DNA of 33,147 nucleotides, taken from IMG/VR virus record IMGVR_UViG_3300037195_001519, positions 1-33,147 of that record; one strand, given 5' to 3'. The notes under the pieces are model-generated. The model was not told the origin of the DNA and searched no databases. It saw nothing but the letters and a program-made list of their open reading frames with translations. This document shows, one piece after another, positions 1 through 33,147 of this stretch. Within the stretch, counting starts at the first letter, position 1. Each line of letters opens with the position of its first letter. This DNA comes from a virus (lineage: Duplodnaviria; Caudoviricetes). The translations under genes and the position numbers were made by a program.

Positions 1-29
1 AGAAATGCTATCAGGTGGTGGCCCAAAAT

Positions 30-398
30 CTAAAATGTAATTCCAAAATCAACCCCTTTACTTGAGGGGTTATATTCGGCACTAAAAATACCAACCTTTG
101 CTTTTACCTTTTTCTCTTTTACAGAGTATCCAATTTTTAAGTCTTTTAATAATCCTTTGTCTTTAGTTATTGCATGGGAAATAGTTTCTATCTCATTAGA
201 ACTAAGTAGCTCAGTAGCCTTATCAAACTGCATTGCAACATAAGCAACCCCAATATCATCTTTTTTTGATTTTGTAATCTTTGTTACCTTTGCCGATAAA
301 TCCAATCCCATTTTAATATATTTTATTGCAACAAGCCTATTTTTTGGGATTAATATCCACAAAACAATCGCTTTAATCCATGTAATTATGTTTTTCAT
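30..398 (-). CDS. Lysis-cassette-associated membrane protein (possible spanin-like)
   Basis: Directly downstream of the endolysin, with AGGAG SD. Hydrophobic N-terminus (ITWIKAIVLWILIP) and C-terminal amphipathic beta-strands ending in Phe. Confidence 0.45.
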   Translation of the reverse strand: MKNIITWIKAIVLWILIPKNRLVAIKYIKMGLDLSAKVTKITKSKKDDIGVAYVAMQFDKATELLSSNEIETISHAITKDKGLLKDLKIGYSVKEKKVKAKVGIFSAEYNPSSKGVDFGITF

Positions 399-410
399 TT
401 TTTTACTCCT

Positions 411-875
411 TTAATTATAACTTTCATATTTCCCAGGCTCTCTAGAAATTAAAAAGTCGTTTTTATATTCTCGTCCTGGTATATTTATTGATATATGTAG
501 TTGTGGCTTTGGTTTTTTGTATAGGTATAGAATGCACTGTCTTATAGGCATATTCATGTCGAATATATGTTTAAAAATTTTCATAGGGTCATCAACATAA
601 AGAAATCTTGGGTCCACAGCATTCCCATACAAGTGATCGCTGTCTTCTGATCCACCAACTTTATGATTTAATTCTTTACTTCTTATCCATGAGTCTATAA
701 TACATACGCCAAACCCTAATCTAAGTGGATGTAAAACGGAATCAACTAATAATTCTGCAATGTCTAAATGCTTTGCCATTGGCTTTATTTTTAATGCCAA
801 TTCTGGATATGATGAGGACACCGTTAATTCGTTTGTTGAAAAAAAATTACTTCTCTTTGATATTAATGATGACAT
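411..875 (-). CDS. Endolysin, peptidase M15 family Zn metallopeptidase
   Basis: Motifs SWIRS..LN..VGGS..SDHLYGNAVD and QLHIS match the S-x-H...D...H Zn ligands of Peptidase_M15_3. Located at the end of the late operon. Confidence 0.85.
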   Translation of the reverse strand: MSSLISKRSNFFSTNELTVSSSYPELALKIKPMAKHLDIAELLVDSVLHPLRLGFGVCIIDSWIRSKELNHKVGGSEDSDHLYGNAVDPRFLYVDDPMKIFKHIFDMNMPIRQCILYLYKKPKPQLHISINIPGREYKNDFLISREPGKYESYN

Positions 876-881
876 AGGTGA

Positions 882-1184
882 TTACCTTATATTTTTTATT
901 ATGTAATCAATTTTAGAATTTGTTTCTGCGATTGATACATTGATCTTTTCCAGAACAGGTCGCATATCTTTTATCGATGACTGGTTCTCTTTAATGGTTG
1001 TGAAAATAACTTTCCTATCTTCAACATAAGGGGAGTATTTTGTTATTATTTCAACAACATCTTCTCTGCTGACTTTTTCTGGTCCTATAAGAAAATATCC
1101 AGGTGCTCCACCTAAAACAGCCCCTAATAGACCTGTAGCTACCATCTTCCAAACACCGTCAATGCCGGAAACGCCTGCTGGCAT
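882..1184 (-). CDS. Putative holin / membrane protein
   Basis: One N-terminal TM segment (MVATGLLGAVLGGAPGYFLIG) plus a coiled-coil tail, immediately upstream of the endolysin. Confidence 0.55.
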   Translation of the reverse strand: MPAGVSGIDGVWKMVATGLLGAVLGGAPGYFLIGPEKVSREDVVEIITKYSPYVEDRKVIFTTIKENQSSIKDMRPVLEKINVSIAETNSKIDYIIKNIR

Positions 1185-1185
1185 A

Positions 1186-2913
1186 TCACTTCTCTCCTAC
1201 TCTACTGACACCGATAGGAAGACCTCTTTCAATTAATGGGGGGAGACCCTTGGTTGCCTTAACGCCAGTTCTCAATAAAGCCTTTTGTGTTTTTGGGGAG
1301 GTAAGAAGAAGCGCGCCAACGCCTGCTTGTGGGCTTAGACTTGTACTTGCTTGTCCTGCTAAAAATAACCTTCCAATATTAGCAGCGCCTTGTCCTGATC
1401 CACTTCCACCACCGAGTCCTGGGAATATCTCTTCAAATGGCGCTCTTGCGACATTGTCTTTAAGCTCATCAATAAACTTAAGATTAGACGGCGATAAATC
1501 ATTTAACTCTTCAAATAGCTGTTGTGTTGTTCCATCTTTATTGTAAAGATTCCTTAAATTCCTTCCTACATTCTCATCTTTCATCTTTGATTGAAGGCGA
1601 TCTCTCAGACCTCTAACCTGTGAAAACTTTTGATTAACTTTTGCAAAAGAAGGCACTGCACTAGAGATATCAGAATTAATTTCTTGAGCAAGTGATTTCA
1701 ATATTCCTTGCCCTTCAGAACTTATTTTAGATACTGTTTGCGGGTCAAAGGCTGTCTTGGGGAGTTCATTGTTTATCTGGTTTTTAATGACATTTAATTT
1801 AGCAGCTTGAAGATTCCCTTTATCTTGTAGTAGTTTTTCTCTAAAACTTCTGATCAGTTTTAAATCAGACGCCTTTAACGACGTTTCACCTCCAAACTCT
1901 TTTTCAGCAACCATGTCATCTAATTTTTTAATTACTCGTTGAGAACTTATTTTTATATTGGCATTTCGTAATGCAGCCTTTTGTGCCCCCACCTCTTTTC
2001 CTGCTTCTTTGTTGATATGATTTATCGCGTTTTGAGCTTTCTTCCCCAGACCCTCAAATACCTTACTATCATATTTACCTTTAAATATAGACTGGCCTTT
2101 CAACTCTTTATCCAATGCTCTTTTATATGATTCTTGTGGAACAGAGGATAACACTTCACTGATAAATCCAGCAGACTTTTTAGTGAGAGGGGTCATTATT
2201 TTAGACATTAAGTTAATCCCCCCTCCAATAAGAGGTAATGCCATTGCAACAGCCCCAGCACTCACCCCTGCTTTTTTTGCATCATCAACCGACTTCTCTA
2301 AATTCTCCCCACTAGCAAGTTCTTCGACAAATCGTGAGGCAGAAACAGTTGGCGCTGTTGTTGCCCCTGTAATTGCTCCCTTAATTAATTTAGAAGCGAC
2401 TTTCCCTGCCTTCGTACCTTTAAAGGCCGGGTGTGCTTTTTGTAGTGCATTCAAGACTTTAGTGCCTCTGGCTGCTGGGATCATAAATGGAGCGAATTTT
2501 GCAAAATCAACTAACACTTTCTTTGCGTCGTCGCTTAGATTTTCTAAAACAATTTCTCTCTTTAAAAGACCCCTTTTTTCTTGATCTAGTCTTCTATCTA
2601 ATCTTTTCTGAACTGATTCAACACTAGTTAAATCCTCACCGGGACTTACCATGTCTAGTGTTTTTCCTATTGTATTCAAGACCACTCCAAGAAGAGGTAT
2701 GCTTGAAAGTTTTTCATCATATGCCTTTATTTGATCTAGCTTTTTTCTTAAAACCTGAATATCTTGAGGCTCTTTAGTTTCTTCTGTTTTCTCAATAAAC
2801 TCATTAGGGTCTAAACCTTCAGATCGAATATATTCAGATACAGTATCAAGGTCAGCACCTTGTTCTCCTAGAGACTGTATATTTTCAATAACCTGGTCTC
2901 TTGTTAACGCCAT
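1186..2913 (-). CDS. DNA ejection / internal virion protein (large)
   Basis: 575 aa, helical, with Ala/Gly-rich hydrophobic stretches. Third of three genes after the GNAT gene, as in P22 gp7-gp20-gp16. Confidence 0.65.
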   Translation of the reverse strand: MALTRDQVIENIQSLGEQGADLDTVSEYIRSEGLDPNEFIEKTEETKEPQDIQVLRKKLDQIKAYDEKLSSIPLLGVVLNTIGKTLDMVSPGEDLTSVESVQKRLDRRLDQEKRGLLKREIVLENLSDDAKKVLVDFAKFAPFMIPAARGTKVLNALQKAHPAFKGTKAGKVASKLIKGAITGATTAPTVSASRFVEELASGENLEKSVDDAKKAGVSAGAVAMALPLIGGGINLMSKIMTPLTKKSAGFISEVLSSVPQESYKRALDKELKGQSIFKGKYDSKVFEGLGKKAQNAINHINKEAGKEVGAQKAALRNANIKISSQRVIKKLDDMVAEKEFGGETSLKASDLKLIRSFREKLLQDKGNLQAAKLNVIKNQINNELPKTAFDPQTVSKISSEGQGILKSLAQEINSDISSAVPSFAKVNQKFSQVRGLRDRLQSKMKDENVGRNLRNLYNKDGTTQQLFEELNDLSPSNLKFIDELKDNVARAPFEEIFPGLGGGSGSGQGAANIGRLFLAGQASTSLSPQAGVGALLLTSPKTQKALLRTGVKATKGLPPLIERGLPIGVSRVGEK

Positions 2914-4197
2914 CTAGTTTTTCAACCTAAATCCTTTAAATATTCGATTACTACTTGGAATGTTATTTAGTTGATCATTGCTTATATCTAATTGACGAGT
3001 TTGTTCATTAAGTTGTTCTACAGGATCTTGTGGGGGAGTTCCTGGAACTGGCTTTTGTGACTCTTCTACTTCTTGAACTTCTTGTTTTTTTGATGACAGA
3101 TAAGTATTAACGTCTGTGGCATCTCCGTATTTAATTAAGCTCTCCATATCATTCACGATATCGATTGATCTTTGTAATTTAAATTGTATTGTTTCTGGCG
3201 TGTCTGTTGGGTTAACTGCGAACAGCGACCTAAAATTCTTTATCTCACTTTCAGGGACGGCAGCGCCAGACAAGGCCCTACCAAGACCTTCAGTGATAAG
3301 ATCTAGCCTAGCTGCAAACTGTTGAGAGAATTTTTTAGCCGGACCAATCCCTGCAATATTTGCTTTTAAAAAGTTGGAGGGATCTGTATTAAAATCTGAC
3401 AGTAGTTCTTGAGCGCCTTGTCTCGCTTTCTTAGCTACAGCAAATTTAGCAGCAGCCTCAGTTGTTAATGGCTTAGAAGGCTTAACCATAGTAACCTCTT
3501 GGTCTCCTGATCCCAATTTAATAAATGCTTGAGAAGGCAGGGACTGTAAGTCTGCGTCCGTAGCTTCTCTCGCTCCCTTACCTTGAAGATCTAAAACTTT
3601 CTTTTGAATATCTTTGCTTGGCTGTAACCCTGATGAGGCAGACAGGGATACTAGTTTGAATGCTCCTGTTTCAGGATCATATTCACTTACAGTATCCACT
3701 AGGTCGCCCACTTGAGCTAATCCTGATTTAACTAATGGGCTTGTTTCGTCTAATTTTCTTCCCTTAGAACTAACCTTTGCCTTGCTCCCAGAAATGGACA
3801 CATTATCAAACCCAGACATTACAGATGACAGTGTTGGGTTGTCTGTGAATTGCCCCTTAAATCCTTGGATTAAAGAATCTAAACCTTGCTGATCTTTGTT
3901 TTTAATGAACTGATTTGCGTTTTGTAGAAATGCTCCAAAAACTTTTTGCTCTTGTTCTGACTTAGCTTGTTGTTGAGCAAGTCTACTACGTTGGCCTAGT
4001 TGCTTAATTTGAACACCCGTTCCAAACTCCCCAGCTTTCAACAAAGCATCTCCGATTAATTCTTCTCGTGAAGTTGCATCAGGGGTGGGTCTACCAAGAA
4101 TCCCCTTTACTTCTCTTTGTAGGCCTAGTTGACGACCAAGTGCAGCCCCTTTACTGAACTCTGTTGCAAAGTTAGGGCCTAGTGGTATATTAGACAT
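2914..4197 (-). CDS. DNA ejection / internal virion protein (middle)
   Basis: 427 aa, Gln/Ala-rich and helical, with an R..SGAAVPESE motif. Synteny with the podovirus ejection trio. Confidence 0.65.
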   Translation of the reverse strand: MSNIPLGPNFATEFSKGAALGRQLGLQREVKGILGRPTPDATSREELIGDALLKAGEFGTGVQIKQLGQRSRLAQQQAKSEQEQKVFGAFLQNANQFIKNKDQQGLDSLIQGFKGQFTDNPTLSSVMSGFDNVSISGSKAKVSSKGRKLDETSPLVKSGLAQVGDLVDTVSEYDPETGAFKLVSLSASSGLQPSKDIQKKVLDLQGKGAREATDADLQSLPSQAFIKLGSGDQEVTMVKPSKPLTTEAAAKFAVAKKARQGAQELLSDFNTDPSNFLKANIAGIGPAKKFSQQFAARLDLITEGLGRALSGAAVPESEIKNFRSLFAVNPTDTPETIQFKLQRSIDIVNDMESLIKYGDATDVNTYLSSKKQEVQEVEESQKPVPGTPPQDPVEQLNEQTRQLDISNDQLNNIPSSNRIFKGFRLKN

Positions 4198-4214
4198 TTA
4201 TCACTCCTTTCATA

Positions 4215-4847
4215 TTAAGCCCCAAATAGTCCTAGTTGAGACCCTGCGCCCAACCCCTGTATTGGCAATGCTGATAAATTACTAAATAGTGAAGACTGAA
4301 TATCCCCGCGCCTTTGAGCTTCTTGACCAAGCACCCTTCCTCTTTGTAATGATAATTGTGATTGGACGTCACCAAACCCAGCTAATGTTTGAGTTCCTAA
4401 ATTAGCAGCTTGTCTTCCAAATCCTAAAGCACTACCTAATAATTGATCTCTTCTCCCTAACTCTTGCCCCGCTAAACGCTGTGTTAATCCAAGACTTTGC
4501 CTTACAGCTTCACCAGAGTTAAACAGCCCTCTTGCAGCTAAAGCCCTATTCAAAGCCCTTTCAGACTCTTCTTGTCTAAACCTAAACCCTTCAGTTGCTT
4601 CAATTGGCTTTGATATTTCTTCGGAAAGTATTCCAACGGCTTTTTCGCCCACTTCCCTAAACGGCCTTTGAGCCTCTAATTGTCTTTCAAATATTTTTTC
4701 TTGTGCTTCAAGCGCCTCTCGTTGACCTTGTAATTGCGCTCTAGCTGCTGATTTAGCTGCTCCCGTTTGCGCTCTTGCAGAAAGTACCGTTCCACCTGCT
4801 GCTAACCCCCCAGCCATTAATAGTGCTGTTGTCGTTCCAACTGCCAT
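4215..4847 (-). CDS. DNA transfer protein, P22 gp7-like
   Basis: N-terminus MAVGTTTALLMAGGLAAGGTVLS-A..AAKSAARAQ and GFRFR...RAL...AARG...SG. Start reassigned to the ATG at 4847 (TAATG overlap, AGGAG SD). Confidence 0.75.
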   Translation of the reverse strand: MAVGTTTALLMAGGLAAGGTVLSARAQTGAAKSAARAQLQGQREALEAQEKIFERQLEAQRPFREVGEKAVGILSEEISKPIEATEGFRFRQEESERALNRALAARGLFNSGEAVRQSLGLTQRLAGQELGRRDQLLGSALGFGRQAANLGTQTLAGFGDVQSQLSLQRGRVLGQEAQRRGDIQSSLFSNLSALPIQGLGAGSQLGLFGA

Positions 4848-5305
4848 TATAAAATCTCCTTGATACAATGGTATTGCAACTCAGAATACCCCCTTTTTTT
4901 TAGGAAAGGGATAAGTCTTTGGTTGCTAAATATAATATGAATAGCGTCGATACGACGGGTTTGCTTGAGGGTCTCCTCAAACGAGTTAAGTAACTCTATC
5001 ATAATTTTAACACGTTTTTTTGCTTTAAGCGAAGGATGGGCGTGCCAAAGAAGTTCGTCTGCCTGAATAAATGTATCATCCATGATAGAAGGGGTAATAG
5101 ATGCTCCGAATAATCCGTTTAATTTATTATCTTCAAAGTAACCCAAAAACAATCCTAACCCACTTTCCATCAACATGGACACTGTCTTTTTTACAGTCTC
5201 AGGGTTAAATCTACTTGTCCCCTTTTTGTATTTCATTATGTCGTAACACTCAGACATAAATTCTACAGAACTGTCTATATCTTCCTCTTTTAAAAGCCTG
5301 ATCAT
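4847..5305 (-). CDS. GNAT-fold virion assembly protein (P22 gp14 position)
   Basis: MIRLL.EEDI, ADELLWHAHP and L.KRGYS resemble the GNAT pattern. Lies between the needle and ejection genes. Confidence 0.7.
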   Translation of the reverse strand: MIRLLKEEDIDSSVEFMSECYDIMKYKKGTSRFNPETVKKTVSMLMESGLGLFLGYFEDNKLNGLFGASITPSIMDDTFIQADELLWHAHPSLKAKKRVKIMIELLNSFEETLKQTRRIDAIHIIFSNQRLIPFLKKRGYSELQYHCIKEIL

Positions 5306-5309
5306 GAAA

Positions 5310-6167
5310 TCAGTTTCCTGGAAACCATCTTATAATCAGAGCTTCTTGAACGATGTCGTCATTACTCGTAGCCTCTCCTGTACACTTTATTGTTACAGAG
5401 CCAGACAGTGATTCAGTGGCGGTATTATATGTAGCAGGGTCCATCGGTGTAGCGTCATCACTGTCTACTGATATAATGCATTTTTGAGTAGCTGCCGCTG
5501 TCCTTATAATAGTTGCTTTTAAATGCCAACTGGAACCATTAAAAGCCACAGCACCCGTAGAATATATTAAAGATGATCCGAAATATAGCTTTAATGTTTT
5601 ATTATTTGCATTTGCTGCCACGGTCCCAAATGCGGTTATTTCCAAATAATCTCCATTAGCACCCAATGTTTCAGCTGGAAGCGAATAAGCAATTAAATTA
5701 TCCTCTCCAGTCCCTACATTCCCTGTTTGTGTAGTGTCTGTTTTAAGCGCTTTAATTCTGTTGTCAACATAAACCTTGTTTGCTGCATGGTTATCTGATG
5801 AGGGCTGGTTTCCTAATGATATATTCCCAACGGTTACGTTTCCGTTTGCTATAGTTGGATTTGTAAGTGTTTTATTTGTTAATGTCTGAGTACTAACGGT
5901 TCCCACAACACTTCCTGATACCCCATGTACCGAGGAAGACCCTATATGTGTATCAATTTGAGAGTGTGTATTAGATCCAATATCAGATAAAGAGGTGTGA
6001 CTTTTTGTTTCCAAGTCAGCTAAATCTGAACCTGTTTTTGATATGTTATCCCAAGAAATAACGCCAATTGTAGTAACAATAGCATTAATCTGACGCTTTA
6101 CCTCTTCAAGCCATTTGCTTATCTCTCTAGGGTCAGTTGTTCTTGGAACTGGGGGGATAACAGTCAT
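5310..6167 (-). CDS. Tail needle-like / fibre protein (P22 gp26 position)
   Basis: Follows the gp10-like gene. Helical N-terminus, VHGVSGSVVGT..TQTLTNKTLT fibre motif, HAANKVYVD motif and a C-terminal beta domain. Confidence 0.6.
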   Translation of the reverse strand: MTVIPPVPRTTDPREISKWLEEVKRQINAIVTTIGVISWDNISKTGSDLADLETKSHTSLSDIGSNTHSQIDTHIGSSSVHGVSGSVVGTVSTQTLTNKTLTNPTIANGNVTVGNISLGNQPSSDNHAANKVYVDNRIKALKTDTTQTGNVGTGEDNLIAYSLPAETLGANGDYLEITAFGTVAANANNKTLKLYFGSSLIYSTGAVAFNGSSWHLKATIIRTAAATQKCIISVDSDDATPMDPATYNTATESLSGSVTIKCTGEATSNDDIVQEALIIRWFPGN

Positions 6168-7582
6168 TAATCCTCAACCTCTACATCTTCCTCTGCGCTA
6201 ACTAAAACAAAAGGGACTTGATCGGTTACAGATATTTCGTACTGCCTTGTACGATAAATGCCCATGGGTTCAAACGTAACAAAAAAATCATTATCGCCAA
6301 GTTTCCCTAAGCTGCCTTGTAAAAAATTTGACCAATTTAAATTTCCATCATCCTTATATCTAATCATTATAACAGGGTCAGCAGTAGCAGTTCCTTCTCC
6401 TCGTCTTAATCTGATGGTTATTCTATAAGATATTTTTCTCGCACTTGTGTCATGGTCGATATTACCTGTACTTCTTAAAAACCTAATTGTATTACCGTCA
6501 TAGGTGTAGCTATTTGATGTTAATTTGTAAATCTGGCCATCTTTTCTACTACCTACTAAGTTAATACCCCAATCTGGAGACTTTGCATGTGAATTCCCTA
6601 ACCACCTTTCAAACACCCCCGTCTTAGAGACCCAATTTCCCAACCTCGACCATGAGTTTAAAAAGTAGTCATAACAAATCGTCTCATCTTCTGTTGGGAA
6701 GTGAATGATGTAGAAATTTTTCCCTTCAACGGTAACGTCATCAGCTACGGCATCCGTTACGGTTGCAAAAGTGCTTATTAGTTTATCAAATGGCGTGGAC
6801 ATTATTTTAGGGGTTCTTCCCTCTAGTCTAACAAACCGCCTGTCCTCGTCTAACCAAAACAATGTATTATCAGCGCGGACTAAAGTATTCCCCGCTATAC
6901 ATCCTCTCTGAGTAAATCCACCTGACAACCTAGAAAAAGGAGTTGTCTCATCGTTATAAAAAACTTCTGTGCTTTGAGTGCCAAGCAAGTATATTTCTCT
7001 GTAAAACGCTGTCATAGCAACTAATTTATCCGGGAGGCTTTCAGCAGATACAAAATTTAAAGCACCCCAATTTGAATAATCGTTAACCTCAGAATGCCAT
7101 AGTTTACCCGTTTCATTTTCTATCGCTAAAATATATTGATCTAAAAAAGAAACATGGGACACGGCAGTTGGGGCGTCTGTATCCCCAATAAAAGAAGTGT
7201 TAGTTGTGCCGTCAGTAAAAACCATCTTTCCGCCATTAGCCATTACTAAAGTTGATCCGTTGTCCGTAAAAACAACCCTATTATTACCCCCTAGTTTATC
7301 CCCTGTTATTTCTGTGAAGGTTCCTACTTTATCTGTTATCTTAAAGACACGGCCATCGTTTACAGCGATAAATATCTTTTTATAATCCCACCAATAAATC
7401 CCTTGATTAAACTTGTTTGAGCCTGTCCCAAGGTCAACAAAATCTTGAAGTCCAGGGAATCGAATACTAGACCCCCCTTCATCAATATACCCATTGTAGA
7501 GTTCATCACTAAGTTTTGATAGAGATGCGCTATCAATGTTTTTGTAAGGTTTAGAATTTATAGGTATTTTTACACGTGGCAT
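6167..7582 (-). CDS. Tail hub / packaged DNA stabilization protein, P22 gp10-like
   Basis: Beta-propeller-like sequence with DNG..LV, FLDQY, SAESLPD, LGTQSTEVFYN, GCIA, LRY.DDG..WS and G.YR.RQYEI motifs. Start at the ATG at 7582 (TAATG). Confidence 0.85.
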   Translation of the reverse strand: MPRVKIPINSKPYKNIDSASLSKLSDELYNGYIDEGGSSIRFPGLQDFVDLGTGSNKFNQGIYWWDYKKIFIAVNDGRVFKITDKVGTFTEITGDKLGGNNRVVFTDNGSTLVMANGGKMVFTDGTTNTSFIGDTDAPTAVSHVSFLDQYILAIENETGKLWHSEVNDYSNWGALNFVSAESLPDKLVAMTAFYREIYLLGTQSTEVFYNDETTPFSRLSGGFTQRGCIAGNTLVRADNTLFWLDEDRRFVRLEGRTPKIMSTPFDKLISTFATVTDAVADDVTVEGKNFYIIHFPTEDETICYDYFLNSWSRLGNWVSKTGVFERWLGNSHAKSPDWGINLVGSRKDGQIYKLTSNSYTYDGNTIRFLRSTGNIDHDTSARKISYRITIRLRRGEGTATADPVIMIRYKDDGNLNWSNFLQGSLGKLGDNDFFVTFEPMGIYRTRQYEISVTDQVPFVLVSAEEDVEVED

Positions 7583-10239
7583 TATGCAGCGATATCCCCA
7601 AATGTTTTCCATGTTCCAGGGCTACCACTAGTTGTGCATACCCACCCCAAAGTCCCCCCAGCCGATGGGGTTGCATCAATCACGATATCTCCTTGCTTCC
7701 ATGCGCCTGAACCAGGGGCATTAGCCCCATAGGATAATGAGTTCAAAGACCTATTTACAAGACTACCTAAATTATAAGTTATGCTTGTTTCGTTTGTGGA
7801 AGTGAGGGCATCTCTATCTATATTTTGATTATTGGATTCAAATAGACTTGTTATTGTCCCTACCGAATAAACCCTTGATTGAGTAGCCGAGCTTTGATTG
7901 TCACCCAACACATTATCTTGAAAGAAAACAGTGTCAAATGTATTGATATAAACGGAGGAATCCGTATCTGTACTACCTGTAGTTGTTTGAGCATTATTAA
8001 TGGATATGTTTCCTTTAACCTCTAAAACATACTCAACTGAGGCTGTCCCTGTCAGAGTCATTCCACAACCATTAGAATAATAAATTTTGTTATTATTGAA
8101 AGAATAAAAAACAGCAGTTGTGAAGTTAGGGGTTGCGCTATCTGAAAATGAAATACCATGACTTCCTGATCGAATAATTGTATTGTTATTTATATTTATA
8201 AATTCAGCATTTACCGCTATTAAAGAAATAGAACCCCTATTCAACGTATTTCCTGATATATTAACGCTATTTAAAAAATTTCCTACACCTGTGTTGTTTC
8301 TAACAACGATACCATTTCCTGAGCTTTGTGATCCGCTTGGGGCATAAGTACTATTATTAACAATATCTAAATTAACTTTTTCGCTCGCTGTTCGAGTGAA
8401 TATATAAAAATAAAATATTCCATCCGAATGATTAGTATGTTCGGTATGTATTTTATTGTTACTAAATAGTAAATTGGAATCATTTTTAATAGTTCCACAT
8501 GATCCATTTCCTCCAAAGTCAATTAATCCCCGGCTAGACGCCCCTACTTCGATAGCATACATATCATTATTAGAAATTTTAAAATTAAAACCAAGACATT
8601 CAGCTGCATATATTAGGTTTGATGCGTTTGCCTGTCTTATTTTATTGTTAGTTATAGTTAGTTTGTCCCCACCAATGTTAAGGCCTCCGTTAATGATGTT
8701 ATTATCCACAAATATATGCTCTGCATTTCCGTGAATATCAAAACCTAAAACCCCGCCACCAGTTGTACCCAATGTGTTAATTTCATTTCCTACAACCTGA
8801 ATGTCTCTATTTGATACACATCCTGTATAATCTCCACCACCCATAGTAAGTCCATGTCTCGATGAGGCAATGAAAGAATTGGATATGATTATTTTTTGAG
8901 AGTTAGATATCCCCAGCCCATAATTATTTCCTGATGGAGTTGAATAATGGTGGAACTTGAATTTATCAAGCACCATGTCATAACATTGTCTAAATTCTAA
9001 TCCAGTAAGATTGGTGTTATCTGTTTTTACGTTTTCAACTACCCCATCAACCCCATATCTTACAATAATACCGTATACAGCATTCTTAGATTTTACTTGA
9101 AAGTTTTTTAAAATATTTATTGTTGGCGTTATTTTGTAAATACCAGTTGTCCCCCCAGCGGTATATGCGTCATATAGTGGCTTTGATAGGGTTATAACAT
9201 TACCGCTAATTTGCTGAACCTTAACAAATTCACCGGCTCTATACTCGTTCCTTACAGCGTTAAAGGTAGCATTTGTACTATTGTAAACAATCAGTACATC
9301 ACCAACTGATAATGATGGGTCGCTAGAAAAAGTTATTTGATGATCACCTTCGGATAGATTTCCAGAAAAAGAAGGCAGAGCACTGCCTAAAGAACCAGCA
9401 ACATATAAACAAGCCCCATTTGTAAATGTTCCACTAGAGCTAGAATAGTCTAGTATAGTGTTTTTTATGCCGTCTCCTACAAGGTTAACTTTATCCTTTA
9501 AGTCAACCTCAGCATCTATGCTATACGTTCCACCTGATAGCTTAATAGTGCCTGAAGTAATTGAGTCAATACAATCCTGTAAGTATGTTGCGTTGTTCGC
9601 TCCAGTTTCGGTGGCTAAAAACCCAAACCATTCAGGATAATATTGTTGGACAAACCCCTCTCCAAATCTAACAGACCCAGTTCCAACCAATGTAAAGATA
9701 TCTAGTACAGGGGCTATAAATGGTCCATTAATCGTCAATGTTATTCCTGTAGATATTGATAATGTTGCCCCTGAAACAATCTCTAACTCAATGTTTGCGG
9801 GAACAGTAACATTAGCATCAATTGTAAACGCCCCTTGTTTTAAAACTAACTTACGTTTGTTCGCTCCAATATCTGTGATCGCAGCATTTATCGTTGAAGA
9901 ATCTAAGCTGCCATCTTCGTAATCTGTGGCATTAACAATAGTTCCGCTAGGGAAACTATCTACATAATATGTATTGTCTGAAAACTCATCTAATTTAACG
10001 TCATTACTATCATAAATCTCTACCTTTAACGTTCCGTCATAATAAACCTCGGTAGACGGAAGACCAAGCGTGTTTAACGTAACTTCCGTAACAGTAGGAC
10101 CAGTTTTGTCAGAAGCAGTATAGACTGCCCTCGCATCACTTGTGCCAACGTCAAAAAACTTTAACTTACCGTTATTCAACGGATTGCCATTAGCATCAAT
10201 AAAACTCTGGTTTGCTATTTGAACTGCTCTAGCGCCCAT
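7582..10239 (-). CDS. Tailspike / receptor-binding protein with right-handed beta-helix
   Basis: N-terminal particle-binding motif FIDANGNPL..GKL.FF..GT, pectin-lyase-like Asn/Ile repeats, and C-terminal P..G.W.QGD....P..GG..GWVCT..G.PGTWK.FG. Confidence 0.85.
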   Translation of the reverse strand: MGARAVQIANQSFIDANGNPLNNGKLKFFDVGTSDARAVYTASDKTGPTVTEVTLNTLGLPSTEVYYDGTLKVEIYDSNDVKLDEFSDNTYYVDSFPSGTIVNATDYEDGSLDSSTINAAITDIGANKRKLVLKQGAFTIDANVTVPANIELEIVSGATLSISTGITLTINGPFIAPVLDIFTLVGTGSVRFGEGFVQQYYPEWFGFLATETGANNATYLQDCIDSITSGTIKLSGGTYSIDAEVDLKDKVNLVGDGIKNTILDYSSSSGTFTNGACLYVAGSLGSALPSFSGNLSEGDHQITFSSDPSLSVGDVLIVYNSTNATFNAVRNEYRAGEFVKVQQISGNVITLSKPLYDAYTAGGTTGIYKITPTINILKNFQVKSKNAVYGIIVRYGVDGVVENVKTDNTNLTGLEFRQCYDMVLDKFKFHHYSTPSGNNYGLGISNSQKIIISNSFIASSRHGLTMGGGDYTGCVSNRDIQVVGNEINTLGTTGGGVLGFDIHGNAEHIFVDNNIINGGLNIGGDKLTITNNKIRQANASNLIYAAECLGFNFKISNNDMYAIEVGASSRGLIDFGGNGSCGTIKNDSNLLFSNNKIHTEHTNHSDGIFYFYIFTRTASEKVNLDIVNNSTYAPSGSQSSGNGIVVRNNTGVGNFLNSVNISGNTLNRGSISLIAVNAEFININNNTIIRSGSHGISFSDSATPNFTTAVFYSFNNNKIYYSNGCGMTLTGTASVEYVLEVKGNISINNAQTTTGSTDTDSSVYINTFDTVFFQDNVLGDNQSSATQSRVYSVGTITSLFESNNQNIDRDALTSTNETSITYNLGSLVNRSLNSLSYGANAPGSGAWKQGDIVIDATPSAGGTLGWVCTTSGSPGTWKTFGDIAA

Positions 10240-10243
10240 ATCT

Positions 10244-11095
10244 CTACTCCTTTAATTTTGGTGTGACAATAATATCACCAGACTCATTGTCTAAAGACAA
10301 TGCAGAGTCTAAAGACTCTCTGTATAATTCTGAACATACCTTATATGCTTTTGTAGATACGGCTGGATATTCAGAAAATAAATCAATTGCTGTCCCATAT
10401 ATCAACACAGGTATCCACTCTGGTGGGAAATCGGGGTTATCTGTTTGAGCATCGAAGTCTTGTGGATATCTAACCGCGTCATATTCAAAGACATAATTTG
10501 TGTTGTCTGGATAAGGGAACAAGTAAATAAAAGAATTTGTTTCAGAGTTTTTCTTTTCAAAATAATACTGAGATGGTTCCCCTTTAGAATTTTTTCGTGA
10601 TCGGTTCAAGTATTCTTCTCTTGATATTGAATTTAAATTGCTTTCTTGGTCAGCTTTTATTAACTTAACATTTTCTAAAAACACAATATCGTTATCAACT
10701 GTATATTGATTTTTTGATACAGCTGATTGCGCCGTACTCCAGCTAGATCCTGTCGTAGAGGTTTCTTTATGATAAGCTAAATAATCAGCCCCACTAGACG
10801 GACGATTAGCCGCAACTGTTGTATGATTTCTAATAACTTCCCAGTTTTTAGTCGCATCCGTATCATCTACCCAAATAGTAGGTGTTTGTATGGATTGCAC
10901 TACCCTATCCATCCCCCACAGTTTTTTCATTAAAGCAGGGAACATTTTTATGCGTCCATTAACAGCCTGTATTCCATTTTGCATTTTCTCAGCAGAAAGA
11001 GTTTGCCCTTCAGCTAAGACGCCTAATTTTCTATGAGAGGCGCTCACTATTTGCGCTACTGTTAGATTCCAATCATATGATCCACTTTTTGCCAT
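10244..11095 (-). CDS. Head-tail adaptor, P22 gp4-like
   Basis: SGSYDWNLT..QIV..S.RKLGVL..GQT N-terminus, G.P.QYY...YLFPYPD and PDFPPEW...L.YG.A motifs. Confidence 0.75.
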   Translation of the reverse strand: MAKSGSYDWNLTVAQIVSASHRKLGVLAEGQTLSAEKMQNGIQAVNGRIKMFPALMKKLWGMDRVVQSIQTPTIWVDDTDATKNWEVIRNHTTVAANRPSSGADYLAYHKETSTTGSSWSTAQSAVSKNQYTVDNDIVFLENVKLIKADQESNLNSISREEYLNRSRKNSKGEPSQYYFEKKNSETNSFIYLFPYPDNTNYVFEYDAVRYPQDFDAQTDNPDFPPEWIPVLIYGTAIDLFSEYPAVSTKAYKVCSELYRESLDSALSLDNESGDIIVTPKLKE

Positions 11096-11295
11096 TATTC
11101 AACCCTTACCATAATGGTTTTTCTTGTTTCTTTATCACGAAGAAAACGAGGCTTTGGGTCGTGGTCTCTTGAACACACAATCATGCCGTCCCATCGTTTC
11201 TTTAACTCAGACCTCAAGAAATCCCTCCCACAAACATCACACTCTTTTTTGTAAGTGCCTGAAACATAACGATTTAAGGGATACTGCGTATACAT
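11095..11295 (-). CDS. Small Zn-binding phage protein
   Basis: CDVCG...LKKRWDG.IVC..D.D pattern. TAATG-coupled on both sides. Confidence 0.7.
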   Translation of the reverse strand: MYTQYPLNRYVSGTYKKECDVCGRDFLRSELKKRWDGMIVCSRDHDPKPRFLRDKETRKTIMVRVE

Positions 11296-11453
11296 TATTT
11301 CTTGTCCTTTTTCTTGTCCTCTACATTTACTTCAGGTAAAGATTTTAATGTCACTATAGCCTGAAAAACATATCTAGCAGGGGCTTCCTGAATATCTAGA
11401 AGTATAGAATTTAATTGCTTTAAAGTTATTTCAAACTTTCTTTCATTACTCAT
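11295..11453 (-). CDS. Small hypothetical protein (52 aa, not in ORF track)
   Basis: MSNERKFEITLKQLNSILLDIQEAPARYVFQAIVTLKSLPEVNVEDKKKDKK fills the gap exactly, with TAATG overlaps at both ends. Confidence 0.75.
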   Translation of the reverse strand: MSNERKFEITLKQLNSILLDIQEAPARYVFQAIVTLKSLPEVNVEDKKKDKK

Positions 11454-12220
11454 TATGATGCTGCTGTTGTAGATACAGTAAAGTGATAAACAGTTCCATT
11501 TATTTTCATTGCAATTGAACCTGATGCAGCCGCAGGTGTCCCCGACGCAAATATTCCTGCCCCCTCAGTTCTCACAGACGGTATTGTGTTCCCTGCGCTT
11601 AAATCCTCAGATATAATCTGAATTGCGTTAGCAAGAGCGCCACCTTGTGTCCCATTCGCGATAGCTAAAACCCCCGCAGCAGAAGCCCCGAAAGAGGTTG
11701 TGTTTAAACCAAAATTTCCAGAAGCATCAAATCTCGAGGTAACACCGCCATTATTAGGGGCTATATCAACCTGACTATCAGAGTCTATTTTTATACCGCT
11801 TCCGTCTATACTTATAATCCCCCTAACATCTAAACTTGTAGACCGAAGATTAATAGCGGCATCCGCTGTAGCATCCCCTAATGTTAGACCTCTAAAAACA
11901 GGAATATCAGCAGCCCCTAAACCTAAAGAAGTCCTCGCTGTTGCTTCTGACTCTGCTACCCAATTAGCTCCGTCTCCTACAATAATGTTGCCATCTGTAA
12001 CTGCTAATCCTGCAATGTCTGCTAACCCTGCATCATAAGCCTGCACATCTGTTCCTATTGCTAAACCTAAAGAAGTCCTTGCTGTTGCTCCTGACTCTGC
12101 TACCCATGTAGTCCCGTTCCCAACTATGACATTACTATCTGTAGGCGTTAAATCTCCTATGTTAACAAGCTCATCATCCCTTACAAGAGATACGCCTCTT
12201 GCGCCTTGTGATACTGTCAT
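11453..12220 (-). CDS. Fibre-like virion protein with internal 48-aa repeat
   Basis: Two copies of TD.N.IVG.G..WVAES.ATARTSLGL and an IGTDVQAYDA fibre motif. Confidence 0.65.
   Translation of the reverse strand: MTVSQGARGVSLVRDDELVNIGDLTPTDSNVIVGNGTTWVAESGATARTSLGLAIGTDVQAYDAGLADIAGLAVTDGNIIVGDGANWVAESEATARTSLGLGAADIPVFRGLTLGDATADAAINLRSTSLDVRGIISIDGSGIKIDSDSQVDIAPNNGGVTSRFDASGNFGLNTTSFGASAAGVLAIANGTQGGALANAIQIISEDLSAGNTIPSVRTEGAGIFASGTPAAASGSIAMKINGTVYHFTVSTTAAS
11917..12106. repeat. Intragenic direct repeat, 46 bp x2, 144-bp period
   Basis: 11917-11962 and 12061-12106 are identical at 44/46 positions. Confidence 0.9.
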
Positions 12221-12222
12221 AT

Positions 12223-12858
12223 CTAAACTCCTGACTGGATCAAAGTCCCAGTAAGCGTACCAGACGTAAAACTTGTAATAATGATTCGAACAGCTTCAAC
12301 GTTAAATGCATAGTTTCCATCTGCGTCAGCAGTCTGTGCAGCTAAATCATCATGGTTAAACCACTTAAGCGCATCCAAACTAGTATCTATCTGAACATTA
12401 TCAAACGTATGCTGAACGGTATAAGTTAAAGTGTTGGATATATCTATTCCAATACCAACATTAAATGGGGTTTGATATCTATCTAATGGTATGGTGTTAG
12501 ATGAAGATTGCCCATTTACCCCTACGGTAATTGCACCAGCAGTATCATCATCAACTGTAACACTCGTTACCGTCTTAAAATACTTTGTTGTAGACACTGC
12601 CCCTGCGTTAGGGTCTTCTACAACCTCTGATATTGTATTCCCTCTATAATCAGTGCCTGTAATAGTAAAATCTCGCCCCGTCTCATTTCCAGCCGCAGTA
12701 ACTTGAATCAAGTGCCCTTGGTTTAATGTTACAGAACCACCAGAAGCTAATGCCCCTGCAATGGTGAGCGATTGCTCACCACTAGCCGAAGGGGTTTGAC
12801 TTGCACAAATTCCATCTGCATCAGATTGAGGCGTTAACGTGAATTGTTTAGGTCTCAT
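12223..12858 (-). CDS. Virion structural protein (putative head decoration)
   Basis: Thr/Gly/Ala-rich beta protein (DADGICASQ, FTITGTD..G, YTVQHTFD) in the post-capsid cluster, with GGAGG SD. Confidence 0.6.
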   Translation of the reverse strand: MRPKQFTLTPQSDADGICASQTPSASGEQSLTIAGALASGGSVTLNQGHLIQVTAAGNETGRDFTITGTDYRGNTISEVVEDPNAGAVSTTKYFKTVTSVTVDDDTAGAITVGVNGQSSSNTIPLDRYQTPFNVGIGIDISNTLTYTVQHTFDNVQIDTSLDALKWFNHDDLAAQTADADGNYAFNVEAVRIIITSFTSGTLTGTLIQSGV

Positions 12859-12870
12859 AGTTAACCCTCC

Positions 12871-13800
12871 TTATGAATCAACTGCTGGTAATAAATATCC
12901 TGAAGCATCTACCGCAGCCGTAGCATAGTTTTCAAACATTCCAAAGTTAGTTCCGGCTGTAATCAACAACTCAGAAGCAGTGTCAAGGTGTCGCACATAG
13001 TTCTTAGCAACGATACCTGTATTAGCTGTAGTTGTGTCCGCTGTAACCAATAATGGGTTAGCGTCATTCAACCGAATAACTTTGTTCCCAATAATCTCTA
13101 CATTTGTAATGTCTTTTCCTGTTGCTACAGCGGCAATAGCTGGTAAATCAGAAGTATTTACCCCAAGGTTGAAATAACAATCGATAACCTTAAGCCCATC
13201 CAAATCAGAATCAATATTCAAGAATGAAGTTGTCGCTGTGTCTGGTTCAATCCATTTACAATTATGGAACTCAAGACCGTCACATTCGTTATTCGTTGTA
13301 CCTGTATCTACAATCTCAACAAAATTCATATTTGTTGCAGTCGCAACAAAGTCACAGTTATACGCTTTGAAATTAGTAGCTGAAGGAGTAAACAAGTCTG
13401 CAATATCTGCAAAGTTTGCACTAAACTTTAAACCTTTAACAGTCACATTTGCTGCACTTACTGCAATTGTAGTTGTAGTGGCTGTATCTAATGTAAATGT
13501 AGGTTTAAGAGTCCCTTCCCCCATACCTACAATATTCACACCAGCTTTATTAAAAGCTAAAGCTGTCGCACTTGAAATTGTCTCAGCATGTCCAGGTTTA
13601 ATCATAATAATATCACCGTTGCTGGCAACACATTTATCAATAGCAGCTTGAAGGGTTACAAAGGGGCTTCTAAACGACCCTTTCCCTGCGTCTCCAGCTC
13701 CACTATCAACCCAATAAACGTTTCCTGGGTAAGAGTTTAATATTGGTAAATTCTGGACTACTAATCCACCTGCAAATCCTGTTGGGTAATTACTTGGCAT
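12871..13800 (-). CDS. Beta-helix capsid-associated spike/decoration protein
   Basis: VYWVDS...G.GS...PF.TL..AI..C...GDII.IKPGH.E is a typical pectate-lyase-like N-cap. Directly follows the MCP gene. Confidence 0.7.
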   Translation of the reverse strand: MPSNYPTGFAGGLVVQNLPILNSYPGNVYWVDSGAGDAGKGSFRSPFVTLQAAIDKCVASNGDIIMIKPGHAETISSATALAFNKAGVNIVGMGEGTLKPTFTLDTATTTTIAVSAANVTVKGLKFSANFADIADLFTPSATNFKAYNCDFVATATNMNFVEIVDTGTTNNECDGLEFHNCKWIEPDTATTSFLNIDSDLDGLKVIDCYFNLGVNTSDLPAIAAVATGKDITNVEIIGNKVIRLNDANPLLVTADTTTANTGIVAKNYVRHLDTASELLITAGTNFGMFENYATAAVDASGYLLPAVDS

Positions 13801-13825
13801 TGTACCTTCTCCTTTTAAATTGATT

Positions 13826-13854
13826 TAGAGACCCCTTGTTAAAAGGGGTCTCTA
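13826..13854 (-). terminator. Stem-loop after major capsid gene (partial terminator or mRNA stabiliser)
   Basis: Perfect 12-bp stem TAGAGACCCCTT/AAGGGGTCTCTA with a 5-nt loop and no U-tract. Confidence 0.6.
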
Positions 13855-13862
13855 TATTAGCT

Positions 13863-14756
13863 TTATTGTCCTGGGGAACCGTAAACTGATCTCCAATCGA
13901 ACCAACCGAACGCAATTCGGAAGTATGTTTTGAACTTCGCAACGTCAGTATCGAAATCGTTGTCTTTTCGGAATTCAGCAGGGAATACACGTTTTTGACA
14001 AACTAAACCTTCGGCACTTGTACGAACAAACCACGCATCACTATCAGTTAGGTAGTGATTAACATGGACTTCAACATTGTTGTTGAATGGGTTAATACTT
14101 CTTTCTGCTGTTTCTGGATCGTCAGGAGAGTCAATTATTCGTTTTGCAGTAGCCATATCACTTGGTGATACGATCAGCTTTTTAGGCATAACTTTAATTT
14201 TCTTTCCTCGTCCAGAAGTGAAAGCTGCAATATCAATCAATGCTTGCTCATAAGAGGTCATTGAAAGATCTGATGCTGTGCTTGGCTCATTAGAACCAGT
14301 CCCACCACCTGGAAGGGGATGCGCTGCCGAACAAAGTTCAACACCGTCTGCACCAGTGTAAGAATTGTTAAACGCTCGGTTAAGAACGTTAGCTGCCATA
14401 TTCTCTACAGTATCAACAACTGACATAGCTAATGCTTTAGGCATGTTATTGATTTTTCTGTACTGGTCATCGTCATGCATCTCACGCGTAACTTTAAACC
14501 CTAAGGAATAAGTTAAGTTAGTGAGAGTAGTCTTATAACCTTGGATAGGATCATCATATGATGTAGCTGATCCCTCTGTTTTTTCAGGGACTTGTCCAAA
14601 TCCAGTTAACTCTTGGTATTCCTCGAATTTTCGATCAGAAACCATTGAATTAAAAACTTGCTCGAACTCAGGGGTCCATTGCTCATAATTGTCACCAAAT
14701 ATGGCCTTTAATCCTGGTTCCAGAAGTTCTGATAAAGATGATGTAGTTGTAGTCAT
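13863..14756 (-). CDS. Major capsid protein (Mu gpT-like, HK97 fold)
   Basis: LLEPGL...FG..Y, S.R.FEE...LTGFG..PEK.EG, Y.LGF.VTREM.DD, P.KLIV, HYLTD.DAWF and FGW.DWR..YGSPG motifs. Confidence 0.92.
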   Translation of the reverse strand: MTTTTSSLSELLEPGLKAIFGDNYEQWTPEFEQVFNSMVSDRKFEEYQELTGFGQVPEKTEGSATSYDDPIQGYKTTLTNLTYSLGFKVTREMHDDDQYRKINNMPKALAMSVVDTVENMAANVLNRAFNNSYTGADGVELCSAAHPLPGGGTGSNEPSTASDLSMTSYEQALIDIAAFTSGRGKKIKVMPKKLIVSPSDMATAKRIIDSPDDPETAERSINPFNNNVEVHVNHYLTDSDAWFVRTSAEGLVCQKRVFPAEFRKDNDFDTDVAKFKTYFRIAFGWFDWRSVYGSPGQ

Positions 14757-14775
14757 TTTATTTCACTCCTTTTAA

Positions 14776-15315
14776 TTAGATACTCGCCACAGTAGTTTTG
14801 TGGTGTTCTTGTATTTTTACAATAAGATCAACATGTTCTGCCCATGTATTTTCAGGGGTTTCAACTTTCCCAAAAATCTTCAATTGAAGACCTGTTCCAA
14901 TATCACTTGAATCTAGTTCATGACCAGAAAGACCCGTGTCAGTGCTTCCTGCTCCAGCTACATGGTTTGCAGTTGCAAATCGAGCTGTTTCAGCAACAGC
15001 TGTACCCGTGTCAGCTTGAACAACAAACAATGCATTTGGATCATCTACAACCAAAACATACCCAGCAGTACTCGCTGCCAATGTTTTAACTGGTTTTTTA
15101 TTTGAATCATAAATCCCTTCTGCAACACCAATAACTGAAACACCATCATTAGCAGATGCAGGGGTAATATTCCCGTCCGATTCAGCTTTCATTAAGTCTC
15201 CTTTAAAAACTGCGGTTCCATTAGACGCGTCTACAGGATAAAGAGAACGTCCAGCGTCTCCTCCTCCTTCTTTTCCTATACAAACAAAGCCTTTTGGGCT
15301 ATCTGAATTTGCCAT
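14776..15315 (-). CDS. Capsid cement / minor head protein
   Basis: MAN.DSP.GF, AVFKGD and V.DDPN..F.VQ motifs. Immediately upstream of the MCP gene. Confidence 0.7.
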   Translation of the reverse strand: MANSDSPKGFVCIGKEGGGDAGRSLYPVDASNGTAVFKGDLMKAESDGNITPASANDGVSVIGVAEGIYDSNKKPVKTLAASTAGYVLVVDDPNALFVVQADTGTAVAETARFATANHVAGAGSTDTGLSGHELDSSDIGTGLQLKIFGKVETPENTWAEHVDLIVKIQEHHKTTVASI

Positions 15316-15328
15316 ATTTATTCATCTC

Positions 15329-15922
15329 CTAACTTATTTTAATGTCTCCATAAGTTTCAGTAGCTGTCTGATCGGCAAACTGTTCTTTTAGTTTTTCTGG
15401 GGTAGACTCTAAGTTTTGAAAAAACTTGGCCCTTTGCTTGGCCATCTCTTTAGGTATCCTCATCAAAACTAATTCCCGAACTCTTTTTACTGAATCAGTT
15501 GCAGCCCCATCACTCATGGACCGGATCGGCAGTTCTGCGGAATCGTTGTTTTTAACAACTTCCCACCCTTCTGCCTGAGCTTTATCTAATCTTCCTGGTC
15601 GGCTAGAATCGAAAAAACGATAACTATATTTTGGGTCTCTTCCTTTAACATGAGTTAAAGCAGCAGGACGCCAAGATTTAGAACCAACTTTTCTAGGAAT
15701 TTCAACTTTAGCAGGGGTTAATCCTGGGTTAAATTTTTCTTCTAAAGCTTCGTTTTTAAGCTTTGTTTGCGCTGTTTGCGTATTTAATGAGGCGCCACTC
15801 TCTTGTGACGGTTTTTCTTGAGGCGAATCATCTTCGTTTAGTGATTCGAGGGCGTCTAAATCATGCCGATTTAAACCTTCTGTTTTAATTGTATCATTAT
15901 TTTGTTTGTTTTCCAAAACCAT
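15329..15922 (-). CDS. Conserved head-module protein
   Basis: P.YSYRF....EGWEVV...LVLMRIPKE..QR motif, typical of the gene between scaffold and cement. Confidence 0.6.
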   Translation of the reverse strand: MVLENKQNNDTIKTEGLNRHDLDALESLNEDDSPQEKPSQESGASLNTQTAQTKLKNEALEEKFNPGLTPAKVEIPRKVGSKSWRPAALTHVKGRDPKYSYRFFDSSRPGRLDKAQAEGWEVVKNNDSAELPIRSMSDGAATDSVKRVRELVLMRIPKEMAKQRAKFFQNLESTPEKLKEQFADQTATETYGDIKIS

Positions 15923-15923
15923 A

Positions 15924-16727
15924 TTAAGCTCCTTTTAATAATTGTTTTTGTTTTTGATATCGCTTCATTGCATCTTCTTTTGTATTTGTACCTGGAACAT
16001 AAAGCATTTTTATTGCTAACCGTTTTTCGGCTTCACTTAAAGATACCTCGTCACTTGACCCCATTGGTGGCTGACTGGATACTCCGTCTACAGGGTCTTG
16101 AGAACTGTATCTTTTTGATTCCTGAGTCACAGAGTGTTCAGTGTTTACCCTTCTTGAAACTTCCGCTAAAAATTCAGCATTTGTTTTCTTTCCCCACTCT
16201 GGATCTTGAAGCATTTCATTATTAACCTTATGTGCTAAATCGGTTTTTGCATTATCAGTCCCATACCAAGGGTTATAAGTTTGGAAAATTCTCATTTCCT
16301 GTTCTTGCTTTGAATCTGAGGGGGAAGATTGAGTCTCTTTTTTGGGTTCTGGTTTATTCTGGGAGGCCACAAACTCCGCATAAGATAAATTTAATTCAGC
16401 GACCTTCTCATTGTCCCCTGTTTCTGACGCTTCACGTATTGCTTGCTTATACTCTTCTTTTTTAGAATTTATTTCAGAGGAGTTATGCTTCTCTTCAAGT
16501 GATTCCAAGCGAGATGACAACGCCTCATTTTGTTGTCTTAAATCACCAACTATACGCTCCGACTCTTTCCATCTTCCATAAACCTGATTAAATCGTGGAT
16601 GCTCTGGTTTTGGCTGGTTTTCTTTTTCTTCTTTATTTTCTGTCGCTTGTGGCTGAGCTTGATCCTGACCTTGTTCTAGTCCTGGATTTTCTTCGCTTAC
16701 CGTGGACGAGTTATCTTGTTCAGTCAT
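15924..16727 (-). CDS. Capsid scaffolding protein
   Basis: Acidic disordered N-terminus, coiled coil, NPWYG.D motif and C-terminal V.LS.AEK..A helix. Confidence 0.75.
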   Translation of the reverse strand: MTEQDNSSTVSEENPGLEQGQDQAQPQATENKEEKENQPKPEHPRFNQVYGRWKESERIVGDLRQQNEALSSRLESLEEKHNSSEINSKKEEYKQAIREASETGDNEKVAELNLSYAEFVASQNKPEPKKETQSSPSDSKQEQEMRIFQTYNPWYGTDNAKTDLAHKVNNEMLQDPEWGKKTNAEFLAEVSRRVNTEHSVTQESKRYSSQDPVDGVSSQPPMGSSDEVSLSEAEKRLAIKMLYVPGTNTKEDAMKRYQKQKQLLKGA

Positions 16728-17074
16728 TATTTACCCCCCTTTACAATAAACAAGACATCCTCGTCGTTAATAATTTCGTACTTTTCACCTTCAAACTCTT
16801 GCGTAGTGCCTGCATACTTTCCCCACACAATGTTTTGACCTTTCATAAACTGATCATCGCAAGTGTCGCCTACTGCTAAAATGCAGCCCTTAGATATTTG
16901 ACTTCTTTTTACATCTTCAAGGCTAACCCCTGGCATAAACAAACCAAACTTACTAAAGACTTGTCCATTTCGGATTTCAACCTCTCGCCCGTCATATTTA
17001 AGTCCTTTATCGTCATTTTCTCTTTTTACAATTATTCGATTGTATACTGGCTGTATTGGCAATTCTTTTTCCAT
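16727..17074 (-). CDS. groES: Phage co-chaperonin GroES-like
   Basis: IQPVYNRIIVKR, GL.MP, G.ILAVG, G..IVWGKYAGT and GEKY.IINDEDVL match the Cpn10 pattern. Confidence 0.88.
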   Translation of the reverse strand: MEKELPIQPVYNRIIVKRENDDKGLKYDGREVEIRNGQVFSKFGLFMPGVSLEDVKRSQISKGCILAVGDTCDDQFMKGQNIVWGKYAGTTQEFEGEKYEIINDEDVLFIVKGGK

Positions 17075-17077
17075 TAA

Positions 17078-17299
17078 TTATTCTCCTTTTCCTTTTTTTA
17101 ATTCTATCGCCTCGATGACATCTTCGTAGCCGTCTCTCTTCCCTTGTGAAAGGCAGTAATCCTTACACAGCGAAAACATGGACTCCGAACTAAATCTGTC
17201 CTCAAGAACTCTCGACCTCATTTCTTTTATTTCTTTTACGAATTGTTTTGTAATGGGAGACGTTGACCACTCGTGCCATTCTTCTTCTGTGAATTGCAC
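17078..17299 (-). CDS. Hypothetical protein (73 aa, GTG start)
   Basis: EEW.EW..SP.TK.F motif. TAGTG overlap with the portal stop codon. Confidence 0.65.
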   Translation of the reverse strand: MQFTEEEWHEWSTSPITKQFVKEIKEMRSRVLEDRFSSESMFSLCKDYCLSQGKRDGYEDVIEAIELKKGKGE

Positions 17300-19254
17300 T
17301 AAATTTCACCCCCTTCAGAAGCTTCTTGTATTAATACTTGCTCTTGGGTTCGCTGCTCTTGTGCTTTTTGTAAGTAAATAAAACTAATATGGGCTTGTTT
17401 ATGCTTCTCAATAAGAGATTTTGCTTTTCCACTTATTGCGCCGTAGAAGTCGGACTGTTCAAATTCTTGGATAATAGCAAGATGCTGCGCGTGGTTATCT
17501 GATTCATTAACCACAACATCTTCTTCACTGATCATCTTTTGCATTTCTTGTTCTTGGGTTAATTCCACCGGTTCTTGTGTTTGTGGAAGTTTTACTATCT
17601 GCTGGATAAAAGAATCATCAATGTCTAATGTCTTCATTAAGTTAACCGTTGCCAAGTAAATGGACTCAGGATCATTTGCGGTTAAAGGATTTGAAAGGAT
17701 AGTGTCATAAACGAATTGGGCCTTAGCTGCTTTTTCCTGTCTAGATATGATATTGCTATCACTAACGGGCCTTACATCTAAAGGAGTATTAAAATCCTGT
17801 GATATAACCGCTAAGGTATCCGCTTTATTACTCCCAAATTGTTTGACAACACCATCATTTATAACAACACGATAATATTCGTCTAAATCTAAGTGGAGAG
17901 AAAGAAGCCTGTCCATCTTATAAAGCTCTTCGCCTAACGATTGATGTGTTCTTTTATGAATAGAGCTAAATACTTTTGTCCCCTGCTCAATTGCAGCTGC
18001 AACGGCAGTGGCGCTTGTATCTGAACTTGGCATAGCTCCAGTTTGTGTCTCTGTAACAGTGGTCAACCTATTAGCGTAATCTTGAAGTCCACCAAGTAAG
18101 CTAAACAATACTTGTGAAGGAGAACCAAAGTTAAATGGCATAATTGCCTTTTTGATATCATCTCCTTTTAACTTCAACTCGCTAAACTTGCCCATTTGAA
18201 AATCAATATCACCTTTCTTAGCTCCTGACCCAGATAAGGTAAACCCGCCTTGCAAGTTTTGGAGTGTTCCAGAATCTATTAATTGATTAATAATTGAGTT
18301 AACAGACTCATTCGGTCCCTCAAGCAAAAGGCCAAACCCATAACCATAAAACCCATCTGGGTTTGGTAGAAAGTCATATTTTGTAAAATATTCCATTACT
18401 TCATTAGGGTCTTTAGGGTGTACTCTTGAAACTAAACGCAACAATTCCCCTGACTGATAATCAACGGTTGCTATCATTGGCTCTTTGCTTCCGTCTTTAT
18501 TCCCTGGATCAATGTACGTATGTTGTTCTAGAATGAGCCTTGGGGATATATTGTCAGAAGACGAAGAAGGCGTGAGGCCAACATTTTTAAGATGTTGGAG
18601 CTTAACTTCATCAACTGCGGTGTTGCCTGGTTCTGATAATTCTACAGGCAGATATACCCCCTTTTTTTGTAATATCTTAATATTATTAACACTCTTATAC
18701 AGATTTTGAGTGTGACGCTCTGAATCTTCCAAATAACGGGTTGTGTAATTAACCACAAAGTCTGTAGGCGATAAATAATCACTTACAATTCGACCTTTCA
18801 CTGTGTCAAAGTAAGTTTTTCTTATGACACAACCTTCAATTGCCATTTTTAGTAATGTGACATCCATTGATTTCCTGAACTCTTTAATTTTGAAATCGAT
18901 TAAAAAGTTCCTGTATTTTTCTGTTCGATCTGCCTTTGCTTTGTCTTCCGTCTCTTCGCCAATAGGAAATGATTTTGAAATGTTTTTTGATGGTAATAAG
19001 GCCTCATATGCTCTTGCTTGGTACTGAATGCAAGCCATAGTAAGCATAGGTAAACCCACATTACTGCAATCTTCCCAAGGGAAATTTTTAGTATCCCTTT
19101 GCAACGAATAAAGCTTAGCCCAGTTTGAATGCATCTTCTCCCACTCTGATCTACTAGATAAATCCGTTTGATATCCATCTAATACTGAAGACGCTATCTC
19201 TTTTCTTTTTTCTTGTGTTAAGTCTTTTGCTATATTTATGATCTCATCAGGCAT
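17299..19254 (-). CDS. Portal protein (P22-like)
   Basis: 651 aa with D..SR.EW, FPWE..SNV..P.L..A..Q, DFVV.Y, F..Y.FLP...GFYG.G and NQLID.GTL.N motifs. Lies after TerL. Confidence 0.92.
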   Translation of the reverse strand: MPDEIINIAKDLTQEKRKEIASSVLDGYQTDLSSRSEWEKMHSNWAKLYSLQRDTKNFPWEDCSNVGLPMLTMACIQYQARAYEALLPSKNISKSFPIGEETEDKAKADRTEKYRNFLIDFKIKEFRKSMDVTLLKMAIEGCVIRKTYFDTVKGRIVSDYLSPTDFVVNYTTRYLEDSERHTQNLYKSVNNIKILQKKGVYLPVELSEPGNTAVDEVKLQHLKNVGLTPSSSSDNISPRLILEQHTYIDPGNKDGSKEPMIATVDYQSGELLRLVSRVHPKDPNEVMEYFTKYDFLPNPDGFYGYGFGLLLEGPNESVNSIINQLIDSGTLQNLQGGFTLSGSGAKKGDIDFQMGKFSELKLKGDDIKKAIMPFNFGSPSQVLFSLLGGLQDYANRLTTVTETQTGAMPSSDTSATAVAAAIEQGTKVFSSIHKRTHQSLGEELYKMDRLLSLHLDLDEYYRVVINDGVVKQFGSNKADTLAVISQDFNTPLDVRPVSDSNIISRQEKAAKAQFVYDTILSNPLTANDPESIYLATVNLMKTLDIDDSFIQQIVKLPQTQEPVELTQEQEMQKMISEEDVVVNESDNHAQHLAIIQEFEQSDFYGAISGKAKSLIEKHKQAHISFIYLQKAQEQRTQEQVLIQEASEGGEI

Positions 19255-19274
19255 TTTTTTTCTCCTTTTTCAAA

Positions 19275-19322
19275 CAAAAAAAGGCGCAACAACAAAGAAT
19301 TTTAATCCTTGTCATTGCGCCT
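19275..19322 (-). terminator. Intrinsic terminator directly upstream of the portal RBS
   Basis: 17-bp stem (14 WC + 3 GU) AGGCGCAAUGACAAGGA/UCUUUGUUGUUGCGCCU with a 7-nt loop, ending in a U7 run. Confidence 0.85.
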
Positions 19323-19389
19323 CTAGTATTTCTAGTTAGCTACAATATATTTTAAGTCTTTTTATGCCTCTAACGTCTTGTTAGTCAGC
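19319..19389 (-). promoter_or_regulatory. Tandem RNA hairpin motif GCURA-CUA(N)-loop5-(N)UAG-AGGC x2 (candidate antiterminator)
   Basis: GCUGA CUAAC AAGAC GUUAG AGGC (19389-19366) and GCUAA CUAG AAAUA CUAG AGGC (19340-19319). The second copy shares AGGC with the terminator 5' arm. Confidence 0.65.
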
Positions 19390-19609
19390 CTACTAATTTT
19401 GAGTCTTTTATCCTCGATCCTTTCTTACAATCTATTTCCTGGTAAACAACTTTTCCATCTTGAACTTTAAATGTAAAAACAATAGTCCCATGACTTAAAA
19501 AGTTTTTACAAGATGATTCAATTGGCATTAAAATGTTTTCTGCTATTTTTGATAAGTCTTGGTCCACACCTATATTATGATAACAAGTATTGATATTGTC
19601 TAGTGTCAT
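19385..19609 (-). CDS. Small DUF2292/YezD-like protein (true start possibly GTG at 19567)
   Basis: A helix followed by HGTIVFTFKVQDGKVVYQEI resembles the FGSI.I.V.DGK.V.IE pattern of DUF2292. Confidence 0.55.
   Translation of the reverse strand: MTLDNINTCYHNIGVDQDLSKIAENILMPIESSCKNFLSHGTIVFTFKVQDGKVVYQEIDCKKGSRIKDSKLVG
19574..19602 (-). promoter_or_regulatory. Sigma70-type promoter
   Basis: TAGACA-17 bp-CATAAT. The predicted +1 falls near the in-frame GTG at 19567. Confidence 0.55.
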
Positions 19610-19613
19610 ATTT

Positions 19614-21227
19614 TTAATACCCTGTTAATCGATTTCTCTTATACTTTTGGTTTCGGTCTGATTCGTCCCCTTCTTCTTCTGGCCACCAAAAATCCTCAGA
19701 AATTAATGCTAACCTATAAGCGTTTTCACACATGTCATCATCGACCTTTGATGGCTTTCCTGTCGCGTCGTACATCCAATTGCTTAATTGCCTTATAGAG
19801 ACCTGTAGGTCTCTATAAATAAAATAAGCTGGAATTTTGTTAGGAGTCCACAACATATTATTAATAGAAATAATCCCATCGTCCTTACTCTTTGTGGCCG
19901 TTTCTAACATGTAGCCATGCCTAAAAAGAACGTTTTCTACCTTGGCGTAAACAGTATTCTCATTATTCCCATCCCCTTTTGACAATGGATCAATGATAAT
20001 TCGGTTAACCCTTAATCTATAATCAAATATCTTTTTGATTATTTGCTCCCCTACCCACTCTCCATCACCATGCCCCACAATCTCAAAGGTTAAATACTTC
20101 ATGTTGTGGTGGTCAGTTGCTTCAAATAGTATGTGCTGCGGTTTGCTTGGGTGTATGTCGATGGCAATATTATGTATCCAATGACTTGGCATATCGCGTG
20201 GGCGTTCTAATATATGCTTTGCTCTATCAAATCTTAAAACTAATCCAGCCTTATACGAAGGGACCCCTCTTAACCTGGCGTCCCTTTCTTCCTCGGTTAA
20301 TCTCTTTGAAAATTGATCTACCCCTTCCTGAGTGATCCCAAAACCAATATTTGCATTGATATCCGCGTTTACGTTGTAGACAGTGTTATCAACCGTCCCA
20401 TCCTCTAACGTTGCATTTATTATCTCTTTATCTACCCAGGCCTCCTTCAAAAGAGTCATGGCATAAAATTCAATCCCTTTAAAATCAATCAATCCCCGCG
20501 AACAAGCAACGTGAATATCTCTTTTTGGCGGTTCGTCGTAAACAACTGCCATTCCATTCCACCCCTCAAAAAGCGATGCATCTTGATTGTTAGACATGAT
20601 TTCTAAAGTATTCCCTGTTTTTTCGTCCTTAAAATAACTATCTACTACCTGTTGGTTCTTGCTCCTAAATAAAGGTCTCTCTTTAGGCCATAGCTCATCA
20701 ATCTTTGCCACAACTACCGTAGCAATATGCTTTGTCCAATCCTGACCCACCCATCTAATCTTTATCTTTTGTCCTGTCCAGCCGTACAAATCCCATATCC
20801 AACCCACTTTTTCCTCTGGTTCCCACGGGAATTTTCCTGTTAAAAGGGAATAGATAAGCATAAAAGATATGAAAGTTTTTCCAATTCGGTTCGCACCTGT
20901 ATATGTGAATGTCTGATATATTCCAGAAGCAAAGGCTGCGATGATTTCTTTTTGTGGCTCGTTAAGCTCCCACTTTCCGTTAGTGCCTAAATATTGTTTG
21001 TCCTTATGGCCAAAGAATAATATCTTATTTGCTTCTTCATGGGTCTTTACCTGGACCTCTAACTCTTCCTTTTTATTTATTAGAGTCTGAAGGCGTTTCT
21101 TGTGTATAAGAAGCTGTTTCTTTTTATACTTTATTAACGCTTTTTTTTCGTTCGGGGTTAACTCGTTTTTTGTTTTGTGTTTTATGTCGCCGATTCGGAC
21201 ACTAGAGACCGGAATGTCTTTATCCAT
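19614..21227 (-). CDS. terL: Terminase large subunit
   Basis: Walker A GANRIGKT, Walker B VVYDEPP, nuclease IAIDIHP and DDDMCEN. Upstream of portal. Confidence 0.93.
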   Translation of the reverse strand: MDKDIPVSSVRIGDIKHKTKNELTPNEKKALIKYKKKQLLIHKKRLQTLINKKEELEVQVKTHEEANKILFFGHKDKQYLGTNGKWELNEPQKEIIAAFASGIYQTFTYTGANRIGKTFISFMLIYSLLTGKFPWEPEEKVGWIWDLYGWTGQKIKIRWVGQDWTKHIATVVVAKIDELWPKERPLFRSKNQQVVDSYFKDEKTGNTLEIMSNNQDASLFEGWNGMAVVYDEPPKRDIHVACSRGLIDFKGIEFYAMTLLKEAWVDKEIINATLEDGTVDNTVYNVNADINANIGFGITQEGVDQFSKRLTEEERDARLRGVPSYKAGLVLRFDRAKHILERPRDMPSHWIHNIAIDIHPSKPQHILFEATDHHNMKYLTFEIVGHGDGEWVGEQIIKKIFDYRLRVNRIIIDPLSKGDGNNENTVYAKVENVLFRHGYMLETATKSKDDGIISINNMLWTPNKIPAYFIYRDLQVSIRQLSNWMYDATGKPSKVDDDMCENAYRLALISEDFWWPEEEGDESDRNQKYKRNRLTGY

Positions 21228-21352
21228 TATTTATCATTAATTCTCATCATGCTAATAACGATCCCTTTATTGCAAGACGGAATATTAGATAGGTCGATTG
21301 TCTTTTTCGGTTTTTTTATATAATTTTTTATTAAGTTCCATACATTAACCAT
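21227..21352 (-). CDS. 41-aa leader ORF translationally coupled to terL (not in ORF track)
   Basis: MVNVWNLIKNYIKKPKK...RINDK with AAGGGAG SD. Its TAA overlaps the terL ATG (TAATG). Confidence 0.6.
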   Translation of the reverse strand: MVNVWNLIKNYIKKPKKTIDLSNIPSCNKGIVISMMRINDK

Positions 21353-21424
21353 AAGCTTCTCCCTTTTTGCTTATGGCTAACCTATGAATAGTGTGCAGAA
21401 CGCACAATGTAGCCTATTTACTTT

Positions 21425-21454
21425 ATTATAACTCTATTTTTTTGATTATAGCAA
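21425..21454 (-). promoter_or_regulatory. Sigma70-type promoter for leader-terL
   Basis: TTGCTA-18-TATAAT, plus a second extended -10 TGCTATAAT. Confidence 0.55.
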
Positions 21455-21457
21455 TAA

Positions 21458-21700
21458 TTAAGCTGATCCATCAGGTGATCTGATCACGTTATCATCAGGG
21501 GAATTTCTTCCATATGATTTTTGATAATCATAAAAGGGATGTGCACCCTTCCTATCAACCTCGACATAATCTTTGTCTGATTTTTTACGTGTGTATTTCT
21601 TGGTATTCTGATGTAATTTTGGTGGTTTTTTCGTGAAAAATAGTAGTTTTAATAGACTCACCAAAAACACTGAAAGACCTAATCCTATTTTTAGTTTCAT
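21458..21700 (-). CDS. Small basic membrane-anchored protein
   Basis: N-terminal TM segment (IGLGLSVFLVSLLKLLFF). ATGA overlap with the recombinase stop. Confidence 0.55.
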   Translation of the reverse strand: MKLKIGLGLSVFLVSLLKLLFFTKKPPKLHQNTKKYTRKKSDKDYVEVDRKGAHPFYDYQKSYGRNSPDDNVIRSPDGSA

Positions 21701-22287
21701 TTCACCACCTTATCCTTATACCTATAATACGTTGCAATGGGCACCCCAAACAAGTTACATAGATTTCTTATAGACTTATTACTACTTCCTTGTAACGCTT
21801 GAATCTCTTTCACTTGATCCATAAATTTAGGGTCCTTAATCTTACTTGGTCTACCGCCTACCTTTCCCCTCTGCTTTGCGGTGTTAAGCCCCTCCATTGT
21901 CCTCTCGTAATTCATTTCCCTTTCCATTTCAGCGAACCCAGATATAAGCGACCTCACAATCTTTTGAAGAACTTTCCCTACCTTGTCTTGCTCCCCCGTT
22001 GTGTTTAGGTATGGGTTGTTTATGCATTTAAACCTAATTCCTCTAGCCTCAAACTGCTCAAATGTATTTAAAGCCTCTGTAATACTTCTAAATACCCTGT
22101 CTAAATCTAAAAAAACAAATGTATCACCCTCTTTTAACGACTCAAACGCTTTATTTCTCTCTAGGCGATCTTTCCTTGTAGATAATTTGTCATAAAATAT
22201 TTTATCACAGCCCTCTTTTTCTAACGCATCTAATTGCCTATCTAGATTTTGATCTTTTGTACTTACTCTCGCATACCCTACTTTCAT
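21697..22287 (-). CDS. Small serine recombinase (resolvase/invertase family)
   Basis: GYARVST.DQNLDRQ with the catalytic Ser, GD..V...LDR..RS, AEMERE...ERT..GL, GGRP arm and C-terminal HTH (ATYYRY). Confidence 0.95.
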   Translation of the reverse strand: MKVGYARVSTKDQNLDRQLDALEKEGCDKIFYDKLSTRKDRLERNKAFESLKEGDTFVFLDLDRVFRSITEALNTFEQFEARGIRFKCINNPYLNTTGEQDKVGKVLQKIVRSLISGFAEMEREMNYERTMEGLNTAKQRGKVGGRPSKIKDPKFMDQVKEIQALQGSSNKSIRNLCNLFGVPIATYYRYKDKVVK

Positions 22288-22312
22288 TTTTACTCCTTTT
22301 TAAAATTCTCTT

Positions 22313-22350
22313 TGTTATCATTATCGTATTTTTGATGACAATAATTGCAA
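22313..22350 (-). promoter_or_regulatory. Recombinase promoter with overlapping inverted-repeat operator
   Basis: TGTTATCA-12-TGATGACA (7/8 IR) overlaps TTGCAA-16-TACGAT. Confidence 0.5.
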
Positions 22351-22435
22351 AGTTTTATTTAGAAGCTGTTGTATGCTATAATTCCTATTAGTAATCAGGT
22401 GTTATAGCTTACGGGGGCTTCCCACCCCCCAACAG

Positions 22436-22684
22436 CTAAATTTTTAATTCTTTAATAATCCAACCATCAATCAAATTGTTTATAAGTTGATTAATAGATT
22501 CTGGCTTTGTAGCAATAATATAATCCAATTTCATTTTTTGCTTTTCTGGCATTGTAACCAAAACTTTCTTTTTTACGTCGTCTCTTAATCCAGGCTCTTC
22601 CCACGGGTATTCTTTTCCCATTTCTTCTACAGGTTTACCCGCGTCATTTAAAAACTTTTTTACGTCTGGTGATTCCATTTTCAC
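22436..22684 (-). CDS. ParG-like ribbon-helix-helix centromere-binding protein
   Basis: 82 aa, coupled to parA (GTGA overlap). Flexible N-terminus, YPWE, then strand KKVLVTMP and two helices. Confidence 0.7.
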   Translation of the reverse strand: MKMESPDVKKFLNDAGKPVEEMGKEYPWEEPGLRDDVKKKVLVTMPEKQKMKLDYIIATKPESINQLINNLIDGWIIKELKI

Positions 22685-23322
22685 TTAAATACCTCCTCAT
22701 AAATACTCTTTATCTCTTCCCTTGCCTTCTTATCAACTGGCTCATACTCCAAAACTGATAACCCCAACCCTGGAGCCTTCCTATAAGACTTCCTTATATG
22801 CGTAACAGACTCTAAAAGGGATATCTCTTTCACATCTGACAACATATCTCTTGCCTCTTTCTTTTCCTCCTCTGTGTTTGTTGGGCATTGTGTGAGGAGG
22901 TAATAAGCTTTTAACTTTTTATTGAACCTCTTCGCGTCTTTTGTCATCTTCTGTATTTTAGGTAATGTCCACACATCAAACTGTGTCGCTTGTATTGTGA
23001 ATATTATCTTGTCGCAGATAAGTAGAGCCTCTCTTAACTCTGTCGTGTCTTTTCCAGCTACATCAATCAAAACGTTTTCATAACGACTTGATAAATCTTG
23101 CACATCGTCAGCTAAGTTTTCTCCAAACTTCTGTACACAACGGATAGGCTTAACACTTAACTTCTTATCCTTAATCTTCTGCATTCTCAAAGCAGCCCAA
23201 TTACTGAAACTACTCTGAACATCGGTATCAACAACGATCAAATCGTCAATTAATGGGGCAACACACGTTCCTAACGTCGTTTTCCCTGTCCCCCCTTTTT
23301 CTCCTCCAATGGCATATATCAT
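22681..23322 (-). CDS. parA: Type Ib ParA partition ATPase
   Basis: Deviant Walker A EKGGTGKTT, VVDTDVQ.S and VLIDVAG. No N-terminal HTH, 213 aa. Confidence 0.93.
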   Translation of the reverse strand: MIYAIGGEKGGTGKTTLGTCVAPLIDDLIVVDTDVQSSFSNWAALRMQKIKDKKLSVKPIRCVQKFGENLADDVQDLSSRYENVLIDVAGKDTTELREALLICDKIIFTIQATQFDVWTLPKIQKMTKDAKRFNKKLKAYYLLTQCPTNTEEEKKEARDMLSDVKEISLLESVTHIRKSYRKAPGLGLSVLEYEPVDKKAREEIKSIYEEVFK

Positions 23323-23348
23323 TTTACTTCACCTCTCTTTATTTGTTA

Positions 23349-23378
23349 TAGTATATGCTATACTATTATAGTATGCAA
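23349..23378 (-). promoter_or_regulatory. parA promoter overlapped by 5-bp-phased TA repeat array
   Basis: TTGCAT-17-TATACT. The plus strand reads tagta tatgc tatac tatta tagta. Confidence 0.7.
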
Positions 23379-23443
23379 GCCTTTTTTATTGTTGTTTTAG
23401 AGTGCAACTTTGCTGTAAGGTTTATAATCTGTAGGAGATAAGA

Positions 23444-24409
23444 ATGAATAAAATACTTTTGTTACTAATACTTTCCCTTTCTTTTGGGTGCTCTATTATA
23501 ACACGAGACACTGAAGATGCTTTCTATACCTATGAAATGAATCATTTATCTTTCAACTGCGCCTTCAGCCCAAGAGATACAGGTGAGGATATTGTTTTTA
23601 ATGGGAAAATGTGGATTAGTAACGGATATTATCACGGAAACGTTACTTCCAGAGACTTATGGTCTTCTATAAATGGGGTCACTTGGAATATGGAGGTTTC
23701 TGACACTCCCTATGATTCCTATAGTGAAATGGTTGTTTACAACGGTAAGATATGGGCCATAAAAGGATCTGTGTGGAACTCGTCAGACGGCGTTAATTGG
23801 CAATTAATATCCTCAACAACTCCATTCGGTATTCGATCATACGGCGAAACCGTTGTCTTTAAAAATAAAATATTTCAACTAGGAAATGGAATGGACGTAT
23901 GGTCAACAGAAGATGGCGTTAATTGGGAACTAATCGCCAATCAAGCCCCTTACGGAAATAGAAAAAATTCATTTGTTACCGTCTTTAATGGTCGCTTATG
24001 GCTTATGGGTGGGTATAGAGAGGAAACAGCTACCCCCCCAGAACAAGCCTACTCAGGGTTTACATCTTTTAATGACGTATGGGTTTCTGACAACGGGAAG
24101 GACTGGTCGCTGGTTACCTTAAATGCTACTTGGACTGAAAGGCAGTGGTCTATAGTGAAAGTATTTGATAACAAAATGTGGATCATAGGAGGGTTTAGCA
24201 ATAAAGAAAACAGAAACTTAAACGATACATGGTTTTCTAGCGACGGGGTGACTTGGACAGAATTTACAAGCGGGCTAATGTACACGCCACGTCATGAAGC
24301 TACAGTCATACCCTTTGAAGGAAGTTTGTATATACTCGCTGGAAACGAACACCCCGTATTAAACGACTCATGGAGAATCGATAAAGTCCCCGTCCCAATC
24401 ATAGACTAA
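23444..24409 (+). CDS. Lipoprotein with Kelch/Asp-box-like beta-propeller (moron)
   Basis: Signal MNKILLLLILSLSFG-C. Five W.S.(D/N)G..W repeats alternate with V.F...(M/L)W..GG blades. AGGAG SD, opposite strand to its neighbours. Confidence 0.8.
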   Translation: MNKILLLLILSLSFGCSIITRDTEDAFYTYEMNHLSFNCAFSPRDTGEDIVFNGKMWISNGYYHGNVTSRDLWSSINGVTWNMEVSDTPYDSYSEMVVYNGKIWAIKGSVWNSSDGVNWQLISSTTPFGIRSYGETVVFKNKIFQLGNGMDVWSTEDGVNWELIANQAPYGNRKNSFVTVFNGRLWLMGGYREETATPPEQAYSGFTSFNDVWVSDNGKDWSLVTLNATWTERQWSIVKVFDNKMWIIGGFSNKENRNLNDTWFSSDGVTWTEFTSGLMYTPRHEATVIPFEGSLYILAGNEHPVLNDSWRIDKVPVPIID

Positions 24410-24646
24410 ATCGTTAAGTGTTATATCTAAAGCATCTGCTATTCTCAATAGCAACCTAACGCTTATATCTGGCCTTAACTTCCTTTCTACCTGTGAATAG
24501 TACGTAAAGTGGACGCCCGCCTTTGCAGCAACCTTCAACTGACTTAGGTTTTTCTCTTTCCGATATTTCTTTAAGTTTTTTGATACAATACTTGCTAATT
24601 TTTCCCGTTCTAAATTCATTCCTTTTATTATTGTCTTTTGTAACAA
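24368..24646 (-). CDS. XRE-family HTH regulator (start uncertain, TTG 24646 or ATG 24619)
   Basis: LKKYRKEKNLSQLKVA.KAGVH.TY.SQVER...S...L.RIADAL.I.L.DL. Confidence 0.88.
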   Translation of the reverse strand: MLQKTIIKGMNLEREKLASIVSKNLKKYRKEKNLSQLKVAAKAGVHFTYYSQVERKLRPDISVRLLLRIADALDITLNDLVYDWDGDFIDSP

Positions 24647-24685
24647 TAAATCTAGAGACTAATGGCCTAACTCCGTGTATTCTGA

Positions 24686-24862
24686 TCATTTTAATTTACC
24701 CTCCAACTTCTCGAGTTCCAACTTTAACCAAGCTACATACGACCAATTATTATCGCATCCCTCTTTTTCGTTATGTTCGGTTTTACACTTATTACAAAAC
24801 TTGTTAATTGTATTTACAAACTCCACGATTTCGTCATTGTTTTTGAAGTTGAAAGTCATCAT
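24686..24862 (-). CDS. Small hypothetical protein (58 aa, not in ORF track)
   Basis: MMTFNFKNNDEIVEF...FCNKC..EH....C, with strong AGGAGGT SD. Confidence 0.65.
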   Translation of the reverse strand: MMTFNFKNNDEIVEFVNTINKFCNKCKTEHNEKEGCDNNWSYVAWLKLELEKLEGKLK

Positions 24863-24974
24863 TTTGTGTACCCACCTCCTCTCTGTTTCGTTTTCCCCCG
24901 TAAAGCTCTTCTGGGCATTCTTCTACCGAAAATCCTTCTATATGTAACTTATGGGGGGAATAATATTTGCTCAT
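24834..24974 (-). CDS. Small hypothetical protein (46 aa, not in ORF track)
   Basis: MSKYYSPHKLHIEGFSVEECPEELYGG... ATGA-coupled to a 21-codon ORF upstream. Confidence 0.45.
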   Translation of the reverse strand: MSKYYSPHKLHIEGFSVEECPEELYGGKRNREEVGTQNDDFQLQKQ

Positions 24975-25032
24975 TTGTTTTTATACCTAAAACATATTTT
25001 TTCTGATATCAACCTATTCCAGTCTGTTATTT

Positions 25033-25290
25033 TCATTTTTTATTTCCATTTATAACGTTGGTCCTATCAACCAATGTATTTATCTTTTCTGTTTTTTCTA
25101 AACCCGCCTTTGTTATATTTTTTAAATAAAAATCGAGCAGTTGCAAATCATTATTAATTAATTTTATTGCTACTTTATTTTCTAAGATCCTTACATCATA
25201 AAACTTAATCTTTTTATGCTGCATATACAATGCCGATAATATCCCTACACACATTACTAAAAATACGATATCTATTATCTCTATACTCAT
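25033..25290 (-). CDS. Single-pass membrane coiled-coil protein (paralog A)
   Basis: N-terminal TM segment DIVFLVMCVGIL. TAATG coupling. Confidence 0.7.
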   Translation of the reverse strand: MSIEIIDIVFLVMCVGILSALYMQHKKIKFYDVRILENKVAIKLINNDLQLLDFYLKNITKAGLEKTEKINTLVDRTNVINGNKK

Positions 25291-25610
25291 TATTTCCTCT
25301 TAAATGGCTTAATCGTGATAAATCCGTGTTCCAGCTCTTCCCATACCCCATCTCTAGAAATATCCACCTCATAAACAATTAACTTAACTTTCATATCTAC
25401 TCTAATATTCCTAACTTGCCTTTCCTCATCATCAACTATCTTATCTTTAAATATCTCTATTATTTCCTTCTCGTTAGAGGCATAATAGTCTTCATACAGA
25501 TGATGACAGTCTATATCTATTCCTAAGATGTAGATTGGTTTACAACTCATACAACAGGTACTCATGAAATACTTGCCTTTTGTTACAGCACTCACAGAAA
25601 TATATCTCAA
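25290..25610 (-). CDS. Hypothetical protein
   Basis: 106-aa ORF with a TTG start that fills the gap in the operon. Confidence 0.5.
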   Translation of the reverse strand: MRYISVSAVTKGKYFMSTCCMSCKPIYILGIDIDCHHLYEDYYASNEKEIIEIFKDKIVDDEERQVRNIRVDMKVKLIVYEVDISRDGVWEELEHGFITIKPFKRK

Positions 25611-25628
25611 TTTTCTTTTTAATCATTT

Positions 25629-25934
25629 TTATTTCGCCCCTTTTATTACCTTATTAACACGCTCTACTAAAATGTTAATCTTGTCCGTGTTTTGCTTAAT
25701 AGCCTCCCCGTACCGTTCATACCCAGATACATTTGAGTCCATAATCCTAATTATTCTTGCAATGCGGAGATCAGTATGCTCTTTATTCTTGTCTGTTTTT
25801 TCGTCAATCACATCTAATTTTATTCTTATATTGTTTATATCTGATACTAACAGCTCAATCTTAATTATCTGAATAATAAGTGATGCCAGAATCCCCAAAC
25901 ATATAAAAATAAAGACAATATCTAACGTATTCAT
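25629..25934 (-). CDS. Single-pass membrane coiled-coil protein (paralog B)
   Basis: Start reassigned to the ATG at 25934 (AGGAG SD). TM segment DIVFIFICLGIL. Confidence 0.7.
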   Translation of the reverse strand: MNTLDIVFIFICLGILASLIIQIIKIELLVSDINNIRIKLDVIDEKTDKNKEHTDLRIARIIRIMDSNVSGYERYGEAIKQNTDKINILVERVNKVIKGAK

Positions 25935-25939
25935 TTCTC

Positions 25940-26314
25940 CTACAATAACTCTGGATTGTCGTATTTGTTTCCGATGATTTCGCATTTCTTAATCTGATGT
26001 CTATAATAGTTGTCTTCTCTTTGACACTCAAAATATAAATCACGCATATCCTCCACTATATATGGTTCAGCTTGTTTATATCCCTCAATAACTACAGAAA
26101 GTAAATCCCCCTCATATATCTCTTTATTGTGTTTGTCTTTGAGGCCTGTATATTGCATAATTTCACCGCAATGCTTATCGAAATGAAGAAACTCTTTTTT
26201 ATTATCACAAAAAATAGAACTACATGGATCGTCTGTTGACGTGTCTCCAACTATCACACGATATATCATTCTCTTATTTTCGATATCCCACGCCCTAAAC
26301 TTAATTTCTCTCAT
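25940..26314 (-). CDS. YopX family protein
   Basis: MREIKFRAWD, MQYTGLKDK..KEIYEGD and EIIGN.Y.NPELL motifs. Confidence 0.92.
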   Translation of the reverse strand: MREIKFRAWDIENKRMIYRVIVGDTSTDDPCSSIFCDNKKEFLHFDKHCGEIMQYTGLKDKHNKEIYEGDLLSVVIEGYKQAEPYIVEDMRDLYFECQREDNYYRHQIKKCEIIGNKYDNPELL

Positions 26315-26483
26315 TATTTTCCTCCTCTAACCCATCTATCCACGTACGAACCGTTACAGCAGCTCCTATAAGCTCATAAGAATGGGCGTACATTGGGCTA
26401 TTAACTGCACTATCATGCCTCATATCTAATGACACTTCTTTCATTAGGGATTCTAGGGTTTTGAGCTTATTTATAAGAGTCAT
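26301..26483 (-). CDS. Hypothetical protein
   Basis: 60-aa ORF, ATGA-coupled, with GAGGAG SD. Confidence 0.6.
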   Translation of the reverse strand: MTLINKLKTLESLMKEVSLDMRHDSAVNSPMYAHSYELIGAAVTVRTWIDGLEEENNERN

Positions 26484-26818
26484 TTAAGCTCCTCTTGCTT
26501 TCTATCAAATTTATCAATTGCAGAATCTAACCAATCAATCCCACCTCTCAAAAAATCATGAAAACAATCCTTATCTATCGCCCTTTTTAAACCATCACTG
26601 ACCAAATACCTAGCTACCTTATATATCTTTAATAACTCGGGAACTGATGCTATTAACCTTAAATCATTCTCACTACCTACAGATATATAATGATCCTCTG
26701 CCTCTAAAATCATTTTATCTCCGCTCTTAATCCCAATTAAATAATCTCCTTGGTGAGGGATTTTACCCAAGTCATCGTATATTAACTCCCAATCTTCATT
26801 TGTTACTGATTTAGTCAT
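26480..26818 (-). CDS. Hypothetical phage protein
   Basis: Contains RLIASVPELL, a variant of the common phage RLIAAAPELL motif. Confidence 0.65.
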   Translation of the reverse strand: MTKSVTNEDWELIYDDLGKIPHQGDYLIGIKSGDKMILEAEDHYISVGSENDLRLIASVPELLKIYKVARYLVSDGLKRAIDKDCFHDFLRGGIDWLDSAIDKFDRKQEELK

Positions 26819-27113
26819 TTAATCCCTTTGGTTTTTTAGCATTTAAAGTCATATCTACAAGCTCTTCAACAATTGATGATCCTATAGGGATATGTTTTTC
26901 AATCTCTTTACGGGAAAGAGCTACCCATCTTCCTTTATCGTGAGATTTAGATAAATCCCTAATTAAACTGTATTTAATGCCCTCTCTTTCCATTTCTTCG
27001 TCTACTGTTATAAATATATTTAAAATCATGAATTCATACTGCTCATCATCATCCTCATAAGGAAAACAATATGGCATTTTTTTGAATTTTACGTATTTTA
27101 ACGAAGATTTCAT
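26811..27113 (-). CDS. Hypothetical protein
   Basis: 100-aa ORF with AAGGA SD. First gene after the 27.1-27.5 kb non-coding region. Confidence 0.6.
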   Translation of the reverse strand: MKSSLKYVKFKKMPYCFPYEDDDEQYEFMILNIFITVDEEMEREGIKYSLIRDLSKSHDKGRWVALSRKEIEKHIPIGSSIVEELVDMTLNAKKPKGLND

Positions 27114-27211
27114 CTAAATGTCCTTTTTGTTTTTTTGCCAAGTGTGGGGGGGGGCGTAACAGATTATTTTGAGGGGTGGGGCCCCCCCCCAAGGGGGTGG
27201 CCGTCCTTTCG

Positions 27212-27241
27212 ACTTGCAATAAAGCTACTTGCAATAAAGCT
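27212..27241. repeat. 15-bp perfect tandem duplication
   Basis: ACTTGCAATAAAGCT x2. Confidence 0.9.
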
Positions 27242-27296
27242 GTGTCTCTTCCCTTGCCTTTAGGCTCTTTACCTATTCTATTAAGCTCCTTGAAGC

Positions 27297-27336
27297 TAGC
27301 ATAGTATAGTATAGTTTGTACCCTTGATATAGTCAA
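27297..27336 (-). promoter_or_regulatory. Sigma70-type promoter with TA-phased array
   Basis: TTGACT-17-TATACT (27336-27308). The plus strand reads tagca tagta tagta tagtt. Confidence 0.7.
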
Positions 27337-27395
27337 GTCTTTTTGATAACAAGTATTGATATTGTTATCTACGCACGAAAAAGGAAGGCTAATCC

Positions 27396-27427
27396 CTGTT
27401 ATCAATAACCTTGGTTTTTGGTAACAG
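27396..27427. other. hix-like serine recombinase crossover site
   Basis: TTATCAATAACC-TT-GGTTTTTGGTAA (27399-27424). The arms extend to 15 bp with 13/15 symmetry. Confidence 0.65.
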
Positions 27428-27518
27428 TATACTAAATATACCTTGCGATAGGTATGTTATATACTAAATATACCTTGCGATAGGTATGTTATATACTAAA
27501 TATACCTTGCGATAGGTA
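27428..27518. repeat. 32-bp perfect tandem repeat x2.8
   Basis: TATACTAAATATACCTTGCGATAGGTATGTTA at 27428, 27460 and 27492 (partial). Internal IR ATACCT-N6-AGGTAT. Confidence 0.95.
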
Positions 27519-27527
27519 CATAAGGTA

Positions 27528-28136
27528 CTAATCTTCTTCTTCTAGCAAAGCTAACTCTGCCTCTAATTTCATAACATCGTCTTCTTTCTCTCCGATGTCC
27601 CCTTTATACTCATTGATTCGCCCGTGTGCCATTGCAACATTTTGCGTTGACTCACCTTTTAATAACCTGGCTTTATCGAACATAATCCCCCCAGTGCTAG
27701 CTAATTGAAGCGTAGAGGCCTTCTCTACTTTATCGGGCCTCATGGCTTGATTAAATGCCATTTGGCTCTTAATGAGCAAGTCAGAGGCCATCCTGTCTTT
27801 TATCTTATCAGCAAGGTCGGTGTTCCCCAATAAATCAATATTCGGGTCATTCATCCAGCTATTAACTGTAGTTCTTCCCACTTGGCATATATCTGCGACC
27901 TGTTGATAGGTATATCCCTGTATTACAAGTGTCTTAGCAAAAACCTTTACTTCATCAGGGAACCCACTAGAACTTTTAGTTCTGGCTGGTAAATTTTCAA
28001 GCACATACCTTTGTGCCCTCTCTAGATTGTCCTTGTCTTCACCCTCATACTTCTCGAGAAATTCTTCTGGTTTTTTATTTATTAACTGATGGGGGTCTTT
28101 CTTTGGATCAGGGTTAGGATTTCTCTTTCTAGGCAT
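27528..28136 (-). CDS. Terminase small subunit-like HTH protein
   Basis: HTH (GYTYQQVADICQVGRTTVNSW), then helices with LA..GGI.FDKARLL.GESTQN. AAGGAG SD. Confidence 0.7.
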   Translation of the reverse strand: MPRKRNPNPDPKKDPHQLINKKPEEFLEKYEGEDKDNLERAQRYVLENLPARTKSSSGFPDEVKVFAKTLVIQGYTYQQVADICQVGRTTVNSWMNDPNIDLLGNTDLADKIKDRMASDLLIKSQMAFNQAMRPDKVEKASTLQLASTGGIMFDKARLLKGESTQNVAMAHGRINEYKGDIGEKEDDVMKLEAELALLEEED

Positions 28137-28184
28137 AAAAACATCTCCTTAGTATAGTATAGTCTATACTATTGTATTACATTT

Positions 28185-28352
28185 CTATTTCTTCACATAC
28201 CTAACTACCTTTTTGTAGTTTCGATTAATCCATTGTTGAGTATTTAGCTCATTCCAATTATTACGTCTTGCTATCTCACGAACAGAAAGCCCCTCGTTCT
28301 GAAGGGCTTCTATTATCTCTATATCATAGTCGTATTTTTTAGGCCGTGACAT
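28185..28352 (-). CDS. Small stand-alone HTH protein with Hin-like N-terminal arm
   Basis: MSRPKK...IEALQNEGLSVREIARR. Start reassigned to the ATG at 28352. Confidence 0.7.
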   Translation of the reverse strand: MSRPKKYDYDIEIIEALQNEGLSVREIARRNNWNELNTQQWINRNYKKVVRYVKK

Positions 28353-28716
28353 AAGTTTCGTTATAGACCTTTTTTGATTCCTTAAGAGATGCTTTGCAAA
28401 TATTTTCATCCACTAAAACTTTGATCGACTCTGGAATATCGTTATAATCAAATAAAAGACAAAACCTATCGGAGCATACAGACTCTAGCCCATAAACCAG
28501 TTTATTGGGCGATACGATAAAGGGTTTTTTTAAAAAAGGACGCTCTTGTAAGAATTTTACCCCACGATAATTAAACTCGGAATCTTTTTTGTGTTTTTTC
28601 TGGAATTGATTCCAACTCAATTGTTTTTCACTGTATTTTTCATTAAATAATAAAATTGATTTAGATGCTAAATGTTTTATTATTATTTGCGTTCTCTCTT
28701 TATCTATCGTTATCAT
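28339..28716 (-). CDS. Hypothetical protein, first gene of leftward operon
   Basis: Start reassigned to the ATG at 28716 (AAGGGAG SD), downstream of the promoter. Confidence 0.6.
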   Translation of the reverse strand: MITIDKERTQIIIKHLASKSILLFNEKYSEKQLSWNQFQKKHKKDSEFNYRGVKFLQERPFLKKPFIVSPNKLVYGLESVCSDRFCLLFDYNDIPESIKVLVDENICKASLKESKKVYNETYVTA

Positions 28717-28748
28717 TTTCTTTACTCCCTTGCGTTTAATGTCCCTAT

Positions 28749-28777
28749 ATAATATCAATGATATTGCATAGTGTCAA
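28749..28777 (-). promoter_or_regulatory. Strong leftward sigma70 promoter with palindromic operator
   Basis: TTGACA-17-TATTAT with TG extension. Palindrome AATATCA-A-TGATATT (28751-28765). Confidence 0.8.
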
Positions 28778-28778
28778 C

Positions 28779-29347
28779 AGGGCAGGTAAGGGCAGGTAAA
28801 GGGCAGTTTTGAAAACAAAACGGCCCTGAGTTATCCACAGGTTTTAGCCTCGGATTTACACTTATCCACAACCAAAAGGGCAGGTAGGGCAGGTTTTTTT
28901 TATATCTTTTATTGTAAAATAAAAAAAAACAACGTTATCATATTGTTATCAATACCTCTTTTAGCTGTTTTCTTTCGTTCTATTAAGTTAAAAAAAGCTG
29001 CCCTACCTGCCCTTTTACAACAGAAAAACAAAAATTCGAGGCTAACCACCTCTTTGAAAACAGGGCAGGTATAATCTAAAAGCTGCCCTTTTGCTGCCCT
29101 TTTTACTAAAAAAGCTGCCCTTTTGCTGCCCTAAATAGCCGTTTTAGATGTTATCAAAACTATCAAAACTAAACACTGCGTTATCAAAACAGTTCTCAAA
29201 AGGTAGGTTTTGATAGTTTTGATAACAAAAAAAGAGGTTTTGATAACAGTTACGATAACAATAAAAACAGGTTTTGATAACAATTGATAACAAAAATAGG
29301 GCAGAAACAGGGCAGCTTTTGTTTCAAATCTGCCCTGTTATAGGGCA
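28779..29347. repeat. Putative replication origin: AGGGCAG and GTTATCA iteron arrays with AT-rich spacer
   Basis: 15 perfect AGGGCAG (8 forward, 7 reverse). A 19-bp IR (28874-28892/28998-29016) flanks an AT-rich core. Also a 23-bp direct repeat at 29078/29110 and a 21-bp IR at 29149-29169/29207-29227. Confidence 0.8.
28831..28870 (+). promoter_or_regulatory. Two perfect DnaA boxes
   Basis: TTATCCACA at 28831-28839 and 28862-28870, same orientation, 31 bp apart. Confidence 0.8.
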
Positions 29348-29373
29348 TTAGTTATAACCTATAAAATAAATGA

Positions 29374-29412
29374 TTGGAATTAATTTGCAAATAATGTATA
29401 ATATTGTAGAAT
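29374..29412 (+). promoter_or_regulatory. Rightward sigma70 promoter(s)
   Basis: TTGGAA-17-TATAAT, overlapping TTGCAA-16-TAGAAT. Confidence 0.65.
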
Positions 29413-29486
29413 GTACTTAAAACTAAAGATAGGAGGTTAAAGGGAAGGTAAAGTATAGACAACAAATACAAACGCAAGGGTGAAAA

Positions 29487-29780
29487 ATGATAATAAAAAA
29501 TAAAGCATTAATAGAATTATCCGAAGAATTAAGAGAAAAACAATCAAAGTATATATATAATGTATACACTAAAAGAGCAGCTGAACAATTGGGATACATT
29601 GTTATTGGCTACCCACCTAATGAATACGACAAAACGTTATACTCTGCCTTAAAGAGTTTTAAAAGAATGGAGAGAGAAAGCGAGACATTGGAAAGAATTC
29701 CAGAGTCCCTATTCTCAGCAACAAAGGCTTTTATCGATGTTTTCAGCAAAGCATTAACCAATTTAAAAGGGTTAAACTAG
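29487..29780 (+). CDS. Hypothetical protein, first gene of rightward operon
   Basis: 97-aa ORF with AAGGG SD. Confidence 0.65.
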   Translation: MIIKNKALIELSEELREKQSKYIYNVYTKRAAEQLGYIVIGYPPNEYDKTLYSALKSFKRMERESETLERIPESLFSATKAFIDVFSKALTNLKGLN

Positions 29781-29789
29781 TGAAACAAC

Positions 29790-29924
29790 ATGGAAGTATT
29801 AATGAAATCATTGGTTGCTTTCATCTTAACGATGCTAGCAATCCCTATAATATACTTAATAGAAAAAGTAGCAGAAAATCATGATAAAAAGAAAAGGGGA
29901 AGAAATAATGGAAAAAGAACGTGA
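29790..29924 (+). CDS. Small membrane peptide (44 aa, not in ORF track)
   Basis: MEVLMKSLVAFILTMLAIPIIYLIEK... has one TM segment and a basic tail. Confidence 0.55.
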   Translation: MEVLMKSLVAFILTMLAIPIIYLIEKVAENHDKKKRGRNNGKRT

Positions 29925-30102
29925 ATGGAAGAGTTTTTTAAGTTGTTGTGGTTATATAATGGATAGCGACTTAAATAAGTTCAAATATCATTTGAAATAC
30001 GTTAAAAAAGAGAATTTATTAAGAGGGTTAAAAGACAGGGTTATGTATTCAGACTCTCCAGATAAATTTTTATTAGAAATAAAAAAAGTGGAGAGAAACT
30101 AA
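29908..30102 (+). CDS. Hypothetical protein
   Basis: Start reassigned to the ATG at 29908 after an AGGGG SD. Confidence 0.55.
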   Translation: MEKEREWKSFLSCCGYIMDSDLNKFKYHLKYVKKENLLRGLKDRVMYSDSPDKFLLEIKKVERN

Positions 30103-30103
30103 A

Positions 30104-30232
30104 ATGACAGTAATATGTGCGTGGTGTAAAAAATTAATAAGAACAACCATAAGTAATGAAAATAAAAATAAAAAATCACACGGAATATGCACTTGTTGTT
30201 TAAACAAACTAATAAAAGGGGTTCGAAGATGA
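30104..30232 (+). CDS. Small Zn-finger protein (42 aa, not in ORF track)
   Basis: MTVICAWCKK...SHGICTCC, with GGAG SD and an ATGA overlap with the next gene. Confidence 0.8.
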   Translation: MTVICAWCKKLIRTTISNENKNKKSHGICTCCLNKLIKGVRR

Positions 30233-30402
30233 AAAACAAAACACTTGTACAGATTAATCAATTATTTATAACTATAAACAAATGGGAAGATAATTTTAGT
30301 AATACCCCAGTTATAAACACAATAAAAAATGTAATAGAGAATAAAAAAGAAAACGAAGAAAATGAACTTAGGTGGAAAAAATATCTTAAAAGTATAAGCT
30401 AG
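30229..30402 (+). CDS. Hypothetical protein
   Basis: MKNKTLVQ..., with AAGGGG SD and ATGA coupling. Confidence 0.55.
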   Translation: MKNKTLVQINQLFITINKWEDNFSNTPVINTIKNVIENKKENEENELRWKKYLKSIS

Positions 30403-30496
30403 AATTTAATATACTAGCATATACTACACTATAAGATATGAAAGGGTTTATAAACAATAAATTGCCACACCTATAATAATATGACATTATTATGTG

Positions 30497-30556
30497 TAAT
30501 GCTGGCAGTTTGCATACCCTTGCGTTGTGCCAGCAGGTTGAGTTGTTCTTTTTTGG
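30497..30556 (+). ncRNA. Candidate small RNA
   Basis: Promoter TTGCCA-17-CATTAT (30462-30490), hairpin TGCTGGCA/TGCCAGCA (30500-30535) and a downstream T6 run. Boundaries approximate. Confidence 0.4.
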
Positions 30557-30691
30557 GCACAATCATTGGGCTAAAAACCCAGCAACACTATAGATTAGTA
30601 TATGCTAGTATAGCGTATATTATAAAGACAGTACTTTACTATAAGTCCATAACAGATCTATAATAGTAAGGTGTAATCCAATAAATAGAGG

Positions 30692-31081
30692 TTGATGATT
30701 GTGCCAATTAGAGAAAAAAAGAATATAATTTATAAAGAAGACACTAAGCATATATTTGATCTTAAAGATCAGTATGACCTTTCCCATCGGAATTACGAAT
30801 TAAAAAAACTCTGGGCGCTGAAAGAGTTTCAGAAAGCAGCGTCAAAGTTTCGCGTTGTTGAATCTGAATATAAGAGCCACAAAAGCAAATTTTGGCACGC
30901 AGTAGAAGAGCATCTAGATGCCCATGAGAAAAATTTAAATATTAATAAAGAGGGGAGTAATAATTCCAATTTATCAATTTGGATTGAATCATCAGACGAA
31001 GAACTTCCCGAAACAGAAGACTTTATAAAATTCATATTTGGAGTTGAAGGAAGAGAAGAGGATTTTGGACAAGATGTTTAA
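30692..31081 (+). CDS. Hypothetical protein
   Basis: 129-aa ORF with AGAGGT SD and a coiled coil, upstream of the helicase. Confidence 0.65.
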   Translation: MMIVPIREKKNIIYKEDTKHIFDLKDQYDLSHRNYELKKLWALKEFQKAASKFRVVESEYKSHKSKFWHAVEEHLDAHEKNLNINKEGSNNSNLSIWIESSDEELPETEDFIKFIFGVEGREEDFGQDV

Positions 31082-32744
31082 GCCCGTTGTCTTCTCTAGA
31101 ACAAAAAAAGACCGTCTTTATGTGAGGTGCTCATATAAAGACGAGGCAACAAAATCTTTAATCATTAATGATTTAAGGGGTAGTTGGAACACGACGAATA
31201 AAGCATGGGAATTGTTTAATACCAACTCTGTATTAAACACTCTTCTCCAGAATAATATAGATTTACCAGCAGAGCTAATTCCTGAAGAGCCAGACTTCAC
31301 CCCTATTAAAAAAACAAAAAATCTAACAGAGGTAGAGGATAAAATACGGCGTAATTCTAAGACCACGCCTTATGATCACCAAACGGCGTTGGTAGATTTA
31401 ACACTACAAAAGAAGAAGGTCTTTTTCCTTTGTAGTGTGGGTACTGGAAAATCTAAACCAGCTATTGATTCCCTTTCTATCTTATTCTCAGAGAATAAGA
31501 TAGATAAAGCCTTAATCGTCACCCCTGCAAGCGTAATGGAAAACTTCCAAAAAGAGATCAATGTCCATTCAAATTTAGAAAGCATTCTTATTCAGGGTAG
31601 TTTAATTAAAAGAAAGGATTTAATAAAAAACAACCCCATAAAAACGCATATCATAAATTACGACGTCTTATCGAAGCTAAGAAAAGATCTTAAAAAAGAA
31701 GATTACGACGCCATAATATTTGATGAGATACACTTTTTAAAGAACCATAAATCACAGCGTAGCAAAGCAGCTTACGACATAGCAAAAAAAGCACAATATA
31801 AGATAGGACTAACAGGCACATTGATCGCCAATAATTTCGTAGACGCATTTGGACCATACCTCGTTATTGATGATGAAATATTTGGAACCAACTTCAACCA
31901 GTTCAAAAATAGATATTGTGTGATGGGTGGCTACCACGCAACGGTTAAGATAATGGGTAGAGAACGAAAGGTAGCTACGGAAATAATAGGGTATAAAAAT
32001 AAAAGTGGATTTAAAACAAAGTTAGCGCAAAATAGTCTTAAATTTGAACTAAAAGACGTTTCTGACCTACCTGACGCAATAGAGATTAAAAAGACGTTTA
32101 CCTTAACCCCTAAAACTAAAAAATTGTACAACGAAATGAAAAATATGATGGTTGTACAAAAGCCTGATGGTGGTGAGTGCAGTATTGTTTTTGCAGAAAA
32201 CCATTTAGACCAAGTGTTAAAGATGCAAAAGATTGCATCGGGGTTCTTAGATGATGAGATAGACCTTAGTAATGAGAAACTCTTATCTGTTTTAGAAGTT
32301 TTAGAAGAGACTTCCAAAACAGACAAGATCGTTGTCTGGTGTCGGTTCACAAAGTCAATTGACAGAGTGGTCCAGTTTTTGGAGAAGCACAACATCAGCT
32401 GTTGTGTTTTTGATGGTCGTTCCAAAGACAAAACAATTTACAAAACCTTTAATGATGATGACACGAAAGTAATGGTGTCACAGATCAGCAAGGGCATAGG
32501 CTGGGATATTCCCAACGTTCGTTACTCAATTTTTTATGAGTTAACGTACTCTAGAACTGACCTTGTTCAGTCCAAGGGACGCACTCAGCGTCCAGCCTCC
32601 AAGCATAGCCAAGGTGTCACATACTTTTACATTTATCTACTTGGGAAAGACACGATAGATGAGAAGTTGCATGACGTTTTAAAGCACAAGGACTTCACAA
32701 GTAAAGAAGCCCTAGAATATGTAGAAGGAGGCAAAAAAGGATGA
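31038..32744 (+). CDS. SNF2-family (DEAH) helicase
   Basis: PYDHQ, VGTGKS, LIVTP, IINYD, IIFDEIH..KN..S.R, LTGT and IVVWCRF motifs. Alternative start ATG 31074. Confidence 0.93.
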   Translation: MELKEEKRILDKMFKPVVFSRTKKDRLYVRCSYKDEATKSLIINDLRGSWNTTNKAWELFNTNSVLNTLLQNNIDLPAELIPEEPDFTPIKKTKNLTEVEDKIRRNSKTTPYDHQTALVDLTLQKKKVFFLCSVGTGKSKPAIDSLSILFSENKIDKALIVTPASVMENFQKEINVHSNLESILIQGSLIKRKDLIKNNPIKTHIINYDVLSKLRKDLKKEDYDAIIFDEIHFLKNHKSQRSKAAYDIAKKAQYKIGLTGTLIANNFVDAFGPYLVIDDEIFGTNFNQFKNRYCVMGGYHATVKIMGRERKVATEIIGYKNKSGFKTKLAQNSLKFELKDVSDLPDAIEIKKTFTLTPKTKKLYNEMKNMMVVQKPDGGECSIVFAENHLDQVLKMQKIASGFLDDEIDLSNEKLLSVLEVLEETSKTDKIVVWCRFTKSIDRVVQFLEKHNISCCVFDGRSKDKTIYKTFNDDDTKVMVSQISKGIGWDIPNVRYSIFYELTYSRTDLVQSKGRTQRPASKHSQGVTYFYIYLLGKDTIDEKLHDVLKHKDFTSKEALEYVEGGKKG

Positions 32745-33147
32745 CAGGAATACCACCAATTACAAGTAGGCTTCGTGATCTCAAGAAAGAGAAAGAACAA
32801 GCTGATAAGGAAATGGATGAATATTTAAGTCCGTTGGTTAAAAAAAGGATGGAATTAGAATCGTTGTTGAAAGAAAAATCACAAGAATTAAAACCTTTAG
32901 AAGATGAGCTATCACAAATTGATGCAGAGATAGAAACTGTATTAAGAGAAAGCGAAGCGGAAGAATATCGCGCAGAAGGGAAAAAGTTTTTTATCAGTGA
33001 AGAGCTTGCTCCTAAAGCGGTAGATATAAAAGGTGTTTTTGATTGGATATTCAACGGCAATGATTCCATTGAAATAACCAATAAAAAAGGTATTCAAGAA
33101 ACATACCACAAATCAAATATTTTGTTGGCTAACATGATCTCAAAACG
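32741..33147 (+). CDS. Coiled-coil replication/recombination-module protein (partial, runs off window)
   Basis: ATGA overlap with the helicase and GGAGG SD. MTGIPPITSRLRDLKKEK... is open to the window end. Confidence 0.65.
   Translation, partial: MTGIPPITSRLRDLKKEKEQADKEMDEYLSPLVKKRMELESLLKEKSQELKPLEDELSQIDAEIETVLRESEAEEYRAEGKKFFISEELAPKAVDIKGVFDWIFNGNDSIEITNKKGIQETYHKSNILLANMISK

Follow-up and report, generated by a model that had tools for sequence, protein, structure and literature searches.

In phage lambda (N/nut and Q) and in phage HK022 (put), phage genes are turned on by read-through of terminators, the RNA polymerase being modified processively. Antitermination by BglG, SacY and LicT involves a single RAT stem-loop, which is held by the protein and partly overlaps an intrinsic terminator, and in the HutP system of Bacillus subtilis the regulator gene comes first, with a terminator lying between hutP and the regulated hutH side (accessible portion of PMC12591593). 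In the accessible portion of that source, neither phage nor DUF occurs at the head of any word. The hairpins recognized by ANTAR proteins have six-base loops with A1 and G4 and are separated by a linker of 5-12 nt (accessible portion of PMC3369931). A further small terminator-associated hairpin is the Moco-II RNA motif (RF01713; accessible portion of the PMC2864571 supplement), and DUF2292 is absent from the accessible portions of the supplements to PMC2864571. XtrA is mentioned solely as a member of the Xre regulon in the accessible portion of PMC4374763. Our searches found no publication on the pairing of a hairpin with a DUF2292-type gene; the subscription literature was thinly covered and a prior description is possible.

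The subject here is a tailed-virus locus in which a small gene, two hairpins and an intrinsic terminator precede the portal gene. The window, by which we mean the whole stretch of 33,147 nucleotides that was analysed, is a linear virus record of ~33 kb with a completeness estimate of 85%, and its sequence is present in marine metagenome runs. We propose that the locus encodes a protein-held antiterminator hairpin switch of a novel and apparently undescribed type, with binding of the small protein to the hairpin as its presumed key step.

Gene order of the window

A minus-strand run of genes extends from 19254 to 30 and takes in portal, capsid, head-closure, tail, ejection and endolysin genes (Table 1). 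The 537-aa gene, the putative terminase large subunit, lies upstream of the terminator and hairpin gate and had no matches in the profile libraries searched. A GroES-like co-chaperonin gene is found within the head cluster (16727-17074), and the related locus L030 has one too. Directly 3' of the major capsid gene there is a perfect 12-bp hairpin (13826-13854), a possible terminator or processing site that the portal-leader switch would leave in place.

We infer that the virus is a phage-plasmid, since the window encodes ParA and a resolvase and also contains repeat clusters and two DnaA-box matches. In a putative plasmid-like origin at 28800-29330, long inverted repeats and GGGCAG repeats are found together with two TTATCCACA boxes (28831, 28862) and six TGTTATCA boxes. 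Three tandem 32-nt repeats (27428-27531) lie immediately 3' of a terminase-small-like gene. Related TATAGTATA..TATACTAT palindromic boxes at 23347-23373, 28153-28179, 30410-30433 and 30589-30612 precede parA, the terminase-small-like gene and plus-strand genes, and may represent a second operator family.

Table 1. Coordinates of the portal leader, its flanking genes and the candidate control elements of the small gene
Feature	Position	Strand	Description
537-aa gene, putative terminase large subunit	19614..21227	-	assigned by position and P-loop motif
Small ORF	19385..19609	-	74 aa from ATG 19609; family-sized 60 aa from GTG 19567
Sigma70-like promoter candidate, TAGACA-17-CATAAT	19574..19602	-	ends 6 nt before GTG 19567
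25-nt element, candidate operator	19575..19599	.	overlaps promoter candidate; includes TGTTATCA box
25-nt element, second copy	27341..27365	.	96% repeat; abuts promoter-like site 27336-27308
Hairpin copy 1, GCUGA-CUAAC-aagac-GUUAG-AGGC	19366..19389	-	canonical GCUGAC flank, 5-bp inner stem
Hairpin copy 2, GCUAA-CUAG-aaaua-CUAG-AGGC	19319..19340	-	GCUAAC variant, 4-bp inner stem; candidate antiterminator
Intrinsic terminator	19276..19323	-	17-bp stem 19322-19306/19298-19282, 7-nt loop, U7 19282-19276
Portal ribosome-binding site, AAGGAG	19262..19267	-	from sequence
Portal gene	17299..19254	-	phrog_1216 match, E 4e-17; first gene past terminator

Two hairpins and a terminator ahead of the portal gene

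The sequence-only reading had described a 17-bp, U7 terminator about 20 nt before the portal start, two upstream hairpins of one motif, a UGA stop of the small ORF inside copy 1, and competition between copy 2 and the terminator at the stem base; each of these points was verified in the coordinates. The U tract is separated from the portal ATG by 21 nt, which contain the AAGGAG, and the terminator stem grows to 19 pairs in the terminator scan when G-U is included. Copy 1 spans the stop codon of the 74-aa ORF (19387-19385) and has no overlap with the terminator; copy 2, beyond a 25-nt linker, has an AGGC that doubles as the foot of the terminator's 5' arm, and it conforms to the GCURAC-stem-GAGGC form of the DUF2292-linked hairpin, in which the 3' end forms the terminator base. 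As a whole the leader folds with a z of -4.69, being more stable than 200 of 200 shuffles. Copies 1 and 2 are the only strict-pattern sites on both strands of the whole 33 kb, where 0.17 would be expected (30 shuffles), and among 20,000 shuffles of the leader one copy arose in 3 and two copies in 0.

Under a covariance model trained on 82 outside hairpins, the two copies take first and second place in the window (27.9 and 22.8 bits), the next score being 13.0. An earlier model, R1, contained window copy 2 and therefore served only to gather outside hairpins; the site in the related phage L090 was among the training matches of model R2, so its R2 score is not independent. Neither the window nor 20 related loci gave an Rfam match at gathering score, and a search of the leader at E up to 10 returned 19 weak matches, all far under cut-off. 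Identity with Moco-II was considered and rejected: the sequence is different, and the motif was absent from the matches to the leader (E up to 10) and from those to the 20 related loci. The leader showed no variants across the DNA contigs, which thus yield no within-population covariation, and no RNA run is listed among the sequencing runs that carry the window sequence.

The hairpin family in viruses and genomes

Related sites were collected with a pattern made of the flanks plus a terminator tail, which left the inner stem and the neighbouring genes unconstrained and itself imposed the overlap of hairpin and terminator; a tighter first DNA pattern had returned 8 loci, mostly chance. Counting loci as independent of relatedness, at least two further inner pairs are found at 62 of 98 viral sites (117 matches less 19 duplicates; ~10 expected), the inner stem is paired at 54 of 121 among the genome matches listed, of which there are at least 121 (~14 expected), and the viral GCTAAC variant is paired at 15 of its 39 distinct sites (47 matches; ~4 expected). 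The covariation of the stem was tested on 130 unselected inner segments, the percentage paired in alignment A6 being circular. Positions 1-3 pair in 97, 88 and 71 of these segments versus 53, 53 and 44 in column shuffles (0/2000), with UA, CG, GC, AU and GU pairs all represented, and position 4 is not above the shuffles; the family stem thus amounts to four pairs, of which copy 2 is typical and to which copy 1 adds one. Such an excess of pairing, with compensatory changes at many loci, upholds the claim that selection acts on the hairpin as RNA structure. The hairpin is real and conserved, and apparently undescribed.

Even the strict pattern matches an estimated ~2100 genome stretches, of which roughly a third show the excess pairing; the switch is therefore no rarity. 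Behind 42 viral sites the first genes encode portal (2), head protease (4), sigma-factor-like proteins (6), other regulators (3) and members of unknown families (2), with no match for 25. In an unrelated virus contig a hairpin match of 22.2 bits lies directly 3' of a capsid-like gene (L008, 478-506).

The pairing of two copies is a local trait of the window phage. A search of the 150 nt upstream of 91 related sites returned 0 clean second copies; less perfect twins are present in L177 and L225, and inspection by eye shows them in L459 and L460 as well. The proposed resemblance to ANTAR twin geometry did not survive this survey, nor do the loops and linker agree with it. Membership of the ANTAR class was accordingly rejected with respect to the features given in the accessible portion of PMC3369931: the loops AAGAC and AAAUA have five bases, the linker has 25 nt, conservation lies in the internal loop, an ANTAR domain is lacking and twins are rare.

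A small protein that accompanies the hairpin

ORFs adjacent to the hairpin have in common a pattern of one helix followed by a beta-hairpin with [YFH]G...QDGK. Of 30 such neighbours, 6 pass the PF10055 (DUF2292/YezD) model and 9 more fall below its cut-off, while PF17356 (PBSX XtrA) is passed by 1, with 5 below. With a profile from the first viral set, a family ORF is detected at 14 of the 54 paired genome loci listed and at 0 of the 67 unpaired ones (p 4e-6), and at viral GCTAAC loci the corresponding figures are 3/15 and 0/24. The other 40 of the 54 paired genome loci listed have no family ORF in the available DNA, about a third of the loci consisting of 300-nt flanks only. Across 59 rows from several phyla the conserved residues are G in 52, Q in 45, D in 45, G in 48 and K/R in 54.

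The association also appears when one starts from the protein. A hairpin lies within 200 nt downstream of 14 of 32 distinct DUF2292 genes (37 loci less 5 repeats, with 5 of the source genomes chosen via motif loci) versus 7 of 448 control windows, the 14 including one site also found motif-first, one poor match and a few near-identical cases. This bears out the sequence-only reading on CUGAC-stem-GAGG sequences after DUF2292/YezD genes. Two more of the 32 have the pattern upstream and 16 have none nearby, and outer pairs are compensatory in some of the DUF2292-linked hairpins (GG/CC, AU/AU). A scan of 49 related virus records, mostly fragments, gave no match to PF10055. No canonical hairpin is seen near the gene at 29 XtrA loci; variant hairpin-terminator pairs are present at 10 of the 29, by patterns written post hoc. 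Within L493-L519, CCUGA...GAGG occurs at 6/29 XtrA loci and GUCC...GGAC at 4/29. The stop codon overlaps the hairpin in the window and at 8 of 36 family loci, a set chosen partly by proximity, and in L425 and L435 the family gene lies downstream of the hairpin.

How close the window ORF itself stands to this family is a matter of degree. It carries the family residues HG, QDGK, V, E and R, has a net charge of about +1 and is thus not strongly basic, and is predicted to fold as a single helix with a beta-hairpin (mean pLDDT 64.5 and 70.8 in two models, residues 1-16 of the long form being below 50). Searches against Pfam, PHROG and NCBIfam gave 0 matches; against PF10055 in particular there was none at E up to 10 (gathering cut-off 22 bits), the Pfam match to PF17356 was likewise absent, and domain searches detected no ANTAR, CAT or PRD domain. 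Direct protein searches returned the window protein itself and one long repetitive protein without a matched stretch, and a search of cultured phages for relatives gave nothing useful; a three-sequence alignment as query added three more relatives. Profiles were also built from hairpin neighbours, with the window ORF left out. One from 33 hand-picked seeds places it at rank 1 of 10,674 small ORFs (E 8.6e-5), and one from 50 rule-picked seeds again at rank 1 of 10,674 (E 0.0012; rank 1337 with a control profile). A profile of 19 true PF10055 proteins also puts it at rank 1, at an E of 1; HHalign gives a probability of 78% over 21 columns against DUF2292, and the top row of an Atlas structural search is DUF2292, below the bar. 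Fold searches with the models found no match, which does not imply a new fold, and no structural likeness to HutP appeared at Z >=5, the model being small and of middling confidence.

The direct HMM comparison suggested earlier thus came back empty, and of the DUF2292-like label what stands is a probable remote link through the neighbour profiles, formal Pfam membership having fallen away. Failing Pfam and ranking first with neighbour profiles, the window ORF is best regarded as a remote relative, not a member, of DUF2292. Its product is a candidate RNA-binding antiterminator, probably related remotely to DUF2292/XtrA-type proteins.

Promoter-like sites occur in the region at chance level (31 vs 29.1). 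From the one that precedes the GTG of the small ORF (Table 1), a leaderless 60-aa product is likely. The same promoter-GTG layout is seen in the related phage L010, and leaderless layouts are found for 3 of 37 family ORFs, all in one clade, vs 3 of 276 controls. The TGTTATCA box contained in the candidate operator occurs 12 times in the window, against 1.85 expected, and six of these are clustered at 28944-29292, at the putative origin.

Related phages

Among 160 portal-relative loci, many of them partial or repeated, a small gene lies between terminase and portal in 2, so most such phages do without it. L010 has the gene, a variant hairpin GGUAU...AGCC, identified by eye and unscored by the covariance model, and a terminator before the portal. 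In L090 the small gene precedes the portal and the hairpin-terminator lies 5 kb further on, before the head genes, a separation consistent with a trans-acting product. The hairpin-terminator site of L090 is also present in L030, whose sequence begins within the portal gene. L089, L098 and L013 are equally close relatives and have neither gene nor hairpin. The module is thus mobile and optional. Locus searches with the portal and terminase as single proteins gave nothing. L090 also has a promoter-like TTGAAA-16-TATAAT (4940-4976) 6 nt before its portal ATG, which suggests a leaderless portal mRNA.

A proposed mechanism

Because copy 2 and the terminator have four bases in common, full folding of both is impossible. 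In simulated folding of the growing transcript, the outer pair of copy 2 has a probability of 0.86-0.98 up to 19285 and of 0.00 at 19279. The terminator is favoured by 6.3 kcal/mol (7.2 with a longer tail), close to the median of 6.75 for 88 family sites (interquartile 5.2-7.5), and with an advantage of 6-7 kcal/mol for termination the predicted default is off. With copy 2 folded, 13 bp of the terminator stem persist, shifted away from the U tract. A terminator stem set back in this way should weaken termination.

We regard it as probable, with substantial room for doubt, that the small protein stabilises copy 2 and blocks termination, thereby opening the portal and head genes to transcription. 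Copy 2 would fold first in the nascent RNA and be displaced once the last terminator bases appear; the protein would bind the conserved purine internal loop and keep the hairpin folded, and RNA polymerase would then continue into the portal and head genes. That the protein holds copy 2 is drawn from the co-occurrence of hairpin and protein type. The short transcript that ends at the terminator would already encode the protein; it would probably be leaderless and start at the promoter candidate with which the candidate operator overlaps. The protein would thereby impose a threshold or delay on the late genes. Copy 1 may serve as a reserve, take part in cooperative binding, or be a site that the ribosome clears on reaching the stop codon. 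The positive-feedback late switch proposed earlier was rejected: a single terminator carries this hairpin and the gene is located upstream of it, so read-through cannot raise the gene's own mRNA.

On another reading, which we consider unlikely, the hairpin is a true antiterminator held by a host factor, RNA polymerase or the ribosome, and the small gene is either a neighbour under shared control or one that acts via translation only. The overlap of stop codon and hairpin, the many hairpins without a nearby family ORF and the weak charge of the window protein would all suit such an arrangement. Conservation of residues across phyla would be needless for a mere leader peptide, however, and a gene 5 kb from its hairpin (L090) or 3' of it (L425, L435) speaks against it as well. 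The protein might instead bind the hairpin for autoregulation of translation or mRNA stability, or to enforce termination, with late genes expressed by basal leak or from other promoters. We think this improbable. In its favour, copy 1 spans the stop codon clear of the terminator, and 13 bp of the terminator stem are left when copy 2 forms; against it, copy 2 and the family hairpins occupy the foot of the terminator stem and the energy gap is narrow, the overlap itself being imposed by the search pattern, and the downstream genes include those for portal, head protease and sigma factors.

That the motif is a palindromic DNA operator and not an RNA element seems very improbable; it is a short inverted repeat with fixed flanks, yet its inner stem is free in sequence with pairing kept, G-U pairs occur, the flanks are asymmetric and the matches are strand-specific. 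We give hardly any credence to an ordinary terminator beside chance hairpins and an unrelated orphan ORF, a reading to which the orphan status of the ORF in direct searches lends itself and which motif enrichment, gene co-occurrence and profile rank contradict.

Beyond the favoured mechanism, in which the small protein holds copy 2, a broader scheme may be sketched, which we offer tentatively and think more doubtful than not. DUF2292, XtrA and many unclassified phage proteins of 45-65 aa would belong together in a single superfamily of minimal RNA-binding antiterminators, and a separate hairpin variant would have co-evolved in each lineage. The TGTTATCA box, present in the window both over the leaderless promoter of the phage-plasmid and at its origin, would tie virion-gene read-through to DNA replication, giving an RNA-level late timer without a sigma factor or Q-like protein.

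Comparison with known systems

If the proposed switch is real, it offers a testable function for two families of unknown role, DUF2292/YezD and PBSX XtrA, adds a very small new class to the few known RNA-binding antiterminators, and explains the delay of virion genes in many phages that have no recognisable regulator of late genes. With a protein of 60 residues and a site of 22 nt, it would also lend itself to use as a compact synthetic switch.

In size, in its helix and beta-hairpin, and in [YFH]G...QDGK, the window protein resembles DUF2292/YezD (PF10055) and PBSX XtrA (PF17356), and it passes neither model. Unlike the processive systems of lambda N/Q and HK022 put, its geometry suggests one local RNA switch. 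The likeness to ANTAR is that of a tandem hairpin pair, the second overlapping a terminator. With HutP the window shares the order of regulator gene, terminator and regulated genes, whereas HutP is a ligand-activated hexamer acting on NAG repeats inside its terminator and gave no sequence match and no fold match at Z >=5 here. Compared with BglG/LicT and RAT, the window protein has ~60 aa, no CAT/PRD and no evident sensory domain; its hairpin has 22-24 nt and a different sequence, and the regulated genes are phage late genes, not sugar operons. Still, the RAT-like geometry noted at the outset has held, the stem-loop of copy 2 partly overlapping the intrinsic terminator, and on this comparison the element most likely works in the manner closest to BglG/RAT.

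Follow-up and report, generated by a model that had tools for sequence, protein, structure and literature searches.

A likely C4/CI-like antisense leader RNA with three predicted targets around the putative replication origin of a marine phage

Two divergent operons flanking a predicted phage replication origin carry the same GC-rich word at the ribosome-binding sites of their first genes, and the core of this word returns, reversed, in a hairpin next to a third operon; the question raised by this locus is what joins the three copies. A preliminary description had proposed a free trans-acting small RNA that silences both origin-flanking operons. The window, which is the whole stretch of DNA analysed here, is a virus record of 33,147 bases with a completeness of about 85%. 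Its proteins were also found on a contig of 39,204 bases, so about 6 kb of the phage lies outside the window. The uncultured phage is present in marine DNA runs from two studies, any of which may be where this DNA came from.

The structural genes are of the P22-like tail type, including DNA ejection and head closure functions. The phage also encodes a serine resolvase, ParA and a ParG-like gene (the ParG match being below the cut-off), while no integrase was seen in the window and the tRNA search found none. Both the GC skew and the AT skew switch sign at an iteron-rich stretch, which contains two TTATCCACA boxes that we take to be DnaA boxes. The resolvase, ParA, the ParG-like gene and the iterons with their skew change point to a phage-plasmid. 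The features of this region are the following.

28775..29347: predicted replication origin, with 15 AGGGCAG repeats, seven TTGATAAC repeats and two TTATCCACA boxes
28339..28716, minus strand: target gene 1, 125 aa, no family, homologues with 65-67% identity
28185..28352, minus strand: HTH-like gene, 55 aa, its start overlapping the end of target gene 1, Pfam match below the cut-off
29487..29780, plus strand: target gene 2, 97 aa, no family
28749..28777, minus strand: left promoter-like site TTGACA-17-TATTAT, with 11 of 12 consensus matches, the best of the region
29374..29412, plus strand: right promoter-like sites TTGGAA-17-TATAAT and TTGCAA-16-TAGAAT
31074..32744, plus strand: SNF2-family helicase, in second place in the operon that follows the candidate RNA

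Target genes 1 and 2 had no family in PHROGs, Pfam or the Atlas, and the profile search returned one homologue.

The 11-mer was found at the Shine-Dalgarno sequences of both origin-flanking genes, on the minus strand at 28737-28727 (ATG 28716) and on the plus strand at 29470-29480 (ATG 29487), and the third copy, a 10-nt core on the minus strand at 30517-30526, also lies where it had been placed. Each target copy reads in the sense direction of its gene, and the word in the hairpin is antisense to plus-strand transcription at that place.

28727..28737, minus strand: target 1, around the Shine-Dalgarno sequence of the 125-aa gene (28716-28339), some 5-15 nt downstream of the predicted transcript start
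29469..29481, plus strand: target 2, around the Shine-Dalgarno sequence of the 97-aa gene (29487-29780)

The earlier judgement that three copies of the 10-mer are unlikely by chance agrees with the counts, as three exact copies compare with a mean of 0.03 and a maximum of one in 100 shuffles of the window. With one mismatch allowed there are six matches against 1.41 expected, a number reached in none of 100 shuffles. In the 1270 bases at the sites, with the origin repeats excluded, the longest GC-rich word in three spaced copies has 10 letters, the maximum in 500 shuffles being 8. Further GC-rich 10-mers with three copies exist, widely dispersed over the 33 kb, so it is the placement of this word that is unusual and not its count. 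The feature is real and non-random.

The hairpin that carries the third copy is preceded by a promoter-like site, and the candidate RNA has the following parts.

30462..30490, plus strand: promoter-like site TTGCCA-17-CATTAT with TG, its predicted start placed by inference near 30496-30498
30500..30535, plus strand: seed hairpin, with an 8-bp basal stem, an internal loop, a 4-bp apical stem and a 6-nt loop (30515-30520)
30516..30526, plus strand: seed 1, complement of both origin-flanking Shine-Dalgarno regions
30527, plus strand: variable base, present in the window and in L120

The site TTGCCA-17-CATTAT was listed as promoter-like ahead of the hairpin, as described before, with 9 of 12 consensus matches. 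The surrounding 3.2 kb contain 23 promoter-like sites against 14.4 +/- 4.5 in shuffles, and this one is a consensus match of medium quality. The hairpin begins about 10 nt behind it and has a predicted energy of -18.9 kcal/mol (z -4.3). The complementarity of the seed to the two ribosome-binding sites, 11 and 10 nt, is correct for the allele of the window. The loop at 30515-30520 is predicted to be open with a probability near 1, and 30521-30524 lie within the 4-bp apical stem. The seed bases predicted to be unpaired are thus 30516-30520 (5 of the 11) and 30525-30526, and the stem must open for full pairing. The predicted minimum-energy fold of 30490-30600 is a four-way junction (z -1.8), the centroid of 30497-30590 differs from it, and the read-through RNA refolds; in the predicted read-through fold the seed hairpin is kept and its loop is still open. 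No terminator-like site was found after the hairpin or between the hairpin and the helicase-operon gene, so a free 3' end of the RNA would come from processing or from Rho-dependent termination.

The base at 30527 is absent at full depth in contigs from two of four samples, those of X1 and X2, which are from one sample, and of X5, and the contigs of X3 and X4 break exactly at this position. Without it the perfect seed matches grow from 11 and 10 nt to 13 and 11 nt, the hairpin persists, the net energy gain is only 0.2-0.3 kcal/mol and an ORF of 60 codons that covers the hairpin is cut down to 19. The base of the window may be a real allele or an error, as both look the same from contigs. An A to G change at 30584 in X5 was set aside as evidence, being unpaired or neutral in all folds.

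The candidate also has a second arm, complementary to the start of the operon that follows it, so to the two targets described earlier a third can be added.

30539..30566, plus strand: arm 2, in which 30556-30566 is an 11-nt perfect complement of 30695-30705
30695..30705, plus strand: target 3, comprising the spacer and the likely GTG start codon (30701) of a 126-aa gene
30635..30664, plus strand: inner promoter-like site TTTACT-18-TATAAT, with 10 of 12 consensus matches, whose transcript would lack both antisense arms

The 126-aa gene, of no family, heads the helicase operon, and its GTG start was chosen by the Shine-Dalgarno spacing. In addition to the perfect complement, 30539-30554 is able to pair with 30715-30732. 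Perfect complements of at least 10 nt to the 99-nt candidate occur in 3 of 49 start regions, and these three belong to the first genes of the three operons around the candidate RNA. Among 1000 shuffled candidates, none, one and two such regions were obtained in 847, 131 and 22 cases, and three in no case; for the next gene alone, an 11-nt complement was reached by 5 of 5000 shuffles. The read-through RNA 30497-30740 has a predicted energy of -69.2 kcal/mol (z -5.2) and pairs 30539-30566 with 30695-30732, the arm-to-start pair probabilities being 0.72-1.0 in the predicted fold. Arm 2 is weak in trans (-4.9 net), so an action in cis is the most probable one. The strand is not settled by folding, since the minus strand reaches -60.6 (z -5.0), and the G-U pairs number eight on the plus strand against seven on the minus strand; the plus strand is taken as the RNA strand on account of the promoter-like site and of the genes on either side.

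Among the 49 start regions, target 2 has the best duplex energy with the apical part and target 1 the second best, which favours the antisense reading. When opening costs are included, target 2 stays first and target 1 is third, the start region of the resolvase being second and scoring equally well (-10.3). The net pairing is modest, at -8 to -11 kcal/mol, or -8.4 to -9.5 with full leaders. Co-folding forms the seed duplex for target 2 and not for target 1, and with the whole RNA as the query target 2 is fifth and target 1 outside the top 8. Over the whole genome, two coding sites equal or beat the targets in pairing with the apical part. Other parts of the candidate have perfect complements in coding DNA, of 13 nt (9625) and 11 nt (16346). 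The 32-bp tandem repeats of the phage were considered as an RNA sponge and rejected, as they are self-folding and show no pairing in co-folding.

The preliminary description had treated the locus as having no CI/Cro pair. This holds for the first genes of the operons, but the phage does encode an XRE-family HTH protein, the 55-aa HTH-like protein of the left operon and the ParG-like protein. The phage also has a palindrome, TAGTATA-N3-TATACTA, with 15 sites at up to three mismatches against 3.35 expected, 14 of the 15 being intergenic. These sites lie at parA and TerS, within the 32-bp repeats, and to either side of the RNA locus.

24368-24646: XRE-family HTH protein (PF01381, E 6e-14)
30400..30431: degenerate copies of the TAGTATA-N3-TATACTA palindrome, ahead of the RNA promoter, sites 30400, 30410 and 30415
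30591..30622: degenerate copies of the TAGTATA-N3-TATACTA palindrome, after the RNA and before the inner promoter, sites 30591, 30596 and 30606

Given the XRE repressor and the palindromic operator-like motif, the proposal of an RNA-based switch in place of CI/Cro is not supported. Because of the XRE, HTH-like and ParG-like genes and the palindrome, the RNA is best read as a layer beside protein repressors, as in P1.

Relatives were searched for the same arrangement. Viral contigs, metagenome contigs, genome contigs and GenBank phages yielded no orthologous control region. In the metagenome contigs (57 of 64 parts), only two copies of the same phage were found among the matches listed, and the matches in the genome contigs were limited to distant helicases (22-29%). 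Closer relatives are represented by their proteins, with helicases at 79% and 60%, TerS at 45-77% and target gene 1 at 65-67%; one contig of 36.5 kb encodes proteins with 77-79% identity. A scan with 15 bases retrieved 35 viral-contig loci, every one with a single copy and none similar to the window in its DNA, and these were dismissed as chance.

One phage of the same family, G004 (the genome that holds L042), matches 16 proteins of the window, with identities of 56% for the capsid, 45% for the portal, 34% for TerS, 39% for the helicase and 60% for the conserved 55-aa HTH-like gene. About 350 bases from its HTH gene, G004 has an element with a promoter-like site, a hairpin (-28.6 kcal/mol, z -7.8), a U-tract and an exposed CCCUUUCACC. 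The exact complement of CCCUUUCACC was found at the Shine-Dalgarno of the tyrosine integrase of G004, 14 nt behind a TTGACA-17-TATTAT site, and at that of a 38-codon leader ORF, likewise a short way after a promoter-like site; this ORF contains a 25-bp hairpin with a U-run. A further complement lies over the ATG of a short opposite-strand frame beside the G004 hairpin, a frame read by eye. The 10-mer of G004 is present in four copies against 0.09 expected. Seeds pair with the sites of their own phage at -18.5 to -23.6 and with those of the other phage at -7.7 to -12.0. The RNAs of G004 and the window share only CCCUU and cannot be aligned, the comparison having aligned the HTH gene alone. The targets in G004 are other genes and do not include the operon with the HTH gene, and a cis arm comparable to arm 2 is not predicted there. 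The word of G004 was also considered as integrase arm sites and rejected, as the repeats beside the tRNA-like attP stretch differ (read by eye). Additionally, the complete phage G006 (capsid 48%) has no such element, only a chance-level 9-mer.

A generic test for such elements was run in two versions. The first, with ORFs of at least 45 aa, missed G004 and scored the window hairpin as coding through the ORF 30481-30663; in the second, ORFs of 30 aa were counted and ORFs below 80 aa were ignored as cover. At a word length of 10, with 30-aa ORFs counted, the window and G004 pass, and of 8 other phage records, G006 included, 0 pass at -15; G004 had been found by eye first and the 30-aa setting is post hoc. 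In a background of 80 non-redundant loci (of 96; 1.18 Mb), the pass rate was 1 of 80 at -15 kcal/mol and 0 of 80 at -18. At a word length of 11 both the window and G004 fail, and at ORFs of 45 aa G004 fails. Alternatively, the 15-bp arms of G004 may serve the adjacent TraY-like gene as a DNA operator. The G004 element is regarded as an analogue that lends moderate support to the antisense reading.

Here it is proposed that about 30497-30590 is a structured antisense leader RNA of the helicase operon, with a loop seed that would act in trans and an arm 2 that would act in cis, a reading considered probable. Three complementarities at operon-first genes make it likely that a small RNA keeps three gene sets off. 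The antisense part of the earlier proposal thus remains the best reading, with a third target added, while the free-standing small RNA is better replaced by a 5' leader of the helicase operon.

An unlikely alternative, raised in the preliminary description, is a shared DNA operator; one protein would bind CCTTGCG sites shortly after the left promoter, in the right leader, after the third promoter and within the 32-bp tandem repeats. The 7-mer core occurs six times between 27.4 and 30.6 kb, always in non-coding DNA and three times in the 32-bp repeats, CAAGGGTA stands in the spacer of a promoter-like site near 27321 (read by eye), and the phage encodes at least three DNA-binding proteins. However, the word is non-palindromic, two of its copies lie on Shine-Dalgarno sequences and the third on a hairpin loop, and a distinct palindromic motif is already present at the phage promoters; an operator would also leave arm 2, target 3 and the G004 analogue unexplained. 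It is distinctly unlikely that the cis part alone is real, as a structured leader hiding the helicase start, with the outer matches left by an old leader duplication and chance. The outer start regions are alike beyond the 11-mer and into the first codons, as a duplication would give, and the trans duplexes fall far short of the cis duplex in stability; nevertheless, a duplication gives two copies and not a reversed third one in a hairpin loop that is free in the read-through fold, and the absence of the pattern from the background loci at -18 kcal/mol also argues against it.

A reversed direction of signalling, in which the outer messages bind the loop and turn the helicase leader on, so that replication is coupled to early transcription, is very unlikely. 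It would fit the presence of the seed hairpin and the start-hiding arm on one predicted transcript, with no terminator found between them and the operon, but the two domains share no bases in the predicted fold, and so loop binding would not free the start. Highly improbable is a translational repressor protein that binds the word, with a minus-strand RNA (30535-30500) as its decoy. A fold is predicted for the minus strand too (-16.2, z -3.1), and this strand has the word in the target orientation, as do the 32-bp repeats; against this, there is no minus-strand promoter-like site close upstream (the nearest is at 30626), the structural setting of the word differs among its copies and no RNA-binding protein was recognised in the phage. 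Finally, an ATG-started ORF of 60 aa (30481-30663) spans the hairpin, but no Shine-Dalgarno-like sequence precedes it and only 19 codons are left without base 30527, which makes a small protein-coding gene scarcely credible. The antisense leader RNA is thus the reading carried forward.

Few phage RNAs are known to control the life cycle of their phage by short trans pairing, and C4 of P1 and CI of P4 are the textbook cases, each with one operon. No Rfam family matches the candidate RNA. The C4 model (RF01695) had no match in 27000-31500 at E values up to 5, none at the gathering score over the whole window, and none in three phage records (0 of 3) at E values up to 10. According to PMC5320573, C4 has three stem-loops, is matured by RNase P and has a b' loop over ribosome-binding sites, and a difference of 4 nt separates P1 from P7. 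C4 heads the operon that it represses (c4, icd, ant1/2), beside the C1 repressor (PMC8198154), and C4 antisense RNAs are reviewed in PMC12197685. Like C4 of P1 and P7, the candidate would be a structured RNA with short trans-type complementarity to ribosome-binding regions, and it would stand at the head of an operon with a complementary start, a likeness that here is one of layout alone. Also in common would be a specificity between related phages that depends on a few differing bases (PMC5320573) and action alongside a protein repressor. In contrast to C4, in which two loop seeds (a' and b') both pair with every target, one loop seed serves targets 1 and 2 and a separate stem arm serves target 3; the targets head three separate operons, two of them outside the transcript of the RNA itself; and no icd or antirepressor was recognised downstream, where the 126-aa gene and the SNF2 helicase are found instead.

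The RNA CI of P4 pairs with seqA and seqC and stops the replication genes (PMC4825925). Like CI, the candidate would lie in the leader of a replication operon and pair with a site further down the same transcript (seqC in P4). CI brings about premature termination ahead of replication genes, and here a helicase operon follows the candidate. It differs in having no seqA equivalent, with no complement of at least 9 nt between the promoter and the hairpin, no Rfam match, and extra targets in two divergent operons. The SAS (start-associated) sequences of cluster K mycobacteriophages are described in PMC3203893 as an asymmetric word over selected ribosome-binding sites with a rare reverse copy. The word of the window likewise is asymmetric, overlaps ribosome-binding sites and has a copy in reverse orientation, but it has two sense copies and not many at gene starts throughout the genome, its sequence is unrelated, and its reverse copy belongs to a hairpin that a promoter-like site precedes. 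It is likely that the element works like C4 of P1 or CI of P4 and is a member of neither, and that it represents an undescribed family of C4/CI-like antisense leader RNAs, here with three targets. The literature covered, which included few subscription papers, contained no report of this phage or RNA.

In the proposed mechanism, the outer promoter (30462-30490) would produce the leader RNA, whose C-rich loop would make the first contact; in the predicted fold, the 4-bp apical stem would then unzip to give 10-13 bp over the Shine-Dalgarno sequence. The loop seed would thereby block ribosome loading on both origin-flanking genes in trans, and arm 2 would hide the start of the RNA's own operon in cis. 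A blocked first gene would be polar on the genes behind it (Rho polarity), namely the HTH gene after target 1 and the helicase after target 3. The inner promoter (30635-30664) would give a message without the blocking arm, and a palindrome-binding protein may choose between the outer and the inner promoters. Together, the RNA and the protein repressors would help to hold a quiet plasmid state and superinfection immunity. The two origin-flanking operons are presumably early ones, and the switch may govern lysis versus the plasmid state, as had been suggested before.

The principle is already known, so the surprise is limited; with fewer than 100 nt, three targets located to the single base and a naturally occurring seed variant, the element lends itself to direct reporter tests. 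If true, three operons addressed by two arms, in trans and in cis, would extend the design of C4 and CI. A seed in G004 that matches its own phage and is different from that of the window suggests RNA-defined immunity groups among uncultured marine phages. More broadly, and rather improbably, a leader RNA might serve this podovirus-like family as a master switch whose seed can be exchanged, in which a fixed anti-Shine-Dalgarno core (CCCUU) with a phage-specific tail would silence the first genes of several operons, a second arm would lock the replication operon, and seed swaps and one-base variants would create immunity groups of marine phages.

The seed of the candidate antisense leader RNA shares its core, CCTTGCG, with the units of a tandem repeat located behind TerS, and a palindrome occurs both in these repeats and around the RNA locus. 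The repeated elements of the window are the following:

27428-27520: 32-bp tandem repeat, behind TerS
23349, 27307, 27450, 27482, 28150-28176, 30400-30431, 30591-30622: TAGTATA-N3-TATACTA sites, at up to three mismatches
28775-29347: origin-like stretch; 15 copies of one iteron, 7 of another, and two TTATCCACA boxes

Every 32-bp unit contains a degenerate palindrome as well as a 6-bp inverted repeat carrying CCTTGCG, and the array is a possible partition site. Its real copy number is uncertain, since three copies are found in the window and two in the compared sequences L120 and L121, and the repeat is collapsed to a 59-base piece in the run contigs. In the same region, contigs of the marine DNA run X2 end inside and next to the TerS gene (27489-28241), with stepped depths of 185, 243, 430 and 291; this pattern would be expected where headful packaging begins, although the depth of contigs is a weak measure.

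The TAGTATA-N3-TATACTA palindrome has 15 sites in the window against 3.35 expected (up to three mismatches), 14 of them intergenic, including the parA promoter, the TerS promoter, the tandem repeats and both sides of the RNA locus. It is a candidate site for one of three proteins (XRE, ParG-like or the small HTH), and was not found in G001-G005 at up to two mismatches.

Further pairing was predicted between the seed hairpin and resolvase codons 3-7 (22270-22281, minus), over 12 bases with a net energy of -10.3 kcal/mol; this is perhaps chance, because the site lies within the conserved G-Y-A-R motif. A purine-rich word, which occurs at 27245-27261 and 22713-22728 (minus), the first copy in the 27113 operon's leader and the second where parA ends, includes a copy of the target 10-mer with one mismatch and is possibly a weak fourth target of the RNA.

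Two other genes of the window are described here:

16727-17074: GroES-like co-chaperonin (PF00166, E 3e-9), between portal and head genes
23444-24409, plus: Kelch-repeat protein; its N-terminus, read by eye, is lipoprotein-like

The co-chaperonin gene is common to the window, the same-family record G004 and the further family member G006. The Kelch-repeat gene, the sole plus-strand gene of the left arm, may have a superinfection-exclusion or lysogenic-conversion role.

The iterons of the origin-like stretch are laid out as nested inverted repeats. No initiator gene was seen in the window, and it could possibly sit in the missing 6 kb; G004 encodes a primase-helicase. Two features of G004 were also recorded:

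43524-43704 (L130 3524-3704), minus: 38-codon ORF
28890-28950 (L129 8890-8950): 3' part of a tRNA-like sequence, directly upstream of the integrase (read by eye)

The ORF has a perfect 25-bp hairpin inside, after which come a U-run and another hairpin; this arrangement resembles a translation-coupled attenuator. The tRNA-like stretch is likely an attP core. G004 thus seems to integrate, in contrast to the phage of the window, which seems to be plasmid-like.
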